Source of the DNA: Candidatus Omnitrophota bacterium
Lineage (GTDB): Bacteria; Omnitrophota; Gorgyraeia; Duberdicusellales; 4484-171
DNA length: 64,000 bases
Assembly (NCBI GenBank): GCA_041652815.1
Contig: JBAZGN010000001.1
Location: forward strand, 573,855-637,854
Reading direction: 5' to 3'
The notes below the pieces were generated by a model that saw only the letters and a program-made list of their open reading frames with translations, had not been told where the DNA came from and made no database searches. Of this stretch, positions 1 through 64,000 are shown in pieces. Each line of letters begins with the position of its first letter. The stretch's first letter is position 1. The translations under genes and the position numbers were made by a program.

Positions 1-519
1 GGCCACTGGTGGTTTGAGGGTGTTTCCTGGCTTAACTTTCTTATTCGTAAAATCTGTTATGACCAGAAGACTATAAAGCTTATTACACCCAGCCGCTATC
101 TAAACATTTACCCAAAGAACCAGGTAATAAATCCGGCCCCCTCAAGCTGGGGTTGGAAAGGTTACTATGAGGTTTGGCTAAATGGTTCCAATGACTGGAT
201 ATACCCGCATTTACACCGTGCCCAGGAGAAAATGACTGAAGCCGCTAATCAGCATAGAGCCAAAGGCGATGTAAAAGAAAGAATCCTAAACCAGATGGCA
301 AGGGAGCTTTTGCTTGCGCAAGGAAGCGACTGGGCTTTTATGATGAAAACCGGGGCATTCAGCGAATACGCCAAGAAAAAAACAGTAATCCACCTGGAAA
401 GATTTTATCTGCTTAAAAGCTACCTCGACAAAGGGTTTATTAACTACGAAGTTATAGAAGACATAGAAAGAAAAGATAATATTTTCCCCGAAATCAGCTA
501 CTCGGCATTTCAATCCTAA
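1..519 (+). CDS. GH57-family glycoside hydrolase, C-terminal portion only (5' end lies outside the window); resembles the C-terminal domain of GH57 branching-enzyme-type proteins
   Basis: Frame 1 is open from nt 1 (GHWWFEGVSWLNF...). The listed 232..519 ORF is only the first internal Met. A ...LLAQGSDWAFMMKTG... motif is present. The stop overlaps the next ATG (TAATG). Confidence 0.5.
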   Translation, partial: GHWWFEGVSWLNFLIRKICYDQKTIKLITPSRYLNIYPKNQVINPAPSSWGWKGYYEVWLNGSNDWIYPHLHRAQEKMTEAANQHRAKGDVKERILNQMARELLLAQGSDWAFMMKTGAFSEYAKKKTVIHLERFYLLKSYLDKGFINYEVIEDIERKDNIFPEISYSAFQS

Positions 520-2087
520 TGGCTAAATCAACCACAAAAATTGCGTTTCTCTGGCACATGCACCAGCCTTATTATAAATACCCGGATGCACAAGGCTATT
601 GCCTCCCATGGGTAAGATTTCATGCGGTAAAAGATTATTATGGGATGATACGCACCGTAGCAAAGTTTAGTAAAGTAAAAGTTTCTTTTAACTTTAGCGG
701 AGTATTACTCGAGCAGCTTTCCGATTATGTATACAATAGGGCCAAAGACTATTATCTTACCTTAAGCCTTAAAAACCCCGCTCATCTTAAAAAAGAAGAG
801 AAAGATTTTATAATAAAAAGATTTTTTTCCGTAAACTTAGAAAGAATTGTTAAGCCCAACAGAAGGTACCTGCAGTTATACAATAAGAAGCTTTCGCCAA
901 AAGCAAAATTCAATTTGCAAGATATCACTGATTTGCAATTGCTTTTTAATCTTAGCTGGTTTCATCCCTATACTTTGCGCGAAGACAAAAATTTAAAGAA
1001 ACTATACCTTAAGGGAAAAGGCTATACTCACGCAGACATAGAATATGTAATAAAAAAGCAGTATAAAGTAATGGATGAAATATTTCCGCTTTATAAGAAA
1101 CTTGCCGACAGCGGAAGAATTGAGCTGACATTAACTCCGTTTCATCATCCGATAATGCCTATATTGTGCGATAGCGATGTAGTTAAGGAATTTTCTTATC
1201 TTAAGAAGCCGGTTTCAAGATTTATGCACCCGGAAGACTGTCTTTGGCATCTTGAAAAATCCAAGGAAACATTTAGGAAGGTTTTTGGGCATGTGCCTTG
1301 CGGCAGCTGGCCATCAGAGGGAAGCGTGTCGGAGACGGTTTTGACTTTGTACGGCAAAGAGGGCTTTAGCTGGATAGGCGCGGACGAGGCAATTCTTTTT
1401 AAGAGCTTAACCACTGATTATGTGTCATATGACATGATAAAAAACCAGCGGCATATTATATACAGGCCGTATAAATTCAAAGATATAAATATATTTTTTA
1501 GGGATAGAAATTTTTCCGATATGCTTAGTTTCGTGTACCAGGGCTGGGATGACGCTTCATTTGCCGTAGCTGACCTGCTTGCGCATTTCAAGCGTACTCA
1601 TGATTTTGCTAAAGATATTTTTAAAGAAAGAGTAATAACAATAATTATGGACGGAGAAAATGCTTGGGAATATTACAAAAATAACGGGGTAGATTTTCTG
1701 GAAACCTTGTATTCTGGGCTTGAGAAAAGCGATTGTTTGTCTACAACTACCCCGTCAGAGTTCCTGAAAAAAGAAAGCTCACGAAAATTAGAAAGGCTTA
1801 GCAGCGGTTCCTGGATAAATGGTGATTTTGGCGTATGGATAGGCTCGAAGAAGAATAACTATTATTGGAGTATATTAAGGAAAACACGCGATTTGATAGA
1901 AAAAAGCAAAGTTACCGGGATAAGCCTTGAAGGCTTAAAAAATTATTTTTACCTTATCGAAGGCAGTGATTGGTTCTGGTGGAATACATTTGAAGATTTA
2001 TCAGGAGAATTCAAGAAGATATTTTTTGCCTATGTGGGGAAAATATACAATCTTTTGGGGAAAAAGCCACCAGCACCTTTGAAGTAA
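519..2087 (+). CDS. Glycoside hydrolase family 57 (alpha-amylase / 4-alpha-glucanotransferase type)
   Basis: N-terminal WHMHQPYY motif typical of GH57; 522 aa. Translationally coupled to the upstream GH57 fragment. Confidence 0.75.
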   Translation: MAKSTTKIAFLWHMHQPYYKYPDAQGYCLPWVRFHAVKDYYGMIRTVAKFSKVKVSFNFSGVLLEQLSDYVYNRAKDYYLTLSLKNPAHLKKEEKDFIIKRFFSVNLERIVKPNRRYLQLYNKKLSPKAKFNLQDITDLQLLFNLSWFHPYTLREDKNLKKLYLKGKGYTHADIEYVIKKQYKVMDEIFPLYKKLADSGRIELTLTPFHHPIMPILCDSDVVKEFSYLKKPVSRFMHPEDCLWHLEKSKETFRKVFGHVPCGSWPSEGSVSETVLTLYGKEGFSWIGADEAILFKSLTTDYVSYDMIKNQRHIIYRPYKFKDINIFFRDRNFSDMLSFVYQGWDDASFAVADLLAHFKRTHDFAKDIFKERVITIIMDGENAWEYYKNNGVDFLETLYSGLEKSDCLSTTTPSEFLKKESSRKLERLSSGSWINGDFGVWIGSKKNNYYWSILRKTRDLIEKSKVTGISLEGLKNYFYLIEGSDWFWWNTFEDLSGEFKKIFFAYVGKIYNLLGKKPPAPLK

Positions 2088-2146
2088 AGCTATCAGCTAT
2101 CAGTCATCAGTAACTGACAGCTGAAAGCTGACGGCTGAAAGCTCAA
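2088..2146. repeat. Intergenic palindromic word repeat (GCTGAAAGCTGA / CAGCTGACAG family, 'family B')
   Basis: Contains tcagtaactga and two copies of gctgaaagctga. The same words recur at ~11141-11200, ~15768-15890, ~26164-26232 and ~32986-33025. Confidence 0.6.
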
Positions 2147-2150
2147 TATT

Positions 2151-4193
2151 ATGGGTAAATTGTATTTTGTATTCGGAGTGCATAACCACCAGCCTGTAGG
2201 GAATTTCCCGCATATTTTTAAAGAAGCCTACGAAAAATGTTACTTTCCATTCCTTTCTCTCCTCGAAGATTTTCCCAAGATAAAGTTTTGTATTCATAAT
2301 TCCGGCCCGCTTTACGATTGGATGAAGGAGTACGGTAAGGATTACCTCACGCTTCTTAAGAAGATGGTTAAACGCGGGCAGGTTGAAATTGTAAGCGGAG
2401 GGTATTATGAGCCTATTCTGCCTATAGTTTCAGATTGTGATAAATATGGCCAGATTAATCTGATGAATGATTTCATAGAAAAGGAGTTTTCAAGTAAGCC
2501 TTGCGGCATATGGACCGCAGAGAGAGTTTGGGAGCCTTATCTGGCAAGAGTAATTGGCAATTGCGATTTGAAATATACATTTTTAGACGATACGCATTTT
2601 CGTTTCGCAGGCCTGCGAAAGCCGGAGTTCTTCGGATACTACACAACCGAAGACTGCTCCCAGTCGATATCTGTGTTTCCTATAAGTAAAACTTTAAGAT
2701 ATAAAATACCCTTTTCTGAGGCGCATGAAGCTTTCAGTGTTTTAGACGGCTTAAGGCAAGAAGATGATACGCTGATTACTCTTTTTGATGATGGAGAAAA
2801 ATTCGGGCTTTGGCCCGGCACTTACGATTGGATTTACAATAAAGAATGGCTTAAGAAATTTTTGACTTTTCTTAGCAATTCGGATGATATCGAAACCATA
2901 ACCGCAAAAACGGCTTTTGAAAAATTTAAAACTAACGGGATAGTTTATCTGCCTACAGCCTCTTACGAAGAAATGGGCGAATGGGTGTTAGAACCCAAAA
3001 ATTTCTTTGCCTATGAGGAGCTTCGCGATTTACTTAAAGCAAATGATAAGCTGGAAGAATATAAAGATTTTATAAGAGGGGGGTTCTTTCGCAATTTCTA
3101 TCATAAATACCCGCGGCTTAACTATATGCAGAAAAGAATGCTTTATTTAAGCCAAAAAATAAATACAATGGCAAACCCTAAGGTTGATAAGAAAATATTT
3201 ACCAGCCTTTACAAGGCGCAGACTAATTGCGGTTATTGGCACGGAGTCTTTGGGGGGTTTTACCTCGGGCATATCCGTTCGGCAGTATATGAAAATTTAA
3301 TCGATGCAGAAAATATGCTTGATGAAAAGTATAATAGCGAAAAAATAACAGTGGACTATGCAGACATAGATTTAGACGGCAAGTATGAAATAATGCTTAA
3401 GAATGATAAACTGATTTGTTGTTTTTCGCAAAAAGGCGCGGCTCTTTGTGAAATGAGTTTACGTAATCCCCGGATTAACCTTGTTAATACGATAACGCGC
3501 AGAGAAGAATCATACCATAAAAAGATTCTGCAGAATGTAAAAAAAGAAGGGGCTGTTGCTACGATTCATGACATAGTTAAACAGAAAGACAAGGATTTGG
3601 ACAAGTTCCTTATCTATGACCAATACGAAAGGCTTTCACTTATGGATCACCTTTTGGATAAAGGCATTACCGTAAGCGATTTTAATCTCCAAAAAGGCAT
3701 AAATACTTTAAGTGATGAACTATATGAATGGAAGATTAAGAAAGAAAGCCAAAAAGTAGCCCTTAACTGCAATTTTTCCAATGGTGGCTTGGATTTTTCG
3801 AAAATAATTGAATTCTCGCAAAATTGCGGTTTTGATATAAACTATAAATTTAACAGAAAAAATATCTTGAAGGATTATAATTTTGGTATAGAATTTAATA
3901 TATCATTATTATCGCTGGGAGATGTTTTTGCGAAAATAGGTAAGGAAGAAATAAGCCTATCTGAGCCACGCGAGTTTAAAGAGGTTGGTTCTTTTACAAT
4001 AGTTGATAAGTTTAAAAAGATAATTCTCGAGTTTAATTTCGATAAAGCGCACATCTGCAGCATGCCGGTATATTCGGTTTCTTCTTCAGAGTCCGGTTTT
4101 GAAAAAGTTTATCAGCAAATAGCAATTCTTTTTATTTTCAAAGGCAAGGATACTCTGAAATTTTCTTTGGACATTAAGCACAAACACAATTAA
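2151..4193 (+). CDS. Glycoside hydrolase family 57 (large, 680 aa; amylopullulanase / glucanotransferase-like)
   Basis: VFGVHNHQPVGNF N-terminal GHF57 motif. Third consecutive GH57 gene. Confidence 0.75.
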   Translation: MGKLYFVFGVHNHQPVGNFPHIFKEAYEKCYFPFLSLLEDFPKIKFCIHNSGPLYDWMKEYGKDYLTLLKKMVKRGQVEIVSGGYYEPILPIVSDCDKYGQINLMNDFIEKEFSSKPCGIWTAERVWEPYLARVIGNCDLKYTFLDDTHFRFAGLRKPEFFGYYTTEDCSQSISVFPISKTLRYKIPFSEAHEAFSVLDGLRQEDDTLITLFDDGEKFGLWPGTYDWIYNKEWLKKFLTFLSNSDDIETITAKTAFEKFKTNGIVYLPTASYEEMGEWVLEPKNFFAYEELRDLLKANDKLEEYKDFIRGGFFRNFYHKYPRLNYMQKRMLYLSQKINTMANPKVDKKIFTSLYKAQTNCGYWHGVFGGFYLGHIRSAVYENLIDAENMLDEKYNSEKITVDYADIDLDGKYEIMLKNDKLICCFSQKGAALCEMSLRNPRINLVNTITRREESYHKKILQNVKKEGAVATIHDIVKQKDKDLDKFLIYDQYERLSLMDHLLDKGITVSDFNLQKGINTLSDELYEWKIKKESQKVALNCNFSNGGLDFSKIIEFSQNCGFDINYKFNRKNILKDYNFGIEFNISLLSLGDVFAKIGKEEISLSEPREFKEVGSFTIVDKFKKIILEFNFDKAHICSMPVYSVSSSESGFEKVYQQIAILFIFKGKDTLKFSLDIKHKHN

Positions 4194-4218
4194 TGCGCCT
4201 GGCAGGTGCATTTTGAAA

Positions 4219-4305
4219 CGCAGATGATCACAGATGACAGACGCAGATGATCACAGATGATTTTATCTGCGATCATTTGTTTTATAATCTGTGCTAATCT
4301 GTGTA
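4219..4305. promoter_or_regulatory. Promoter-region word repeat ('family A'): 2x ACGCAGATGATCACAGATGA direct repeat, then ATCTGCGATCA, TATAAT-like box and AATCTGTGCTAATCTGTGTAA just upstream of the RBS
   Basis: Direct tandem 20-mers seen in sequence. The tail motif AATCTGTGYTAATCTGTGTAA recurs upstream of the gene at 55891, and ATCTGTGATCATCTGTGTAA upstream of 16111 and 27938. Confidence 0.55.
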
Positions 4306-4321
4306 ACAAGAGGAGGATAAA

Positions 4322-4507
4322 ATGGCGTTTCCAGGAAGAAAACCTTTTACAGAAAAATCAGCTTCTAAAATTGACGAAGTGAAGCTTAACCAGATGATAA
4401 GAGAAAGAGCTTATTACATTTGGGAAAGTAAAGGCAAACCGAAAGGTCAAGATCAAAAGATCTGGCTTCAGGCAGAAAAAGAGGTTTTGTCTAGAGTAAG
4501 GAGATAA
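4322..4507 (+). CDS. DUF2934 family small protein
   Basis: RAYYIWE..G.P.G.D...WLQAEKE signature. Strong RBS AGGAGGATAAA ahead of the ATG. Confidence 0.6.
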   Translation: MAFPGRKPFTEKSASKIDEVKLNQMIRERAYYIWESKGKPKGQDQKIWLQAEKEVLSRVRR

Positions 4508-4671
4508 TCCAGCTAGAAAGAGTTCCAATAAGTAATTTTCCCTGTTTACGCCTGTAAGTTTAATTAGGGAAAAATTACAAAAGCCTGCCTACTTAACAGG
4601 TTACCTCGTGGTAGCCTACTGGACTGCCGGCAGCTCAAAGGCGTCCTGGTGGACAGGCAGGGAGGTATGTT

Positions 4672-5067
4672 ATGAAAGCGGTAAAAGGAGAGGAACTCAT
4701 ATTAACTTGCGACAACAAAGTCGGAAAACTTGAGGAACTGACAACTCTCTTAAAAGAAAAAAACATCAATTTAAGAGGTATTAGTGCTTTTGTTTATGAT
4801 TCAAAGGCGGCATTTCGGCTCATAACGTCCGATAATATAAAGGCGAAAGAAGTAATTAAGAAAATAGGTTCTCTAGAGATGAAAGAAGTAATCATCGTAG
4901 ATGTGCCTGATGAAGTTGGGCAACTTAATTTAATTGCAAAGAAACTAAAAGATGCCAACATAGACCTTACTCATATTTATGGAACCACCTCTAAGCCTCA
5001 CGAATCAGCAATCATCGTATTTGCTTCAAGCGACAACAATAAAGCGCTTGCAATTATTGCTGCTTAG
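4672..5067 (+). CDS. ACT-domain containing protein (tandem ACT-like halves)
   Basis: 131 aa, two similar halves with ACT-like beta-alpha-beta-beta-alpha-beta patterning. RBS GGGAGGT before the ATG. Confidence 0.45.
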   Translation: MKAVKGEELILTCDNKVGKLEELTTLLKEKNINLRGISAFVYDSKAAFRLITSDNIKAKEVIKKIGSLEMKEVIIVDVPDEVGQLNLIAKKLKDANIDLTHIYGTTSKPHESAIIVFASSDNNKALAIIAA

Positions 5068-5072
5068 GTTTA

Positions 5073-6368
5073 ATGCGCAATCATATATCTACAAAGCATG
5101 CTATCGCCCCCTCAATTCAGCCTTTGACTTCGCTTGGGACAAGCCCTTCAGTTTCATTTAAGTTTCACTTTCCATCATCATTTTTGTGGGGAGCGGCCAT
5201 TTCAAGCTACCAGACGGAAGGAGCAAATTATAATTCTGACTGGTACGTTTTCGAAAAGGAAAAAAAGATACAAGAAGCTGCTCGCGCCGCAAATCACTAT
5301 GAACTTTTTTCCAAGGATTTTAAGCTGGCAAAAGAGCTTAATCTTAAGGCTGTCAGATTATCTTTTGAGTGGGCAAGAATTAATCCTAAGCCTGGCGTTT
5401 ATTTAGAGGAAGAAATAAATCACTATAAGGAAGTAATCCAAACGCTTAAAATCCTCGATTTGAAGCCTTTTGTAACCCTCCATCATTTTACAAACCCTAT
5501 ATGGTTTGCGCAAAGCGGTAGCTTCCAATCTTCAAAAAACATCGATTATTTCCTGGGATATCTTAAAAGAATAGTAGAAGAATTTAAAGATGACATCCAG
5601 CACTGGTTAATTTTTAATGAGCCCCTTGTGTATGTATATAACGGTTATATCTGTGGCAGATGGGCGCCTGGCGTAAAATCCATACGCACAGCTCAAAAGG
5701 TTTTGCGCAATGTCATAAGCGCTTATATTGATGGCTACAAGGAAATAAAAAATATTTACAAGGAAGATAATATTCCCTCTTATGTTTCGGTTGTAAACCA
5801 CATAAGGAAATTTTCTCCCTGCCCTAGTTTTAACTTTGGACAAAATTCTATTTCAGCTTATTTTAAAAATAAGATATCAAATTTCGACATAATTGATTAT
5901 TTAACAAAAAAAACAAGCCTTGATTACCTGGCGGTAAATTATTACTGCAAAGAATATGTAAAGTTTAAAGGGTTAATAGGTTGCGAGTGCCCGCATCAAT
6001 TTCATAAGGAAAGAAAAAATTATTTAGGCTGGTATATTTATCCGCAAGGCCTCTATGAACTGCTTAAAAAGCTTAAAGGGTATAATTTGCCGATTTATGT
6101 AATGGAAAATGGCTCTGCCGAGACAGAGGATTCTTTATATAAAGAGTATTTATTTTCTCATTTAAAGTGTGTAGCCAGGGCTATGTCAGAGGGCATAGAC
6201 ATAAGGGGTTATTTTTGGTGGTCGTTAATAGATAACTTTGAATGGGATAAGGGTTTTGGCCCCAGGTTTGGTTTAATTGATGTAAATTATGATACATTTG
6301 AAAGAAGAATAAAACCATTCGCCTATGAATATGCTAAAATATGCAAGGAGAACAAGATAGAGATATAG
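5073..6368 (+). CDS. Glycoside hydrolase family 1 (beta-glucosidase-like)
   Basis: FLWGAAISSYQTEG N-terminal motif, LIFNEP acid/base motif, YVMENG nucleophile motif. The listed N-terminal ~35 aa are low-complexity; the true start is probably a downstream TTG/GTG ~20 aa before FLWG. Confidence 0.7.
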   Translation: MRNHISTKHAIAPSIQPLTSLGTSPSVSFKFHFPSSFLWGAAISSYQTEGANYNSDWYVFEKEKKIQEAARAANHYELFSKDFKLAKELNLKAVRLSFEWARINPKPGVYLEEEINHYKEVIQTLKILDLKPFVTLHHFTNPIWFAQSGSFQSSKNIDYFLGYLKRIVEEFKDDIQHWLIFNEPLVYVYNGYICGRWAPGVKSIRTAQKVLRNVISAYIDGYKEIKNIYKEDNIPSYVSVVNHIRKFSPCPSFNFGQNSISAYFKNKISNFDIIDYLTKKTSLDYLAVNYYCKEYVKFKGLIGCECPHQFHKERKNYLGWYIYPQGLYELLKKLKGYNLPIYVMENGSAETEDSLYKEYLFSHLKCVARAMSEGIDIRGYFWWSLIDNFEWDKGFGPRFGLIDVNYDTFERRIKPFAYEYAKICKENKIEI

Positions 6369-6379
6369 ATAGTAAATAA

Positions 6380-6520
6380 AATCACAAATCACAATATACA
6401 AATTACAAACAATTTACAATAAACAATGACTAAAATTACAAATAGAAAGATATCTTTTCGGTATTGTGATTTTGTAATTGTTTATTGTTTGTAATTTGCG
6501 ATTTGGTAATTGTAATTTTT
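6380..6520. promoter_or_regulatory. Large imperfect inverted repeat built from ACAAATTACAAACAATTTACAATAAACAAT words, upstream of the cNMP-patatin gene
   Basis: Left arm ~6380-6425 is the reverse complement of right arm ~6460-6515. Confidence 0.5.
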
Positions 6521-6527
6521 AAAAAAT

Positions 6528-8405
6528 ATGGATATCAAAGAAGCGAAATTCATTTTAGCGAATACGTTGCCTTTTAATAAATTAAAAGAAGAAGAGATTG
6601 ACGAATTTTTAAGCATTTGCGAATTACGTAAATTGAGCCACGGAGAAATTTTATACAAAGACCAAGATCCCCCTGATTATTTTTATTTTTTATTGCGCGG
6701 AAGAATTGTTATTTTAAAGCAAGATGATATGCAAGAATCAGAAATAGAGCTTATAAAGAGAGGAACATCTTTTGGTATAATTTCTCTTTTTAACGAAGAG
6801 CCGCATTCAGTAACTACAAAATCAATAGAAGAGTCGTTCGTACTTAAAGCAGACAAAGAAAGGTTCAAGGATTTTTTAAATAAATACCCTTTAATTTCTT
6901 TGGAATTTTACAGAATACTTTCACAAAGGATACGTGCGCGTTCCGGAAAGAAAAAAATCTTTCAGTGTAAACGTATAGCCGTTATGGGCGCACATTTAAG
7001 CGGTAAAACCAGCTATATGTTTAACCTGGGAGTTAAATTAAAAGAGCAGACCCGCAAAAACGTAATATGTATTGAATTTAGTTCATCCGATAGTTTCGGC
7101 CTTGATAAACTTACGATTTACAGTAAAATACTTAACCTTGAAGATTATAAAGAAGAAACACTTAAAGATTACATAATAAAAAGTAATTTACAAAATAATA
7201 ATGAAATAGCTATTGATTGTCTTTTAGTAAAGATAAATGATATCCTTGAAATACCTTCTTTGCTTAATTTCCTTTCTGAAAATTATCATTTTATAATTTA
7301 CGAAATGCCGGATCAGTTCTTTGATACTAATGTGCAAAATTGTGTATCCCCGGTTGACTATTTTCATTTTCTTGTTTTACCCAACAAGGAAGGCGCGTTA
7401 AAAGCTGCTTCAGTGATAACAGCTCTCAACGAGGCTGATCCTTTAAGCATTGACAGGGTAAAAGTTATTTTGAGTTATTTTGCCGCGCAAGACCGTCTGC
7501 CGGCGAAAGACATAAAAGAAATTCTGCACGCGAATATCTACGCAACTTTGCCTTCGTTCGGTGAAGAGTACGTAAACGCGGTAAGAAGAATAAGCAAAGA
7601 GGTAGGTGAAGTAGTAATCGGGCTTGCTTTAGGAAGCGGCGGAGCATATGGTTTTGCCCACATAGGAGTATTAAGAGTGCTTGAGGAAAATCATATACCC
7701 ATAGATATTATATGTGGTTCAAGTATAGGCTCTGTCATCGCCAGCCTTTGGGCGCTTGGGAAAACTCCGGATGAAATTGAAAAGTTCATGATTGAATTTG
7801 CAAAGAAGCTAAATCTTTTTTCAGTTCGTGGTTTTTCTTTTCCTTTCAAGGGCTTGTGGCGTGCCAAATACCTGGAAAATATATTAAAAAAAGTCTTCAA
7901 AGATAAAACTTTCTACGATCTCAAACACCCGCTTAAAGTAGTTGTGTTCGATTTTTTAAGAAAAGAAGCGAAAATCTTGGAAGATGGCCCTCTTTATAAA
8001 GCTGTTGCTGCAAGTTGTGCTTTGCCTGGTGTTTTTGAGCCAATAAACTTTAAAAACAGAATGTTGCTTGATGGAGGGGTTTTAAATCCTTTGCCTACTA
8101 AAGTGCTTTTGAATTATGGCGCAGATAAAATAATAGCCGTAAATGTTACGCCTTCCCAGGAAGAAATTATTGAAGAATACGATAAAAAAAATAAATTTCA
8201 TATCCTTGATTTTATATTCGGAAGCATTGAAACAATGCAAAGGCAATTTATCGAACAGGCAGTAACTGTTGCTGATTGCGTCATACATCCAAATTTCGGC
8301 ACTTTACGCTGGCTTGAGTTTGAAAAAGTGCAGGATTTTATAAAGAAAGGCGAATTAGCTACCGTAAACAAACTGGATGAGTTAAAAAAGATGATTAATG
8401 TTTAA
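6528..8405 (+). CDS. Tri-domain protein: N-terminal cyclic-nucleotide-binding (CAP-type) domain + central degenerate MinD/ParA-like P-loop domain + C-terminal patatin-like phospholipase
   Basis: cNMP-binding fold at aa ~20-130. Central domain has IAVMGAHLSGKTS...NLG, a Walker A in a ParA/MinD-like context with the signature Lys replaced by Ala. Patatin motifs GLALGSGGAYGFAHIGVL (Gly-rich), GSSIGS (GxSxG) and LLDGG (DGA/G). Confidence 0.8.
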   Translation: MDIKEAKFILANTLPFNKLKEEEIDEFLSICELRKLSHGEILYKDQDPPDYFYFLLRGRIVILKQDDMQESEIELIKRGTSFGIISLFNEEPHSVTTKSIEESFVLKADKERFKDFLNKYPLISLEFYRILSQRIRARSGKKKIFQCKRIAVMGAHLSGKTSYMFNLGVKLKEQTRKNVICIEFSSSDSFGLDKLTIYSKILNLEDYKEETLKDYIIKSNLQNNNEIAIDCLLVKINDILEIPSLLNFLSENYHFIIYEMPDQFFDTNVQNCVSPVDYFHFLVLPNKEGALKAASVITALNEADPLSIDRVKVILSYFAAQDRLPAKDIKEILHANIYATLPSFGEEYVNAVRRISKEVGEVVIGLALGSGGAYGFAHIGVLRVLEENHIPIDIICGSSIGSVIASLWALGKTPDEIEKFMIEFAKKLNLFSVRGFSFPFKGLWRAKYLENILKKVFKDKTFYDLKHPLKVVVFDFLRKEAKILEDGPLYKAVAASCALPGVFEPINFKNRMLLDGGVLNPLPTKVLLNYGADKIIAVNVTPSQEEIIEEYDKKNKFHILDFIFGSIETMQRQFIEQAVTVADCVIHPNFGTLRWLEFEKVQDFIKKGELATVNKLDELKKMINV

Positions 8406-8614
8406 TCCCTTTTGCCAGAATTCCCTGCCCGCTCGCCCGCCCGCCGTACGGCGGACAGGGCTACGACCGCGGATGAATAGCGGAAAGGGGTGCCGTCCGC
8501 TTTAAGTGGGCGAAAGGAAAATAGCCCATGGCACGCCTGTCTACCAGGCTGAAAGCCTGTTGGACTGCCTTCGGCAGCCAGGCCAGTGCGGGCTCCAGAA
8601 AGGAAAGATTTATA

Positions 8615-9334
8615 ATGAAGAAAAAATTGGGATTGTTCAGCAAATGGTGCAGCTTATTTTTTTTATGTTTTGTTTTAACGTCCGGCTTAGGTTTATGTGA
8701 GGATATCGAGGAAAGATTTGGGCCGGAACACTCATTGTTTTATGAAGTTTTTTTTAACGGTATTCCTACCGGAAAGATAGAATGGAGATATTTAGGAAGA
8801 GAAGTCGTTGACGGCCGCAATGCAGAAGTAATTCTGCTTAATTCCGATACAAATATACTTAAGCTTCTTAACCTAGAAAGCAAAGAAAAAGTATTCATAG
8901 ACTCGAAAACTTATCTTCCGCTTAAAGTAGAAAGGGACGTGGTATTCTTCGGAAAAAAAGAGTTGATAAAAGAAGTATATAATCAGGATACAGGATTAAT
9001 TACTATAACTAAAAGCAATTCCGGCAAGAAAGAAGTATATTTGCGCCAAAAAAAACCCATACACAATATTTTGTCTTTGTTGTATTTTTTCCCGAAAAAT
9101 ATAGATTTGGTAAAAAACAAATTACTTTACTTTAATCTGCCCACGCAAAAAATTACAATAAAGATGTTGTATGAAAAGGATATTGCTTTCGGCAAAGGCA
9201 CAAAAGATATTTATTTTTTATCAGGCAGGGGAGACAAGAAGTTTAATCTTTGGCTTGATAAGAGAGAAAGAATTCCGGTTAAAATGGAATTTATAGTTCC
9301 TTTAGGCAAAATTACAATCGTCAGAAAAAGCTGA
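8615..9334 (+). CDS. Secreted/lipoprotein-like hypothetical protein (possibly DUF3108-like)
   Basis: Internal Met of the listed 8528 ORF followed by the signal-like MKKKLGLFSKWCSLFFLCFVLTSGLGLC. The upstream 29 codons lie in a GC-rich structured leader. Confidence 0.45.
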   Translation: MKKKLGLFSKWCSLFFLCFVLTSGLGLCEDIEERFGPEHSLFYEVFFNGIPTGKIEWRYLGREVVDGRNAEVILLNSDTNILKLLNLESKEKVFIDSKTYLPLKVERDVVFFGKKELIKEVYNQDTGLITITKSNSGKKEVYLRQKKPIHNILSLLYFFPKNIDLVKNKLLYFNLPTQKITIKMLYEKDIAFGKGTKDIYFLSGRGDKKFNLWLDKRERIPVKMEFIVPLGKITIVRKS

Positions 9335-9354
9335 CAACGCGAATTAACGTTTGT

Positions 9355-10377
9355 TCATTCAATAATAATAAGCGAATTTTTCCCGCCGTATGAATCATCC
9401 TCGCTAAGTTTATTATGCGGGTCGGTAATCCAAGCGCCACCTGCCAGGAATTTATAACGGTATTTACCTTTCTCGAGAGGAATATTTAAAGTCCATATAT
9501 CTTCGCCTATCTTTCTTAATTTATAGCTTTCCTGTTTTTGCCAGTTATTAAAATCACCTATAACGTATACGTTGTCTACCTTTTCTCCTTTCAGGAAAAG
9601 TTGAGTCCAGGCTTTGCCGGAAGTTATATTTAATATTTCTTGCGCCAGTGCCGTAAAATCTTCGGCTCCCCTTGAGTCAGGCATATAATCAAATATATTT
9701 TTGCCGTTGGCAGCGGCTTCTTTAAGATGGACATTTGAACGTACGGCTGTATTTAACAACAAACTGCCGAGTTGTTCCTTAACTCTCTGGATAAAGTTCA
9801 ATGCGAACCGTGAACGTTTATCCAGCTGATTCAAAAGGTAAAAACATATAGGGGTTTTACCTTTAAATTCTTTAAGCATGATAATTATGTCTTTTAGTAT
9901 TTCGACACCGCGAAGGGAAAAATCACAAATACTAAGAGGAATAAGCGAATATTCGCTTGCTTGCAGTGCATTTAGCGTAATCAATCCCAGGTTAGGAGGG
10001 CAATCTAAAATGCAATAGTCGAAATCCGCGGATACAGCTTTAAGAAACAAAGAAAGAATATCCAACCGGTCATCTCTTTGGGAAAATTTATGCTCGAGCG
10101 CAGCAAGCCCTATGCGTGAGCCTATGAAGTAAAAATTTTCAGAAACGGATTGATATAGCGTAGCTTCCGGCAAGCTTTCATTTTTTGCTATTTTTTCTAA
10201 GATATCGGTTATGTTAAAAACGCTTTCTTTTCTAAGGGCAAATGTTGCATGTGCCTGGGGGTCTAAATCTATGAGCAAAGTTTTAAATCCCTTTTTGCTT
10301 AAAGCCGCCGATAGATTAACCGCGCTAATTGTTTTTCCGCAGCCGCCTTTTTGATTGACTACAGAAATTATTTTCAT
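9355..10377 (-). CDS. ParA/MinD-family ATPase fused to a C-terminal CBM48 / AMPK-beta-type glycogen-binding domain
   Basis: Deviant Walker A NQKGGCGKT at the N-terminus with a ParA/Soj-like body. The last ~85 aa (VYVIGDFNNWQ...W.L...G.YRYKF.A.G.W..DP...GG.NS.I) match the AMPK1_CBM/CBM48 consensus. RBS GGGAGG lies 6 nt before the ATG. Confidence 0.8.
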   Translation of the reverse strand: MKIISVVNQKGGCGKTISAVNLSAALSKKGFKTLLIDLDPQAHATFALRKESVFNITDILEKIAKNESLPEATLYQSVSENFYFIGSRIGLAALEHKFSQRDDRLDILSLFLKAVSADFDYCILDCPPNLGLITLNALQASEYSLIPLSICDFSLRGVEILKDIIIMLKEFKGKTPICFYLLNQLDKRSRFALNFIQRVKEQLGSLLLNTAVRSNVHLKEAAANGKNIFDYMPDSRGAEDFTALAQEILNITSGKAWTQLFLKGEKVDNVYVIGDFNNWQKQESYKLRKIGEDIWTLNIPLEKGKYRYKFLAGGAWITDPHNKLSEDDSYGGKNSLIIIE

Positions 10378-10427
10378 TTTAACCTCCCTAATTCTGCCCT
10401 GCCCGCTTTATAAGCGGGGTTGATCCA

Positions 10428-11087
10428 TTAAATTAAAATAAGATCTTTAATCAGTGTCCAATTTATCTTCTCTTTATCCTGAGGATAAAAATAGAGGATA
10501 ATCTGTTTTACCTGGTAGAGGTTCGTATTCTGTAAATTTGAGCCGGTAAAGTTTATCGGCACTTTTATGAAAGAAGGGTCGTTCTGGGTTACTTCAATTA
10601 TAACCGGGTTTAAGGAGTTTGAGAAAAACCTGGTATCTTTCACAACAACCGCTATATTTAATGGCGCATCAGACTTTTTTAAATACAGAGAAAGAGAATT
10701 TGACCGTAAATCTATTGGTTTTTTAAGATTAAAGCTTATTGCAACGCGTTCCTTAGGAATTGTCAGATAGATAAAAGCATTTTCTTTTTTCATCAACCGT
10801 TCGTCCTGGGCTATGCACCTGGTTGATTCAAGCATGTCTTTCGAAAGAAGAGAGATTCCGCTATTAGAGGTATCCGGTATTTGCCGCGCTATGACCATGA
10901 AATCATATTTCATAAAAAAGAATATGCCTGCAGCAAGAATTAGGATGGCGCTCGCTCCAAGTAAAGCAAATCTTTTTTTAGAGGTTTTCTTTTTGCGTTT
11001 CTTTTTGGGAGGAGAAAAAAAGGTGTCCTTTAGCCTCTGAGAGTCTAAATAAGCGTAAGAAAAGAAAGGATTGTCTCGCTTGTCCAC
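10428..11087 (-). CDS. Bitopic membrane protein (basic cytoplasmic N-terminal tail KKKRKKK, one TM, beta-rich C-terminal domain); immediately upstream, same strand, of the ParA-CBM48 gene
   Basis: One hydrophobic segment ALLGASAILILAAGIFFFM. 50-nt gap to the parA-like gene contains a small hairpin. Confidence 0.45.
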   Translation of the reverse strand: MDKRDNPFFSYAYLDSQRLKDTFFSPPKKKRKKKTSKKRFALLGASAILILAAGIFFFMKYDFMVIARQIPDTSNSGISLLSKDMLESTRCIAQDERLMKKENAFIYLTIPKERVAISFNLKKPIDLRSNSLSLYLKKSDAPLNIAVVVKDTRFFSNSLNPVIIEVTQNDPSFIKVPINFTGSNLQNTNLYQVKQIILYFYPQDKEKINWTLIKDLILI

Positions 11088-11140
11088 AAAAATATATTAG
11101 CATTGAATTTTGAAAAATCAACTATATAATTGGTAAAAAG

Positions 11141-11200
11141 CCTTCAGTCGTCAGTCTTCAGCTATCAGCTGGAAGCTGAAGACTGATAGCTGAAAGCTGA
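11141..11200. repeat. Family B palindromic word repeat (cttcagtcgtcagtcttcagc ... gctgaagactgatagctgaaagctga)
   Basis: Nested inverted repeats seen directly. Upstream of the amrS-like gene. Confidence 0.6.
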
Positions 11201-11202
11201 AC

Positions 11203-12210
11203 ATGAAAGAAGCCTTATTCTACACGAAAAATAAAGACAATACCGTTGATTGTTTTCTCTGTAATCATCATTGTCGCATCAACGATGAAGCTTATGGTAT
11301 ATGCAATGTGCGGATAAACAAGAAAGGCACACTGTATTCATTAAGTTACGGTAAAGTTGTCGCAGCCAACATTGACCCAATAGAAAAAAAGCCTTTGTAT
11401 CATTTTCTGCCTGGCTCAAAATCCTATTCCATAGCTTGTGTTGGGTGCAATTTTAAATGCGGGTTCTGCCAAAATTGGCAAATTTCCCAGGCGAAAATCG
11501 CCCAAGAACTCAATTTATTCGAGTATCGATTAAGCCCTCAAGCTATAGTTGAGCAAACCTTGTCTAATAATTGCCCCAGTATTTCTTATACCTACACAGA
11601 GCCTACTATTTATTTTGAGTTTGCTTATGAGGTGGCAAAATTAGCAAAAGAAAAAGGGCTTTTTAATATATTTGTGACCAACGGTTATATGAGCAAAGAA
11701 TCTCTTGAGCATATAAAACCGGTTCTTTCCGCCGCTAACGTTGATTTGAAAGCTTTTAGTGAAGATTTTTACCGCAAAATATGCCAGGCCTCTTTAAAGC
11801 CGGTTTTAGAAAATATAATCTTGATGAAAAAGCTTGGGCTTTGGATAGAAATAACGACTTTAATTATTCCCGGTAAAAATGACGGAAAGATTGAACTTAA
11901 GCAAATAGCTGAATTTATTGCTTCGGTGGATAAAAATATACCATGGCACTTATCGCGTTTCCATCCGGATTTTGAATTTAATAAAATTGCAGTAACCCCT
12001 TCGGAAAGCCTTTTACTCGCTTATGATATCGCAAAAAAGTCTGGGCTTAAATATGTTTATATCGGTAATGCGGATACAGATTATGAAAATACGACTTGTC
12101 CGGCTTGTGGCAAAGTTTTAATTGCGAGAAAAGGTTTTTTTGTTGAAAGTAAAAATATAAAACAAGGCCGATGCGAGTATTGCAAAGAACAGATAGAAGG
12201 CATTTGGTAG
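11203..12210 (+). CDS. amrS: AmmeMemoRadiSam-system radical SAM enzyme (AmrS-like)
   Basis: Y.K..D..V.C.LC.H.C.I N-terminus and a CNFKCGFCQN CxxxCxxC cluster; 335 aa. Confidence 0.7.
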   Translation: MKEALFYTKNKDNTVDCFLCNHHCRINDEAYGICNVRINKKGTLYSLSYGKVVAANIDPIEKKPLYHFLPGSKSYSIACVGCNFKCGFCQNWQISQAKIAQELNLFEYRLSPQAIVEQTLSNNCPSISYTYTEPTIYFEFAYEVAKLAKEKGLFNIFVTNGYMSKESLEHIKPVLSAANVDLKAFSEDFYRKICQASLKPVLENIILMKKLGLWIEITTLIIPGKNDGKIELKQIAEFIASVDKNIPWHLSRFHPDFEFNKIAVTPSESLLLAYDIAKKSGLKYVYIGNADTDYENTTCPACGKVLIARKGFFVESKNIKQGRCEYCKEQIEGIW

Positions 12211-12214
12211 TTAT

Positions 12215-12616
12215 ATGCGAAATATCAGATTTAAGCTTTTACTTGTTTTCTTGGTTTTGTTGCTAAGCGGCCTCATCTTTTGGCTTACGGCAATATTCAG
12301 GTTTCCGCTTGAACAAAAAAGAATGGAAGTTTCCGGTAAGCAATTAATTGTTTGGGTGGCTGACACTTATGATAAGCGTTTGCAGGGACTGCAAAATATC
12401 ATCTGGATGCCGAAAGACAGAGGTATGCTTTTTATTTTTGATAGCGCCGACCGGTATTGTTTCTGGAATAAAAATACTTTAATGCCGCTTAAGCTTATTT
12501 TTATGCGGCAAGGCATAATAACAGAGGAAATCGAGCTTGTGCCAATATGGAAAGGTAAACAGACAGTCTGCCCAAGATATGAGGCAGATAGCGTTATTGA
12601 GGTAATTGATAGATAA
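12215..12616 (+). CDS. DUF192 domain protein
   Basis: N-terminal TM, then a DUF192-like core (M..TLMPLD.IF). Confidence 0.55.
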   Translation: MRNIRFKLLLVFLVLLLSGLIFWLTAIFRFPLEQKRMEVSGKQLIVWVADTYDKRLQGLQNIIWMPKDRGMLFIFDSADRYCFWNKNTLMPLKLIFMRQGIITEEIELVPIWKGKQTVCPRYEADSVIEVIDR

Positions 12617-12624
12617 ATTATGAG

Positions 12625-12765
12625 TTTAGATTACGGTTGCGTAAAGCGGTTGCGCCGCTCGTTACGCCTACCGTCTATCGGTTGCGTCTTAATGACGATG
12701 GACGATTGACGCAACCGAGACGAGTTGCGCAACCATAACCGAAAAACGCAACCGGAGCGCACAAT
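12625..12765. repeat. Word repeat 'family E' (GGTTGCG / CGCAACC / GACGATGGACGA words), shared with ~24500-24680
   Basis: The second copy sits in the ilvB-ilvN spacer. Both contain gacgatggacga and multiple gttgcg/cgcaacc inverted words. Confidence 0.5.
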
Positions 12766-13285
12766 GAAGTTTGAACATAAAAATTTCAAAGGCAAAATTT
12801 TGAATGTTTCTGTAAAAAAAATCCGCCTTCCTAACGGATATCTTGCGCGCTTTGAAATTGTAAAGCATCCCGGAGCGGTATTAGTTGTGCCTTTGCTTGG
12901 CAAAAACAAAGTAATAATGCTGAGGCAACTCAGGCCGGTAATTAATTCCTACATTTACGAACTTCCCGCAGGGACCCTTGAGAAAGGGGAACGTCCGGAA
13001 GCCTGCGCGCGCAGAGAAATAGTTGAAGAAACAGGCTATAAAAGTAATAAATTTATTAAGTTAGGTTTAATTTTTCCCGTTCCAGGGTATTCCACAGAAA
13101 AAATTTTTATTTATAAAGCGCAAAATCTAGTTAAAACAAAACCACTTCACCAGAAAGATGAGGTTATAGAAACATTCGTATTTACTAAAAGAGAAATTCA
13201 AAAAATGTTCAAGGAAGGCAAAATAATAGATGCAAAAACAATTTGTGGTTTTGCGTTATGTGGGTGGCTTAAGGAGGCAAGCTAA
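12764..13285 (+). CDS. NUDIX hydrolase (ADP-ribose pyrophosphatase-like)
   Basis: Nudix box GTLEKGERPEACARREIVEETG. Start moved to internal MKFEHKNF; upstream codons lie in the family E repeat. Confidence 0.75.
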   Translation: MKFEHKNFKGKILNVSVKKIRLPNGYLARFEIVKHPGAVLVVPLLGKNKVIMLRQLRPVINSYIYELPAGTLEKGERPEACARREIVEETGYKSNKFIKLGLIFPVPGYSTEKIFIYKAQNLVKTKPLHQKDEVIETFVFTKREIQKMFKEGKIIDAKTICGFALCGWLKEAS

Positions 13286-13288
13286 AAA

Positions 13289-14935
13289 ATGAGTAAGAAT
13301 AAAAGCATAAAAGATATCCTGATTTTGATTGTTGTTTCGGGTTTGTTGTTTCTGTTAGGAAATAACATAATAAGCCTGACTAATGATAACGAAGTTTTTT
13401 ATGCTCAGACTGCCAAGGAAATGATTCAGCAAAATACCTGGTCAACGCCTTATTTATTCGGCCAGCCGCAATTTGAGAAGCCGATTTTTATATATTGGCT
13501 TCTTAGGTTTAGCTTCATGATTTTTGGGGTCAATGCAGCTGCCGCGCGTTTTTTTCCCGCAATTTTTGGAGTGTTAGGTGTAATTACACTTTATTTTCTT
13601 GGTTTGCTTGGATTCAAAGACCGCTCAAAGGCATTCCTTTCAAGTATTATTCTAATGTCCTGCGGTATGTATATCGGGCTAGCCAAAACAGTGTTTACCG
13701 ATATGTTTTTTTCGGTACTTATTATGATGTCGCTTTCATTTTTCTTTTTCGCCTATGTAAATCAAAAGAAAAAGTTAATCGGATTATTATTGTCGGCAAT
13801 CTGCATGGGTTTTGCAGTTTTGACCAAGGGCCCGCTCGGCATATTAATACCGTGTTTCGCCATAATTGCCTTTTTGTTGATTAAGAAAGATTTAAGATTT
13901 CTATTTTGCAAAGAGACAATATGGTCATTTTTTGTTTTATTTTTAACAATTGCCCCTTGGTATATACTTATGATTCAAAAGTACGGAAATACTTTCGTGA
14001 ATGAATTTATTTTAAATGATAATTTAAGAAGAGCAGTAGAAGCTCAACACGGCGGGCACGATACCTGGTATTACTATCCTTCCCTGATTGTTTCCGGCAT
14101 GCTTCCTTGGAGTTTGTTTGTTTTGGGGGCTTTAGCTTTTTTATATAAGGGGCTAAGGCAAAAAGAGAATTCATTCTATATTTTTCTGGTTTGCTGGATA
14201 GGTTCGGTATTTTTGATATTTCAGGTTGCGCATTCTAAAGTAGCAAATTATATTTTTCCTGCCTTTGCGCCAATGGCTTTGCTTACTGGAGGCTTCATAC
14301 GTGATATTTTAAGCAACAACAAATATAAAAGCATTTTATATGTAGTTTTATCTGTAATATCATTTTTTGTTTTGTCTATTCCAATTGCTTTGTTTTTTAG
14401 TTCCAAAAAATACGCAAACTACATAGGAAATTCTGCCGGGGTATACTTTTTAATTGCCGGGTTTTTATTGTTAGCCGCGGCAATTTTATTTTGTATATAC
14501 AGGAAAAAACTATCAGCAGCGATTTATCTGGTGGGAGCAATAGTCCCGATATTTTTATGCAGCCTGCCGCTTATCCATAATAATTTTGAACCCTATATTT
14601 CTTCAAAAGCTGCTTCAGAATATTTATTAAAGAATGCAGAAATAAACAACACTATAATTTGCTCAAAAACTTTTGTCCGCGGGGTGAAGTATTATACCGA
14701 CAAAGATGTCGCAGTGTTAGATATACCGGGTAAGCAGTTTTTTAGCAAGCACCCTTTAATCTTCCTATCTTCGGACCGGGAATTGAAGGAATTTTTGTTT
14801 AAACAGGTAACGACTTATTGCGTAGTGGGCAAATCATTAGCCGCAGACATAAAACGCATAGCAAACAATGATTTTAAAGTTACTGTTTTAAAAATAATAG
14901 GCAACGAATATATTATAGAGGTTCAGCGTCTTTAG
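13289..14935 (+). CDS. Glycosyltransferase family 39 (ArnT/PMT-like, polytopic membrane)
   Basis: Multiple TM segments and the N-terminal loop motif typical of ArnT-like GT39. Confidence 0.7.
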   Translation: MSKNKSIKDILILIVVSGLLFLLGNNIISLTNDNEVFYAQTAKEMIQQNTWSTPYLFGQPQFEKPIFIYWLLRFSFMIFGVNAAAARFFPAIFGVLGVITLYFLGLLGFKDRSKAFLSSIILMSCGMYIGLAKTVFTDMFFSVLIMMSLSFFFFAYVNQKKKLIGLLLSAICMGFAVLTKGPLGILIPCFAIIAFLLIKKDLRFLFCKETIWSFFVLFLTIAPWYILMIQKYGNTFVNEFILNDNLRRAVEAQHGGHDTWYYYPSLIVSGMLPWSLFVLGALAFLYKGLRQKENSFYIFLVCWIGSVFLIFQVAHSKVANYIFPAFAPMALLTGGFIRDILSNNKYKSILYVVLSVISFFVLSIPIALFFSSKKYANYIGNSAGVYFLIAGFLLLAAAILFCIYRKKLSAAIYLVGAIVPIFLCSLPLIHNNFEPYISSKAASEYLLKNAEINNTIICSKTFVRGVKYYTDKDVAVLDIPGKQFFSKHPLIFLSSDRELKEFLFKQVTTYCVVGKSLAADIKRIANNDFKVTVLKIIGNEYIIEVQRL

Positions 14936-15719
14936 GCGCAGGTTCATTGCTTGAAGTGTTTTTGAATATTTTTGAAGCAAAAACCAGCCAGCCGGTATGT
15001 GACGGCATATGTTGTTCGGGTCGGGTTTTACCGCGGCGAACAAGTATATTTCGAATAAAAACTTCTATACTGTCAATATTAATAAACCCTTTTTCTTCAA
15101 GCGCGAATACTGTTTTTGTAAGTTGTTCAAAGGTGGGGCATATTGTTGCAAGGCGCGAGCCGCCTTTTAGCGCTTTATAGGCAGCGTCAATTAAGTCCCA
15201 CTGGCTTCCAATGTCAATCATTACAAAATCAACTTCGCTTTCATCGTAACTGTCAGTTACTTCACGAAGTTTAAACTCAACATACTCGCTAAGCCCGTAT
15301 TTTTCAATATTCTTTTTGGCGTTTTCAAGAAACTCTTTATTCCTGTCATAGCTGTAAACTTTTCCGCCGGGCCTTACGAAATTTGCTAATGCCGTTGTGA
15401 GCGCTCCGCTTCCAGCGCCTGATTCAATTACCCGTGCTCCGGGAAATATATTTGCTCTCGTAAGTATTATTCCGATATCTTTAGGATAAAGAATCTGGGT
15501 TTTCCTTTTTACTTTCATTACCATTTCATGCAGGTATGGCCGCAAAATATAGAAGGTATGCTTAAGGTTGGTTTCAATTTTTTGCCCGAATTCTTTGCCG
15601 ATTATATCTTTTAATTCAAGGAAGCCTAAATCGGTGTGAAGCCTGCCGCCCTGTATTTTTATAAGATAATTGCGTTTTTCGTCTTTATAAAGAAATACCA
15701 GCTCTCCTTCGTTAATCAT
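14913..15719 (-). CDS. trmI: tRNA (adenine-N1)-methyltransferase TrmI/GCD14 family
   Basis: SAM-binding VIESGAGSGALTTALA motif and GCD14 architecture. 3' end overlaps the GT39 gene by 23 nt (convergent). Confidence 0.75.
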   Translation of the reverse strand: MINEGELVFLYKDEKRNYLIKIQGGRLHTDLGFLELKDIIGKEFGQKIETNLKHTFYILRPYLHEMVMKVKRKTQILYPKDIGIILTRANIFPGARVIESGAGSGALTTALANFVRPGGKVYSYDRNKEFLENAKKNIEKYGLSEYVEFKLREVTDSYDESEVDFVMIDIGSQWDLIDAAYKALKGGSRLATICPTFEQLTKTVFALEEKGFINIDSIEVFIRNILVRRGKTRPEQHMPSHTGWLVFASKIFKNTSSNEPAPKDAEPL

Positions 15720-15969
15720 AATAGTTATAATAATACAGTTTGGAGATTATTTTGCAATAGAAATATACAGCTGTCAGCCTTCAGCCGTCAGCTTTCAGTT
15801 CTATTTTTTTGCTGAAAGCCCCGCCACCTTATAAAAACATTTAAGCGGGTCAACCTGTTGGTTGAGAAGACTGATAGCTGACAGCTAGCCCAGAAAACCC
15901 TTGCAAAATAAAGGGGATTGTAATAAACTTTTGATACGCAGATGAGCACAGATTGGAAAGCGGACGATT

Positions 15970-16119
15970 ACAGATTTATTATTATCGTTTATGTACCACG
16001 TATCAGGTAACACGTAACAGGCCTTTACGGCGTGATACGTGTTACCTGATACGTGATACAGAATCTATGCTATCTGTGATCATCTGTGTAAGCCGAACGG
16101 AGTGAGGCAAATGAAATAT
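15970..16119. repeat. ~150-bp dispersed element, copy 1: 19-bp perfect palindrome CACGTATCAGGTAACACGT/ACGTGTTACCTGATACGTG, CTGTGATCATCTGTGTAA, RBS GGAGTGAGG and ATGAAATAT start
   Basis: ~94% identical to 27797..27946, mismatches concentrated in the right palindrome arm. Includes the first codons (MKY) of the downstream gene. Confidence 0.75.
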
Positions 16120-17310
16120 ATATTCATAGTTCCCGACGGAGCAGCGGATTATCCCAATGAAATTCTCGGCGGCAAAACTCCGCTGGAAGCTGCGGATAAA
16201 CCTTTTATGAACCAACTAGCAAAAGAAGGGGTATTAGGAAGAGTAAAAACTGTTCCTTCAGGATTTCAGCCGGCGAGTGATGTGGCAAATCTTTCGCTTC
16301 TTGGCTATGAACCGGAAAAGTATTATTGCGGCCGCGGCCCGCTCGAAGCCGCTAATTTCGGCATAACACTGGGGGAAGATGATTTGGCTTTTCGTTGTAA
16401 CCTCATTAGCGAGTCAGAAGGAAAACTTCTTGATTATAGCGCGGGGCACATCAGCGACAGAGAAGCCCGTATCCTCATAGAACATCTCGATAAAAATCTT
16501 GGAACAGAAGATATAAAATTTTATGCCGGAAAAAGTTACCGCCATCTTATGGTTTATAAAAAGGGAGTTAAGCTTTTATTGGAGAAGCTTAATTTCTTCG
16601 CTCCGCACGATATTATGGGTAGAGGTATTAAGAAGCATCTACCGTCCGGCCGTGGAAGCGAACATATAATTACGCTTATGAACCGTTCAAGAGAGCTTCT
16701 AAAAGACCACGAAATAAATAAAGTGCGTATAGATTTAGGAGAAAATCCTGCTAATATGATTTGGCTTTGGGGCGCGGGGCGCCGGCTCGCGATTCCTGCA
16801 TTTAAAGAAAAGTTTGCAATCTCCGGTGCAGTAATTTCCGCAGTTGACCTTATAAATGGCATTGGCAAAATCATAGGCTTAAAAGTTATTGAAGTTTCCG
16901 GCGCCAATGGTTATTATGATACGAATTATAAAGGCAAAGCTGAGGCAGCAATAAAGGCGCTGGATGATTGTGATTTCGTATTTATTCATATAGAAGCAAC
17001 AGATGAAGCCGGCCACAACAATGATTTAAGGATGAAAATTACCTGTATTGAACGGATAGACAAGCTTGTTGTAGGGACTATTGTGGAGAGAATGAAAGGC
17101 AAAGATTACCGGATTATAATTACACCTGATCATCCCACACCTGTTTCAAAACGCACGCATACAGATGAGCCTGTTCCGTTTGTTTTAGCCGGCCCCGGCA
17201 TAAATAGGCAGAATTTTTCCTCGTATTGTGAAGCAGAAGCCGCAAATTCAAGCCTCTACTTTGCAAGCGGGCCAGACCTGATGAATTATTTTCTAGGTAG
17301 TTTTCGCTGA
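16111..17310 (+). CDS. apgM: 2,3-bisphosphoglycerate-independent phosphoglycerate mutase, archaeal-type (ApgM family)
   Basis: Full-length cofactor-independent PGM (ApgM/COG3635) similarity. Start taken as the ATG inside the shared repeat (MKYIFIVPDG); the listed 16102 start is GTG. Confidence 0.8.
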   Translation: MKYIFIVPDGAADYPNEILGGKTPLEAADKPFMNQLAKEGVLGRVKTVPSGFQPASDVANLSLLGYEPEKYYCGRGPLEAANFGITLGEDDLAFRCNLISESEGKLLDYSAGHISDREARILIEHLDKNLGTEDIKFYAGKSYRHLMVYKKGVKLLLEKLNFFAPHDIMGRGIKKHLPSGRGSEHIITLMNRSRELLKDHEINKVRIDLGENPANMIWLWGAGRRLAIPAFKEKFAISGAVISAVDLINGIGKIIGLKVIEVSGANGYYDTNYKGKAEAAIKALDDCDFVFIHIEATDEAGHNNDLRMKITCIERIDKLVVGTIVERMKGKDYRIIITPDHPTPVSKRTHTDEPVPFVLAGPGINRQNFSSYCEAEAANSSLYFASGPDLMNYFLGSFR

Positions 17311-17471
17311 ATAACCTTTCAGCGAAAACTAGATAAAATATGCAGCAAATAAATTTAACGTTTAAAACAAAACATCTACTTGCTCAAGAAAAATTAAAGT
17401 TGTAAAATTGTATTTATTGAATAAGGCATATCCGGTATATTTATTTTTTCTAACGGCGGGAAAGAAAAATT

Positions 17472-18701
17472 ATGCAAAATAAATTAATAGTACAAAAATA
17501 CGGCGGTTCATCAGTTGCCGATGTAAGCAGAATTGAGAAGGTTTGCGAGAGAATAATTTCTTACGCAAAAAAAGGAAACAAGCTCGCTATTGTAGTCTCC
17601 GCAATGGGAGATACGACTGATGAGCTTATAACGCTGGCCAGAAAGATAAACCCCGACCCGGAAGAACGGGAAATGGATATGCTTATATCAACAGGCGAGC
17701 AAATATCATCCGCGCTTTTGGCCATGGCTATACACAGGCAGGGCTACGAGGCAATTTCTTTTACCGGTTCCCAGGTAGGGATAATTACGGATAAGTATCA
17801 TACCAAAGCAAAGATTTTAAAAATTGAAACCGACAGGATAAAAAAAGAATTATCCGCGGGTAAAATCGTAATTATCGCTGGCTTCCAGGGTAAAAGCACA
17901 AAATCAGAAATTACTACCTTAGGCCGCGGTGGCTCGGATTTAAGCGCGGTAGCTTTGGCGGTTGCACTTTCTGCCGATATGTGCGAAATTTATACCGACG
18001 TAGAAGGTATTTATACTGCAGACCCGCGCATTATCAAAAATGCAAAAAAACTAAACTATATAACTTTTGATGAGATGCTGGAGTTAGCCGCAAGGGGTGC
18101 GCAGGTAATGCAAACAAGGGCTGTTGAGGTAGGTAAAAAATTTAATATGCCAATATATGTTAAGTCGAGTTTTTCCAAAAAGGAGGGAACTGTAATCATG
18201 GATAAGCTTCCGCATATTGAGGAATCTGTTGTAAGAGGAGTGGCCTTAACCGAAAACGAAGCTAAAATTACCGTTTGCGATGTTCCGGATAAGCCGGGCA
18301 TTGCCGCAAGAATATTCAATGACCTTGCCAAACAAAATGTCAACATAGATATGATAGTTCAAAACGTAAGCCACAAGAAAATGACGGATATTTCTTTTAC
18401 TGTTCCTAAAGATAACATTGCAAAAGTGCTTAAGGTATCCAAGAAAATTGCAGATAACATTGGTGCTGGAGGAATTATCTCTGATGAGGCAATCGCTAAA
18501 GTTTCGATAGTCGGAGTGGGCATGAAATCGCAGTCAGGAGTTGCTGCAAAATGCTTTTCTTGCCTGGCAAAGCATAAAATTAATATCGAAATGATTTCTA
18601 CATCAGAAATAAGCATTTCCTGCGTAGTTAAAAAAGATTTAGGTAAAGAAGCATTAAAGGTTTTGCATAAAGAGTTCGGGCTTGATAAAATAAAAGGATA
18701 A
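17472..18701 (+). CDS. lysC: Aspartate kinase
   Basis: KYGGSS N-terminus, kinase core and two C-terminal ACT domains. Confidence 0.85.
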   Translation: MQNKLIVQKYGGSSVADVSRIEKVCERIISYAKKGNKLAIVVSAMGDTTDELITLARKINPDPEEREMDMLISTGEQISSALLAMAIHRQGYEAISFTGSQVGIITDKYHTKAKILKIETDRIKKELSAGKIVIIAGFQGKSTKSEITTLGRGGSDLSAVALAVALSADMCEIYTDVEGIYTADPRIIKNAKKLNYITFDEMLELAARGAQVMQTRAVEVGKKFNMPIYVKSSFSKKEGTVIMDKLPHIEESVVRGVALTENEAKITVCDVPDKPGIAARIFNDLAKQNVNIDMIVQNVSHKKMTDISFTVPKDNIAKVLKVSKKIADNIGAGGIISDEAIAKVSIVGVGMKSQSGVAAKCFSCLAKHKINIEMISTSEISISCVVKKDLGKEALKVLHKEFGLDKIKG

Positions 18702-18775
18702 TAGTAGCACGTCGCATGTAACACGCATCAAGCCAAGGCGTGTTACTTGATACGTGTTACCTGATACGTGAACAA
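18700..18775. promoter_or_regulatory. Family A palindromic words upstream of cimA (GTAACACGCATCAAGCCAAGGCGTGTTAC hairpin + ACGTGTTACCTGATACGTG arm)
   Basis: Shares the exact 19-mer arm with the 15970 element. Confidence 0.55.
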
Positions 18776-20350
18776 ATGAAGAAAATATTTATCTACGACA
18801 CAACCTTACGCGACGGAGCACAGACCGAAGGCATTTCTTATTCGTTGCACGATAAAATTAATATCACTAAACGGCTTGATGATTTCGGTATAAGTTTTAT
18901 TGAAGGCGGATGGCCTTATTCAAATCCGAAAGATAAGGAGCTTTTTGAATATTTCAGAAAGCACCCTTTAAAAAAAGCCAAAATTGTCCCTTTCGGTTCT
19001 ACTGCGCATCCATCACACCCCGCGTCAAAAGATAAAAATCTGTTAAGTCTTGTAAAAAGCAATACAGAATACGTAACAATTTTTGGAAAAACCTGGGATT
19101 TGCACGTAAGAGATATCCTTAAAATACCGCTTGAGGATAACCTGAAAATAATTTTTGAAAGTGTAAAGTTTTTAAAAAAACAAGGCAAGAAAGTTTTTTA
19201 TGACGCAGAACATTTTTTTGACGGTTTTAAAGCTAATTCCAATTACGCATTAAAAACCATTCGTGCAGCACTTGAAGCAGGAGCAGATTTGGTTATTTTT
19301 TGCGATACAAACGGGGGAACGCTTACCTGGCAGGCGCTTGACATCATAAAACAGGTAAAAGAGGCATTATCCATAAATGATTTTGGAATGCATTGCCATA
19401 ATGATTTAGACCTAGCCGTAAGCAACTCTATTTCTGCCGTAAAATATGGCTGCAGCCATATTCAAGGGACAATAAATGGTTATGGAGAACGTTGCGGCAA
19501 TGCCGATTTGATTTCAATTATGGCGATACTTCAGCTTAAGATGGGTTATGATATCATACCTGCAAATAAAATGCCCACACTTGCGCATTTGTCTTATTAT
19601 GTAAGTGAAGTAAGCAATGTTGCTCATCACGATAACCATCCTTTTGTAGGTAAATCTGCGTTTGCGCATAAAGGGGGTATTCATATAGATGCAGTAATCA
19701 AAAATCCCCTGGCTTACGAACATATTTTGCCTTCCGCAGTAGGGAACAAAAGCAGGTTTATAGTTTCTGAATTAGCCGGAAAATCTACATTGGTAGTAAA
19801 AGCTAAGGAATTGGAATTTGATTTGAATAAAAAATCCCCGCAGGCAATAAGAATACATAAGCTTATACAGGAGCTTGAGAGGCAAGGCTATCAATTTGAA
19901 GCAGCAGAAGGCTCTTTTAAGCTTCTTTTGCAGAAAGAATTTAGAAAGTATAAAAAGTTTTTTAGCCTCCTAGGCTTTAGGGTCAGCGTTGAAAAAAGAG
20001 AAGATGGCCGTCTTATATCGGAAGCGGTAATTAAGCTTAAAATAAATGATAAATTAGAACATAGCGCCGCAGAAGGCGATGGCCCGGTTAATGCCCTGGA
20101 TAATGCTTTGAGAAAAGCGCTGGCTAAATTTTACCCGACTATTTCTAAAATGCATCTTACTGATTTTAAGGTAAGGGTTCTTGATGAGAAATGCGGCACC
20201 GCCGGAAAGGTGCGCGTGTTAATACAGTCGCAGGATGAGGATGAAGACTGGTCGACCATAGGCGTTTCGGAGAATATTATCGAAGCAAGCTGGCAAGCCC
20301 TGCTTGACTCTGTCGAATACAAACTCCTTAAAGACTCCAAGAATAAGTAA
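18776..20350 (+). CDS. cimA: (R)-citramalate synthase / LeuA-family HMGL-like enzyme
   Basis: IYDTTLRDGAQ N-terminus, ~525 aa with a C-terminal LeuA-dimer-like domain. Start moved to internal MKKIFIYD. Confidence 0.75.
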   Translation: MKKIFIYDTTLRDGAQTEGISYSLHDKINITKRLDDFGISFIEGGWPYSNPKDKELFEYFRKHPLKKAKIVPFGSTAHPSHPASKDKNLLSLVKSNTEYVTIFGKTWDLHVRDILKIPLEDNLKIIFESVKFLKKQGKKVFYDAEHFFDGFKANSNYALKTIRAALEAGADLVIFCDTNGGTLTWQALDIIKQVKEALSINDFGMHCHNDLDLAVSNSISAVKYGCSHIQGTINGYGERCGNADLISIMAILQLKMGYDIIPANKMPTLAHLSYYVSEVSNVAHHDNHPFVGKSAFAHKGGIHIDAVIKNPLAYEHILPSAVGNKSRFIVSELAGKSTLVVKAKELEFDLNKKSPQAIRIHKLIQELERQGYQFEAAEGSFKLLLQKEFRKYKKFFSLLGFRVSVEKREDGRLISEAVIKLKINDKLEHSAAEGDGPVNALDNALRKALAKFYPTISKMHLTDFKVRVLDEKCGTAGKVRVLIQSQDEDEDWSTIGVSENIIEASWQALLDSVEYKLLKDSKNK

Positions 20351-20480
20351 ATCTTGAAATTTTAAATAACCAAGCTCCAATTTCCAATAACCAAAAAATA
20401 ACCAATAACCAAATTCTAATATCCAAAAAGATAAGAAAAAAATGTTTGGTTATTGATTATTGGGATTTATTTGGTTATTG
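20345..20480. promoter_or_regulatory. Inverted repeat of CCAATAACCAAA words
   Basis: ccaataaccaaaaaataaccaataaccaaa ... tttggttattgattattgg ... ttggttattgtatcttggttattgg. The listed ORF start at 20453 lies inside it. Confidence 0.5.
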
Positions 20481-20509
20481 TATCTTGGTTATTGGTCATT
20501 TTAAAAACT

Positions 20510-21403
20510 ATGCCCAAGAAACCTATCAAAGCTTATTTTGAAATAAAAAATAACGAACTTTTTTATTATCCTCCCAGCCAAACAACAAATAAACTTCCCC
20601 ATAGTCTAAAATTAGAAGGCAAATGGCGCCTTTTAAATGGGAATTGCGTATTCGACTTAAATGAATCTTACAATACTGTTTTTGGGCAAAGCATAAGTTT
20701 TTCGGCAAAAATAGAGAAAGCTTCAAAAAATTATATCCGGTTTAATATTCTTAACAGAACTACTCCTAAATTACGCAGCCGCACATCAGTGCAATTTAGC
20801 GGGCGATGGAATGTAGATACTTGCAATAACCTGGTTTTTGAAGTTCAGAGGGCCAGTGCATTCGATGAATTTATTTTTGGGAATAACTGGCAGGTTACAA
20901 AAGAAAACAATATTTTGCTGCTCTACAAAAGAAGATTTCTTAAAAAAGAAATAATAAGCTCTTTGGTGCTTAACGGCAGCTGGGAGCTCGGCAGAAACGC
21001 GCTTAATTTTACAATAGAGAATTCAAGCAAAAATAAGCTTAAATTTGATCTTGCCCTGGCTGCAAAGACAATAATATTTAATAAAGAAAAAATTGATTTA
21101 ACAATAGGATTACGCAAGGATTCAATAAAAACTATTTCTTTATATGGAAGGTGCAAATACTTTAAGGATAAAATTGAATTTACGGCAATTTTTGGCCGGC
21201 AAGCGTTGACTTGGATTTTTAAGCTTAATAAGCGTTTATCTGGCGATAAGGAGCTAATTTTTGAACTGATAAATGAAGAAAATAAACCTCTTGGCCTGCA
21301 GATTACTTTTTCAAAGAAGATTGCAGCAGCCGGTAATCTATTTATACGTGCAAAGGCTGCAGATGACAAGCGCATAGAAGCGGGTTTATATTTGCCTTTT
21401 TAA
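20510..21403 (+). CDS. Hypothetical beta-rich protein
   Basis: Long ORF with no recognisable motif. Start chosen at the ATG after the repeat region. Confidence 0.35.
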   Translation: MPKKPIKAYFEIKNNELFYYPPSQTTNKLPHSLKLEGKWRLLNGNCVFDLNESYNTVFGQSISFSAKIEKASKNYIRFNILNRTTPKLRSRTSVQFSGRWNVDTCNNLVFEVQRASAFDEFIFGNNWQVTKENNILLLYKRRFLKKEIISSLVLNGSWELGRNALNFTIENSSKNKLKFDLALAAKTIIFNKEKIDLTIGLRKDSIKTISLYGRCKYFKDKIEFTAIFGRQALTWIFKLNKRLSGDKELIFELINEENKPLGLQITFSKKIAAAGNLFIRAKAADDKRIEAGLYLPF

Positions 21404-21510
21404 TTGATACGCTAGATACCCCGAACTAAATCCCCAAGCTTTAGTCCATAGAGATTCAGTTGGAAAAATTTTGTTGTTTTTTTTATGATTAATCATTAAA
21501 ATAAACCCAT

Positions 21511-22605
21511 ATGAGGAAGAAGTTTTTTATCCGCCTTCGCAAGATGTCACCGCTATGGCTGTGGGTGAATGTGAAAAAATATGCTTCGGCGAATGTCATT
21601 AAATGGGCAAGCCCTGAGAAGGCGGATAACCCGCCGAAGCCTTGGCGTAGGCGGGTATATATAGGTGTCACGGGCTTGCCCGTGGGGTGTTCCATATTAT
21701 TATTGCTTTTAGCTGTTTTTGTGCCTGTCTACGCAGAAACAGTAGTTTTAAAAAACGGGAAATCAATAGAGGGCGGCATTGTCGAAAGAACAGAGAAATA
21801 TATAAAGATAGATGTATTTGGCGTGGCCGTGACCTACTATCTTGAGGATATCGAAAGCATAGACGGGAAAAAAATTATGCCTATAGCAGTAAATCTTGTT
21901 GAAAGTGACGTATCACACAGTGATGCCTCTGGCGGGGTAAAGAAAGAACCTGAAGTTAAAACAGAGCTTAACAACGTAAAAGAAAAGATAAATTTCGAAC
22001 CACAAGCAAAAAAAAATCTTTCCTTGGGTGAAGTCAAAGAAGCGCAGGAATGTTTTCAAAAAGGTATAAACTATTTTAGAGAGAAAAAACATGAAGAGGC
22101 AATAGCCGAATTCGAAAAAGCATTGAAAATCGACCCTAACCTTGCAGAAGGCTATTATGGTTTGGGATATACCTATTGCTCTAAAAATCAATGCGAGGCG
22201 TCCCTTGCGTATTTTCAGAAAGCAATAGAACTTTCGCCAAATTACGTAGATGCTTACAATGGTATGGCTTATGCTTATAATATTTTAGGCAAATATGACG
22301 ACACTATAAAATATTATCTAAAAACTTTACAGTTAAAAGCGGACAATTTAGATGCTTTAAACGGACTAGGCTATGCTTATGCTTCAATAGGAAAATATCA
22401 AGATGCGGTCAATTATTTTAAAAAAGCTATAAAAATTAACCCCGAATATGCGCCGGCTTATAGCGGCTTGGGCGTGATTTATTATTCCCTTAGCCAGCTT
22501 CTCGACGCAAAGGAGAATTTCCTTAAAGCAAAAGAATTATTTAAGAAAAATAATGACGAACAGGGAGTAAAAGCCATAGAAGAATATCTTAGTAAACTCC
22601 CCTAA
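21511..22605 (+). CDS. TPR-repeat protein with N-terminal signal peptide
   Basis: Five-plus TPR units (AEGYYGLGYTY..., VDAYNGMAYAY..., APAYSGLGVIY...). The listed first ~55 codons overlap hairpins; the true start may be the GTG at ~21682 giving signal MGCSILLLLLAVFVPVYA. Confidence 0.55.
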   Translation: MRKKFFIRLRKMSPLWLWVNVKKYASANVIKWASPEKADNPPKPWRRRVYIGVTGLPVGCSILLLLLAVFVPVYAETVVLKNGKSIEGGIVERTEKYIKIDVFGVAVTYYLEDIESIDGKKIMPIAVNLVESDVSHSDASGGVKKEPEVKTELNNVKEKINFEPQAKKNLSLGEVKEAQECFQKGINYFREKKHEEAIAEFEKALKIDPNLAEGYYGLGYTYCSKNQCEASLAYFQKAIELSPNYVDAYNGMAYAYNILGKYDDTIKYYLKTLQLKADNLDALNGLGYAYASIGKYQDAVNYFKKAIKINPEYAPAYSGLGVIYYSLSQLLDAKENFLKAKELFKKNNDEQGVKAIEEYLSKLP

Positions 22606-22689
22606 ATTTATATAAAACACCTGCCTTTTGCTGAAATTACCCGTAAAAGCAATTATTGTTTTTTAGGGCTTAAGTGATATAATCTATCC

Positions 22690-22833
22690 CGTTGCCTGAA
22701 TCCCTGCTGCCCCTGGCGGCAGGGATGAATGGTGGAAAGGGGCGTCGCCCTTACGGGCCCCAGTAATCAGTATTTCGAAAGGCTGGTTATATCCAGAAAT
22801 AGCAAAAAGTTATTTAAAAATTTAAATAGTGAT
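22690..22833. promoter_or_regulatory. GC-rich structured leader upstream of ilvB; related to the element at ~8408-8530
   Basis: Both carry a CCCTGC..GGCGGCAGGG hairpin, then GGATGAAT-RGYGG-AAAGGGG-YG.CG. Confidence 0.4.
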
Positions 22834-24498
22834 ATGAAAGGCGCAAATATATTAATCGAGAGCTTACTGAAGGAGAACGTTGAAGTTATCTTTGGCTATC
22901 CTGGCGGTTCGGTTTTACCGATTTTTGACTGTCTTTACGATGCCCCTGTAAAATTTATACTTCCCAGGCACGAACAGGCAGCAGCACATATGGCTGACGG
23001 TTATGCCAGAGCAACAGGCAAAGTAGGTGTTTGCCTGGCAACTAGCGGCCCAGGTGCAACAAATTTAACTACCGGCATAGCTACTGCTTATATGGATTCT
23101 ATACCGATGGTCGCCATAACCGGCCAGGTAAAAACTTCTTTAATCGGAAATGATGCATTTCAGGAAGCCGACATTACAGGCATAACCAGGTCAATAACCA
23201 AGCATAATTATTTGGTCAAAGATGCCCGTGATTTGGCACGCACCATAAAAGAAGCATTTCACGTGGCGCGAACCGGCAGGCCCGGGCCCGTGTTAATTGA
23301 TATACCGGTAGACGTACAACAGCAAGATACAGAATTTGTATGGCCTGATGAAGTAGCTATCCGCGGATATAAGCCTACTTATTTCGGACATCCCGGGCAA
23401 ATTAAAAGATGTGCGAAAATAATAACTTCTGCCAAAAAACCTGTTATTTATGCCGGCGGAGGAGTTATAAGCTCAGGAGCGTACCAGGAACTTAAAGAAT
23501 TGGCGGAAAAAATCCAGGCGCCGGTAACAATGACTTTAATGGGTTTGGGCGGTTTCCCTGCCACGCATGAGCTTTCCTTAGGCATGCTTGGTATGCACGG
23601 AACAGCTTATGCTAATCATGCCATAATGGAAGCGGATTTAATTATAGCCATAGGCGCTCGTTTTGACGATAGGGTAACAGGTAGAATTGATGCTTTTGCG
23701 CCAAACGCAAAAATTATACATATAGACATTGATCCTTCCTCGATAAGTAAAAATGTAAGAGTAGATATCCCTATTGTTGGCGACGTCAAACACGTTTTGG
23801 GCCAGCTTCTTGAGGAGATAAAAGTTGCTTGTGATACAAGTAGCTGGCTTAAGATAGTTGAGGGCTGGAAAAAGAAATATCCCCTGGCCTACAAAGATAA
23901 AAAAAGAATAAGCCCTCAATATATAATGGAAGAGATTTACGAAATTACAAAAGGAGAGGCGATCATAACAACAGAAGTAGGCCAAAACCAGATGTGGGCA
24001 GCCCAGTGGTATAAATACACGCATCCGCACACTTTTATTTCAAGTGGAGGGCTAGGCACTATGGGTTTTGGTTTTCCGGCAAGCATGGGCGCTAAAATAG
24101 GCTGTCCGGAAAAAACAGTTTTTGATATCGCGGGTGACGGTTCAATCCAAATGAACATACAGGAACTTGCTACCTGCGTATGCAATAAGATAAACGTAAA
24201 AGTTGCCATACTAAATAATGGTTACCTTGGCATGGTTAGGCAATGGCAGGAACTATTTTACAAAAAGCGTTACTCTTATACCTGTATCTCGGGGCCTGAT
24301 TTTGTAAAACTTGCAGAAAGCTACGGCGCCGTAGGTATACGCGTTACGAAAAAAGAAGAAGTGCGCAAAGCAATAGAAAAAGCCATATCAATAGATAACG
24401 TTGTGTTTATTGATTTTCATATCGAGCAGGAGGAAAATGTTTTCCCGATGGTTCCCGCGGGGGAAGCCATAAATAGAATGATTGGTGGCATGGCTTGA
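22834..24498 (+). CDS. ilvB: Acetolactate synthase large subunit
   Basis: ThDP enzyme, IlvB N-terminus MKGANILIESLLKENVEVIFGYPGG. Start moved downstream of the structured leader. Confidence 0.85.
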   Translation: MKGANILIESLLKENVEVIFGYPGGSVLPIFDCLYDAPVKFILPRHEQAAAHMADGYARATGKVGVCLATSGPGATNLTTGIATAYMDSIPMVAITGQVKTSLIGNDAFQEADITGITRSITKHNYLVKDARDLARTIKEAFHVARTGRPGPVLIDIPVDVQQQDTEFVWPDEVAIRGYKPTYFGHPGQIKRCAKIITSAKKPVIYAGGGVISSGAYQELKELAEKIQAPVTMTLMGLGGFPATHELSLGMLGMHGTAYANHAIMEADLIIAIGARFDDRVTGRIDAFAPNAKIIHIDIDPSSISKNVRVDIPIVGDVKHVLGQLLEEIKVACDTSSWLKIVEGWKKKYPLAYKDKKRISPQYIMEEIYEITKGEAIITTEVGQNQMWAAQWYKYTHPHTFISSGGLGTMGFGFPASMGAKIGCPEKTVFDIAGDGSIQMNIQELATCVCNKINVKVAILNNGYLGMVRQWQELFYKKRYSYTCISGPDFVKLAESYGAVGIRVTKKEEVRKAIEKAISIDNVVFIDFHIEQEENVFPMVPAGEAINRMIGGMA

Positions 24499-24685
24499 GG
24501 TACAGATGATTGCAGATAAAAGATAGTCGTCAAACGTTGCGGTTACCCGCCCACCGGAGGCGGGCGAGCTCGTCATGGTTGCGTTAAACGTAAGACGTCT
24601 GACGATGGACGAAACGAGTCGCACAACCGATTGACGTAAGACAATTTATGATATATTAATCTGTGTATGAGGAGCGAAGCGACGA

Positions 24686-25156
24686 ATGAGGCATACGATA
24701 TCAGTTACAGTCGAAAATAAGCCGGGAGTCCTGGCGCGGGTCGCAGGTTTGTTTAGCGCACGAGGCTACAATATCGCATCTCTTGCAGTAAGCGAAACAA
24801 TGGATCCGACAATTTCGTATATGACCATGGTTGTTGAGGCGCAAGATGAAAGGATACTGGAGCAGATTAAAAAACAGCTTAACAAATTGATAGATATAAT
24901 TACTGTTACTGATTTTACCAAGAAAGAGCACGTTGATAGAGAGCTTGTTCTTTTAAAGATAAATTATTCTTCAAAAGACAAAACAAAGATAGAATCAATT
25001 TTGGATAAGCATACAGCAAAAATTGTTTCTCACAAGGCAGATGCGGCAATTATCGAAGCCATGGGCAATCAAGACCAAATAAAACAGCTTTTATCCAGCT
25101 TGCAGCAATTTGGCATACAGGAAATGGTTAGGACCGGTAAATTAGCTATAGCATAA
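24686..25156 (+). CDS. ilvN: Acetolactate synthase small (regulatory) subunit
   Basis: ACT domain [26 protein letters not shown]. Confidence 0.8.
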
Positions 25157-25170
25157 TAAGGAGGTTTGAT

Positions 25171-26163
25171 ATGGCAAAGGTGTATTACGACAAAGATGCG
25201 GATTTGAATCTTTTAAAAGGAAAAACTATTGCAATCATCGGCTATGGTATACAAGGCCGCGGACAGGCATTATGCCTTCGCGATTCAGGCTGTAACGTTA
25301 TAGTATCAGAAATGCAAGGAACCCCTAATTACGAACAGGCAAAGAAAGACGGATTTAATCCTGTTTCAGCGAGCGAAGCCGCTAAAGAAGCCGATATAAT
25401 ACAAATTCTTACACAAGACCATGTGCAGGCAAAGGTTTATGGCGAAAGTATTAAAGCAAATTTGAAGAAAGGAAAAGCCCTTTGTTTTTCACATGGTTTT
25501 AATATACGTTTCAAGCAAATAAAGCCGCCTAAAAAAGTTGATGTATTTATGGTCGCGCCCAAAGGCCCGGGTGCTTTGGTTAGAAGAATGTATGAAGAAG
25601 GAAAAGGAGTCCCCTGCCTCGTTGCAGTACACCAGGATGCAACCGGACAGGCTAAGCAGATTGCACTAGCTTACGCAAAAGCAATCGGCGGAACACGTAT
25701 GGGTGTGATTGAAACTACTTTTGCCGAAGAAACTGAAACAGATTTATTCGGAGAGCAGGCAGTTCTCTGCGGCGGTGTTAGCGAAATGATTAAGGCGGGT
25801 TTTGATACTTTAATTGAAGCCGGATACCAGCCTGAAATTGCATATTTTGAGGTTTTGCATGAATTAAAGCTTATCACTGATTTAATCCAGGAGTACGGTA
25901 TAAGCGGAATGCGCCGCAGGGTTTCAAATACAGCTTGTTACGGTGATTTAACCAGAGGCCCGCGTATAATCAATGAAAGAACAAGAAAAGAAATGAAAAA
26001 AATTCTAAAAGAAATCAAGTCTGGAAAATTCGCCAAAGAATGGATTAAGGAAAATGAAACCGGAAGAGCAAATTTCGATAGTCTTTTAAAAGCCGGAGAT
26101 GGGCATAAGATTGAAGAAGTAGGTAAGCAGTTACGAGAAATGATGCCTTGGATGAAGAAATAA
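25171..26163 (+). CDS. ilvC: Ketol-acid reductoisomerase
   Basis: [14 protein letters not shown] Rossmann motif and KARI core. Confidence 0.9.
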
Positions 26164-26232
26164 ATAGCTATCAGCCATCAGTCGTCAGCCTTCAGTAGCT
26201 GACAGCTGAGAGCTGACAGCTGAGAGCTAAAA
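26164..26232. repeat. Family B palindromic word repeat between ilvC and leuA
   Basis: atagctatcagccatcagtcgtcagccttcagtagctgacagctgagagctgacagctgagagct. Confidence 0.6.
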
Positions 26233-27732
26233 ATGGAAAGGATAATAATATTTGATACGACATTACGCGATGGGGAGCAGGCTCCCGGCGCGTCTTTAAC
26301 TGCCGAGCAGAAGCTGGAGGTAGCTTTCCAGCTGGAAAGGCTGGGGGTAGATGTAATTGAGGCAGGTTTTCCTATTGCAAGCCCGGGGGATTTTAACGCG
26401 GTAAATTCCGTTGCGCGCAACATAAAAAACTGTATCGTCTGCGGCCTTGCAAGGTGCGTTAAGGCAGACATAGAAGCCGCATATAAATCTTTACGTAAAG
26501 CAAAGAATCCCCGCATTCACGTTTTTCTCGCTACCTCAAAAATTCATCTTCAGTACAAATTCAAAAAAGCCGAAGAAGAGATTCTGGATTTGGGCCGCTA
26601 TGCGCTAAAGCTTGCGCGGAATTATTTTGAGGACATAGAATTTTCTCCTGAGGATGCAACGCGTACGGAAAAAGAATTTTTGTTCAAAGTTATCGAAATG
26701 GCTATAGATGAAGGCGCAAAAACAATAAATATTCCCGATACTGTAGGCTATAGTTATCCGCATGAAATCAGTTCCCTGATTTCTTCTATCGCCGGCAATG
26801 TGCCGAATATAAATAAAGCAGTAATTTCTATACATTGCCATGATGATTTGGGTATGGCTGTTGCTAATTCTGTTTCTGCAGTTTTGGGCGGTGCTCGGCA
26901 GGTGCATTGTACGGTAAACGGAATTGGTGAACGCGCAGGTAATGCATCCCTTGAAGAAATAGTTATGGCTTTAAGGACGCGTAAAGATGTATTTGGTAAA
27001 TTTTACAATAATATAAATACAAAAGAACTTTGCCGCACATCCAAAATGGTAAGCACCTTAACCGGGTTTGTTGTTCCTCCCAATAAAGCCATAGTGGGTG
27101 ATAATGCTTTCAGGCACGAAAGCGGTATACACCAGGACGCGGTTTTAAAAAAACGGACAACTTATGAAATAATCGACCCTAAAGACGTGGGAATGGGGGA
27201 AAGCGAGCTTGTTTTAGGCAAACACTCAGGCCGCCACGCGCTTATTGCGAGATTAAAAAATTTAGGGCTTAAGCTTGACGATAAAAAAACAGATTTAATT
27301 TTTAAAAGATTTAAAGAATTAGCCGATAAGAAAAAAGAAATTTTCGATGAAGATCTTATTACTTTGGTTGAGGAAGAAACAAAAGAAAAAAGGCAAGGCT
27401 ATGAACTTTTATCTATCCGGGTTTTTACCGGGACAGATGTAGTGCCGCAGGCGACCGTAAAAATAAAATATAAAAAGAAAATATATGAGGCAGCCTCCAG
27501 CGGAGACGGCCCGGTTGATGCATGCTATAAAGCTATAGACAAAATTACAAAAATAAAGACAAAACTTATTACTTATAGCCTGGAAGCTATTACAAAAGGA
27601 AGAGACGCTCAAGGGCTTGCCAGAGTAGAAATAAAAGCGAAGGCCAAGTTTACTTACGGTAAAGGCGCAAGCACCGATATTTTAGAGGCATCAGCTAAAG
27701 CATACCTTGATGCCTTAAATAGGCTTGGTTGA
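26233..27732 (+). CDS. leuA: 2-isopropylmalate synthase
   Basis: [24 protein letters not shown] and a LeuA dimerisation domain. Confidence 0.85.
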
Positions 27733-27796
27733 TTTACGCAAATTACTGCGAATTAAGAAATTCCTGCCAGCCGGCGGGGATGTAAAGCTGATGGTC

Positions 27797-27946
27797 ACAG
27801 ATTTATTATTACCGTTTATGTACCACGTATCAGGTAACACGTAACAGGCCTTTACGGCGTGATACGTGTTACGTGCGACGTGATACAGAATTTATGCTAT
27901 CTGTGATCATCTGTGTAAGCCGAACGGAGTGAGGCGAATGAAATAT
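27797..27946. repeat. ~150-bp dispersed element, copy 2 (right palindrome arm degenerate)
   Basis: Aligns base-for-base with 15970..16119 with about 9 substitutions. Confidence 0.75.
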
Positions 27947-28393
27947 GTAGTAAACGTAATTGCTATCTTTGTAGTAGTAATTATAGTTGTTCTTGCCGTA
28001 ACCTTCAGGAATAATACAGATAGGCTTCCCTTCCAATACGAAATCAAAAAATTTTTCAACGAATTCTCGCAAATGATAAAAACAAGGACTGCCAATGTCA
28101 AGATGGAGCTCGCTCCCTCAAGAAGAAAAAAAACCACCTTCATAGATAAAGAAGAACAATTACGCCAATTCATTCCGGATGTGTTTGGAAAATTCAGCGA
28201 ATCTGACTGGCGCAATTTCTGGTCATTTATTTACGACCCTGTTTACGACAAAAAGAGTAAATACGGCGGGAAAAGATACCGCACTAAAGAAGAAATCGAA
28301 AGTTTTCTTCGTAACCGGTTCTCTATCTTCAATTATCTTGATATCGGGCACTGGCATTATTTCTGGAGTATCGTGGATGTAAAGTTCGAATAA
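27938..28393 (+). CDS. Hypothetical membrane-anchored protein (one N-terminal TM)
   Basis: Shares its 5' UTR and first three codons (MKY) with apgM through the repeat. Confidence 0.45.
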   Translation: MKYVVNVIAIFVVVIIVVLAVTFRNNTDRLPFQYEIKKFFNEFSQMIKTRTANVKMELAPSRRKKTTFIDKEEQLRQFIPDVFGKFSESDWRNFWSFIYDPVYDKKSKYGGKRYRTKEEIESFLRNRFSIFNYLDIGHWHYFWSIVDVKFE

Positions 28394-28423
28394 CTACGTT
28401 TTTCACCACTCTATAAAAATTGA

Positions 28424-29323
28424 ATGGCTAAAACTCCTTTAATATTCGGTCTTATCGGTTTCCCTATTAAGCACAGTTTTTCTCCTGCTATGCATAATGC
28501 CGCGTTTAAAAAGCTTGGCATAAACGCTGAATACAAACGATTCGAAGTAAAACCGGAGGAATTGGAAGATTTTCTTCATTCTCTTAGGGAAAAAGGTATA
28601 TGCGGTTTAAACGTTACTATTCCCTATAAAGAAAAAGTATTAGAGTTCGTAGAGTTAGAGTCAAAAAATAATTCGTTTTACGTTAAACAGATAAAAGCAG
28701 TAAATACAATAATAATTAGAGACGGTATCCTAAAATACTTTAACACCGATATACCTGGATTCGGCAGAGCTTTAGTAGAAAAAAACGGTAGCGCGAAGGA
28801 CAAACGAATAGCTATATTGGGTGCAGGCGGAGCATCGCGGGCAGTTGCCTTTGTTTTAGCTGAACATAAGGCTAAGGAAATAGCTATATACGATATTGAC
28901 AAAACAAAATCACTGAATATAGTGGAATTAATAAGAGATAGATTTCCTGATTTTCCTATTCATTCAGTAGACAATATAGAGGACTTGAAGATTAAAGAAA
29001 AAAATTTGCTAATTAATGCAACTCCGATAGGCATGAAGCCGGATGATCGTTGTTTGATAACGGAAGAAATGCTTCATAAAAATTTGTTTGTGTATGACCT
29101 CATTTATAATCCACCCGAAACAAAATTATTAGCTTTAGCAAATAAAGCGAAAATAGGGCATTCAAATGGTTTAAATATGCTTTTGTATCAAGGCGTGTGT
29201 TCCCTAGAACTTTTTATAGACCGAAAAGTACCTTTTGAAATTATCGAAGTAATGCGCCAAGCGCTTATAAATGAGATAAATAAAGTAAAACTGGACGATC
29301 GTTTCCATAAACAAGGAGATTAA
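28424..29323 (+). CDS. aroE: Shikimate dehydrogenase
   Basis: GLIGFPIKHSFSP N-terminus and GAGGASRAV NAD(P) motif. Confidence 0.8.
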   Translation: MAKTPLIFGLIGFPIKHSFSPAMHNAAFKKLGINAEYKRFEVKPEELEDFLHSLREKGICGLNVTIPYKEKVLEFVELESKNNSFYVKQIKAVNTIIIRDGILKYFNTDIPGFGRALVEKNGSAKDKRIAILGAGGASRAVAFVLAEHKAKEIAIYDIDKTKSLNIVELIRDRFPDFPIHSVDNIEDLKIKEKNLLINATPIGMKPDDRCLITEEMLHKNLFVYDLIYNPPETKLLALANKAKIGHSNGLNMLLYQGVCSLELFIDRKVPFEIIEVMRQALINEINKVKLDDRFHKQGD

Positions 29324-29325
29324 AA

Positions 29326-30168
29326 ATGCCTGAAATCCTGAGCCGAATATTGGTATTTATCTTAGGCAGCTGCGTAGGTAGCTTTCTAAATGTTTGTATC
29401 CACAGGCTCCCCAAGGATATATCTATAATTAAGCCGCGTTCTTTTTGCCCACATTGCAAACAAATGATACGCTGGTATGACAACATACCAATACTCAGTT
29501 ATTTAATATTAAAAGGAAAATGCCGCGCCTGCAATGCCGCAATTTCTCTAAGATACCCTTTCGTAGAACTCGTTACTGCCGTAATTTTTCTTGTCCTTTA
29601 CGCGCATTTTGGCCTTTGCTGGAATTTAATAAAATATCTTTTCTTCTTTTGCTTTCTTATAGTTGTTTCTTTCATAGATATAGATTATCACGCTATTCCC
29701 GCATATTTATGTTTTGTGGCGATTGCGGTTGGTTTGTTTTTTGATATAAGAGCGACAATCGTTTACTTAAAGGCAGGTATGCCTTTGGATTTTAAGTTTT
29801 TGCCAATATTTAGGGCTTTTAGGGCATTACTTTTCGGCTTAGGATTTACATATCTTTTTAAGCTGTTTGGTGATATATTCATTAACATATATCTTGCATT
29901 ACGCAAAAAAGAATCAATAGAAGGCGAGAAAGAATCTTTGGGGCTTGGTGATGTTGATTTTATGGGAGTGGTTGGAATTTTTCTTGGGATAAAAGCGGTT
30001 ATTTTCGTATTTTTCCTTGCTCCTTTTTTTGCGCTTCTTTATTCTGTTGTGGCAATGGTTTTTAAAAAATCGCACCTTATACCGTATTTACCTTATTTAT
30101 CCCTTGCATCTGTTGCTATGTTTTTTTGGGGAAACCATATAGTTAGATTTATAGGAATTGTTTTCTAG
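29326..30168 (+). CDS. pilD: Type IV prepilin peptidase (A24 family)
   Basis: N-terminal CxxC...CxxC zinc-binding box and polytopic membrane peptidase body. Confidence 0.8.
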   Translation: MPEILSRILVFILGSCVGSFLNVCIHRLPKDISIIKPRSFCPHCKQMIRWYDNIPILSYLILKGKCRACNAAISLRYPFVELVTAVIFLVLYAHFGLCWNLIKYLFFFCFLIVVSFIDIDYHAIPAYLCFVAIAVGLFFDIRATIVYLKAGMPLDFKFLPIFRAFRALLFGLGFTYLFKLFGDIFINIYLALRKKESIEGEKESLGLGDVDFMGVVGIFLGIKAVIFVFFLAPFFALLYSVVAMVFKKSHLIPYLPYLSLASVAMFFWGNHIVRFIGIVF

Positions 30169-30169
30169 A

Positions 30170-30262
30170 AGCGGATTCCCGCGGATAGCAACGCGGATTT
30201 ACGCAAGCGAGCTATGAGCGTTTATCCGCGTATAGATCCACGGATATCCGCCTCTACAGTGG
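30170..30262. promoter_or_regulatory. Word IR cluster (CGCGGAT / ATCCGCG words) upstream of aroC
   Basis: gcggattcccgcggatagcaacgcggattt ... tatccgcgtatagatccacggatatccgcc. Confidence 0.45.
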
Positions 30263-30269
30263 AGGTACA

Positions 30270-31406
30270 ATGAGAATACTAACTGCGGGAGAATCTCACG
30301 GAGAATATTTAAGTACAATCATAGAAGGTTTCCCCAAAGGCGTACGCATTGAGCAGGATTTTATAAATCAGGAATTAAAAAGGCGAATGTCTGGTGTCGG
30401 CCGCGGCAAGAGAATGTCTTTAGAAGATGATAAAGTAGAAATTATATCGGGCCTGCGTAATAAAATCACCCTCGGAAGCCCCATAACCATACTGGTTAAG
30501 AATAAGGATGTAAAAATATTCTCCCAAAACAAAGATGAATTCCCGCCTCTTTACATACCAAGGCCTGCCCATGCGGATTTATCCGGAGCGCTTAAATATA
30601 ATGAATCCGATATCAGAAATATTCTTGAAAGAGCTTCCGCGCGGGAAACTGTTTCCAGAGTATGCGTAGGTGCAGTTTGCAAGCAATTTCTTTTAAACTT
30701 TAACATAGATATAGCAAGTTTTACAGCTGGCGTAGGCACTATTCTGTCAGAATTAAAACCAAAGAGCGTTTCGGATATCAAAGCAAAAACAAAAGTATCG
30801 CAGCTTAATTGCATTGACCAGAAAAAAGAAAAATTGATGATTAAGGAAATAGAAAAATCCCAAACAGAGAAAGACAGCTTGGGCGGGATTACGGAAATCT
30901 GGATAGAAGGAGTTCCCTGTGGCCTTGGTACATTTATGCATTTTGACAAGCGGCTTGATAGTAAACTTGCATATTATCTTATGAGTATACCGGCGGTTAA
31001 AGGGGTCGAAGTCGGCCTTGGTTTTGAATATGCTAAAATGCGCGGTTCTTTGTCTCACGATGAAATTTACTATTCTAAAGCTAAAGGTTTTTATAGAAAT
31101 ACCAATAATTCAGGAGGCATAGAGGGTGGGATTTCAACTGGAGAGCCGATTGTTTTAAGAATAGCGATGAAACCCATTGCAACTTTAAGAAGGCCGCTTA
31201 AATCGGTAAATTTAATTACTAAGAGCGCGGAAAAAGCCATAGTCGAGCGTTCAGATACCTGTGCAATAGCCGCTTGTGCGATTATTGCCGAAGGTATGAG
31301 CGCTATAGCGATAACCGAAAGTTTCCTTGAGAAGTTCGGTAGCGACACCCTTTCAGAGATAAAAACAGCATATCGTACATATGCCAAAAATCTTGACAAT
31401 CTATAA
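30270..31406 (+). CDS. aroC: Chorismate synthase
   Basis: TAGESHG N-terminus and full AroC core. Confidence 0.85.
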   Translation: MRILTAGESHGEYLSTIIEGFPKGVRIEQDFINQELKRRMSGVGRGKRMSLEDDKVEIISGLRNKITLGSPITILVKNKDVKIFSQNKDEFPPLYIPRPAHADLSGALKYNESDIRNILERASARETVSRVCVGAVCKQFLLNFNIDIASFTAGVGTILSELKPKSVSDIKAKTKVSQLNCIDQKKEKLMIKEIEKSQTEKDSLGGITEIWIEGVPCGLGTFMHFDKRLDSKLAYYLMSIPAVKGVEVGLGFEYAKMRGSLSHDEIYYSKAKGFYRNTNNSGGIEGGISTGEPIVLRIAMKPIATLRRPLKSVNLITKSAEKAIVERSDTCAIAACAIIAEGMSAIAITESFLEKFGSDTLSEIKTAYRTYAKNLDNL

Positions 31407-31494
31407 ATTTTCTGTAAAATTTTTACTTATTCCTGCTGTTAGAACCCCATGGGGGACCCAGGTAACTGTTGTAAAGTTATGAGGAGGTGAATGA

Positions 31495-31845
31495 ATGATT
31501 AAGTTACACAGGATTACTTTATGTATTTTATGTTTGGTGGCGTCGGCAATTGTGAATTTACCTGTTACATTTTCACAAAATATTACCGAGCCCGTTATAA
31601 AAGAAGCTTCAGGCAAGATACTTTCTGTAAACATATTAGATTCAACTGTGGTTGCGAGATTTTCTAGCGACGAAACTGGAGAAAGCTATAACGACGTTAT
31701 GCTTTCAGTGGATAGTGATACCTTAATAACGAGTCAGGATTCCAGTTTAGCTATTTCTGATTTAAAACCCGAAAGCAAAGTAGTAATAGTTTACGAAACT
31801 AACTCCGACGGTCAAAATACAGCAAAATCGATAATGGTAAGATAA
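31495..31845 (+). CDS. Hypothetical secreted protein
   Basis: Signal peptide; RBS AGGAGGTGAATG. Confidence 0.4.
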   Translation: MIKLHRITLCILCLVASAIVNLPVTFSQNITEPVIKEASGKILSVNILDSTVVARFSSDETGESYNDVMLSVDSDTLITSQDSSLAISDLKPESKVVIVYETNSDGQNTAKSIMVR

Positions 31846-31894
31846 TATGAATAATGCAATGGAAAGTTATTCTAATAATCATAAGGAGAAAAAA

Positions 31895-32329
31895 ATGAAA
31901 AAAATTGTATTTTTAATGGTATGTATACTGGTACTTTCTATTTCCTGTGCTAAGAAGGCCGAAAAACCTCAGTCGGATTTGGAATCTGAAATGATTATGC
32001 CGGAAGCTGGCAGCACGTTGGAAGCGCAACCAGCCGAAGGGGCAGTTGCGAAAGACGCTTTAACGCAACAGTTGCCTGCTCAGACAGTAGTTGTTCCTGA
32101 AAAGCCTTCTGCAGAAGACATCCAAAAAGCACTAAAGAATGCCGGTTTATATACAGGAAATATTGATGGCAAAATAGGCCCAAAAACAAAAAAAGCCATT
32201 GAGGCATTTCAGTCACAAAACGGTTTAACCGTTGATGGAAAAGTTGGTGCAAGAACTTGGGAAAAGCTTGGAGTTTATTTGACTAAAGTAGAGGACGCGC
32301 CATCTGCAACGAGTGGTAATCTTCAGTAA
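31895..32329 (+). CDS. Lipoprotein with C-terminal peptidoglycan-binding domain (PG_binding_1)
   Basis: Lipobox LSISC. LKNAG.YTG.IDGKIGPKTKKAIEAFQ..NGL..DG.VG..TW. Start moved to MKKIVFL after RBS AAGGAG. Confidence 0.6.
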   Translation: MKKIVFLMVCILVLSISCAKKAEKPQSDLESEMIMPEAGSTLEAQPAEGAVAKDALTQQLPAQTVVVPEKPSAEDIQKALKNAGLYTGNIDGKIGPKTKKAIEAFQSQNGLTVDGKVGARTWEKLGVYLTKVEDAPSATSGNLQ

Positions 32330-32397
32330 TTTTTTAAGAAAATATCCGCGGATAAACGTTTTTAACTAATATACGTAGAAGGAAAATGATATGGCCT

Positions 32398-32535
32398 ATT
32401 AAAGAAGATACTTCGGACGCTCTTATTTATCGCGTCCTCAGTATCAATTCGCACTATCATTTTTTCTGCGCCACGCCCGCATAGCGGCGGTCAGGGCTTG
32501 AAAAAATGATGTGCCCATTGAGGAGGTGTTTAATG
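32398..32535. promoter_or_regulatory. Modular 5' leader, copy 1: conserved AAGATACTTCGGACGCTCTTAT(T/C)TATCGCGTCCTCAGTATCAATTCGC + variable long hairpin + conserved CATTGAGGAGGTGTTT RBS
   Basis: Same architecture at ~39056-39192 upstream of spoVG. The middle hairpins differ in sequence but each is a perfect ~10-bp stem. Confidence 0.6.
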
Positions 32536-32952
32536 TTTTCAAGGATTTTATTGTCCGTAGTAATTATTTTGGCCTTGGCAGGGTGCGCAACAACAAAGAA
32601 AACTGCTACAGGTAGCGAAGTAGAAGAGCTTCGAACGAAAGTTTCCGATCTCGAAAAGCAATTACAGGAAAAAGACGAAGAAGTCCGCGACTTGGAAGAA
32701 AGATTATCTAAGATAAAAACACCCGAATCAGAAGAAATAGTAAATGCACAGGAAGTAGACATTTCTAAGGTTACGCCAAAGAGAATTCAAACTGCTTTGA
32801 AGAATGCGGGATTTTATTCTGGTGCAATAGACGGGAAAATAGGCAGAAAGACCAAAGAGGCAATTAAAGAATTTCAAAAAGCAAATAATTTAAAGCCCGA
32901 TGGAATCGTTGGTAAGCAAACTTGGGCCAGATTGCTTAAATATTTAGAATAA
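32533..32952 (+). CDS. Lipoprotein with coiled-coil segment and C-terminal peptidoglycan-binding domain
   Basis: Lipobox LAGC. PG_binding_1 motif (LKNAGFYSGAIDGKIGRKTKEAIKEFQ). Paralog of 31895..32329. Confidence 0.6.
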   Translation: MFSRILLSVVIILALAGCATTKKTATGSEVEELRTKVSDLEKQLQEKDEEVRDLEERLSKIKTPESEEIVNAQEVDISKVTPKRIQTALKNAGFYSGAIDGKIGRKTKEAIKEFQKANNLKPDGIVGKQTWARLLKYLE

Positions 32953-33029
32953 TTATGGATAAAAAACCGGTTATTTCCTTTGTCAGCCTGAAAGCTGAAA
33001 ACTTGAAGGCTGAAAGTTTATCGAGAAGA

Positions 33030-33989
33030 ATGCTACGTAATAGCATTATAGGTTCTAGTTTATTCTTATCGATTTTTATTTTTTCAATCTTTATAGTTCC
33101 GGCTTTTGCAGGAACCAACGAAGAGAAAAAAAACGAAGATTTAAAGCTTCTTCAGGAAAAATTTACCTGGTGGCCGAGCGATGCGAAGCCTGATCCGGTA
33201 AAAGATGAAAAAACAGGAGGCTTCTGGTGGTGGCCAACTAATCCCGGCCAGGCATCACCCTGGGGAAATCGTGGTTATGTTTATGTCTACAAGATAATTT
33301 TTGATTATAAGGAGGAAGAGCTCCCACCGCCGCAGGCCCAGGAAAAAAGGCCATCGCTTCTCATTAAGAAAATAATCAAAAATGTAAAAGTGTATTTTGA
33401 TTTTGATAGCGCTATCTTAAGAGATGATGCTATAACCATATTGGAAGGCGCTGTAAAAACTTTGAACAAAAATCCGCAAACGAATATTCTAATAACCGGT
33501 AACTGCGATACCCGTGGCTCGGAAAGCTACAATTTAAAGCTCGGAAGTAAGCGTGCGTATTCAGTTAAGAATTTCATGATTGAAAATGGTATACCAGAAG
33601 AGCGTATTAAGATAGTAAGCCGAGGAAAGCTTGATGCCGTTAGCCCGGTAACAGACCTGCCGGGGATGCAAAAAGACAGGAATGCTCAATTTATGATTGC
33701 CGAGGTAGAAGAGGTTATGATTCCTTATAACGGAGAAGGCATGCCGGCAGATGCAACTCGAGTAGAAGAAGGAAAATTTGTCGAAGAGGTTGAGGAGCCG
33801 GTTGAGAGTGAAGTTAAAGTTTCAACAAGAGAGTATACGATAAAAAAAGGCGATACACTTTGGAAAATTGCAGAGCATGAGTTAGGTAAGGGGCACCGCT
33901 GGAAATATATCTATGAATTAAACAAGGATGTTATTAAAAACCCCAACAAACTTAAAGCGGGTAAGAAAATTTTGATACCAGTTGAATAA
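33030..33989 (+). CDS. OmpA-family protein with C-terminal LysM domain
   Basis: OmpA_C core (VYFDFDSAIL...GNCDTRGSESYNLKLGSKRA) and LysM (YTIKKGDTLWKIA). Start moved to MLRNSII; upstream codons lie in a family B repeat. Confidence 0.7.
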   Translation: MLRNSIIGSSLFLSIFIFSIFIVPAFAGTNEEKKNEDLKLLQEKFTWWPSDAKPDPVKDEKTGGFWWWPTNPGQASPWGNRGYVYVYKIIFDYKEEELPPPQAQEKRPSLLIKKIIKNVKVYFDFDSAILRDDAITILEGAVKTLNKNPQTNILITGNCDTRGSESYNLKLGSKRAYSVKNFMIENGIPEERIKIVSRGKLDAVSPVTDLPGMQKDRNAQFMIAEVEEVMIPYNGEGMPADATRVEEGKFVEEVEEPVESEVKVSTREYTIKKGDTLWKIAEHELGKGHRWKYIYELNKDVIKNPNKLKAGKKILIPVE

Positions 33990-34073
33990 TTAATTTTAGG
34001 TCGAGAGGAAAAACGCTGACGCTAACTATAATAGTGTCAGCGTTTTTTAATATGTAAATGCAATTAAAAAACA

Positions 34074-34520
34074 TTGCCTTTTTCTTTGTATTGTTTTAAA
34101 ATGAATCTAACTATGAAAATCATAACTATTCTTATTTTCGCACTTATCATGTTTATCCCAGGGTTTTTTACTTATGCAGTAGAAAAAACGATAGGCGATA
34201 CAATAGTAGAAACCGGACACTGCGATAGGGATATTATGCCGTTTTTGGAAACAGCAGCAGCGAAGTGGGGAGAGCATTTTATTAAAATATACGGCGAATG
34301 TAATAATGGGAGTATATCAATAAGAATAGATTCAAGTGGAAAATACGAAACATTTAATGAGATTAAAAAAACAAGCTTTTCTTTCGTAAAAGAATTAGCG
34401 CTGATATTTCCTTTATCTACCGCTCAGGTTGAAGTTTTTCCTGCAGAAGTTGAAAAATCATGGCATATTATCCGGTGGGAGGTAAAAAACGGAGAGATAA
34501 CTTCCTATCAGGAAAACTAG
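34074..34520 (+). CDS. Hypothetical membrane-anchored protein
   Basis: ORF with a single TM; no motif. Confidence 0.3.
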   Translation: MPFSLYCFKMNLTMKIITILIFALIMFIPGFFTYAVEKTIGDTIVETGHCDRDIMPFLETAAAKWGEHFIKIYGECNNGSISIRIDSSGKYETFNEIKKTSFSFVKELALIFPLSTAQVEVFPAEVEKSWHIIRWEVKNGEITSYQEN

Positions 34521-34639
34521 CTGAGTTACCATTCTAACCCTCAAAGAATATTTAAAACAAATCATATATGCGTCCGGGAAAACGTTTTCATAATTGCTAT
34601 TAACAAATTTGTTTTACTGTCAATTATATGTTATTTTTT

Positions 34640-34775
34640 AGGTAGTTATATCTAAAAAGTTACGGATGTTACGAAAATTACGTTAACCATTCCGCCGATG
34701 ACGGAATGGTTAAGTTACGAAGGTTACAATAAACTAAGTGTCTTAACGGTAACCTTCGTAACATATAATACGGGG
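34640..34775. promoter_or_regulatory. Two nested perfect hairpins of GTTACG/TAACC words (ttaaccattccgccgatgacggaatggttaa; ttacgaaggttac...gtaaccttcgtaa)
   Basis: Seen directly. Precedes RBS GGGGGAGGTG of the 34786 gene. Confidence 0.5.
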
Positions 34776-34785
34776 GAGGTGTTAT

Positions 34786-35199
34786 ATGAAGATAACAATA
34801 TTTGTCATATTTTTGTTGGTATTTTCTTGCGGTATGTCTCGCGAGGTTTTTGCCGAATATCCTGAATTAATTGGAAGGGAACTTACAATGCACGGGCCTT
34901 ATTCCTGGCAAAGCCTCGGTGTTGCTCTTAGTGAAAGAAAAGGCGATGATTTGATATACGCCTATAGGATGCGAGACAAAAATGCATTTACGGCAATACT
35001 TGAATCTTATGATGTGTTAAGAGTTACAAAAGATACCAGAGTGCTTGTGCTTGATGAAGAACTTTTGAAAGGCAAGGCGCATGTTGTAATTACCAGCGGA
35101 ATCTATAAAGGTATGTCTGGTTGGGTCCCTATTGAATGGATTAAAGGAAATAACCGGCATTATCTTTCCAGAGAAGGAGTTGGAAAAAACAAGATTTGA
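34786..35199 (+). CDS. Hypothetical secreted protein
   Basis: Signal peptide; strong RBS. Confidence 0.4.
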   Translation: MKITIFVIFLLVFSCGMSREVFAEYPELIGRELTMHGPYSWQSLGVALSERKGDDLIYAYRMRDKNAFTAILESYDVLRVTKDTRVLVLDEELLKGKAHVVITSGIYKGMSGWVPIEWIKGNNRHYLSREGVGKNKI

Positions 35200-35329
35200 T
35201 TTTTTAGCTTATATCCATATTTTTGTTGAAAAAAATCTTGCAGGTAGTATCATTATCAAAGATATGGATATTTATTAGACTTTAAAGCGGCTCATATAAA
35301 TGAGCCGCTTTTTGTTTTTAAGACACAGA

Positions 35330-35412
35330 TGCTAATAATTTAGCAGATAGCGTTTAGCGTAGGGCGTGGAGAGACCTACTAAACGCTATCTGCTATACAC
35401 TAAACGCTATAA
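35330..35412. promoter_or_regulatory. Perfect 16-bp inverted repeat AGCAGATAGCGTTTAG / CTAAACGCTATCTGCT plus an extra CTAAACGCTAT copy
   Basis: Seen directly upstream of 35426. Confidence 0.5.
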
Positions 35413-35425
35413 AAGGGGGTAATAA

Positions 35426-35833
35426 ATGAAAAAAATTCTATTTATTTTAGGCTGTTTGGTAGTTATGCTAAATTTATGCAGTTATGCGCAAAGCACTTAT
35501 GACGGCAAGGAATGGATATTATTGAACAGATATATAGAGGGAAGAACAATGCGTAAAGTTCTTATCCAGGGTATTTGCGAAGGAGCAGAAGTTATGCAAG
35601 GCGAACGCGCAAGGCAAATTTATTATATAGGTAATTATGAACAACTTGCATTAATAATTGATGAGTTCTATAATGACGAGAAAAATTTATCCATACCAGT
35701 TACCCATGCTTTATTTATAGCTTCAATGAAGCTTAAGAATAAGCCTAAGAGCGAAATCGACGAAGCTATTAAGAAGTTTCGTGAGGGTTACAGAATGCAA
35801 TTTATGAAAGAAGAAAACAAAAGCGAAAAATAA
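35426..35833 (+). CDS. Hypothetical secreted protein
   Basis: Signal peptide; RBS AAGGGGG. Confidence 0.4.
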   Translation: MKKILFILGCLVVMLNLCSYAQSTYDGKEWILLNRYIEGRTMRKVLIQGICEGAEVMQGERARQIYYIGNYEQLALIIDEFYNDEKNLSIPVTHALFIASMKLKNKPKSEIDEAIKKFREGYRMQFMKEENKSEK

Positions 35834-35897
35834 TTAGCTCCTATGGCCAATCTTTTTATATAAGTTGACATAAAAAAAGGATATGATAAATTAAAAA

Positions 35898-36272
35898 TTG
35901 ATGATAGAACAACGGCAGCATCTTAGAATAAATAAATCAGCAATCGTGCGCTTTAGGCTTTCAGGAGGCCATTTGGGCATGTCTTCCCGGTGTGAGGATA
36001 TTTCCGAAGGGGGTATGCGCCTAAATGTCTTACAAAGGCTTGACTTGGGCATGAACCTTAATTTAAATTTCAAACTGGATGATTATGCAGAGTCAATTAT
36101 CGCCAAGGCAAAAATAATATGGCAGGATAGCAGAGATAACGCCTATTATCCTTTTGCAGTAGGTTTAAAGTTCTTTAAAATAAATTCTGCTGATAGTAAA
36201 AAAATACATAATTACGTAAACAAAACAATTTGTAAAGAAGATTCAGAGGATACTACCAAAATTACGAGCTAA
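35898..36272 (+). CDS. PilZ-domain protein (putative c-di-GMP receptor)
   Basis: RQHLR...DISEGGMRL PilZ signature. Confidence 0.6.
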   Translation: MMIEQRQHLRINKSAIVRFRLSGGHLGMSSRCEDISEGGMRLNVLQRLDLGMNLNLNFKLDDYAESIIAKAKIIWQDSRDNAYYPFAVGLKFFKINSADSKKIHNYVNKTICKEDSEDTTKITS

Positions 36273-36297
36273 CTCTGGTTATCTTTATCCCGTTTAT

Positions 36298-37140
36298 ATG
36301 AATTATAAAATAAAGAGAAGCATAACGAGAGAAAGCATTCTATTCCTAGTATTCTTAACTGGGATTTTGTTGATAACGTTAGCACCAAATTACAAAACAA
36401 TAGCTATAGCAGAGCAATCCAGCAAAAGTTTTTTTTCCGGTAAACTTTTTGTAGTTATCCCGGATGGTATTAGTTTGCCACCGGATGGCGTAAATGATTC
36501 ATACGTAGTAAAATATTTATTTTTGCATAAGCTTGGGCTTACATTATTATTTTTATATCTTTTGTATCTTATCATTCGATTTATTTCTTGGGCAGCCAGA
36601 AGAATAAGAGCAAAATATTCTAAGAATTTGACGAAAGGAGGCTTAAGTATGAGTATCTGGGCAAAACAAAATTGGTTTAAGCTCGGGGTATTACTGTCAT
36701 TTTTTATTATAAGCCTTTCGGTCGCCTATTATTTTGTGTTATTTTTGCCTCGCAGCCAAGAGTTTCCTGCTAAATCAGTATCAAAATCTTCCACCGAGAT
36801 TATGGAATTAGAGAATAAGTGTTTTTTAGCGGCGAGCGATTTTTTTAAAGAAAATGGATTTAATCCTAAGAATTGCGGATTTCAAAATCACTATAACAGT
36901 AAATTAAATAAATGTTTTATAAATATAAAATCAGCCAAGATGGAAGAAGGCGGGCGTTTAAGCTTTCACAAGCTGCTGTATGATGTTTATAACCGCAAAA
37001 AGTACGGTGAATATTCCTGGAAACCTGAAGATGGAAAAAACTACTGGGAAGTTAAACCATCCATCTGTTTTACGTTAGATAAATCTTGCCGGGCCGTTGA
37101 AGATTACGAGAGTTTTGCAAAAGAATATATGGAGGAATAA
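36298..37140 (+). CDS. Hypothetical membrane protein
   Basis: Several TM segments; Cys-rich C-terminal domain. Confidence 0.35.
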   Translation: MNYKIKRSITRESILFLVFLTGILLITLAPNYKTIAIAEQSSKSFFSGKLFVVIPDGISLPPDGVNDSYVVKYLFLHKLGLTLLFLYLLYLIIRFISWAARRIRAKYSKNLTKGGLSMSIWAKQNWFKLGVLLSFFIISLSVAYYFVLFLPRSQEFPAKSVSKSSTEIMELENKCFLAASDFFKENGFNPKNCGFQNHYNSKLNKCFINIKSAKMEEGGRLSFHKLLYDVYNRKKYGEYSWKPEDGKNYWEVKPSICFTLDKSCRAVEDYESFAKEYMEE

Positions 37141-37356
37141 CCCGTCCCGGAGCTTAAAATCCTCTTGCCTAAATAAGCCTCTATGCTATAATTCTCTACA
37201 TTATAAATAATATTTAGCCATTACGTTTTTAATAGCGTTACGCAAGCGTTGAGGCGGATTTAGCTTTAAGATTGTTTCGTCTAAATAAAAAATTTGAACA
37301 TAGCAAATAGCTTATTTTTGATAAAAACATAGCCCTGTAAAGGGCTTTTCACAAGT

Positions 37357-37429
37357 GCCGAGGTAGCTCAGTCGGTAGAGCGATGGACTGAAAATCCATG
37401 CGTGGGGAGTTCGATTCTCTCCCTCGGCA
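37357..37429 (+). tRNA. tRNA-Phe (GAA)
   Basis: Cloverleaf with acceptor GCCGAGG/CCTCGGC, anticodon loop CTGAAAA, T-loop GTTCGATTC. Preceded by hairpin agccctgtaaagggct. Confidence 0.85.
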
Positions 37430-37642
37430 CTGTTTATTTTGCTTGAGTTTTACGGTATTGTTTTTCTCAACTTCCAACAGCTGGCCGATAATTGATATTA
37501 AATGATTTTTGCGGTTCTTATCCTAAAAAATTAACAACTCTTCTTGCATCTTCGACAGCCTTCACCGGTTTTGTATTCACTCGAAGCCATAGTAAACGCT
37601 ATATCATTATTCAATCTCAGGCCTTTTAATTTATAAGCAAAG

Positions 37643-38215
37643 ATGAATGAAACAGAACTTATAGGGCGCTGTATAAACAAGGAAAAACAAGCGTGGGATA
37701 TCTTTGTTGAGCGTTACAGCAGGTTGATTTATTGGGCAATCAGAAAACGGCTTAAGGCGAGCAGCTTTACATTTAGCGAAGATGATGTTCAGAATATTTT
37801 TCAGGAAGTATTTCTTTCTATCCTTGAAGGCGAAAAGCTTACTCAGTTAAGAGATGCCAAGCTGATTTGCAGCTGGTTGGCAATGATAGCTTCCAATAAA
37901 GCCTTTGATTTTATGCGGGGAACGCTTCGTAACAAGCAGCGTTTCATCGCAGATGTTATATTATTGAAGAATAAGGATTGCGAGCAAAATTTATCCGATA
38001 GAGAAACTATAAACATTCTAGAAAACATAATTAATACCCTCTCTGACCGGGAAAAAATCATTATTTCTTTGAATCTTCTTGAAGAAAAAACACATAAGGA
38101 AATTTCCGGTATCCTGGGGATACCCATTAATACCGCCTCAACCATAATTGCCAGGACTAAAGAAAAAATCAAAAAAGAACTGGGTAAATATGGAATAAGC
38201 GGGCAATCTATTTGA
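37643..38215 (+). CDS. ECF-type RNA polymerase sigma-70 factor
   Basis: Sigma-70 region 2 (IFVERYSRLIYWAIRKRL...FQEVFLSI) and region 4 HTH. Confidence 0.8.
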   Translation: MNETELIGRCINKEKQAWDIFVERYSRLIYWAIRKRLKASSFTFSEDDVQNIFQEVFLSILEGEKLTQLRDAKLICSWLAMIASNKAFDFMRGTLRNKQRFIADVILLKNKDCEQNLSDRETINILENIINTLSDREKIIISLNLLEEKTHKEISGILGIPINTASTIIARTKEKIKKELGKYGISGQSI

Positions 38216-38263
38216 GTTGAAAGAAAATGCCAAGTTCAATCGTCTATTAAAGAGGAGAAGGAA

Positions 38264-38827
38264 ATGACAGAGATTGAAAATATACTAAAAAAGTACCTAA
38301 CGGCACGTTTTAATTCCGTCAGCCCGGAAAAGGACAGTAATTGCCCCTCAGAGGAAACTCTATTGGATTACATGGGGAATAAATTGTCAGGACAAGGGCT
38401 GATGCTTATAGAAGAGCATATTAGCGGATGCAGGTTTTGCCTATCGCAGCTGAGCTTGGCAATAGAGGCTAAAAGTCTAAGTAACGAACAATTTCCGTCT
38501 TTACCTAAAAATTTAATCGAAAAGGCAAAAAACCTTATTGGTATTGATAAGAATCTTCAGGCAGCTAAGGCAGCCAGAAAACGAAGAATGAAAAAGAACT
38601 TATTTCTTGCAGCAACAATCATATTTTTTATCCTTTCTTTTATCATTCATGAATATTTCATGCAATTTCTGGCTGGCGCGCTTATTCTCGGATTTCGCTG
38701 GGCGTTCGAAAGCGAAAGTGGCCGTACGCTTATCATGGTGCTTGATTCCTGGCGGAAGCATTCTCATGATGAAGATGACGAAATATCACGCCGCCTGAAA
38801 GACAGATTTTCCAAGCACGATTTGTAA
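38264..38827 (+). CDS. Putative zinc-finger (zf-HC2) anti-sigma factor with a single TM
   Basis: H.SGCRFC motif, TM at aa ~110-130, immediately downstream of the ECF sigma gene. Confidence 0.6.
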   Translation: MTEIENILKKYLTARFNSVSPEKDSNCPSEETLLDYMGNKLSGQGLMLIEEHISGCRFCLSQLSLAIEAKSLSNEQFPSLPKNLIEKAKNLIGIDKNLQAAKAARKRRMKKNLFLAATIIFFILSFIIHEYFMQFLAGALILGFRWAFESESGRTLIMVLDSWRKHSHDEDDEISRRLKDRFSKHDL

Positions 38828-39055
38828 AAGTTAAATAATTTTTTAAAGCCCGCCTTATTTATGCTTATCTAATTTACACTCCCAGGTAAATCCTCATATC
38901 TAAAAAATTAAAAATTTTTGAAAGAATTTTTCATGATGCCGCGTCTATTAAGTAAAGGGGATAGATAACTCATTTTACAAGATACTACCTATTCTAATGC
39001 GCTTCTAAACACAGCAACTGATGAGTTTTTTTGATTGACGGGAAAAGGGTTTGTT

Positions 39056-39192
39056 TATTAAAGATACTTCGGACGCTCTTATTCATCGCGTCCTCAGTAT
39101 CAATTCGCGCATACAACTTATGTTCGCCCTGCCTGCCAGAGGCAGGCGTAGCTGCCATAAGTTGTGCGCTCATTGAGGAGGTGTTTGCTATG
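39056..39192. promoter_or_regulatory. Modular 5' leader, copy 2, upstream of spoVG
   Basis: Conserved 5' module and CATTGAGGAGGTGTTTGCTATG 3' module identical to copy 1. Variable central hairpin acaacttatg...cataagttgt with inner gcctgcc..ggcaggc. Confidence 0.6.
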
Positions 39193-39447
39193 GGGTTAGA
39201 ATTCAAAGTTGCAAGGCTTCACAAATTTGATGGTAACGGCGCGATAAAAGCAATGTGTGATATCTCAATTTCTGATCAGCTTGTGGTCAAGGGTTTTAAA
39301 ATTATTGAGGGTAAAAACGGCTTATTTGTAGGAGTGCCGCAGGAAAAAGGCAAAAATGGCAAGTGGTACGATAACGTTTTTCCTTTAACGCCAGAAGTGC
39401 TTGAAACTATTAGAAAAACCGTGCTTTCTGCGTATCAGGGTGATTGA
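39190..39447 (+). CDS. spoVG: SpoVG-family protein
   Basis: KAMCDISISDQLVVKGFKIIEGKNGLFVGVP matches the SpoVG core. Start moved to internal MGLEFKV after GGAGG. Confidence 0.8.
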   Translation: MGLEFKVARLHKFDGNGAIKAMCDISISDQLVVKGFKIIEGKNGLFVGVPQEKGKNGKWYDNVFPLTPEVLETIRKTVLSAYQGD

Positions 39448-39538
39448 TTCAATACTCGCCTAATGCTTGCGCTAGGCGAATTCTGCCTGGTGCAAGCTCT
39501 TTAAAATCACAATCTGTGATTTTAAGATATGGGGGGTT

Positions 39539-40063
39539 ATGCATAAGATGCTAATTATTGAAGAAGCAGTTGAGAGGAAAATCTATTTAATCCGCGGCCG
39601 TAAAGTGATGCTTGATAGAGATTTGGCTGAATTGTATAAGGTTTCAACAAAGGTATTAAATCAGGCAGTTAAGCGGAATACAAAAAGATTCCCGCCAGAT
39701 TTCATGTTTCGGTTAACGGATGAAGAAAAAAATGAACTGGTCACAAATTGTGACCGGTTCAGCGCCTTGAAACATTCCACGGTAACGCCAAACGTTTTTA
39801 CCGAACACGGTATTCTAATGCTTTCCAGTGTTTTAAATAGCGAACATGCAATACAGGTCAATATTGCAATTATGCGTGTGTTTGTAAAGCTTCGCGAAGT
39901 CATTTCAGGCTACAAAGAACTTGCTGTTAAGCTAAACGAATTAGAGCGAAAAATTGAAAAACACGATAATGAGATAAAGGCTATTTTTGATGCTATCCGT
40001 CAGCTTATGCTGGCTGAAGAAAAACCAAAGCGTAAAATAGGATTTCATGAAAATCAGGCTTAA
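39539..40063 (+). CDS. ORF6N (KilA-N-like) domain protein
   Basis: IRGRKVMLDRDLAELYKVSTKVLNQAVKRNTKRFPPDFMFRLTDEE is the canonical ORF6N N-terminal domain. Confidence 0.7.
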   Translation: MHKMLIIEEAVERKIYLIRGRKVMLDRDLAELYKVSTKVLNQAVKRNTKRFPPDFMFRLTDEEKNELVTNCDRFSALKHSTVTPNVFTEHGILMLSSVLNSEHAIQVNIAIMRVFVKLREVISGYKELAVKLNELERKIEKHDNEIKAIFDAIRQLMLAEEKPKRKIGFHENQA

Positions 40064-40172
40064 GGGTTATTTTGACAAAAATAAAAATAATTTGACAAAT
40101 CATCAAATTTATGTTACAAAAAATTATACTGTTTTTAATGATTTAGTTTCGGATTAAAATAATAAATTTAGT

Positions 40173-41657
40173 ATGAGAAACTTAAAAAGCATTTGCAGAA
40201 AAAAGGCACTTCTATTCTGCTTTTTAATAATACCCGTCTCAAGCGCCTTTGCAATTTTCGTAAGCGTTGAAACAATAGATGACGCGCATATAAAAAGAAT
40301 CGCCATCTCGCCGCTTGACGAAAACCTCATTTACGTCGGCTCCGCTAACTCGCTTTTTAAAAGCAAAGACCACGGAAAAAATTTCGAAAAAATATACGTA
40401 TTTAAAGATGAAGAATTAACTGATATTGTTTTTGATTCTTACGTCCCCGATATCTGTTATGTGACTGCATCTCGGCACGTTTATCGAATTGGCGATAGGC
40501 AAGAAATGATATTCTCGGCACCGGAAGAAGAATCGGTTTTAAGTATAGCAAAATATAAAGGCGAAATATATATGGGGACAACTGCAGGGTTATATTTTAT
40601 TTCAGAAGGTATTTTAAAATGGCAGAAAATCGGAGGTCTGTCCGATGGGGTTTCTGTATATTATCTTGAACCGGCAGATAATGGTTTATATATGGCCACC
40701 AATAAAGGAGTGTATCTGCTGAAAGATAAAAATAATCTTGAGAGGCTATTTGTAATAAGGGAAAAAGAAACAGCAGGGGAAGAAGAAAGCGGGATAGTGC
40801 CAAATATTATAAAGATAGATATTTTCGATAAAAATAAACTTTGGCTCGGCACTAATAAAGGATTATTCTTATCAAAAGATAAAGGTAGCACTTGGAATAA
40901 GTTTTATGCGGATGGAATAAACAACATCATTATTTATTCTGTAGCCCAAACAAGTTTAGAAAAAAATTCTTTATATCTTGGTTCTTCGAAAGGCTTTTTT
41001 AAGATAGACCTAAAAAAAGATTGTGCAAGAAAAATTTCCGAAGGGCTTTATTCCAATGAAATATTCTGGGCAGTATTCTCAAGTGAAGGAGAGATTTATC
41101 TAGCCACCCCCAGGGGTTTATTCAAGAGTGCATACTTCAGCCCTCCTTCGAATACAAAAAATTTGCAGGAAATTCTCGCTAAGGAGCCTTCGATACATGA
41201 AGTCCAGCAGGCAGCATTACGTTACAACGAGACAGATCCCAGTAAAATAAGAAGATGGAGGAACGCTTTGAAAGTGAGAGCTCTATTTCCAACCATAAAA
41301 CTGGATTACGATAAAACTATAACTACCGCTTTAGGCGCTACGTATGACCGTGTTCAGGTGGGCCCGCGCGATTGGGGTATATCTTTTTCCTGGGATGTGG
41401 GGGATCTTGTCTGGAATAGTTACGAGGACGATATAGATACAAGAAGCAGGCTTAATACGCAATTACGTTTGGATATACTTGATGAGATAAATAGGGTATA
41501 CTTTGAAAGATTGAGGCTTAAAAAAGAAGTTATTTGCAACAATCTCAGCGAAGAAGAGCTTTGTCAAAAAGACTTGAGGTTAGGAGAATTAACTGCTATC
41601 ATAGATGGGTATACTGGAGGATATTTTTCTAAAAGGCTTGTCGAATTGGCAAATTGA
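40173..41657 (+). CDS. Secreted beta-propeller protein (Reg_prop/BNR-like repeats) with C-terminal beta-rich domain
   Basis: Repeated ~40-aa units with L(Y/W)xGTxxG(L/V)(F/Y)xSxDxG.xW; signal peptide. Confidence 0.5.
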   Translation: MRNLKSICRKKALLFCFLIIPVSSAFAIFVSVETIDDAHIKRIAISPLDENLIYVGSANSLFKSKDHGKNFEKIYVFKDEELTDIVFDSYVPDICYVTASRHVYRIGDRQEMIFSAPEEESVLSIAKYKGEIYMGTTAGLYFISEGILKWQKIGGLSDGVSVYYLEPADNGLYMATNKGVYLLKDKNNLERLFVIREKETAGEEESGIVPNIIKIDIFDKNKLWLGTNKGLFLSKDKGSTWNKFYADGINNIIIYSVAQTSLEKNSLYLGSSKGFFKIDLKKDCARKISEGLYSNEIFWAVFSSEGEIYLATPRGLFKSAYFSPPSNTKNLQEILAKEPSIHEVQQAALRYNETDPSKIRRWRNALKVRALFPTIKLDYDKTITTALGATYDRVQVGPRDWGISFSWDVGDLVWNSYEDDIDTRSRLNTQLRLDILDEINRVYFERLRLKKEVICNNLSEEELCQKDLRLGELTAIIDGYTGGYFSKRLVELAN

Positions 41658-41671
41658 TAGATAAGGCATAA

Positions 41672-42715
41672 ATGCAGGATAAACCGATAATCTTGATACT
41701 TTGCGGAGGCCGTTCTTTACGGCTTTGGCCGCTTTGCGAGTGTAAAAGCAAAAATTTTCTGGATATCTTTGGTTTTTCCCCTTTAGAGCTTACCATAAAG
41801 CGTTTCCTCAAAATAACCACTTCCAACAATATTTTTCTTATCGCAAACGAAAAAGAAAAAGATGCTTTGTTGAAGCTTAAATCGATAAAAAAAGAAAATA
41901 TCTTTTTTGAGCCGGAAAGCAAAAATACAGCTGCTGCGATATTGTTTTCGCTTAATCATCTTAAGCAAAGATTTCCTCCAGACAAAGTCCTTATTATTTC
42001 TCCGGTTGACCATCTTATCAAAGAAAAAAAGGAATTTTATGACGCGCTTAAAAAAACCATCAATGTTGCCAAAGAGGGATGGATTTCTACTTTGGGAATA
42101 CAGCCTGATACGCCTACCCCTAATTTCGGATATATCCAGATAGAAGAGGAAATAGAAAAAGATGTTTTTTCGATAAAAAAATTTGTTGAAAAACCAACCC
42201 GCCCTGCAGCAGAAGAGCTCATACGCAAAGGCAATTCTTTCTATAATAGCGGGATATTTATATCCTGCCTTTCCACGCTTGATAAAGAATATAAAAAGTA
42301 TTATCCATACTACGATGATTTTATGGATATTTTTAAAAAAGATGCTTACGAAAACGCCTTGCGTAGCCTATATGGAAAAATAGAAGATTCTCCTTTCGAT
42401 AAGGCAATTATGGAAAAAACTACCAGCGCAAGGCTGGTTAAGGCAAGTTTTTTCTGGAAAGATTTCGGCACTTGGCATGCAATATATGAGTCATTGCCGA
42501 AGGATAAATCCGGCAATGTAAAAAGAGGAAGGGTTTTTATCCATAATGGAAGTAATAACCTTATATATCTAAACAATTTAAAGAAAAATGTCCTTGTCGT
42601 AGGCCTTGAGGATGTTTTTTTTATCGATACCGAAAAATATACCCTGATTACTAACCGCCGCAACTTAGATAATCTTAAACCCGCCCTGAAAGAGCTTAAA
42701 ACAAAATTTAAATAA
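41672..42715 (+). CDS. Sugar-phosphate nucleotidyltransferase (mannose-1-phosphate guanylyltransferase-like)
   Basis: N-terminal ILCGGRSLRLWPL (G-x-G-x-R-L motif) and NTP_transferase fold. Confidence 0.65.
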   Translation: MQDKPIILILCGGRSLRLWPLCECKSKNFLDIFGFSPLELTIKRFLKITTSNNIFLIANEKEKDALLKLKSIKKENIFFEPESKNTAAAILFSLNHLKQRFPPDKVLIISPVDHLIKEKKEFYDALKKTINVAKEGWISTLGIQPDTPTPNFGYIQIEEEIEKDVFSIKKFVEKPTRPAAEELIRKGNSFYNSGIFISCLSTLDKEYKKYYPYYDDFMDIFKKDAYENALRSLYGKIEDSPFDKAIMEKTTSARLVKASFFWKDFGTWHAIYESLPKDKSGNVKRGRVFIHNGSNNLIYLNNLKKNVLVVGLEDVFFIDTEKYTLITNRRNLDNLKPALKELKTKFK

Positions 42716-42836
42716 CGCCATCCACTCGGTTTTTTGTTTCTTCCGGCAATTATAATTACTATCGCTATTGGATTATTTTTGAAGTAATACAAAGTTGAGC
42801 CCGAAGGGCACCTTATTGGATTTTTTCAATTTGTTA

Positions 42837-43211
42837 TCACTCAACTTTGACTTTATAATCGACTAGACGCATTGGCACTGATTTAAACATAGGAAGATTC
42901 TTAACATGTTTTTTATGTTCTTCTATATCGTTATATGCCCGGTTTTTAAAATATTCTTTAAGCTTCAAGAGGGTTTCACCATTTGCTACTTTTCCAGAAA
43001 CTTCTAAAATAACGCCATGGTCAGGATCAGGAATAGTTTTAAGTATAACATTGGGAAATTCTTGTTGATAGTATGCATTTGATTGAAATTGAATGATATC
43101 AACAGATATGAATTTTTGGTTTTGAATTCTATCTGTTTTATTATTGACAAAGAAAAAAATCAGCCCAATTATAAGTAAAATAATCAATGAAATCAGATTT
43201 CTTTTTTTCAT
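42837..43211 (-). CDS. Hypothetical membrane-anchored small protein
   Basis: Start moved to MKKRNLISL, preceded by AAGGAGG. Single TM. Confidence 0.35.
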   Translation of the reverse strand: MKKRNLISLIILLIIGLIFFFVNNKTDRIQNQKFISVDIIQFQSNAYYQQEFPNVILKTIPDPDHGVILEVSGKVANGETLLKLKEYFKNRAYNDIEEHKKHVKNLPMFKSVPMRLVDYKVKVE

Positions 43212-43321
43212 TATTCCTCCTTTTCCTGCATTTACTATGGAAATAACGGCTGAATTCATCAACAGAATCAAGAAATGGCGAGTTTGTTCCGGTTAGTTAA
43301 TTTGTTAGGCAATATTTATTA

Positions 43322-43960
43322 TTACAAATATTCTAATTCTTTTAATCTATCATAGAATCTCAGAGCAAGGTCAATGAGCTTGTTGTATTTGTCTAAGGTT
43401 ACAAAGCCTTTTTCAGTGTAGAAAGCCTTAAAGTAATTGTCTTTAATTTCAATCGCTGGCCCAAGAGAAACAATATTTTTATTTACAAGAAGTTCATTTT
43501 TGATATCATGAGTAAGTAATTCTGCCATAAACTTCTTATCGTTGCATTCAATTATGAATTCTTTATCAAATGGAGCATTACCACTTTTTTGAATAGTTTT
43601 ATTTCTCATTAAAGAAATACTTAAAACCGGATTATTTTTTAGTATCTTCAAATAAATTCTTGTAGAATTTTTTAAATAAAAGGATGCGCTTGTCCACGTT
43701 TGTCCATATTTTCCGCCACCGACAATGTCTTGATAACAATAAATATTAGTTTCTTTGTAGGGAAAGATCGCCATAAAGAGAGATTTCCTTACTTTACCCG
43801 GAATACTTATATCGGATGAATATTTTTTAACCGCACCTTTATGTTGCTTTGCCAGGCTATTAAAAACTTCTTTTACCTTCTTGGTGCCTTCGATGGCCGA
43901 TAAGGCAATGGCTGCCACCAAAGATAATATTAACAATGTTAAGACTACGCCATAAATCAT
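43322..43960 (-). CDS. Hypothetical protein with N-terminal TM
   Basis: Long ORF in an AT-rich island. The 17-mer TGATTTTTGTGTTAGAT (minus-strand sense) sits directly upstream. Confidence 0.4.
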   Translation of the reverse strand: MIYGVVLTLLILSLVAAIALSAIEGTKKVKEVFNSLAKQHKGAVKKYSSDISIPGKVRKSLFMAIFPYKETNIYCYQDIVGGGKYGQTWTSASFYLKNSTRIYLKILKNNPVLSISLMRNKTIQKSGNAPFDKEFIIECNDKKFMAELLTHDIKNELLVNKNIVSLGPAIEIKDNYFKAFYTEKGFVTLDKYNKLIDLALRFYDRLKELEYL

Positions 43961-44014
43961 AATTAATTTTTATTTTATATATCTAACACAAAAATCAACT
44001 TTCTTTTTAAGGCA

Positions 44015-44341
44015 TCAATAATTTGGTTCTCTTGTCTTTGCAAAAAAATTCCACCATATGAAATGCCAAATCCAGATAAGTATAATAAAAGATATCACTA
44101 AAGTAGGAGCGATATTTTTATTCAACTTGCCTATAAATTTTGACATTATTAAAGCAATAATTATAATGGTGGTAGCGTGTATGCAGACCGAAGGGTAACT
44201 TAAGCGACATTGGACACTACAATAGGGACAGTCAAACATTGCTCCTATTCTACGGTACCAATTTATCTTGAAGTATTTGAAATAACCTTTCCAGAAGGCC
44301 AATTGGCTTATATTCTTATTACAATTATAACATTGCGCCAT
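44015..44341 (-). CDS. Small zinc-ribbon membrane protein (CxxC...CPYC + 2 TM; DUF983-like)
   Basis: CYNC...CPYC followed by two hydrophobic helices. The same upstream 17-mer as the 43322 gene. Confidence 0.4.
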   Translation of the reverse strand: MAQCYNCNKNISQLAFWKGYFKYFKINWYRRIGAMFDCPYCSVQCRLSYPSVCIHATTIIIIALIMSKFIGKLNKNIAPTLVISFIILIWIWHFIWWNFFAKTREPNY

Positions 44342-44425
44342 TTTCTACCTGTCTTTCTTTAATTTTTTAATCTAACACAAAAATCAGCCGCTAATCCCGC
44401 CGGCTGGAATGAATTGTTAGAAATA

Positions 44426-44845
44426 TTATTTGTCATATGGTGCAAAAGGTTTTTCTAATTCAGTGATTTCGACCGAAAGAAACTTATCCATAGGTTTTTG
44501 AATCACTTTTTCATCCATTTTTATCTGATCTTCTTCTGTTGCGTATCTGGTATTGATTATGACCTGAAATATGAATGGCCCCTGGGAACCTTTAGGTTTT
44601 GCATACAATTTATAGGGCCCAAAGCGTTTACCAACATATTCCTCAGGCATAGCCGAGCCGTGGCCAACGTGTACTTCGGCAATTGCAGTGTGATAAAAAT
44701 CCAATGTTGGATAAAGAAAATCTGCAATTTTTGGTCTTTGATTGATTACCAATTCCACTTCCTTAAAATCGACCGTTCCCCCAGCAAGAGAAACAAGCGG
44801 AGATATGAAGATGAATAAAGAAAATAGATAAATTTTGGTTTTCAT
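44426..44845 (-). CDS. Hypothetical secreted protein
   Basis: Start moved to MKTKIYLFSLF (signal peptide). The listed start is GTG, 13 codons upstream. Confidence 0.4.
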   Translation of the reverse strand: MKTKIYLFSLFIFISPLVSLAGGTVDFKEVELVINQRPKIADFLYPTLDFYHTAIAEVHVGHGSAMPEEYVGKRFGPYKLYAKPKGSQGPFIFQVIINTRYATEEDQIKMDEKVIQKPMDKFLSVEITELEKPFAPYDK

Positions 44846-44989
44846 ATATTTATAGCTAATATAAAAATCAGCAACTGGATTCACCCAACGCGATAGGACA
44901 ATCTATTAAGATAAAGATAGCACTTTTTACTGAAAAATCAATCTATTCAACGAAACGATAAAATCCTTGTCGGGTTCAGCATTTTGTCT

Positions 44990-45150
44990 ATAATATCACT
45001 AACGCGAATATTCGCGAATTTAAATCTTGATAGTTTTATTAAGGTATAAACGCGAATACACGCGAATGGAAAACAAGGCGAATAAGGTTATTCGCGGCCA
45101 TTTGCGTTACCTGCCCGCTGGTAGGCGGGGATTCGCGATAATTAGCGTAA
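44990..45150. promoter_or_regulatory. Word cluster of CGCGAATA units: perfect palindrome CGCGAATATTCGCG, ACGCGAATACACGCGAATGG, GCGAATAAGGTTATTCGC, CCCGCTGGTAGGCGGG
   Basis: Seen directly upstream of the radical SAM gene. The listed ORF start 45027 lies inside it. Confidence 0.5.
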
Positions 45151-45155
45151 AAAAT

Positions 45156-46088
45156 ATGAGTTATTTTTACGGCCCTGTTCCATCCAGACGGTTAGGTTTT
45201 TCCCTGGGCGTTAATTTGACGCCGAAAAAGTTCTGTACGCTTGATTGTATATACTGCCAATTGAGGAAAACTACTAAAAAGACCGTAAAAAGGTTTTTTT
45301 ACGTTGACCTGATTGAATTTAAAAAAGAACTTACAAAAATAATAAACAATAACCCAAAAATTGATTATATATCAATATCCGGCTCAGGAGAGCCGACATT
45401 GCATAAAAGGCTTGATAAGATAATAGATACTATCAAGGAAACGACGAACAACGAATACCGCGTTTGCGTCATAACTAATTCTTCCCTTTTGTATAAAAAA
45501 GAAGTTAGAAATGAATTGAGTGGGGCAGATTTAATAATACCTTCCCTTGATGCTGCAACAAATAAAAGTTTTTCACGCATTGATAAGCCGCATAAACAAA
45601 TAACACTTAAAAAGGTGGTCGATGGTTTGATTAATTTGAGAAAAGAATTTAAAGGAAAAATCTGGCTTGAAATAATGCTTTTGGGCGGCATCAACGATTC
45701 ATTGGCAGAGGCCAAAAAGTTTAAAATTCTTGTAGCTAAAATTAAGCCGGATAAGGTACAGCTTAATCTGCCTGTGCGTCCCGCAGGGATTAATATAACT
45801 TTACCCGATTACAAAAGAATTAAGGAAATAAAAAAGATAATTGGTAAAAGATGCGAAATCGTACTTTCTTTTTATAAAGACGCGCAGAAAAAATTTTCAA
45901 AAAGCGTGCAAAACGATATTATAAAATATCTAAACATAAGGCCGGCAACAATGCGGGATTTAGAAAAATCCGTAGGCTTGGGGAAAAATGTTTTGGCTAA
46001 GCAGATTGAAAAGATGCTGAATTTGGGGCTTATAATAAAAAAAATGTATAACCGTAAAGTGTATTTTATTTGCGACAAGGCCGCATGA
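45156..46088 (+). CDS. Radical SAM domain protein with C-terminal winged-helix-like region
   Basis: GPVPSRRLGFSLGVNL...CTLDCIYCQL (CxxxCxxC). Start moved to MSYFYGPVPS. TGA overlaps the next ATG (ATGA). Confidence 0.6.
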   Translation: MSYFYGPVPSRRLGFSLGVNLTPKKFCTLDCIYCQLRKTTKKTVKRFFYVDLIEFKKELTKIINNNPKIDYISISGSGEPTLHKRLDKIIDTIKETTNNEYRVCVITNSSLLYKKEVRNELSGADLIIPSLDAATNKSFSRIDKPHKQITLKKVVDGLINLRKEFKGKIWLEIMLLGGINDSLAEAKKFKILVAKIKPDKVQLNLPVRPAGINITLPDYKRIKEIKKIIGKRCEIVLSFYKDAQKKFSKSVQNDIIKYLNIRPATMRDLEKSVGLGKNVLAKQIEKMLNLGLIIKKMYNRKVYFICDKAA

Positions 46089-46735
46089 TTAAAGAAAATT
46101 TTATAAAAATTAGAAATGAAATCCCAACGAACGTAGAATTGGTAGTTGTTGCTAAAACAAGAACTGTTGCCGAGATTCAAGAAGTAATTTCTGCCGGCGC
46201 TACGATAATTGGCGAAAACTACGTCAAAGAAGCGGGTGAGAAATACGCAACAATTGGTAAAAAAGTGCAGTGGCATTTAGTCGGCCATCTGCAGAAAAAT
46301 AAAGTTAAAGACGCAGTAAGAATTTTTGATATGATGGAAAGCCTTGATTCGCTGGATTTGGCGGCTGCAATAAATAAAGAGTGCCGAAAAGTGCAGAAAA
46401 TCATGCCGGTGCTGATTGAGATAAATTGCGCCGCCGAGTGGCAAAAAGCCGGAATTTTACCGGAAGGCCTCAACGCTTTTGTGCAGGAGTTATTAAAGTT
46501 AAAAACCATAAAGCCGATGGGTTTAATGACTATGGGGCCGTTGCTGAAGAATCCGCAAGAGCTGCGGCCTTATTTTGAAAAAACCCGGCAAATTTTCGAA
46601 AAAGCTAAAAAAATTTTTGCACTTGCCGATTGGAAATTTCTTTCAATGGGTATGAGTGACAGCTATAAAGTGGCAATAGAGGAGGGAGCCAATATGGTAA
46701 GAATAGGAACAGCCATATTTGGCCAGAGAAGTTAA
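46085..46735 (+). CDS. yggS: YggS-family pyridoxal-phosphate homeostasis protein
   Basis: LVVVAKT...IGENYVKE...WHLVGHLQKNK alanine-racemase-N fold, single-domain YggS type. Confidence 0.8.
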   Translation: MIKENFIKIRNEIPTNVELVVVAKTRTVAEIQEVISAGATIIGENYVKEAGEKYATIGKKVQWHLVGHLQKNKVKDAVRIFDMMESLDSLDLAAAINKECRKVQKIMPVLIEINCAAEWQKAGILPEGLNAFVQELLKLKTIKPMGLMTMGPLLKNPQELRPYFEKTRQIFEKAKKIFALADWKFLSMGMSDSYKVAIEEGANMVRIGTAIFGQRS

Positions 46736-47440
46736 ATGAAATTAAAAATACTCTTCGACAAAGAAAGAATAGATGACAGGTTTGAAAGCGGCTGGGGGTT
46801 GTCTTATTTGTTGGAAGATACGCTGTTTGATACAGGAGAAAAATTTGATTATTTGTTAAAAAACATCCAGGCGTTTGGCGTGAGTTTAGATACAATAAAA
46901 AAATTAGTAATTTCGCATAATCACTGGAATCACCGCACGGGACTTACGGAATTACTTAAGCTGCGAAATGACCTGAAAATATACGGTTGTTCTGACTTTT
47001 TCCAGGAATTCAAAGATAGGATAAATTCTTCTAACTTTATCGAAATAACTAATTTTAGTCAGATAAGTAAAGATATTTACACAACAGGCCCGTTTAAAAC
47101 GCTGTATAAGGCGTCCCCCATACTTGAGCAGTCACTTATCGTAAGGACAAAAGAAGGAATATCAATAATCTGTGCTTGCGCTCACATGAGCCTTATTGAA
47201 TTGATAAACAGAGCAAAATTTCTTTTTGCTAATCAAAAAATAAATTTTCTAATCGGCGGCTTTCATTTCATCGATACTGATAACCGTTTAATAGAATATA
47301 TAGTAAAAGAAGTAAAAAATATGGGAATTGAAAATATAGCCCCTTCTCATTGCAGCGGTTATGAAGCGACAAGGTTATTTAAGGGGCTTTATGGTAAAAA
47401 TTTTATTGAAATAAAGGCAGGTATGGTACTTGAATTATAA
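46736..47440 (+). CDS. MBL-fold metallo-hydrolase (COG1237-like)
   Basis: ISHNHWNH metal-binding motif and beta-lactamase-like fold length. Confidence 0.55.
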   Translation: MKLKILFDKERIDDRFESGWGLSYLLEDTLFDTGEKFDYLLKNIQAFGVSLDTIKKLVISHNHWNHRTGLTELLKLRNDLKIYGCSDFFQEFKDRINSSNFIEITNFSQISKDIYTTGPFKTLYKASPILEQSLIVRTKEGISIICACAHMSLIELINRAKFLFANQKINFLIGGFHFIDTDNRLIEYIVKEVKNMGIENIAPSHCSGYEATRLFKGLYGKNFIEIKAGMVLEL

Positions 47441-47442
47441 CT

Positions 47443-47826
47443 ATGCAAAATCGCCAATTTCTGAAATATAAAAATTTACCGGGTTTTTTAGAGCTTGTTT
47501 TTTCGTTAATTTTTTTATCCGGATGCGCTCGCGTTGGCGATTATGTCGGCGCAACGCACGGTTACCTTACTGTAGGGAGAAAATTAAAATTCGGCGACGG
47601 AGGAGAGAAAAAAAATTACTATGCACTCGATGACATAACTGTTATTGCCCCCGGTGAGTTAAAGCAGGCTGTCCGGGAAAAAATCGGTTTACCGGATAAA
47701 GTTGAAAGTAACAATGAAGGTTATGAAATTTGGATATATAAAGACAGGAACATAAAACTTTTTTTTGAAAAAGAAAAGTTTAGAGAATGGGCATACGCAG
47801 ACGATCGCAGGCTTAAAAGCAGATGA
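47443..47826 (+). CDS. Hypothetical lipoprotein
   Basis: Lipobox LSGC. Confidence 0.4.
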   Translation: MQNRQFLKYKNLPGFLELVFSLIFLSGCARVGDYVGATHGYLTVGRKLKFGDGGEKKNYYALDDITVIAPGELKQAVREKIGLPDKVESNNEGYEIWIYKDRNIKLFFEKEKFREWAYADDRRLKSR

Positions 47827-48033
47827 GCGCAAACGATTGGAGCAAAGAGAAACAATAAACTTCCATCAATTCCCTAATCTCTACCAATTTTCCGCCAGAG
47901 GCGGATCCGCCCACATATAAAAAGTCATCGGTGGCGGACAATCGAAATTAATTGAAATTTGCTTCGCGAAATTGATTGAAATTTATTGTTTAATGAAATT
48001 TTTTTATTCTTGTATATCTGCGGCTATCTGTGT

Positions 48034-49335
48034 TTATAGTTTCTTGTTCAATTCCCTTACAAAATTTTTTATTTCCCAGAAATCACGGATACTATTATTA
48101 CCATAAGCCGGCTTATAAAATCCGAAGATTGAATTATTTTGCAGCAGGGGTTCATTGAATTCTTTCGGATATTCTTCAAATAATGTTGTTCCCGGTACCG
48201 GAGAGAATTCAGCCAGAGAAACACGTGCTCCCAGAGAATTTAGGAATTCAACATCCTTTTTTAGGCTATCCAAATCCTGGTTAGGGAAACCAAGCAATAA
48301 ATAAACACTAAATTCGCCATCTTTAAATCCCGCAGCCTTAAGTAGTTTCAAGCCCTCAATGAGGTCATGCCTATTTACCTTATCACCCCAAAGTTTTTGC
48401 AGGGAAGGGTTTAGCGTTTCCAGGCCAAAATGCGGGTTGGTAAACCCGGTATTTTTTAAAAGTAAAGCCAGCTCACGGTCAAGAAATCTCAAGTGCAAAG
48501 CATTAGGGGTATGAAAATTAATGTTTAATTTCAATTCGTCGATTTTTCTAAGCACGCTTTTTGCGTAATCAGGTTCATAGAAAAAAGCATCGTCATAGAG
48601 CACGAAATCTTTTATTCCCTTTAAGGCGTATTTTCTGATGAAACTTACAATTTTTTCCTCAGGCAGCCTGAAAAATCCGGGAAAAAGTTTTTTTATCGCG
48701 CAGTAATTACAATCAAAGGGGCACCCCCAGGAAGTCCTTAGTGCCACATAGTCAAGTTTTGTGTAGAAATCTTCGTATACAGGAAGGTTTTCGTAAAGTT
48801 CAGTATAATTAAAATCTACGCCTAAAGTTTTAAAAAAGCCCTCTAAATTTTCATTACTGAATACAAAATCGCACCCGCTTGTTTTTTTCGCGTGGGCGTT
48901 GCATAAAGTTGCATAAGTGCCTCCCAGAATTATTTTTGCCGCCGGGAATTTTTTTCGCAGTATCTTTACCGCCTCAATTATTCCGGGATACCAGTAGGTC
49001 ATAGAGCTGGTTATGAGGATATAATCGAAATTTTTTCCCATAAGTTTTGTTTCAAAATCTTTCAGGTTTATTCCGTATCTTTTGAAATAGCGCGGTATGG
49101 ATTTAAATAGGTCGGGTTTTTTAACTATTTCGTTTGGGTATTTACCCCTGCCGAACGTTGCCTTGATTGTTTTTTCATCAAGGCAGTCTATGTAGTCTAT
49201 GTGTATGCCTTTTTCTTTGAGGTAATTAAGTATGACTAAAAAACCATAGGGTTTAAGCCAGAAATCATAAGCAGCGAAATCGTATATCCAGGGGTTAATT
49301 GCCAGCATATTCATAATGGTAAAGATCCTTGACAT
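48034..49335 (-). CDS. B12-binding-domain radical SAM protein (class B)
   Basis: N-terminal B12-binding-like region (ILITSSMTYWYPG...IILGG) and WGCPFDCNYC cluster. Confidence 0.7.
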   Translation of the reverse strand: MSRIFTIMNMLAINPWIYDFAAYDFWLKPYGFLVILNYLKEKGIHIDYIDCLDEKTIKATFGRGKYPNEIVKKPDLFKSIPRYFKRYGINLKDFETKLMGKNFDYILITSSMTYWYPGIIEAVKILRKKFPAAKIILGGTYATLCNAHAKKTSGCDFVFSNENLEGFFKTLGVDFNYTELYENLPVYEDFYTKLDYVALRTSWGCPFDCNYCAIKKLFPGFFRLPEEKIVSFIRKYALKGIKDFVLYDDAFFYEPDYAKSVLRKIDELKLNINFHTPNALHLRFLDRELALLLKNTGFTNPHFGLETLNPSLQKLWGDKVNRHDLIEGLKLLKAAGFKDGEFSVYLLLGFPNQDLDSLKKDVEFLNSLGARVSLAEFSPVPGTTLFEEYPKEFNEPLLQNNSIFGFYKPAYGNNSIRDFWEIKNFVRELNKKL

Positions 49336-49400
49336 TTACCTTAAAAAACATCAAAGTAAATGTCAAGGATTTAATTCGCACTATTATTTTTTCAAACTGT
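49336..49400. promoter_or_regulatory. Perfect 15-bp inverted repeat ATCCTTGACATTTAC / GTAAATGTCAAGGAT containing TTGACA, upstream of the B12-rSAM gene (minus strand)
   Basis: Seen directly. Candidate operator overlapping a -35-like hexamer. Confidence 0.45.
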
Positions 49401-49469
49401 TTGCCCCAGGTAAGCGCGCAGAAAAAACAATGTGCTCATTAAAATTATAACAGATATGGTATAATATTA

Positions 49470-49548
49470 AACTAATTTAGACCAAGGTTGAGGTTAAGGC
49501 TAAGGTTAAGTTAGGAATTTTAGCCTAAACCTCAACCTCAGCCTTAAC
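49470..49548. promoter_or_regulatory. Inverted repeat of GGTTAAGG/GAGGTTGAGG words (ggttgaggttaaggctaaggttaag ... cttaaacctcaacctcagccttaac) upstream of tilS
   Basis: Seen directly. Confidence 0.5.
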
Positions 49549-50547
49549 ATGGATGCAAAGATGGTAGAAGAAACTTTTAGAAATACAATTAAACGTTATA
49601 ATTTGCTGGAACGCAAAGACCGCTTAATGCTTGGGACCTCCGGCGGGCCGGATTCCATATTCATGCTTTACCAGTTTTATAGCTTAGCTAAAGAGTATAA
49701 ACTACAACTGGTTTGTGCACATTTTAATCATATGCTTCGGCCGGAAGCAGACAGTGAAGAAGAATTTGTAAAAAATATCTGTAAAGGCCTTGGAATAAAA
49801 TTCGTAGCCGAGAGAAAAGACGTTAATAAATTTTTTAAAGGCGATTCGCTTGAGCAAACTGCAAGAAATTTGCGGTTTGATTTTTTCCTAAATTCAAGCC
49901 GCCACTTTAAAATAAAGAAACTTGCTCTTGCGCATCATAAGGATGATCTCGTAGAAACCGTGCTTATGCGTATTATTAGAGGCACTGGCCTTAAGGGCCT
50001 TCGGGCATTTTTGCCTAAATCAAAATTCAGGAGTTTAACCATAATCAGGCCGCTTATTGAGCTGCATAAAAAAGATATCCTTAAGTGGCTGGAAAGTAAA
50101 AATATATCTTATTGTGTAGATAAAAGTAATTTTGAGGATAAGTTTCTGCGTAACCGTATAAGGCTTAAACTTATGCCACAGCTATGCGAAATTAACCCTA
50201 GCATAGCGCAAAATTTATATAATCTAAGCATTAATACAGCACTGGATTACGATTTTATTTATACATTTTCCCGCAAAGAGTTTGAGAAACTAAAAAGAGG
50301 AGAAACAAAAAGAGAAATAAAGCTTGATTTAGAAGGGCTTAAAAAAAACCACCCGGCTATACTTAACAATATAATAAGAATAGCAATTGAGGAATTAAAG
50401 GGAGATACGCGCAAGCTGGAGCTTAGGCATCTTGATGAAATAAAAGACCTGATTGAAAACAGGCCTTCCGGGAGTGTAGTCCATCTGCCCGGGCTTTCCG
50501 TCCGCAAAGAAGAAAAACGCCTCATTATACAAACCTTGATTTTATAA
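49549..50547 (+). CDS. tilS: tRNA(Ile)-lysidine synthetase
   Basis: PP-loop LGTSGGPDS. Confidence 0.8.
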   Translation: MDAKMVEETFRNTIKRYNLLERKDRLMLGTSGGPDSIFMLYQFYSLAKEYKLQLVCAHFNHMLRPEADSEEEFVKNICKGLGIKFVAERKDVNKFFKGDSLEQTARNLRFDFFLNSSRHFKIKKLALAHHKDDLVETVLMRIIRGTGLKGLRAFLPKSKFRSLTIIRPLIELHKKDILKWLESKNISYCVDKSNFEDKFLRNRIRLKLMPQLCEINPSIAQNLYNLSINTALDYDFIYTFSRKEFEKLKRGETKREIKLDLEGLKKNHPAILNNIIRIAIEELKGDTRKLELRHLDEIKDLIENRPSGSVVHLPGLSVRKEEKRLIIQTLIL

Positions 50548-50572
50548 TCTTATAAAGTATAATACCTTACCT

Positions 50573-52465
50573 ATGGAAAAGAAGAAGAAAAAAGAGCAAG
50601 CTCCGCGGCCGAACCTTTTAAGGGGGGGATTTTTTTGGATTCTGATTTTTCTAGGCATAATGTATATTACCAATCTTTTTAATGCCGGAATGGGTGGATT
50701 AGTTAAGAAACTAAGTTACACAGAATTCTATTCTAAGCTCGAGAATAACCTCGTTAATCCGGAAATCAAATCCGTAAAGAAAACCGAAAATACCATTCAG
50801 GGAGAATATACCGAAACTGCCGGCGGAGGAAAATTTTATGTTTATGTACCGGAAGAAGACAAAGACCTTATTGCGCTTTTAAGAAAGAACGTAAAAAGCT
50901 TCGAAATCGAGCCCCCACGTACATTCCTTACGCAGTTGCTTTTTTCCCTTATCCCAATGGGCCTTCTAATAGCATTTTTTTGGTATGTTTCCTATAAAGG
51001 TAATCAGCTTGGTTCACGCGTATGGACTTTCGGAAGAAGCCGCGCGCAGATTATAGAAAAGGAAAAAGCAACACGTATTACCTTTAAAGATGTTGCCGGA
51101 ATAGATGAGGCAAAAGAAGAGTTAACGGAAGTCATAGAATATCTTAAAGACCCGAAAAGGTTTCAACGCCTCGGTGGGCGCATTCCAAAGGGAGTTATAC
51201 TGGTGGGCCCTCCGGGATGCGGTAAAACCCTTCTTGCGAAAGCTGTAGCAGGCGAGGCTGAGGTGCCATTTTTTAGCATAAGCGGTTCTGATTTCGTAGA
51301 AATGTTTGTCGGTGTCGGTGCCTCACGCGTGCGCGATCTATTCGAACAGGCAAAAAAAGCTGCCAAAATAGGAGGAAGGGGTTGTATTATTTTTATTGAT
51401 GAAATAGATGCAGTAGGCAGGCAGCGTTTCGCAGGAATCGGCGGCGGACACGATGAAAGAGAGCAGACTTTAAATCAGTTGCTTGCGGAAATGGATGGTT
51501 TCCAGACAGAAGAAGGCATAATCGTTATGGCAGCAACAAACCGGCCTGATGTGTTAGACGCAGCGCTTCTTCGCCCGGGCAGATTCGACAGGCACGTAAT
51601 TGTAACCCTCCCGGATATTAAAGGCAGAGCTGAAGTGCTTAAGGTGCATACAATAAAAGTAAAGCTTGCGGAAAATGTTGATTTAAAATCTATAGCAAGT
51701 CAGACTCCCGGATTTTCCGGAGCAGACCTGGCAAACCTTTGTAACGAAGCAGCTCTTTTAGCGGCAAGGCATAATAAAGAATCAGTAGAGCAGACTGATT
51801 TTGAAAAATCAATTGAAAGGCTGATGATTGGCCCTGAGAAGAAAAGCCACATTATGTCAAAGAAGGATAAGGAAATTACGGCAATACATGAAGCAGGGCA
51901 CGCTCTTATATCGCTACTGATGCCCGAACTTGACCCGCCAAAAAGAATTTCAATAATCCCAAGGGGAGTTGCCGGCGGCTATACCTTTGCTCCTCCCTTA
52001 GAAGATAAACATCATTGGTTTAAAAATGAAATACTCGCGCGTATTATTTTTGCCCTTGGCGGAAGAGCCTCTGAAGAGATAAATCTGCACGATATAACAA
52101 CCGGCGCGCAGGATGACCTTGAAAAAGCAACTCAAATGGCGCGGCACATGGTTACAAAATTCGGTATGTCGGAAAAACTTGGTAATATTACTTTAGGCCG
52201 GCGCGAAGGCCCGGTATTTTTAGGTAGAGACTTGCTTGAAGAAAAAAACTATAGCGAAGAAACTGCCCGAATAATAGACGAAGAAGTAAAAAAAGTTATA
52301 GATGAATCATTCGCAAAAGCAAAAGCATATATTTTACAAAATCAAGATAAACTTAAAGCGCTATCGGACGCTTTACTTAATAAAGAGGTTATCGATGGAG
52401 AAGAAGCAAAGAAAATAACTGGCCTGAGAAATACAAGCAGTGAAAAAGAAGAACCTGCGGTTTAA
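50573..52465 (+). CDS. ftsH: ATP-dependent zinc metalloprotease FtsH
   Basis: Two N-terminal TMs, AAA Walker [17 protein letters not shown] zinc motif. Confidence 0.9.
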
Positions 52466-52490
52466 TTACCTTCAAACTTCAAAACTGTAA

Positions 52491-53702
52491 ATGATAATCA
52501 CTCCTCTTAGAATAGAAAACGAAAAAAACGCAAAAGGCTTATTGTCTTCGGTAGGCGTAAGCTGCGAAGGCATAGATATACTTTCTCCCAAATGTGTATA
52601 TAGCGCTTTTAGGATTGAGGGCATTAAGTCATGGGAAGCAAATATCATAAAGCAACATTTGCTTTCTCTGGGAAGCGACAGCGCTGTTGAGAGGAGTGCG
52701 TTAGTTAAGAATATAAAGACGGATACTGTAATATTCGGCAGCATAACCCAACTTAAAAAATTATGTGAAAAGCTGAAGAATCAGCCTTTTACTCTTAAAG
52801 AAATTTCACAAAGCCTGTCTTTGTATCTGGATAATTTATTCAAGCAGGAATTTATTTTAAGGGCACGCGATAAAACAATAAAAATAAAAAAACCCCTTAT
52901 CTGCGGTATAATTAATCTAACAACCGATTCTTTTTCCGGGGATGGTTTGCTTATTGAGGCCAGCGGCCGCAAGCTTAAGGATTTGGTTTTACGAAAAATA
53001 GAGGAAATGGTTACTTCCGGCGCAGCAATGATTGATATGGGCGCTGAATCATCAAGGCCCTATTCTAAGCCTATAATGGAAAAAGAAGAAATAGCAAGGC
53101 TCGCCCCGGTTATTTGCGCCGCGAGAAAAAGATTCAAAGAAATTTTGATTTCCGTAGATACCAACAAATTAAATGTGGCAAAGGTAGTTGCCGAGGAAGG
53201 GGCAGATATAATAAACGATATTACTGCTTTACGTAAATCCCCCGGCATTATAAACTTGATAAAGAAACATAAGCTTGGAGTTATTTTAATGCATATGAAG
53301 GCTAGCCCCTTGACTATGCAGGTAAATCCGAAATACAAAAAAGTGACGGAAGAAATTATCAGTTTTTTTAAGGAAAGAATTTCGATGCTAAATAAGGAAA
53401 AAATCAATCCGGAGCAAATTCTAATTGACCCCGGTATAGGTTTTGGCAAAACCACTCAGGATAATCTTAAAATTATAAATGAGCTTTATAAGTTTAAAAT
53501 TTTCGGCCTGCCTATTTTTATAGGTTTATCTAGAAAATCTTTCATAGGTAAAATTACCGGTAAAAAAGCAGACCAGAGGCTTTACGGAACAATTGCCTCT
53601 GGGATTATCGCTGTATTACGAGGGGCAAATATTTTAAGGGTTCATGATGTTAAAGAAAACAAACAAGCGCTCGACTTAGCGGCAAGCATAATTAACAACT
53701 AA
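52491..53702 (+). CDS. folP: Dihydropteroate synthase with ~130-aa N-terminal extension of unknown function
   Basis: Pterin-binding core from ICGIINLTTDSFSGDG to GIGFGKT. The N-terminal 130 aa have no motif I recognise. Confidence 0.75.
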   Translation: MIITPLRIENEKNAKGLLSSVGVSCEGIDILSPKCVYSAFRIEGIKSWEANIIKQHLLSLGSDSAVERSALVKNIKTDTVIFGSITQLKKLCEKLKNQPFTLKEISQSLSLYLDNLFKQEFILRARDKTIKIKKPLICGIINLTTDSFSGDGLLIEASGRKLKDLVLRKIEEMVTSGAAMIDMGAESSRPYSKPIMEKEEIARLAPVICAARKRFKEILISVDTNKLNVAKVVAEEGADIINDITALRKSPGIINLIKKHKLGVILMHMKASPLTMQVNPKYKKVTEEIISFFKERISMLNKEKINPEQILIDPGIGFGKTTQDNLKIINELYKFKIFGLPIFIGLSRKSFIGKITGKKADQRLYGTIASGIIAVLRGANILRVHDVKENKQALDLAASIINN

Positions 53703-53705
53703 CTT

Positions 53706-54455
53706 ATGTTTTTAAGATTCCTTAATCTAAAAACTGTTTTTGAGATTATTATCCTTTGGATAGTCATCTACAGGGTAGTTGTGTCGCTTCAGGGTACAAA
53801 AGGTGCCTATCTTATAAGGGGAGTTATAGTATTAATAGCTTCTTATTTTATTTTCCAAAAATTAAATTTAACTGTTTTAAGCTGGCTGCTTACCAACTTT
53901 TTCGCTTTTTATTTAATAATTATAGTAGTTATATTCCAGCCGGAACTAAGAGAAGCTCTTATAAGGCTTGGCCAACGCCACATTTTTTATAAAGGCCTCG
54001 GCAAAGAGGAAATAGAAAAGATATTAAGAGAAATTGTTTCAGCTGTCAGCATACTCTCAAGGAAAAAAACCGGCGCACTTATCGCGATAAAAAGAGAAAT
54101 GGGCCTTAATGATTACATAGAAAGCGGTGTTTTGATTAATGCCGATTTAACCTCTGAGTTGCTGCAAAATATATTTCATCCCCTGGCACCGCTGCACGAC
54201 GGAGGGCTGATTATTGACGGCGCTAAAATAATTGCCACCAGCTGTCTTTTTCCGCACAGCGAAAGTTTGAACCTGGAAAAAACTTTAGGTATGCGTCACC
54301 GGTCAGGAATAGGCCTTTCCGAGCATAGCGACGCTTTGGTTATAATAGTTTCAGAAGAAAACGGGCAGGTATCGTTAGCTATAAACGGCCAGCTAACTGG
54401 AGATTTAACACCGCAAGACCTTCTTACTATTCTAAAAGGGCAATTAAGTAAGTGA
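53706..54455 (+). CDS. cdaA: Diadenylate cyclase (membrane-anchored, CdaA-type)
   Basis: Three N-terminal TMs. DAC domain with HDGGLII (DGA-type) and MRHRSGIG (RHR) motifs. Confidence 0.8.
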   Translation: MFLRFLNLKTVFEIIILWIVIYRVVVSLQGTKGAYLIRGVIVLIASYFIFQKLNLTVLSWLLTNFFAFYLIIIVVIFQPELREALIRLGQRHIFYKGLGKEEIEKILREIVSAVSILSRKKTGALIAIKREMGLNDYIESGVLINADLTSELLQNIFHPLAPLHDGGLIIDGAKIIATSCLFPHSESLNLEKTLGMRHRSGIGLSEHSDALVIIVSEENGQVSLAINGQLTGDLTPQDLLTILKGQLSK

Positions 54456-54465
54456 GGATATAAAT

Positions 54466-54606
54466 ATGAAGCTTTTTCGATTAAGAAAAATAAACCTAAA
54501 AGAACTTGTAACTTACAATTTTTGGCTTAAGCTAATTTCCTTGGTTTTGGCAATAATTGTCTGGTTGTACGTAAGCAGCGAAATAACTAAAGGCGTTAAA
54601 ATTTGA
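54466..54606 (+). pseudogene. 46-aa remnant resembling the N-terminal TM region of CdaR/YbbR (cdaA regulator); truncated where a family A repeat begins
   Basis: MKLFRLRKINLKELVTYNFWLKLISLVLAIIVWLYVSSE resembles YbbR N-termini. RBS GTGAGG upstream. The ORF stops at the first base of the CAGATGATCACAGATG repeat. Confidence 0.35.
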
Positions 54607-54680
54607 TACACAGATGATCACAGATGGTAGACGCAGATGATCACAGATAAAAATCTGCGATTATCTGTATACTAAAAAAG
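54605..54680. promoter_or_regulatory. Family A repeat (ACACAGATGATCACAGATGG TAG ACGCAGATGATCACAGATAA + ATCTGCGATTATCTGTATACT) upstream of pdxJ
   Basis: Near-copy of the 4219-4305 arrangement. Confidence 0.55.
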
Positions 54681-55397
54681 ATGAAATTAGGCGTTAACAT
54701 TGACCATATAGCCACTTTAAGAGAAGCCAGAGGCACAGTCTATCCTGATCCGGTTGTCGGCGCCTTACTTTGCGAATACGCAGGATGCAATTCAATAGTT
54801 GCGCATTTACGGGAAGACCGCCGGCACATAAAAGAAAGAGACATCTTATTTATTAAAAAAGCAATCAAAGTGCCTTTTAATATGGAAATGTCCGTAAATA
54901 AAGACATAGTTGATTTTGCCTTAAATATTAAGCCCGAACAATCTACGCTTGTTCCGGAGCGCAGGCGCGAACTTACTACCGAAGGCGGGATTGACCTTAT
55001 GAATCGTAATAATTATAAAAAAGTAGAGAAAGCGGTTGAGAGTTTAAAACAGGGCGGTATCGTTGTAAGCCTTTTTATAGACCCAAATAAAAAGCAAATT
55101 GAGAAAGCAAAAAAAACAGGCGCGGACCTGATTGAATTTAATACCGGAAAATACTCTGAAGCTAAATCAGTAGCAGGGGTAAAACGAGAATTGATAAAAA
55201 TAAAACAAGCTGCCAGGTTTGCCAAAACTTTAGGGTTTTTTGTTGCCGCCGGCCACGGCCTTGATTATGAAAACGTAAAAGACATAGCTAAAATAAAAGA
55301 GATAGAAGAGCTTAACATAGGCCATTCAATAATCTGCCGTTCAGTATTTGTAGGCCTGGTTGCGGCAGTTGAGGAAATGTTTGGGCTGGTAAGTTAA
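54681..55397 (+). CDS. pdxJ: Pyridoxine 5'-phosphate synthase
   Basis: LGVNIDHIATLR...HLREDRRHI. Confidence 0.85.
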   Translation: MKLGVNIDHIATLREARGTVYPDPVVGALLCEYAGCNSIVAHLREDRRHIKERDILFIKKAIKVPFNMEMSVNKDIVDFALNIKPEQSTLVPERRRELTTEGGIDLMNRNNYKKVEKAVESLKQGGIVVSLFIDPNKKQIEKAKKTGADLIEFNTGKYSEAKSVAGVKRELIKIKQAARFAKTLGFFVAAGHGLDYENVKDIAKIKEIEELNIGHSIICRSVFVGLVAAVEEMFGLVS

Positions 55398-55409
55398 TTT
55401 ATAAGTAAA

Positions 55410-55763
55410 ATGGTAATGGGCATAGGCATAGATATGGTTAAGGTGGGGAAAATGCAAAGCGCCATTGAAAAGTGGGGTAAGGATTTTCTTAAGCGCGTTT
55501 TTGATAGTAAGGAACTGAAAAATATATCTGACGGAAAAATGTATTATCAGCGTTTGGCTGCCAGATTTGCCGCAAAAGAGGCAGTGATTAAGGCGATTTC
55601 AAAAGAATACCCACTGGCATTAAACGACATAATAATACTTAATCGTAAAAATGGCGCTCCTTATTGTGAGTTCAAAAAAAAGCTTGATGTAGAAATTTTA
55701 CTTTCAATAAGCCACATTGAGGATTATGCTGTGGCTTGTGCTGTTGCGCAGAAACACAGATGA
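55410..55763 (+). CDS. acpS: Holo-[acyl-carrier-protein] synthase
   Basis: GIGIDMV N-terminus and RFAAKEAVIKA core. Confidence 0.8.
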   Translation: MVMGIGIDMVKVGKMQSAIEKWGKDFLKRVFDSKELKNISDGKMYYQRLAARFAAKEAVIKAISKEYPLALNDIIILNRKNGAPYCEFKKKLDVEILLSISHIEDYAVACAVAQKHR

Positions 55764-55890
55764 TCGCAGAAGCAAAACAGATGATCGCAGATTTTGAGAA
55801 AGTATCATGTAACACGTCTTTAAAAACGTGTTACATGCTACGTGTGGCGTGATACGTAATCTGTGTTAATCTGTGTAAAGCAAAAATAAG
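55760..55890. promoter_or_regulatory. Family A repeat block (2x CAGATGATCGCAG; GTAACACGTCTTTAAAAACGTGTTAC hairpin; AATCTGTGTTAATCTGTGTAAAGC) upstream of nnrD, overlapping the acpS stop
   Basis: Seen directly. Confidence 0.55.
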
Positions 55891-56751
55891 ATGAAGCTGC
55901 CGAAACAACTAATAAAGCGTAAACTTGACACCTATAAAGGCGATTATGGTTATGTTTTTGTTTTGGGAGGCTCGCCGGGGCTAACCGGAGCAGTTTCTTT
56001 ATGCGCAAATGCCGCTTTAAGGATGGGCGCGGGTTTAGTAAGAGCAGCAGTTCCCGCATCCCTCGGTAATATACTCTCAACTAAACTTACAGAAGCGACA
56101 AGCCTTTTTCTTAACGAAGAAAATGGTTATCTTTCGGAAAAAGGCTTTCAGCAAATAACCGATTTGTTAGAAAGGATAGACGTAGTTGCTTTAGGTGGAG
56201 GAGCTTCTCAAGCTCCATGTGCTCAAAAGCTACTTTTAAAAGTAATTAAGAATGTCGACAAGCCAATGGTTATAGACGCAGATGCTTTAAACGCAATTTC
56301 TACTGTTTTAACCGTTTTGAAAGAAAGAAAATCAAAAAATATAGTTTTAACTCCGCATCTGGCTGAATTTTCCCGCTTAACCGGGCTTACGCTTAAAGCA
56401 ATAAAAGCAAAAAGAAAAGAACTTGTCAAGGAATTCGCTTTTAAGTATAATTTAACCCTCATTCTTAAGGGCAATCGCACCCTTGTAAGCAATGGCAAAA
56501 CGTTATTTGAAAATAATACCGGCAATCCCGGTATGGCAACAGCAGGTTGCGGCGATGTGTTGACAGGTATTATTGTCGGCTTAATGGCTCAAGGTATAGA
56601 TGTACTTACGGCAGCGAAGTTTGGGGTGTATATACACGGCTTAGCCGGTGATTTAGCTGCAAAAGATAAAACCGAAACCTGTTTGATTGCTTCCGATATA
56701 ATTGAGTATTTACCGAAAGCAGTAAAGAGATTAGCAACACGTAACACGTAA
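55891..56751 (+). CDS. nnrD: ADP-dependent NAD(P)H-hydrate dehydratase (YjeF C-terminal domain)
   Basis: KGDYGYVFVLGGSPGLTGA...GCGDVLTG motifs. Confidence 0.75.
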   Translation: MKLPKQLIKRKLDTYKGDYGYVFVLGGSPGLTGAVSLCANAALRMGAGLVRAAVPASLGNILSTKLTEATSLFLNEENGYLSEKGFQQITDLLERIDVVALGGGASQAPCAQKLLLKVIKNVDKPMVIDADALNAISTVLTVLKERKSKNIVLTPHLAEFSRLTGLTLKAIKAKRKELVKEFAFKYNLTLILKGNRTLVSNGKTLFENNTGNPGMATAGCGDVLTGIIVGLMAQGIDVLTAAKFGVYIHGLAGDLAAKDKTETCLIASDIIEYLPKAVKRLATRNT

Positions 56752-56863
56752 CAAGTAACACGTATCACGTTTCTAAAAACGTGTTACCTCCACTCCAAGT
56801 GGACTCACCTAAATATTTTTATATGGTGGCGAGGATACATGTGACGTGATACATGATAAATGC

Positions 56864-56936
56864 GCCCAGGTAGCTCAGTTGGTAGAGCAGGGGTTTTGTA
56901 AACCTCAGGTCGAAGGTTCGAGTCCTTTCCTGGGCT
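56864..56936 (+). tRNA. tRNA-Thr (TGT)
   Basis: Acceptor GCCCAGG/CCTGGGC, anticodon loop TTTGTAA, T-loop GGTTCGAGTCC. Flanked on both sides by family A words. Confidence 0.8.
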
Positions 56937-57144
56937 TTAAACACAGATGGTCACAGATTGGAAATCACAGATGAGCACAGATAGATTGTGTATCACGTCG
57001 CACGTAACACGTATCACGCCTTTTTAAATTCTCTGTTTATTCAATGACGTGTTACGTGATACCTGTTACCTGATACTTTCTCAAATCTGTGATCATCTGT
57101 TTTGTAAATCTGTGATTATCTGTGCAAAACGATCTGTGAAAAAC

Positions 57145-57227
57145 GGGCAGGTTCCTGAGCGGTCAAAAGGGACAGACTGTAAATCTGTTGTGCTTGCACT
57201 TCGGAGGTTCAAATCCTCCCCTGCCCA
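57145..57227 (+). tRNA. tRNA-Tyr (GTA), long variable arm
   Basis: Acceptor GGGCAGG/CCTGCCC, anticodon loop CTGTAAA, long variable arm, T-loop GGTTCAAATCC. Confidence 0.8.
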
Positions 57228-57475
57228 TTCTTCTTCGCCTTACACTAATTTAAACCACCGGTAAGGCTTCGAAGGAACAGGTTCTTTTGTTTCGCCGGGC
57301 GAAGAAGAATGCTCCTGCGAAGCCGCACCGAAGTATTATGGTGGCGAATGGCGAAGCAGGGCATATAATTTACTGATGATTTGCTGGCATTGATTAGCCT
57401 GACAAAATTTTAGTTTATAGCAGCGGATATTTGGATGCACCACAAAGAATCTTCGGCTTCGCCGAAGGGCGCATA

Positions 57476-57494
57476 CAAATCCTCCCCTGCCCAT
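57476..57494. repeat. 19-bp direct duplicate of the tRNA-Tyr 3' end (CAAATCCTCCCCTGCCCAT), 247 bp downstream of the gene
   Basis: Exact match to 57210-57228. Intervening segment is rich in GCGAAG/CTTCGC words. Confidence 0.6.
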
Positions 57495-57513
57495 GTCTGA
57501 TAGCTGGAATAAC

Positions 57514-57587
57514 GCGGGCGTAGTTCAATGGCAGAACACTAGCCTTCCAAGCTGGATATGTCGGTTCGATCCCGATCGCCCGCTCCA
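57514..57587 (+). tRNA. tRNA-Gly (TCC), CCA encoded
   Basis: Acceptor GCGGGCG/CGCCCGC, anticodon loop CTTCCAA, T-loop GGTTCGATCCC, 3' TCCA. Followed by a hairpin/IR at ~57588-57660. Confidence 0.85.
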
Positions 57588-57701
57588 TTTAGTCCATAGT
57601 CGACAGTTAATAGTCCACAGAATTAAACTATGGGCTATGGTCTATTGACTGTGGACTATTTATGCTTTAATAACTATCACAAATAAAGAAGAGGAGAAGA
57701 G

Positions 57702-58706
57702 TTGAAAGAGACAGTATCTATATTAGGTGCGGGAAGCTGGGGAACAACTCTGGCGGTAATTCTTTCCGAAAAAAGCAACCTTCAAATAACTTTATGGTCT
57801 CCATTTGAGGCAGAAGTTAAAAAAATAATAAAGAATCAAGAGAACAAAGATTTCCTTCCTTCAATAGAAATACCCTTCAATGTTTGTGTTACTTCAGACT
57901 TAAAAGCTGCGCTGCTTAACCGCATTATTATAATCGCGGTTCCGGTAGAGCATTTGAAGCCTGTTTTAAGAAGAATCAATGATGCGAAGGTTAAATTTAA
58001 AAATAAAATCTTTATAAGCGTAATGAAAGGTATCGAGATAAAAAGCCTCAAGCGGCCAAGCGAAATAATAAAACAGGAATTAAATATCAATTCCAAACAA
58101 ATAGTAGTTTTGTCCGGGCCGACAATAGCAAAAGAAGTAGCAAAAAATATTCCTACGGTTGCTACTGTTGCATCGCATTCTTCTAAGAATGCAGAAAAAA
58201 TACAGGAATTATTTAAAGAAACAAATTTAAGGTTATATACTAATAGTGATGTGGAGGGAATTGAAACAGCTGGCGCTTTAAAAAATGTAATAGCAATTGC
58301 TTGCGGTATATCCGACGGTTTAGGCTTCGGTACAAATACAAAATCAGCGCTTATTTGCCGAGGCCTCAAGGAAATGATGCGTTTTGCCCGAGCTTTAAAA
58401 ATAAATGAGAAAGCCTTTCTTGGTATAAGTGGGATAGGTGATTTATGTACTACTTGTTTTTCTATGTTTTCAAGAAATCGCTATGTTGGCGAGAAAATCG
58501 GAAAAGGTGAAAAGATTGATAATATATTGAAAAATATGAAAATGGTCGCAGAAGGTGTGACTACTGTAAAATCGGTTTACAATTTGAGCAGAAAATATAA
58601 AATAGATATGCCGATAACAAGAGAAATCTATTATATGCTTTATAAGAATAAATCGCCAATAGCGGCTGTAAAAGATTTAATGAATCGCCCGCTTAAGGCT
58701 GAATAG
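57702..58706 (+). CDS. gpsA: NAD(P)H-dependent glycerol-3-phosphate dehydrogenase
   Basis: ILGAGSWGTTLA Rossmann motif and GpsA core. TTG start per the ORF track. Confidence 0.85.
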   Translation: MKETVSILGAGSWGTTLAVILSEKSNLQITLWSPFEAEVKKIIKNQENKDFLPSIEIPFNVCVTSDLKAALLNRIIIIAVPVEHLKPVLRRINDAKVKFKNKIFISVMKGIEIKSLKRPSEIIKQELNINSKQIVVLSGPTIAKEVAKNIPTVATVASHSSKNAEKIQELFKETNLRLYTNSDVEGIETAGALKNVIAIACGISDGLGFGTNTKSALICRGLKEMMRFARALKINEKAFLGISGIGDLCTTCFSMFSRNRYVGEKIGKGEKIDNILKNMKMVAEGVTTVKSVYNLSRKYKIDMPITREIYYMLYKNKSPIAAVKDLMNRPLKAE

Positions 58707-58744
58707 CGGTTTCGGAAAGTTTATAAAATAGAGGAGGTTCAAAA

Positions 58745-59209
58745 ATGAAAAAGGTATTATTTGTTTTGTGCGGTTTTCTGATTATGTGCAGTTATGGTTG
58801 CGAAAGTAATAAAACAAGAGTTGCCGAAGGTGCTGTAATTGGCGGTCTTATTGGGGGTGCGGCAGGAGGAATTATAGGGCATCAAAGCGGTCACGGTGGA
58901 GCAGGCGCTGGCATAGGCATTGCAGCGGGAGCGCTTACAGGAGCGCTTGTAGGAAGCCAGATTGATAAACCTCAAAAGCAGGAAACTGTTGAAAGCGCAG
59001 CTCAAACCATTGAAGAAAAATCTCCCGAAACCAAACAGCTTTCTATGCAGCAGATAATAAATATGAGTAAGCAAGGTTTAAAAGACGATGATATAATCAA
59101 AGAAATCCGCTCCACAGATTCAAAATTCAACCTTTCGGCAGAAGGTATTAATTACCTGAAAAAGGAAGGTGTGGGCGAACGAGTCATCTCTGCAATGCAG
59201 GGAAAATAA
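58745..59209 (+). CDS. Glycine-zipper (Gly-zipper_2TM-like) lipoprotein
   Basis: Lipobox SYGC. GAVIGGLIGGAAGGIIGHQSGHGGAGAGIGIAAGALTGALVG. Confidence 0.5.
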   Translation: MKKVLFVLCGFLIMCSYGCESNKTRVAEGAVIGGLIGGAAGGIIGHQSGHGGAGAGIGIAAGALTGALVGSQIDKPQKQETVESAAQTIEEKSPETKQLSMQQIINMSKQGLKDDDIIKEIRSTDSKFNLSAEGINYLKKEGVGERVISAMQGK

Positions 59210-59328
59210 TTGATTTATTCTTGACAGCCCCAGTATTACACCGGGGCTGTTTCTTTTACATTGGTCGGTGAATTATTCCTGTTGTGGAATAACAATGGGA
59301 TGGTAAAATTATATAATAAATTGTTAGT

Positions 59329-59673
59329 ATGGGTGATTTTGGCATTGAATGGCAAACAATTAAAAGAAGTTTTTTGGCATATTTTTATGAGTTGGTGCAT
59401 TTTAATTTTTCTGTTACCAACCCGGTATTTTGGCTGTTTTTCCTTATATTGTTATTCGTTTTATTAAAGTCCTGGAAAATAAAAAAAGCATTTTCTTTCT
59501 GTTTTGTCATTGCATTGATATTGTTGAGTGTTACAAAGATAGAGAATTATATAATGAAATTATTCAGGAAAAGCGGCGAATCGTTTGACCCACTAGTAAC
59601 ACGCATATCTTGCATTATTTTTATTCTTGTTGTAGCGCTATATTATTTTTTTATAGCGGGAAACGATGACTGA
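59329..59673 (+). CDS. Hypothetical small membrane protein (3 TM)
   Basis: Hydrophobic ORF only. The overlapping 59261..59467 ORF is an alternative reading. Confidence 0.3.
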   Translation: MGDFGIEWQTIKRSFLAYFYELVHFNFSVTNPVFWLFFLILLFVLLKSWKIKKAFSFCFVIALILLSVTKIENYIMKLFRKSGESFDPLVTRISCIIFILVVALYYFFIAGNDD

Positions 59674-59892
59674 ATTTATTTTAAGGAAGAAGTATGTATT
59701 GCGAAATATGCAAGAGTTTACAAACAGAGGGTAAAAGCGAATTGTTAATTTTTTCAGCTCGTGCCTATGCGCAGGTTGTTTCAATTTTAAAGATATCCAA
59801 AAATAACCCTGTAGAGAAAATCAATGAAGAAAATTCATGTATGTCACTATGTATAAAATGTTTGCAAGGGTTTTAATTAAAAGGAGGAAAAT

Positions 59893-60291
59893 ATGATAAG
59901 AAATATCGTTACTCTTTTTGCGGCAGGTGTATTTGTTGTATTTTTTTCTTCCATCTGCCTCTGCCAGGATAATGTTAATACCCCCGTTAGTAACAGCAGC
60001 AGCATAACTGACAAGGGTGCGGATAAAGATACTGTTGGGGGAAAGACCGAAGAGAAAAAGGTAAAAACGGATGAAGAAATAAAAAAGGAAAAAGAGAAGG
60101 CGGAAGAAAAGAAAGAAGAAAAGAAAGAAAAAAAGAAGGAAGAAATGGAAGAAGAAACGGAAGAAGAAAATCCGTCAGCCTCAGAAGAAACTCTTGATGC
60201 ATGGGATGACTCCACGCCGGCAGGAAGCGATCTTGATAGTGACGGAAGTATTAATATTTGGAAAGATGACCAGGGTTTCATAGATCGTTGA
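59893..60291 (+). CDS. Secreted Lys/Glu-rich low-complexity protein
   Basis: Signal peptide + (KE)n tract. RBS AAGGAGGAAAATATG. Confidence 0.4.
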   Translation: MIRNIVTLFAAGVFVVFFSSICLCQDNVNTPVSNSSSITDKGADKDTVGGKTEEKKVKTDEEIKKEKEKAEEKKEEKKEKKKEEMEEETEEENPSASEETLDAWDDSTPAGSDLDSDGSINIWKDDQGFIDR

Positions 60292-60458
60292 TTTATCTTG
60301 CCTCATAAACAGCGGATCATTTGCGCGAATCTTGTTCTTTACAGCCTTAAAAAGCCTAGTATAATAAATAAAATCAATCATTTTAGCGCATAAAGAGGTT
60401 TTGTTTCTTTGAGATTACACATGTTGGTTTAAAGGGGCTAAACCCCTAGATTTCCAAT

Positions 60459-60534
60459 CGGGGGGTAGCGCAGTCCGGATTAGCGCACTTGCATGGGGTG
60501 CAAGGGGCCGAGAGTTCAAATCTCTCTCCCCCGA
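60459..60534 (+). tRNA. tRNA-Pro (GGG)
   Basis: Acceptor CGGGGGG/TCCCCCG (C1-G72 Pro identity), anticodon loop ATGGGGT, T-loop GTTCAAATC. Confidence 0.8.
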
Positions 60535-60685
60535 TTTTGAATTTTGATAGAGAATCGTGTTACTTGTCATAGCAAATGAATAACTAAAGTTAATTATGGC
60601 AATTATGCATTTTGCTATAACTTTTCGAAGAGGGTTAGGGCAGGCAGGAGCGAATTTAAGTTCTTGCTTTTAAGGAGGTAAGAAT

Positions 60686-61051
60686 ATGGAGAAATATACA
60701 GGAGCAGAAAGAAGAAAATATCCCAGGGCAAATGCTAATTTTGTAGTAAGCTACAGGATAAAACAATACCCGGGGACGTATGACCTTAGCCAAACCAAGA
60801 ATATAAGCCAGGGTGGGCTCCTTATTACTACGAATAAAAAATTTGAAAACGGTACTCAGCTTGCCATGACGCTCAGATTTCCTTTTGTTGAGCAGAAAAT
60901 AGAAATTACGGGAGAAGTTGTTGATTCTAAAGAAATAGTGAAGGGCCTTATCTATGAAACAAGGTTAAGATTCACTGATTTACCGCAGGAGTTTTTTAAG
61001 GAATTAGGTATTTACATAAAAGAGTTGTTGGAAAAATGGTCAAAAAAATAG
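60686..61051 (+). CDS. PilZ-domain protein
   Basis: RRKYPR...NISQGG PilZ signature. Confidence 0.6.
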   Translation: MEKYTGAERRKYPRANANFVVSYRIKQYPGTYDLSQTKNISQGGLLITTNKKFENGTQLAMTLRFPFVEQKIEITGEVVDSKEIVKGLIYETRLRFTDLPQEFFKELGIYIKELLEKWSKK

Positions 61052-62304
61052 GAATAATTGGCCTGGGTAATGTCGGTTCTGCTACGCTTAAATCATTGGC
61101 GCAATATTCTTCTCTTGTTAACCGGCGCATTTCTTTAAAAATAGAAGTAAAATTGTCCTGCGACTTAAGGAAAGGCAAAGGGAAGGTCGCCGCAAAGTAC
61201 GGTGTGCCTTTTACTACGGATGTTTCAAAGGTTATAAACGACCCTCAGATAGATACGATAGTTGAATTAATCGGCGGCATTGAGCCCGCCTATAGTTTTA
61301 TTAAAGAAGCTCTTTTAAAAGGGAAAAATATCGTTACTGCAAATAAAGCTCTTTTGGCGGAGCATGGACGTGAACTTTTTTCTCTTGCGCGTAAGTTTGG
61401 AAAAAACATAGGGTTTGAGGCTTCTGTTTGTGGAGCGATACCTCTTATAAAAAGCATTTCCGAGGGTTTAGTCTCCTGCGAAATAAAAAAAATATATGGT
61501 ATTTTAAACGGAACGACCAATTATATACTTTATAAAATGGGCCAGGAAAAAATTGATTTTTCATCTGCTCTTCGCCGTGCCCAGAAAAAAGGCGTTGCAG
61601 AGAGAAAACCGCATTTTGACATATCCGGGCGTGATACACTTAATAAATTATGCATTTTAAGTTATCTTTGTTTCGGAGTGTGGCCTTCTTTGAAACGTGT
61701 GTATACCGAGGGTATATCTAAAATTAATATGCTTGATATCGTTTATGCGGAACAGTTAAATTACAGGGTAAAACTTTTGGCTATCGCGAAACGCCAGAGT
61801 AAATTTCTTGATTTAAGGGTCCATCCAACTCTTGTACCGATAGGCCATCCACTGTCTGAGGTTTCATCTACCTACAATGCCGTATACCTTGATACTCAGC
61901 CGGCAGGAGACTTACTTTTTTATGGTAGAGGAGCCGGCGGGTTGGCTACGTCATCGGCTGTTATCTCCGATATCGTAAGCATGTCGTTAGATAGTAAAAT
62001 TTCAGAAAGAAAAAAAGAAAACATAAACCTTAGAAATATAAATACTGTAAGATCGCGTTATTATATGAGATTTATGGCTCACGATGAGCCAGGCGTCTTG
62101 GCAAAAGTTTCAAGAATTCTTGCTTCGCAGCATATTAGCATTGCTTCTGTTACGCAAAAGGAAAAGCTGCGCAGGAAATTTGTTCCTGTGATAATGATTA
62201 CGCACGCAGCAAAAGAGTCAGATATGCAAAAAGCTCTTTTAAAAATTGACAAACTTTCCGTAATAAAAAGCCCATCACAGATAATACGAATAGAGGATTT
62301 TTAA
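61036..62304 (+). CDS. hom: Homoserine dehydrogenase
   Basis: IGIIGLGNVG NAD motif, HSDH catalytic domain, C-terminal ACT domain. Confidence 0.85.
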   Translation: MVKKIGIIGLGNVGSATLKSLAQYSSLVNRRISLKIEVKLSCDLRKGKGKVAAKYGVPFTTDVSKVINDPQIDTIVELIGGIEPAYSFIKEALLKGKNIVTANKALLAEHGRELFSLARKFGKNIGFEASVCGAIPLIKSISEGLVSCEIKKIYGILNGTTNYILYKMGQEKIDFSSALRRAQKKGVAERKPHFDISGRDTLNKLCILSYLCFGVWPSLKRVYTEGISKINMLDIVYAEQLNYRVKLLAIAKRQSKFLDLRVHPTLVPIGHPLSEVSSTYNAVYLDTQPAGDLLFYGRGAGGLATSSAVISDIVSMSLDSKISERKKENINLRNINTVRSRYYMRFMAHDEPGVLAKVSRILASQHISIASVTQKEKLRRKFVPVIMITHAAKESDMQKALLKIDKLSVIKSPSQIIRIEDF

Positions 62305-63374
62305 TGGCTTATCAAGGTTTGATTTTACGCTACAAAAATTTTCTGCCTATAACCAAAAATACCCCAATAATCACTTTGCTTGAAGGTAACACCCCGCTAA
62401 TATATTCGCCTAAAATTTCGCGCATAATCGGCAAAAATTTTAAAGTTTATCTTAAATATGAAGGGCTTAATCCTACAGGCTCATTTAAAGATAGAGGTAT
62501 GACCGTTGCTATTTCAAAAGCAAAAGAGGCAGGCGCCCGTGCTGTTATTTGTGCGTCAACCGGAAATACTTCCGCTTCAGCTGCTGCCTATGCGGCACGT
62601 GCAAATTTAAAATGTATAGTTGTGATACCGGAAGGCGCAATTGCTCTCGGTAAATTGGCACAGGCGCTTATACACAACGCAAAGGTGGTAGCGGTAAAGG
62701 GAAATTTCGATGATGCTTTAAGGATAGTCAGAGAGATTTCTTCAAAACACCATGTTGAGTTGGTAAATTCCATAAATCCTTATCGCATAGAAGGCCAAAA
62801 AACAGCTTCTTTTGAGATCTGCGATTATCTTGGCGATGCCCCTCATTTTCATATTCTTCCCGTGGGTAACGCAGGAAACATTACTGCTTACTGGAAAGGG
62901 TATAAAGAATATTATGCATATAAAAAGATACATCATCTTCCGCGCATGCTCGGTTTCCAGGCTAAAGGTGCTGCTCCAATAGTCAGGGGATATCCTATAA
63001 AAAAGCCTAAAACAATAGCAACTGCTATTAAAATCGGCAACCCTGCCAGTTGGGAAAGCGCCGTAAGCGCAAAAGAGGAGTCCTTTGGTTTAATTGATAT
63101 GGTAAGCGACAGAGAAATAATTAACGCATATAAATACTTGGCCAGCGCCGAAGGCGTCTTTGCCGAACCTGCCTCTGCCGCTTCTGTGGCGGGGCTTTTT
63201 CTGCTTAAAAAAACCGGTTTTTTTAATAAAGTTTCTAATAAAAAAGAAATTATCATTACCTGCACTCTTACCGGCCACGGCCTGAAAGATCCACAGCTTG
63301 CCATAAAAAGCATAAAACTGCCGCCCGTAGTAGCTGTAAAATTAGACGCAGTAGTCAAAGCCGCAGGCATCTAA
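62304..63374 (+). CDS. thrC: Threonine synthase
   Basis: PLP-lysine motif NPTGSFKDRG. ATG overlaps the hom stop. Confidence 0.85.
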   Translation: MAYQGLILRYKNFLPITKNTPIITLLEGNTPLIYSPKISRIIGKNFKVYLKYEGLNPTGSFKDRGMTVAISKAKEAGARAVICASTGNTSASAAAYAARANLKCIVVIPEGAIALGKLAQALIHNAKVVAVKGNFDDALRIVREISSKHHVELVNSINPYRIEGQKTASFEICDYLGDAPHFHILPVGNAGNITAYWKGYKEYYAYKKIHHLPRMLGFQAKGAAPIVRGYPIKKPKTIATAIKIGNPASWESAVSAKEESFGLIDMVSDREIINAYKYLASAEGVFAEPASAASVAGLFLLKKTGFFNKVSNKKEIIITCTLTGHGLKDPQLAIKSIKLPPVVAVKLDAVVKAAGI

Positions 63375-63390
63375 AACCAAAAAATCAGTT

Positions 63391-64000
63391 ATGAAAGGAT
63401 TTTATCAAAAATTTTCTAAAGTTTTAGAAGACATAGTAAAAAAGGAATACGAAACCGAACTAGACCCGCCTTTATGGGAAGTGCCGTCGCGCCAGGATTT
63501 CGGTGATCTTTCCACGATGGTTTCTTTAAAACTTGCCTCTAAGTTGAAAAAAGACCCGCTTGAAGTAGCAACATGCCTTAAGGGGATTTTAGAAAAACAG
63601 ATAGGGGAAGGAATAGAAAAAATAGAAATTTTAAAACCCGGTTTTATAAATATATTTTTTGCAAAAGATGCTTTGATAAAATCGTTAAATGAATTAATAG
63701 AAAATAAAGATAAATTCTTTCGCCACAATATTAAAAAGAAAATCATTCTTGAATTTTTAAGTGCAAATCCAACCGGCCCACTTTCTATAGCGCACGGCCG
63801 CCAGGCTGTTGTCGGGGATTGCTTGGGTAATATCCTTAAGTTTTGCGGCGTAAATGTCGAAAGAGAATATTACGTAAATGATGCCGGTAAACAATTAGAT
63901 CTTTTTATCAAATCGGTTAACGAACGCATAAAAGAAATACAAGGTCAAAGTTTTAAGCTTCCTGAAGGAGGCTATCAGGGGGAATACGTAAAAGATATTG
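63391..64000 (+). CDS. argS: Arginine--tRNA ligase, N-terminal part (3' end outside window)
   Basis: Open frame from the ATG at 63391 to the window end. SANPTGPLSIAHGR class-I HIGH-type motif. Not in the ORF track because it has no in-window stop. Confidence 0.8.
   Translation, partial: MKGFYQKFSKVLEDIVKKEYETELDPPLWEVPSRQDFGDLSTMVSLKLASKLKKDPLEVATCLKGILEKQIGEGIEKIEILKPGFINIFFAKDALIKSLNELIENKDKFFRHNIKKKIILEFLSANPTGPLSIAHGRQAVVGDCLGNILKFCGVNVEREYYVNDAGKQLDLFIKSVNERIKEIQGQSFKLPEGGYQGEYVKDI

Follow-up and report, generated by a model that had tools for sequence, protein, structure and literature searches.

Two unrelated genes in a 64-kb stretch of Omnitrophota DNA (the whole stretch is called the window below) are preceded by almost the same 150 nt, which raises the question of what this element is, how it came to stand at both places and what it brings to the genes behind it. 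The original prediction saw a portable expression cassette or miniature mobile element that supplies promoter, operator, Shine-Dalgarno (SD) sequence and start codon as one unit, or else the trace of gene conversion between co-regulated promoters.

Anatomy and predicted folding of the repeat pair

A gap-free comparison (offset 11827) confirmed the base-for-base alignment of positions 15970-16119 with 27797-27946, in which 144/150 positions are identical. The predicted identity of about 94% captured the high similarity but not its value: these coordinates give 96% (4% difference), and 93% belongs to the complete gap-free match of 169 nt (157 identical), which runs from 15954 to 16122 (copy 1) and from 27781 to 27949 (copy 2). 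Copy 1, found by repeat search, lies in the 5' leader of apgM, and copy 2 in the 205-nt spacer between a leuA-like gene (26233-27732) and the gene for a small membrane protein; these and all other features described here are on the plus strand. With copy 1 as query, nhmmer recovered copy 2 at E = 4e-40, and the segments CTGTGATCATCTGTGTAAGCCGAACGGAGTGAGGC and ATGAAATAT, named in advance as shared, are indeed found in both copies.

The repeat pair is not an assembly artefact, because four independent assemblies (ERZ27247363, ERZ27247358, SRR18595300 and JGI 3300014205) agree with the window at 100% wherever they cover it. The whole of copy 1 is contained in locus L001 and the whole of copy 2 in L002, L004 and L005; loci L001-L005 were retrieved by exact protein look-up and are 100% identical to the window, so that they hold no comparative information. 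An ordinary segmental duplication including coding sequence, or a chimeric join, might still be suspected from the identity that reaches 9-12 nt into both coding sequences. However, the similarity ends after codon 3-4, the two proteins are unrelated and, as described below, both genes have the shared 9 nt natively in relatives. Together with the identical contigs from four samples or assemblies, this makes a duplication or an artefact exceedingly improbable.

Each copy consists of outer arms that enclose an inner hairpin, followed by a 21-nt tail (tail A). In copy 1, the inner hairpin (15997-16055) has arms of tandem heptamers (CACGTAT CAGGTAA CACGTAA / CGTGATA CGTGTTA CCTGATA) that form the predicted palindrome, a perfect 19-bp inverted repeat of CACGTATCAGGTAACACGT (15997-16015) and ACGTGTTACCTGATACGTG (16037-16055). 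The outer right arm, ATCTGTGATCATCTGTGT (16072-16089), is the reverse complement of the family end CAGATGATCACAGAT (an exact minus-strand match), and the predicted fold pairs it with the left arms, the outermost left doublet CGCAGATGAGCACAGAT (15937-15953) included. Tail A of copy 1, AAGCCGAACGGAGTGAGGCAA (16090-16110), contains GGAG (16099-16102) and GAGG (16104-16107) and ends directly before the apgM ATG at 16111. Copy 2 has an outer left arm, CTGATGGTCACAGAT (27788-27802), recognised by the family-end motif and the predicted fold, and an inner hairpin (27824-27882) whose right arm has CGTGCGACG where copy 1 has CCTGATACG; these three clustered changes break the palindrome and leave an imperfect stem, as had been noted from the sequence. 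Its outer right arm (27899-27916) and tail A (27917-27937) follow, with GGAG at 27926-27929. Thus, in both copies the tail GCCGAACGGAGTGAGGC places a GGAG 8 nt before the ATG. The terminal inverted repeats for which the original prediction suggested a check are present, with CAGATGATCACAGAT on the plus strand at the left and on the minus strand at the right, and the arms paired in the predicted folds.

To the left of the 150-nt core the copies diverge, with 10/16 identical positions (~62%) in the outer left arm (15954-15969), which is still family-like in sequence. In a four-way alignment with other family members, the doublet at 15937-15953 of copy 1 has no counterpart in copy 2. We had also considered a 22-nt deletion between ACAGATT direct repeats at the left boundary, a candidate that was dropped, as the four-way alignment fits a gap-free diverged arm and a copy 2 without the outermost doublet. 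For 27733-27787, the leftmost 55 nt of the copy-2 spacer, neither the window nor the loci contain a significant repeat elsewhere.

Both copies are predicted to fold into nested stem-loops, of -82.7 kcal/mol (z = -9.9) for copy 1 and -61.1 kcal/mol (z = -4.5) for copy 2, with tail A largely unpaired in each. Such stability, and the presence of the tail module before clpB, a heat-shock gene, would suit a conserved cis-regulatory RNA (riboswitch, RNA thermometer or attenuator) that controls both genes. We nevertheless consider this very unlikely. At the Rfam gathering threshold only tRNAs are found in the whole window, and E-value mode gave only sub-threshold miRNA and snoRNA models for the two copies, generic hairpin matches among which no family applies. 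RNAalifold found no compensatory base-pair changes across four family members, so that covariation gives a selected RNA structure no support. Moreover, the predicted folds do not sequester the SD tail, orthologous loci show no conservation of the element, and a terminator consensus scan of the element found no hairpin followed by a T run, unlike an intrinsic terminator.

The element, 130-200 nt long across the family, is non-coding, its sole ORF being a spurious GTG extension of the downstream gene. The alternative GTG start with the N-terminus MR(Q/R)MKY, raised in the original prediction, is an artefact of mechanical ORF listing, and every orthologue of both genes starts at ATG. As a side observation, mechanical ORF callers misplace start codons at these elements, for example at the GTG triplets at 16102, 27929 and 18740.

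Native and inserted sequence at the two sites

The gene behind copy 1 is apgM (16111-17310), which encodes a cofactor-independent phosphoglycerate mutase (Pfam Metalloenzyme and PhosphMutase). The element begins just downstream of a promoter-like motif, TTGCAA (15901-15906) and TAAACT (15924-15929) separated by 17 nt, that is kept in 7/7 lineages (the window, L013, L014, L015, L016, L018 and L019), insert or not. Normally, apgM starts 7-12 nt downstream of this motif: -10 hexamer and ATG are 7 nt apart in L019 and 12 nt apart in L016, versus 181 nt in the window, 106 nt in L013, 107 nt in L014, 85 nt in L015 and 105 nt in L018. In L013, L014 and L015, the gap is filled by a different heptamer hairpin. 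From its match to the consensus and its conservation, we infer that TTGCAA-N17-TAAACT is the native apgM promoter. The apgM leaders of the relatives are AT-rich and contain neither GGAG nor GAGG, and the start of the gene, ATGAAATA(T/C), is native in all 7 lineages, which places the first 9 nt of apgM (ATGAAATAT) outside the element.

Copy 2 is intercistronic, between leuA and the next gene inside an ilv-leu gene string, and not at a promoter. The downstream gene (27938-28393) encodes a conserved Omnitrophota small protein of 151 aa with a hydrophobic N-terminus and no Pfam family. Where the window has a spacer of 205 nt, the two genes are 11 nt apart in L011/L012 and 10 nt apart in L008/L009, and in L019 they overlap by ATGA; L010 holds an unrelated 151-nt insert at this place. 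The site has no element of any kind in the nearest of the sampled relatives, whose small proteins are 86% and 82% identical. The short spacers or overlap with leuA suggest that translational coupling to leuA was the ancestral mode of initiation for the small gene. Leaders of the relatives (TATACAATATT, TTCTTTTATAT and similar) lack GGAG and GAGG. Here, too, the start ATGAAATA(T/C) is native in the DNA of five distinct relatives (seven loci were compared, of which two pairs are identical, and the L019 sequence ends after ATGAAATAT), and MKY or MRY starts are found in 15/15 full-length small-protein homologues, down to 57% identity.

Judged from these orthologous sequences, both copies are lineage-specific derived insertions placed directly against pre-existing start codons. 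This bears out the mobile-element part of the original prediction, in that the 150-mer is an inserted, repeated and hairpin-forming sequence and not a conserved leader, the orthologous sites being empty or occupied by unrelated inserts. Of the components that the cassette was thought to carry, the SD-like motif holds up, GGAG being absent at both sites in relatives. The right arm and tail also occur before clpB in a sister species. The element did not deliver the start codon, because ATGAAATAT (MKY) is ancestral in both genes. Delivery of a promoter is likewise not supported, the sole conserved promoter-like motif being outside the repeat, and a sigma-70 consensus scan found no promoter-like site common to both copies inside it.

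The remaining component was the operator, and a perfect 19-bp inverted repeat upstream of a gene, within a sequence common to two unrelated genes, is indeed what one would expect if the palindrome bound a transcription factor and the 150-mer were a promoter/operator cassette co-regulating apgM and the small membrane protein. However, all orthologous leaders examined, of apgM and of the small gene alike, are without the site, and no intact dyad is conserved at either gene. The palindrome is disrupted in copy 2, and the tandem heptamers of which its arms are made are of a generic kind, found next to tRNA genes and at the ends of other genes as well. In addition, copy 2 sits within a gene string. 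Combined with the position of the promoter-like motif, these observations leave a shared regulatory site with hardly any probability.

A target-site duplication, the other boundary feature suggested for inspection, is not readable at copy 1 or copy 2, where the native spacers are replaced and not split. For the insert between ilvB and ilvN described below, a 3-4-nt duplication of the ancestral ATGA overlap would agree with the flanks T(GA/AA/AG) and ATGA, which do not prove it. No transposase or RAYT-like/Y1-transposase gene was found among the window genes with Pfam information, which comprise 30 window proteins scanned directly and the ~6.5-37.1 kb region assessed via precomputed Pfam on syntenic orthologues, and leave out seven genes at 59.3-63.7 kb.

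A family of heptamer hairpins and the origin of the pair

The two copies have company. With up to 3 mismatches, CAGATGATCACAGAT has 22 matches in 64 kb versus 0.75 expected; plus-strand matches form the left side and minus-strand matches the right side of each intergenic hairpin, and a CACGTAA-type hairpin is often found between these inverted ends. The window holds at least 6 family members, and four composite members can be aligned over their whole length. Besides the two copies, these are a member between tRNA-Thr and tRNA-Tyr (56936-57130; nhmmer E = 1e-14), which is full-length and has the same outer and inner architecture without the SD tail, and one between an acpS-like gene (55410-55763) and an NAD(P)HX dehydratase-like gene (55891-56751), at 55755-55880 (E = 4e-7), whose left arm contains the TGA stop of the upstream gene. 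Repeat search, family-end motif and nhmmer further identified two members with outer arms only, at 4213-4309, ending in ATCTGTGTAACAAGAGGAGGATAAA before the ATG (4322) of a DUF2934 ORF, and at 54603-54671, upstream of pdxJ (54681). A lone CACGT-type inner hairpin (18704-18775; repeat search, nhmmer E = 4e-7) abuts the ATG (18776) of a second leuA-like gene. Between ilvB and ilvN, which overlap by 4 nt in L008 and L015, there is an insert (24499-24685), recognised by the family-end motif and by comparison with relatives, whose ends are of CAGAT type and whose inner hairpin is a different one; it closes with tail B, GTGTATGAGGAGCGAAGCGACGA, immediately in front of the ATG. Tail B is a second arm-plus-tail variant that precedes ilvN in the window and in L010, and leuA in L012.

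Outside the window, the right arm plus tail A stands directly before the clpB ATG in L006/L007, from a sister species, and is missing from the clpB leader in L017, whose ClpB is 93% identical and which comes from the same sample as the window's contigs. Scans for tail A in collections of genome contigs and of metagenome contigs gave one locus each, the same clpB locus, in what is an undercount, since the 20-21-nt query missed known copies in short JGI contigs. Full copies of the exact tail A subfamily were seen only twice, in the window.

The heptamer periodicity extends well beyond this family. In the window, self-match peaks at lags of 7, 14 and 21 are confined to intergenic DNA, and 17/19 lag-7 runs are intergenic; of the remaining runs, one lies upstream of the true ATG (18776) of a gene with a mis-called start in the ORF list, and one overlaps the 3' end of the gene at 55891-56751. 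Peaks at lags 7 and 14 also appear in L008, L010, L015, L018 and L019. The units are many (CACAGAT/GATGATC, CACGTAA, CAGCTGA, AGACCAA, GAGGTTA and others) and mostly form inverted arrays, with direct-only arrays (CAGAGGT x5) in L019 and L018. Nesting is seen as CACGT hairpins inside CAGAT arms and as GC-rich mini-hairpins inside heptamer hairpins, including a clean 41-nt mini-hairpin insertion in L014 relative to L015. Among relatives, empty and filled orthologous sites are both present. The family of the repeat pair is one among many heptamer-periodic hairpin types with which the intergenic DNA of this clade is filled, and relatives have different types at one and the same site.

How the pair came to be 96% identical is a separate matter. 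Gene conversion without new insertion would have homogenised older, diverged CAGAT members at both loci by a conversion or template-switch tract of ~150 nt. On the left, the tract would have begun in the CACAGAT arm that both have in common, and on the right it would have been resolved within ATGAAATAT, native to both genes. Several features fit. Left of 15970, identity falls from 96% to ~62% while the sequence stays family-like, and copy 2 lacks the outermost arm; conversion between older members therefore fits these data at least as well as a fresh whole-element insertion. The three clustered differences in the right inner arm of copy 2 match 56981-57020 (95% complementary) and not copy 1, indicating patchwise exchange. 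The right boundary coincides with the 9 nt native to both genes, and a ATGAAATAT start occurs in only 2/66 window genes, apgM and the small gene. By contrast, the small-gene site is empty in the closest relatives, so that an insertion in this lineage is required anyway; 9 nt is very short for resolving homologous recombination; and the arm plus tail at clpB in another species cannot come from exchange between these two loci. We regard this account as possible but clearly the less likely one, and it is in any case a variant explanation of how the 96% identity arose, not of what the element is. The conversion invoked in the original prediction thus retains some substance, but the co-regulated promoters do not, as copy 2 lies inside the ilv-leu string.

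We think it probable that the 150-mers belong to a lineage-specific family of intergenic repeats, non-coding and hairpin-forming, of which they are the two most similar members in the window, and that a recent event either copied one of them into the other locus or homogenised the two. At apgM, the element would have entered directly after the native promoter-like motif and become the whole 5' untranslated region of ~175-180 nt, in a gene that would be leaderless or have a very short leader in relatives without an insert. At the small gene, it would have taken the place of the 10-11-nt spacer or ATGA overlap with leuA. Once transcribed, each copy is predicted to fold into a very stable nested stem-loop with tail A single-stranded, and tail A may then supply a ribosome-binding site that makes up for the lost leaderless or coupled initiation. 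By analogy with REP and Correia hairpins, the probable role of the stem-loop is to protect mRNA ends or to serve in mRNA processing. In this scheme, transcription through the element, the function of the SD sequence, the effect on mRNA stability and the copying mechanism, whether transposition-like or templated gene conversion, are inferred.

A broader proposal, which we find rather unlikely, is that a previously undescribed process in this clade builds and spreads hairpins of 7-nt units specifically at gene boundaries. Some of them would carry a functional ribosome-binding tail or in-arm stop codons, and expression could hence survive their insertion behind leaderless promoters or between genes that overlap or are tightly packed. 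The module shared by copy 1, copy 2 and clpB would then be a mobile hairpin that carries a ribosome-binding site, its 3' end set against ATGAA(A) starts by microhomology.

Significance and comparison with known repeat systems

Small interspersed hairpin repeats such as REP, MITE, Correia and BOX reshape bacterial gene expression, and a search of a paper collection found no prior description, either of such repeats in Omnitrophota/Omnitrophica or of heptamer hairpin repeats; its nearest hits were PMC4679880, PMC3049150, PMC2817692 and PMC8266576. The loci described here amount to a clear natural experiment: at a given gene boundary, some relatives have a leaderless start or a gene overlap and others a highly structured insert of 75-205 nt, with the ribosome-binding motif brought by the insert itself in at least 3 cases. 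If this motif is functional, it would show how a compact genome with few SD sites (an SD-like motif precedes 19/66 window genes) tolerates and exploits invasive hairpins, and would give a handle on the origin of heptamer repeats such as cyanobacterial STRR. Arms of 7-nt periodicity in many sequence flavours are unusual. Judged by shared features, the repeats come closest to REPIN/BIME, MITE/Correia and heptamer repeats of the STRR type.

REP hairpins in mRNA shield upstream segments from 3' exonucleases, and the concept of the REPIN, a REP doublet, is reportedly that of Bertels and Rainey. Like REPINs and BIMEs, the Omnitrophota repeats are abundant, non-coding and strictly intergenic, with inverted arms that give a long hairpin; they occur in mosaics with other small repeats, between co-directional genes, and vary between related genomes. 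They are, as in REP/REPIN/BIME, high-copy extragenic imperfect palindromes arranged as inverted doublets. In contrast to the REP sequences and RAYT of Proteobacteria (PMC2817692, PMC8266576), the arms are tandem heptamers, and the family ends read TTTGATAC(A/G)CAGATG, without a GTAG-type 5' tetranucleotide. Furthermore, the composite unit is 130-200 nt (REPs are ~35 nt each), no RAYT gene was found among the window proteins scanned or assessed via orthologues, and the tail A subfamily carries a ribosome-binding tail.

The Correia elements of Neisseria are MITEs in 5' leaders, with the target-site duplication TA. The Omnitrophota elements resemble these, and the BOX/RUP/SPRITE repeats of pneumococci (PMC3049150), in being short and non-coding, with terminal inverted repeats, variable presence or absence between relatives, and a position next to gene starts, where they may be co-transcribed as expression-altering hairpins. 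Unlike in those families, the pair has no identified target-site duplication, there is no sequence similarity, and the 7-nt arm periodicity is not shared by them. A further difference from MITEs is that no transposase was found among the window genes assessed, and no cognate insertion sequence is known.

For Nostoc, Elhai et al. (2008) are said to have described small dispersed repeats that lie within other repeats, a situation comparable to the hairpin modules inserted inside other hairpin repeats here, although the sequences and the host phylum differ. STRR of cyanobacteria are heptanucleotide repeats with units such as CCCCAGT, TTGGTCA and CAACAGT. Related in kind are the TAACTGA direct repeats of Beggiatoaceae, Cyanobacteria and Bacteroidetes (PMC4679880). 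While STRR and TAACTGA repeats are mainly direct arrays of one or few units, the Omnitrophota units, in a different phylum, are numerous, different, mostly inverted and often nested, and their hairpins turn over between close relatives. In all three, however, the units are tandem, 7 nt long and confined to intergenic DNA, and they often stand a few nt upstream of start codons, in genomes in which canonical ribosome-binding sites are uncommon.

The duplicated element and its orthologous sites

In this genome of an uncultured Candidatus Omnitrophota bacterium, the 150-nt repeats before apgM (copy 1, 15970-16119) and before a small gene (copy 2, 27797-27946) share 144 of 150 bases when compared at a constant offset of 11827 nt, and copy 2 is recovered with copy 1 as nhmmer query at E = 4e-40, confirming that the duplication reported in the original prediction is real and non-random. 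The gap-free match extends to 15954-16122 versus 27781-27949 (157/169), and similarity collapses beyond either edge. The palindrome is, as had been described, intact in copy 1 (a perfect 19-bp inverted repeat with arms 15997-16015 and 16037-16055) and mutated in copy 2, by three clustered substitutions. Contigs of four independent samples or assemblies, apparently from landfill leachate, agree with the window at 100% wherever they cover it. Copy 2 is complete in three of these contigs and copy 1 in one, so assembly error is excluded as the source of the repeat.

Copy 1 is flanked by two divergent genes, one for a PCMT/GCD14-type methyltransferase (14913-15719, minus strand) and apgM (16111-17310). 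Copy 2 separates a leuA-like gene (26233-27732) from the small gene (27938-28393), whose conserved 151-aa product is hydrophobic at its N-terminus and matches no Pfam family. The small gene belongs to a conserved gene string (apgM, aspartokinase, leuA-like, ilvB, ilvN, ilvC, leuA, small gene, aroE). GTG starts at 16102, 27929 and 18740, taken from a mechanical ORF listing, fall within the repeat tail or a hairpin. Orthologue alignment places the true starts at ATG 16111, 27938 and 18776, so the alternative GTG starts proposed for apgM and the small gene fall away.

Comparison with orthologous loci from related Omnitrophota (L008 to L016, L018 and L019) shows that both copies are insertions, the empty sites showing that new DNA reached both loci. 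Between the leuA stop and the small-gene ATG there are 205 nt in the window, 11 in L011/L012 (TTCTTTTATAT) and 10 in L008/L009 (TTTTTCTTAT); the two genes share a 4-nt ATGA overlap in L019, and L010 holds an unrelated GC-rich insert of 151 nt. The small gene opens with ATGAAATA(T/C) in the window, L008-L012 and L019 alike, and its full-length homologues (57-87% identity, all Omnitrophota) start with MKY or MRY in 15/15 cases. Upstream of apgM, a promoter-like motif, TTGCAA-N17-TAAACT (window 15901-15929), is kept in 7/7 lineages. Its -10 hexamer lies only 7 (L019) or 12 nt (L016) from the ATG where there is no insert; the gap is 85 nt in L015 (GAGGTTA/TAACCTC hairpin), 105 in L018 (CAGAT-type hairpin with an AT-rich tail), 106 in L013 (AGACCAA/TTGGTCT hairpin), 107 in L014 (GCATGGC/GCGCTAT hairpin) and 181 in the window (CAGAT/CACGT element). 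In all lineages compared, apgM opens with ATGAAATA(T/C)AT. Because the promoter-like motif and the start sequence are common to the relatives, the motif, the ATG and MKY are all native, and none came with the element. Of the portable expression cassette originally proposed, the inserted, repeated unit with a ribosome-binding motif survives; the promoter, operator and start codon do not belong to it.

The right identity boundary of the copies coincides exactly with a shared ATGAAATAT start, a notable position since only 2/66 window genes, apgM and the small gene, start in this way. This could be coincidence, or could reflect microhomology used in copying.

Leader structure and ribosome-binding tail

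Both copies end in a tail, AAGCCGAACGGAGTGAGGC(A/G)A, that puts GGAG 8 nt and GAGG 3 nt upstream of the ATG. Only 19/66 window genes have an SD-like motif, and the relatives' leaders of apgM and the small gene are AT-rich and lack GGAG/GAGG. Right arm and tail form a repeated module, which recurs as ATATCCGTGATCATCTGTGTAAGCCGAACGGAGTGAGGCT immediately before the ATG of clpB in MAG JALOBR01 and a JGI contig (sister-species loci L006 and L007). ClpB of the JALOBR01 organism is only 93% identical to ClpB from the window contigs' own sample, and the module is absent from the leader of that other clpB (L017). Two close species therefore have the module at different genes. A CIRCE-like inverted repeat, TTAGCAGAG-N9-GAGTGCTAA (L017 175-201; L006 about 675-701), also lies between a MerR/HspR-like gene and clpB, and in L017 clpB is followed by hrcA, grpE and dnaK; HrcA therefore probably controls clpB, independent of the repeat tail.

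Another variant of arm plus tail, GTGTATGAGGAGCGAAGCGACGA, is found before ilvN in the window and L010, and before leuA in L012. Plus-strand right ends of the ATCTGTGTA type lie 9-22 nt upstream of an annotated start codon in 6/6 cases in the window, partly because the elements occupy entire spacers. The ilvB and ilvN genes overlap by 4 nt (ATGA/GTGA) in L008 (6931-6934) and L015 (18388-18391), and are separated by a hairpin insert of 75-187 nt in the window (24499-24685), L010 (6567-6683) and L012 (397-471). The insert flanks, GCT-T(GA/AA/AG) on the left and ATGA on the right, would fit a duplication of 3-4 nt of the overlap, but are only suggestive. Presence of this insert across lineages is out of step with the protein-identity ranking.

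The predicted RNA folds have energies of -82.7 kcal/mol (z = -9.9) for copy 1 (15931-16125) and -61.1 kcal/mol (z = -4.5) for copy 2 (27780-27952). In both, the outer arms are paired, the inner hairpin is nested within and the tail is mostly unpaired. With no T run after it in either copy, the hairpin does not look like an intrinsic terminator, and Rfam contains no fitting family. There are no compensatory pairs among four family members, so covariation lends no support to selection on RNA structure, and the hairpin could equally be a by-product of how the DNA repeat is generated.

In our working model, apgM transcription would start a few nt past TAAACT, at the element's left edge (about 15934-15936). 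The element would therefore make up the entire apgM 5' UTR, with a nested stem-loop at the 5' terminus and a single-stranded ribosome-binding tail after it. In front of the small gene, it would be co-transcribed in the ilv-leu message, translational coupling having presumably been exchanged for an independent ribosome-binding site that follows a large stem-loop. The stem-loops probably influence how mRNA ends are protected or processed, by analogy with REP, BIME and Correia elements.

Heptamer-periodic hairpins at gene boundaries

Of greater interest than the pair originally singled out are clade-wide heptamer-periodic hairpins at Omnitrophota gene boundaries. Intergenic DNA of the window is rich in hairpins with arms of tandem 7-nt units, and its self-similarity peaks at lags 7 (0.316), 14 (0.313) and 21 (0.293) over a background of ~0.27; the window's coding DNA has no peak at lag 7 or 14. 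Strong lag-7 runs are intergenic in 17/19 cases; of the two exceptions, one precedes the true ATG (18776) of a gene with a mis-called start in the ORF list, and the other extends over the 3' end of the gene at 55891-56751. Unit flavours include CAGCTGA, AAATCAC, AACCAAT and AAGGTTA types. Nearly every window spacer is a hairpin with tandem-heptamer arms, with many differing unit sequences (for example 2088-2150, 6378-6519, 11139-11202, 15768-15815, 20370-20432, 26164-26232, 49480-49548 and 57600-57680).

The duplicated element joins two flavours, an outer-arm doublet (CAGATGATCACAGAT) and an inner hairpin with CACGTAA/CACGTAT arms. Allowing <=3 mismatches, the outer-arm motif occurs 22 times in 64 kb (0.75 expected), with plus-strand copies at the left and minus-strand copies at the right of each spacer. 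Four composites with this architecture can be aligned full-length: copy 1, copy 2, 55755-55880 and 56936-57130, the last between two tRNA genes. Other members have outer arms only (4213-4309; 54603-54671) or the inner hairpin only (18704-18775; about 56730-56790). Lag-7 and lag-14 periodicity is also present in relatives' loci (L008, L010, L015, L018, L019), the most distant being 68% identical in ApgM (NCBI label, Candidatus Susulua stagnicola), as are purely direct arrays, e.g., CAGAGGT x5 in L019. The clade's boundary hairpins turn over fast, and some bear putative translation signals.

GC-rich small hairpins (CCCTGCC...GGCAGGG or CCGCCACC...GGCGG) form a second class, nested in or beside the AT-rich heptamer hairpins (8420-8470, 10395-10425, 15820-15850, 22700-22728, 24540-24565, 27762-27782, 32470-32500, 44395-44415 and 47880-47930). 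A clean 41-nt insertion (TCCGCCACCTTTAAAAATAAGGCGGATCCGCCTTGGGCGGA) distinguishes L014 (8656-8764) from L015 (12908-12975) in the same spacer. Repeat arms overlap gene ends at 55755-55771 and 56730-56775: the TGA stop of an acpS-like gene (55410-55763) falls within a CAGATGATC arm, and GTAACAC heptamers encode the final codons of a NAD(P)HX-dehydratase-like gene (55891-56751). The start of leuA is entered by an array of GAAGGAA heptamers in L019.

The window also holds a 76-nt direct repeat of 83% identity (AAGATACTTCGGACGCTCTTATTTATCGCGTCC...; 32405-32480 and 39061-39136), its second copy at the start of a SpoVG-domain ORF (39031-39447); a related motif, AATTCGCACTAT(C/T)ATTTTTT, lies near 49375. 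The 17-nt 3' end of tRNA-Tyr (AAATCCTCCCCTGCCCA, 57211-57227) is exactly repeated about 250 nt downstream (57477-57493; 0 expected by chance), which resembles an attachment-site scar of an integrated element. Just downstream of another tRNA (37357-37429), an ORF6N-domain protein and a sigma-70 region-4-only protein are encoded at 39539-40063 and 37643-38215; the ORF6N-domain family is common in phages and mobile elements, and this stretch may be a small integrated-element remnant.

Origin of the copies and relation to known repeats

The copies differ far less from one another than the host genome does from the nearest relative sampled (ApgM 92% identical in amino acids), so copying, or the latest homogenisation, was recent. 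Neither copy has a readable target-site duplication, and no transposase occurs among window genes with Pfam information. Pure conversion between older copies is possible rather than probable: patchwise exchange is favoured by the uneven identity (core 96%, left arm about 62%), by the absence of the outermost arm from copy 2, and by copy 2's three clustered differences, which are the sequence of the member at 56981-57020 (95% complementary to copy 2's right inner arm), but the empty orthologous sites show that both loci gained DNA. We prefer the reading that both sites hold insertions, with recent copying, or homogenisation, between the two loci.

Our literature search turned up no earlier account of repeats of this kind in Omnitrophota. 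Like REPIN/BIME, the element has inverted doublets, mosaics and intergenic placement, but the GTAG/RAYT signature of REP is absent. It resembles the co-transcribed MITEs of leaders, such as Correia/BOX (PMC3049150), and is short, non-coding, multi-copy, polymorphic between relatives and has inverted ends, as MITEs are described; unlike them, it has no demonstrable target-site duplication or cognate transposase. With STRR and TAACTGA heptamer repeats (PMC4679880) it shares a 7-nt period and a place immediately before start codons, but not the defining unit sequences of STRR. The element should not be assigned to the MITE, REP or STRR families as a member; in mode of working, it is closest to REPIN/BIME, leader MITEs and STRR/TAACTGA repeats.

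Follow-up and report, generated by a model that had tools for sequence, protein, structure and literature searches.

The closest described counterparts of the element reported here are the Correia (NEMIS) repeats of Neisseria, proposed to be targets of RNase III, and the ERIC sequences of Yersinia, for which RNase E exposure has been proposed (PMC2229807, PMC3049150). Both are short (<200 nt), occur in many copies per genome in transcribed intergenic spacers, including those inside operons, form stable stem-loops in mRNA, differ in presence or absence between relatives, and have been proposed to change the processing or stability of neighbouring cistrons; they carry terminal inverted repeats (TIRs), show target-site duplications (TSDs) and lie in both orientations. 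REP sequences and BIMEs, which are linked to RAYT transposases, are found mostly after genes and likewise in either orientation. Further precedents for folded RNA around cistrons are the intercistronic RNase III sites of phage T7 and the 5' stabiliser stem-loops of the ompA, ermC and SP82 type. In pneumococcal BOX elements (boxA-boxB(n)-boxC) and in the BIMEs of E. coli, the latter being mosaics of REP hairpins, the end modules are conserved while the middle may vary or be repeated and extra hairpins may be inserted; each module folds largely by itself. BOX has IS-like TIRs and causes TSDs; it has been reported to affect how co-transcribed genes are expressed (PMC3049150). In prokaryotes, the reuse of promoters has also been documented, with near-identical upstream regions standing before genes that are not homologous, both within one genome and between related ones (PMC3575422).

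As the phylum Candidatus Omnitrophota is uncultured, hardly anything is known of how its members control gene expression. In a 64-kb stretch of Omnitrophota DNA (the window, by which we mean the whole stretch analysed), two look-alike leaders prove to be members of a many-copy family of folded RNAs that had not been described before. The Omnitrophota unit shares with Correia and ERIC its short length, high copy number, placement in transcribed spacers, stable stem-loops and presence/absence polymorphism. Unlike them, it has no TIR and no TSD at the compared sites, is essentially always in the sense orientation, usually abuts the Shine-Dalgarno (SD) sequence and also stands before tRNAs, and it has no sequence similarity to either. 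With BOX and BIMEs it shares the modular build and the independent folding of the modules, but not the IS-like termini of the former; unlike in REP/BIME, its modules run in 5' to 3' order with respect to the gene downstream and stop at the ribosome-binding site of that gene. It resembles mobile promoters in the recurrence of near-identical upstream regions before non-homologous genes, and riboswitches and RNA thermometers in being a structured 5' leader beside the SD with covarying helices.

Anatomy and conservation of the two leaders

The two leaders occupy positions 32406-32535 and 39062-39192 on the plus strand, in agreement with a sequence-only reading that had first pointed to them. Each consists of a near-identical 40-nt hairpin (P1), a copy-specific hairpin (P2) and a ribosome-binding module, CATTGAGGAGGTGTTT, whose 16 nt are the same in both copies, as that reading had it. 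The 46-nt 5' module is likewise shared, although only one loop position differs (TCTTATTTATC versus TCTTATTCATC) and not two, as had been thought. This module occurs exactly twice in the window against no matches in 100 dinucleotide shuffles, and no copies beyond the known two were recovered from the 64 kb by a regular expression and two covariance models (CMs) run with filters off. The folding z-scores of the two leaders are -5.4 and -4.1.

In copy 1, P1 (32406..32445, plus strand; CM R1 77.7 bits, E 1e-17) reads A-GAUACU-UC-GGACGC-UCUUAUUUAUC-GCGUCC-UC-AGUAUC, with an outer helix of 6 bp, a UC/UC internal loop, an inner helix of 6 bp and a loop of 11 nt; that GATACT...AGTATC prolongs the GGACGC...GCGTCC hairpin across the internal loop had previously been missed. 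The type A P2 that follows (32446..32521, plus strand) reads AAU-UC-GCAC-U-AUCAUUUUUUC ... GAAAAAAUGAU-GUGC-CC-AUU-GA, as supported by folding, by covariation among 26 homologous P2 and by RNAalifold; its foot repeats the U-UC-G / C-UC-A motif, but with CC on the 3' side instead of the usual UC. The SD GGAGG (32522-32526), the spacer UGUUUA and the ATG (32533-32535) together fill 32522..32535 on the plus strand and lead into the gene for a 139-aa lipoprotein with a PG_binding_1 domain (32533..32952, plus strand; Pfam PF01471, E 6e-22). This gene has an adjacent paralogue ahead of it (31847-32329), which ends 76 nt before P1, and its orthologues in the related loci L026, L044 and L046 are also preceded by the element.

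In copy 2, P1 (39062..39101, plus strand; CM R1 77.0 bits) differs from that of copy 1 by the single loop base, and is followed by a P2 of type B (39102..39176, plus strand) that reads AAU-UC-GCGC-AUACAACUUAUG ... CAUAAGUUGU-GCGC-UC-AUU-GA. Folding and comparison with homologous P2 support this hairpin, which has homologues in the P2 of the copies at the purS/purQ junction of L033, L053 and L058; a compensatory change between them turns a U-A pair into C-G. The SD GGAGG (39177-39181), the spacer UGUUUGCU and the ATG (39190-39192) occupy 39177..39192 on the plus strand, and the downstream gene is spoVG (39190..39447, plus strand; 85 aa; Pfam PF04026, E 6e-20).

Across the family, the base of P1, (A)GAUACU-UC-GG...CC-UC-AGUAUC, is almost invariant, in part because the exact-match patterns by which most copies were collected imposed it, the variation there coming from only about 10 divergent copies that were CM-detected. 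The top is freely variable, being a nested hairpin in some copies and 4 nt or 9-11 nt in others, and the subfamilies include ACGC, GGGAAC-UUUC, GGCAGC and tRNA-linked ones. Pairing in P1 stands at 99.4%, with compensatory changes in 8 of the 12 pairs, against 30-47% in slid controls; the only pairs that never vary are the two closing the UC/UC loop. P2 adjoins P1 directly and sets an interchangeable body, of at least four unrelated types, on a foot, AAU-UC-G...C-UC-AUU(GA), that repeats the U-UC-G / C-UC-A loop. Its pairing among 26 homologous P2 is 94.6% versus 83% in shuffles, with 10 compensated pairs. The UC/UC loop itself is present in 53 of 54 P1 and 23 of 26 P2. P1 and P2 are also recovered independently by RNAalifold, which leaves the SD region unpaired and does not predict the AAU/AUU pairs that close P2; being invariant, these pairs draw no support from covariation.

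With compensatory changes in both hairpins, the element is, judged by these comparisons, genuine, conserved and structured at the RNA level, as the sequence-only reading had supposed. Its argument from direct covariation between the two window hairpins does not carry over, since P2 types A and B are not one homologous hairpin; true covariation is found within each type. Nor are the central hairpins perfectly paired, as it had described them: their lower stems are indeed long and perfect, but bulges (U or UA) and internal loops interrupt the hairpins. The fear that they might simply be terminators of the upstream genes is dispelled, with no T-run after the hairpins and the unit oriented with the downstream gene; no terminator-like site was detected on the plus strand at either window copy, where P2 is followed by CCCATTGAGGAGG or CTCATTGAGGAGG.

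Family size, genomic contexts and proposed mode of action

Looking for further copies, as had been advised, proved productive. A search of 185,579 species genomes returned 11 loci (10 labelled Omnitrophota and one metagenome-assembled genome (MAG) labelled Planctomycetia) and a metagenome search returned 38, which with the two window copies makes 51 distinct copies, eight or nine of them in a single MAG, STB_55. The GyrA of the Planctomycetia-labelled MAG is closest to Omnitrophota proteins, and hence an occurrence outside the phylum is unsupported; the YebC associated with the GGGAAC subfamily is likewise nearest to Omnitrophota proteins. The element is best read as specific to a clade of Candidatus Omnitrophota. 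A scan of viral contigs gave 0 matches. The suggested comparison with Rfam found no family matching either leader: in the window and 15 related loci, only tRNA and tmRNA reached the gathering score of Rfam 15, and at E<=10 both leaders gave only chance-level matches outside the element core. Literature searches on the sequence words and on Omnitrophota RNA motifs returned only chance primer matches, plus a methods sentence in PMC10066038.

Every copy with an identifiable flanking gene lies in sense, upstream of a gene start, apart from one weak divergent P1 match (L040 8-64, 24.9 bits) convergent to a tRNA gene, a distribution that departs from that of REP/BIME. Of 48 copies, 45 have an upstream gene on their own strand, about 16 copies begin -2 to +9 nt from the stop codon of that gene, and most place a strong SD and start codon directly after P2, so that the unit often spans the interval from the stop codon of one cistron to the ribosome-binding site of the next. 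Such operon junctions include rho/rpmE, grpE/dnaK, gyrB/gyrA, rimP/nusA, purS/purQ and rpoC/rpsL. Genes downstream of the element comprise spoVG, PG_binding_1 lipoproteins, L31, L32, S12, nusA, gyrA, dnaK (HSP70), frr (RRF), purQ and yebC, along with those for CBS, GGDEF, secretin, ExbB, STAS and response regulator proteins; in all, more than 20 unrelated families and tRNAs follow it, with no shared theme. Divergent P1 hairpins stand immediately upstream of four tRNA genes, and the copies in L015, L016/L043, L041 and L056 have no adjacent SD.

We favour, though with a confidence that stops a little short of even, the reading that both leaders represent one interspersed, modular RNA element, locked in orientation and serving as a junction or leader, which would act in cis within the transcript by affecting its processing, its stability or the way in which the ribosome site is presented. 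P1 and P2 would each fold independently and thereby isolate the downstream ribosome-binding site from upstream sequence, leaving it single-stranded at the foot of P2. The invariant internal loop, present twice, would be recognised in trans by a protein, most probably an RNA-binding protein or an endoribonuclease, and the downstream cistron or tRNA precursor would gain its own hairpin-protected 5' end, its expression being uncoupled from that of the upstream gene. The sharply defined core suggests a specific partner. While the family and its structure, orientation, positions, gene contexts and insertion polymorphism are observed, we infer RNA-level action, factor binding and an effect on processing, stability or translation. 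The 'protein-binding leader' named in the sequence-only reading is close to this proposal.

A working resembling that of T7 may be envisaged, with an internal-loop hairpin between cistrons, hairpins left at the RNA ends and the next ribosome-binding site just downstream. However, P1 (6 bp + loop + 6 bp) is shorter than the classical, typical substrates of RNase III, its resemblance to a candidate cleavage site is one of form, namely a hairpin with a conserved internal loop between cistrons, and an invariant 2x2 loop of pyrimidines with U-A and G-C as its closing pairs is not known to serve as an RNase III determinant. A bolder version, which we consider unlikely, takes P1 as lineage-specific RNA 'punctuation': a dedicated Omnitrophota endoribonuclease or RNA-binding protein would read U-UC-G / C-UC-A, of which there are two per unit and which is also found in tRNA leaders, and cut or mark cistron boundaries. 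Were this so, each downstream mRNA or tRNA precursor would have a defined, hairpin-capped 5' end, and genes in operons would be uncoupled genome-wide by a sequence-coded signal spread by duplication.

Structured, well supported and without an Rfam entry, the family has a sharply defined invariant core and offers a handle for finding a new RNA-processing or RNA-binding factor. Lying at textbook operon junctions, the element could set the relative expression of neighbouring genes, and it exemplifies a naturally occurring 'insulator + ribosome-binding site' cassette that is portable.

The same contexts bear on whether the unit could instead be a portable 5' leader or 'mobile promoter' cassette, in which P1 would be a 5'-terminal stabilising stem-loop just after a promoter, reused before highly expressed genes. 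The copies in L024/L051 and L038 must lie in 5' untranslated regions (UTRs), as their upstream genes are divergent; TAnnnT hexamers ending 11-13 nt upstream of P1 show a modest excess (14 observed versus 4.4 expected), and in L034 a TATAAT stands 7 nt ahead of the hairpin of the tRNA-linked copy. Against this, a P1-anchored logo shows no -35/-10 at a fixed distance, a sigma-70 consensus scan found no match at either window copy, and about one-third of the copies have no room for a promoter because they abut a same-strand upstream stop codon. At spoVG, a TGAAAG-N17-CGTCTA motif (38919..38947, plus strand), which we take from the general ECF consensus to be an ECF-sigma-type promoter, lies about 115 nt upstream of P1 of copy 2, after the genes for an ECF sigma factor (37643-38215, Sigma70_r4 domains) and a putative anti-sigma factor (38264-38827). 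It is conserved in place in L002, L006, L007 and L009, with or without the element. With this putative promoter about 115 nt (window) or about 40 nt (L002) upstream, P1 there would be internal to the UTR. Unlike in mobile promoters, what is reused is an RNA leader or spacer: no promoter was found within the unit or at a constant spacing from it, and many copies sit inside operons. We consider the promoter-cassette reading quite improbable.

Gain and loss at orthologous sites

Comparison of orthologous sites uncovers a polymorphism for the element. The spoVG orthologues at 94% identity have it and those at 85-88% do not, the spoVG leader of L007-L010 being without it. The rnhA/yebC gap is 10-25 nt in L060, L061 and L063 versus a 90-nt element in L045, and 73 kb of L060-L063 yielded no copy. 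At both of these filled and empty sites, the stop-to-SD spacer is replaced, with no short duplication. Module exchange is also evident: before spoVG, the window has a type B P2 and L002 one of type A, extra hairpins have been inserted between modules in L002, L017, L018, L031, L036 and L044, and L027 has a type-B palindrome with its arm order reversed. In L041, roughly 50 nt from the 3' end of rho are duplicated on the flanks of the unit, with ATTGA as the microhomology at the join.

Many dispersed copies of less than 200 nt, present in some relatives and absent from others, are what an interspersed repeat displays. These gains and losses and the shuffling of modules are exactly as expected of a selfish repeat, and in this respect count against the junction-element reading.

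A serious rival, albeit one we hold to be unlikely, is a selfish MITE-, REP- or BOX-like interspersed repeat of no host function, multiplied by some mechanism and surviving only where it is harmless, that is, in the spacer between stop codon and ribosome-binding site, in a harmless orientation, causing no termination and not hiding the SD. The presence/absence polymorphism, the mosaic modules and inserted hairpins, the P2 swap at spoVG, the reversed arms in L027, the rho duplication in L041 and the patchy lineages all speak for it. It is harder to reconcile with the structure of the termini: the inverted ends of MITEs such as Correia, ERIC and RUP are lacking, since AGATACTTCGG on the left and CTCATTGA on the right do not form a reverse-complementary pair and each module is its own palindrome. 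Nor do the compared rnhA/yebC and spoVG sites show a TSD, a conserved left-flank target word of the IS200/IS605 type was sought and not found, and an unsystematic look saw no associated transposase. Moreover, the orientation is near-completely sense, and this bias, together with the retention of the internal-loop core under wholly different tops, suggests selection on a recognised RNA feature and not just a transposition signal. Even if it were only a selfish repeat, it would be an unusual one, orientation-locked and fitted exactly between stop codon and SD.

Regulatory, antitermination and DNA-level readings

The sequence-only reading had named riboswitches and thermosensors as possible identities. 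The former is not supported, given the more than 20 unrelated downstream families and the tRNAs, among which no single pathway or transport function stands out, the replaceable apical parts and the gain and loss at orthologous sites. Unlike riboswitches and thermometers, the unit has no conserved multi-helix ligand pocket: it consists of two simple hairpins with no shared junction or pseudoknot as a ligand core, its tops are replaceable and its insertion is polymorphic. As for an expression platform, there is no terminator, and the SD is unpaired in the consensus, with a sequestering minimum free energy (MFE) fold predicted in some copies that depends on context. A thermosensor is likewise not supported, since the sequestering fold is not family-wide and varies with the length of the folded flank.

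A more general translational riboregulator would have the 5' arm of P1 (AGAUACUUC), or its CCUCA, pair with the SD region (UGAGGAGGUGUUU) and close the ribosome-binding site, which P1 formation, temperature, a ligand or an upstream ribosome ending at the abutting stop would open. The closed three-way fold is the predicted MFE structure for both window copies and several others, the CCUCA of the P1 3' arm is complementary to UGAGG, and three unrelated genes (the PG_binding_1 lipoprotein, spoVG and rpmE) share the spacer UGUUU, by which the closing helix is lengthened. Yet most copies are without the extended complementarity, the SD is free in the family consensus, P1 is kept before tRNAs and in SD-less copies, and the downstream genes have no theme in common. 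The open and closed folds are predicted to lie within about 3 kcal/mol of each other; since the prediction flips with 10 more coding nucleotides and hardly changes from 10 to 50 C, we dropped the thermodynamic switch as evidence and regard such regulation as very improbable.

Slightly more doubtful still is an antitermination or RNA-polymerase-modifying leader, nut/boxA- or put-like, that would keep RNA polymerase processive from its place ahead of highly expressed genes, junctions within operons and tRNAs. The inner stem and loop of the main subfamily read CGCUCUUA, presumably identical to the lambda boxA word, HK022 put has two adjacent stem-loops in an architecture resembling that of the element, and nusA, ribosomal protein genes and tRNAs are among the contexts. 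However, CGCUCUUA is partly base-paired and occurs only in the ACGC subfamily, being absent from the GGGAAC-UUUC, GGCAGC and tRNA-linked subfamilies with their unrelated loops, and thus the boxA resemblance is merely a lead. It is also the base of the hairpin that is conserved and not the loop, and antitermination leaves the usual adjacency to the SD unexplained.

To a site acting at the DNA level, whether a palindromic protein-binding site or an attC-like recombination site, or to a function of the antisense transcript through tandem G.A loops, we give next to no credence. The intergenic placement between co-oriented genes and the conserved structure with a variable centre are superficially attC-like, and on the antisense strand UC/UC becomes GA/GA, a stable RNA motif. 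The neighbours, however, are core housekeeping genes (rho, rpmE, gyrB/A, grpE/dnaK, rpoC/rpsL) and not cassettes, and GTTRRRY-type ends (R''/R' cores RYYYAAC...GTTRRRY) are absent. The conserved TC/TC asymmetry breaks dyad symmetry, which disfavours a dimeric binder of double-stranded DNA. Finally, the reverse strand scores 12-14 bits versus 77 with the CM, G.U outnumbers A.C in the pairs by 9:3 and 16:9, only mildly favouring the sense strand, and the orientation of the unit follows the strand of the downstream gene.

Architecture and covariation of a two-hairpin leader

Both leader regions described in the sequence-only reading match the window sequence: copy 1 precedes a gene for a 139-aa PG_binding_1 lipoprotein (ATG at 32533) and copy 2 precedes spoVG (ATG at 39190), as identified by Pfam. 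Each opens with a 40-nt hairpin, P1 (32406-32445 and 39062-39101), of the form A-GAUACU-UC-GGACGC-[11-nt loop]-GCGUCC-UC-AGUAUC, in which a second helix, GATACT/AGTATC, lengthens the GGACGC/GCGTCC hairpin noted earlier across a symmetric UC/UC internal loop. This is followed by a long hairpin, P2 (32446-32521 and 39102-39176), bounded by AAUUCG...C(U/C)CAUUGA and with a body unlike between the copies, and by a ribosome-binding module, GGAGGUGUUU, and the start codon in both copies. The P1 hairpins differ at a single loop base, where two variable pyrimidines had been read, and the central hairpins, previously held to be perfectly paired, both contain bulges and internal loops. Exactly two matches to the 46-nt 5' module are present in the window, against none in 100 shuffles, and the two leaders fold with z-scores of -5.4 and -4.1. 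No third copy was recovered in the 64 kb by two covariance models run without filters or by regex searches. Copy 1 stands between adjacent PG_binding_1 lipoprotein paralogues (31847-32329 and 32533-32952), with an OmpA-LysM protein gene (32955-33989) completing the 31847-33989 array; the related loci L044 and L046 are arranged alike.

Comparison with relatives from genomes and metagenomes distinguishes P2 of type A (CACUGUGAUUUUUUCUGCGCC...), type B (GCGCAUAUAACUUAUGUGCGC...) and type C (GAUCUAGCAUUUUUU...), and a further class of short forms. As the window copies carry types A and B, the "covarying central hairpin" of the earlier reading is in fact two distinct modules, each of which does covary with its own homologues; between the P2 of copy 2 and those of the purQ copies, a U-A pair is changed to C-G. 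Across 26 type A/C copies, P2 is 94.6% paired (shuffled, 83%; slid, 31-50%), and 10 of its pairs are compensated. The P2 foot, AAU-UC-G...C-UC-AUU, duplicates the U-UC-G / C-UC-A loop of P1, and the UC/UC loop is found in 53 of 54 P1 and 23 of 26 P2 hairpins; since the three A-U pairs closing this foot are invariant, we only infer their pairing. RNAalifold, applied to 17 full-length units, independently yields P1 and P2 and leaves UCAUUGAGGAGG...AUG unpaired.

The inner helix of the first 34 distinct P1 hairpins appears as GGACGC/GCGUCC, GGAUGC/GCAUCC, GGCUGC/GCAGCC, GGGAAC/GUUCCC, GGCAGC/GCUGCC and GGGCGC/GCGCCC; its pairing reaches 99.5% (26-48% in slid controls), and 22 cells are doubly changed. 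Because the search patterns used to collect the copies held the P1 base constant, a covariance model was built and run over all collected sequence; it returned about 10 divergent P1 copies, and these show covariation in the outer helix as well (GAUCCU/AGGAUU, GAUCUU/AAGAUC, GGCACU/AGUGCC). A 55-sequence alignment, biased towards structure through being fitted to this model, shows compensatory changes in 8 of 12 P1 pairs, and the only pairs that never vary are the U-A and G-C closing the UC/UC loop. Depending on subfamily, P1 is capped by a loop of 4 nt or of 9-11 nt, or by a nested hairpin.

We are highly confident that the element represents a genuine family of structured RNAs and is neither a riboswitch, the class offered as an example in the sequence-only reading and whose tests of gene association and of a shared ligand-binding core it fails, nor a terminator. 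No Rfam family matches it at any threshold, and no description of it was found in the searchable literature. It likewise fell outside Rfam families, terminators, MITEs (by TIR and TSD), REP/BIME (by orientation), attC sites and boxA.

Host range and genomic position

By its SpoVG homologues, the organism belongs to Candidatus Omnitrophota. An exact-pattern scan of 185,579 species, with one genome per species, recovered 11 loci. STB_55, a single MAG, accounts for eight and a second Omnitrophota MAG for two; the remaining locus comes from a MAG with the label Planctomycetia but with a GyrA closest to Omnitrophota proteins. This last locus (L021, CAYGRZ010000016.1; "uncultured Planctomycetia bacterium") encodes a GyrA 75-91% identical to Candidatus Omnitrophota/Omnitrophica proteins, and the bin is probably mislabelled or mixed. 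The YebC of the GGGAAC subfamily is likewise Omnitrophota-like. A looser pattern gave 38 more loci in JGI metagenomes, so that the 5' module, for which a search for further copies had been suggested, is now represented by 51 distinct copies after removal of duplicates. No copy was found on viral contigs.

Wherever a flanking gene could be identified, the copy lies just upstream of it in the sense direction; the sole apparent exception is a weak divergent P1-like match (L040 8-64 (+), 24.9 bits) facing a convergent tRNA gene from its 3' side. Most finish in CUCAUUGAGGAGG, 5-9 nt before the start codon, and the leaders range from 69 to ~160 nt. The downstream genes are unrelated, coding for SpoVG, the PG-binding lipoprotein, rubrerythrin, ribosomal proteins L31, L32 and S12, NusA, GyrA, DnaK, RRF, PurQ, CBS, GGDEF, DUF2934, DUF4870, DUF2582, secretin, ExbB, YebC, PIN-TRAM, STAS and response regulator proteins. 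A same-strand gene lies upstream of 45 of 48 copies, and in about 16 P1 begins between -2 and +9 nt relative to its stop codon, the AG of AGAUAC sometimes supplying the end of a UAG stop. By Pfam, these are classic operon junctions (rimP|nusA, rho|rpmE, gyrB|gyrA, grpE|dnaK, purS|purQ, rpoC|rpsL, radA|PIN-TRAM and rsbW-like kinase|STAS), leaving no room for a promoter. Such operon-internal copies contradict a portable leader tied to promoters, which we consider improbable.

No -35/-10 at a fixed distance was found across all copies, beyond a weak TAnnnT excess. At the two window copies, no consensus promoter or terminator was detected, and the lack of a terminator disposes of the alternative that the central hairpins terminate the upstream genes. 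An ECF-type motif, TGAAAG-N17-CGTCTA (38919-38947), lies ~115 nt upstream of the spoVG P1, which is therefore internal to that UTR, and is kept in all orthologous loci. The promoter-like motif (TTTTGAAAGAA-N-CGTCTATTA) is situated between an ECF sigma/putative anti-sigma pair (37643-38215, 38264-38827) and spoVG, and recurs in L002, L006, L007 and L009 with or without the leader element, suggesting that spoVG may be governed by this ECF sigma in the clade.

In L015, L034 and L040, four tRNA genes have divergent P1 hairpins directly upstream of them (GGCACU-UC-GG...CC-UC-AGUGCC among others), and a few canonical units (L015, L016/L043, L041, L056) have no SD after them. Any conserved function of P1 therefore cannot be purely translational. 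The tRNA-linked variants (L015 239-279, 3823-3863, 3961-3999 and 4004-4044; L034 617-657; L040 174-309) form their own subfamily, GGCACU-UC-GG..CC-UC-AGUGCC, at times in tandem, and are followed by a second hairpin with a conserved AAUAAGGAAUAAC in its loop, ending at or near the tRNA 5' end.

Gain, loss and possible function

The spoVG orthologues L002-L005 (94% identical) carry P1, one further hairpin, P2 of type A and the SD module; in L006 (89%) the first hairpin differs and is followed by an AAUUCG-P2; and L007-L010 (85-88%), lacking the element, show no more than a short, plain leader downstream of the same ECF-type motif. Similarly, a 90-nt element fills the rnhA|yebC gap from stop codon to SD in L045, whereas in L060, L061 and L063 (YebC identity 94%, 88% and 78%; L063 from a complete 1.5-Mb genome) the two genes lie 10-25 nt apart, an ordinary SD between them, and 73 kb of L060-L063 contain no P1 at all. 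Several copies have extra hairpins inserted between modules. In L041, the unit (3225-3264(-), rho|rpmE locus) follows rho between copies of the last ~50 nt of that gene. The repeats lie ~60 nt upstream and 50 nt downstream of it, the second degenerate and non-coding, and the right junction falls at an ATTGA common to the element end and rho. This duplication is possibly an insertion footprint, of microhomology or duplication rather than cut-and-paste; neither terminal inverted repeats nor short target duplications nor any conserved target word was detected as a signature of transposition.

The element is multi-copy, lineage-specific, sense-locked and evolutionarily mobile, with an RNA-compatible two-hairpin structure around an invariant internal-loop core, and lies in transcribed spacers, either where cistrons begin or in tRNA leaders. 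The gain/loss pattern and mosaicism favour a selfish repeat that is tolerated in no other position or orientation, a serious rival though an unlikely one, which the strict orientation and the core common to subfamilies weaken. We infer that the element acts at the RNA level; a DNA-level or antisense function is hardly credible. A switch sequestering the SD is quite improbable: although it gives the MFE for both window copies, the closed fold lies outside the consensus, is not family-wide and is unstable to the choice of flanks. Antitermination, in turn, appears very improbable, as the CGCUCUUA word, which we liken to lambda boxA, is confined to one subfamily.

An invariant helix base and specific internal loop beneath a free top, occurring twice per unit, resemble a protein or nuclease recognition site. 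Hence, we tentatively favor, at somewhat short of even odds, a cis-acting junction element that insulates the ribosome-binding site and is bound or cut by a trans-acting factor. P1 and P2 would fold autonomously, leaving the insulated site exposed at the P2 foot, and binding or cutting of the hairpins would give a downstream RNA with its own protected 5' end, uncoupled from the upstream cistron. Comparable modes of action are attributed to phage T7 RNase III sites and to 5' stabilisers. Were a dedicated nuclease to target the UC/UC loop, thereby punctuating operon transcripts, the element would be of much greater interest. A mode of action like that of the favoured junction element has been proposed for Correia/NEMIS elements (PMC2229807, PMC3049150). 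The element resembles the Correia, ERIC, BOX and BIME co-transcribed repeats in size, copy number, folding, mosaic build and polymorphism. What sets it apart is its locked sense orientation, exact fit from stop codon to SD, presence in tRNA leaders and an invariant core that is a twice-repeated pyrimidine internal loop.

Other intergenic repeats

A second, unrelated intergenic class consists of long imperfect palindromes (120-170 nt) of short repeated words, the outer being CACAGATGATC / GATCATCTGTG and the inner GTAACACGT / ACGTGTTAC / GATACGTG. They sit upstream of genes and on either side of tRNA genes (4212-4306, 15931-16091, 18704-18777, 27781-27949, 54602-54671, 55750-55878, 56741-56787 and 56937-57127). 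The palindrome at 15925-16095 folds at -77.7 kcal/mol (z -10.4) and that at 55745-55885 has a z of -4.3, while 27781-27949 is a 93% copy of 15954-16122. Similar words border the leader element in relatives, upstream in L042 and downstream in L041. Short tandem or dispersed repeats of the GCTGACAGCTGAAAGCTGA type occur at several intergenic sites (2113-2145, 11161-11200, 15866-15888 and 26198-26230).
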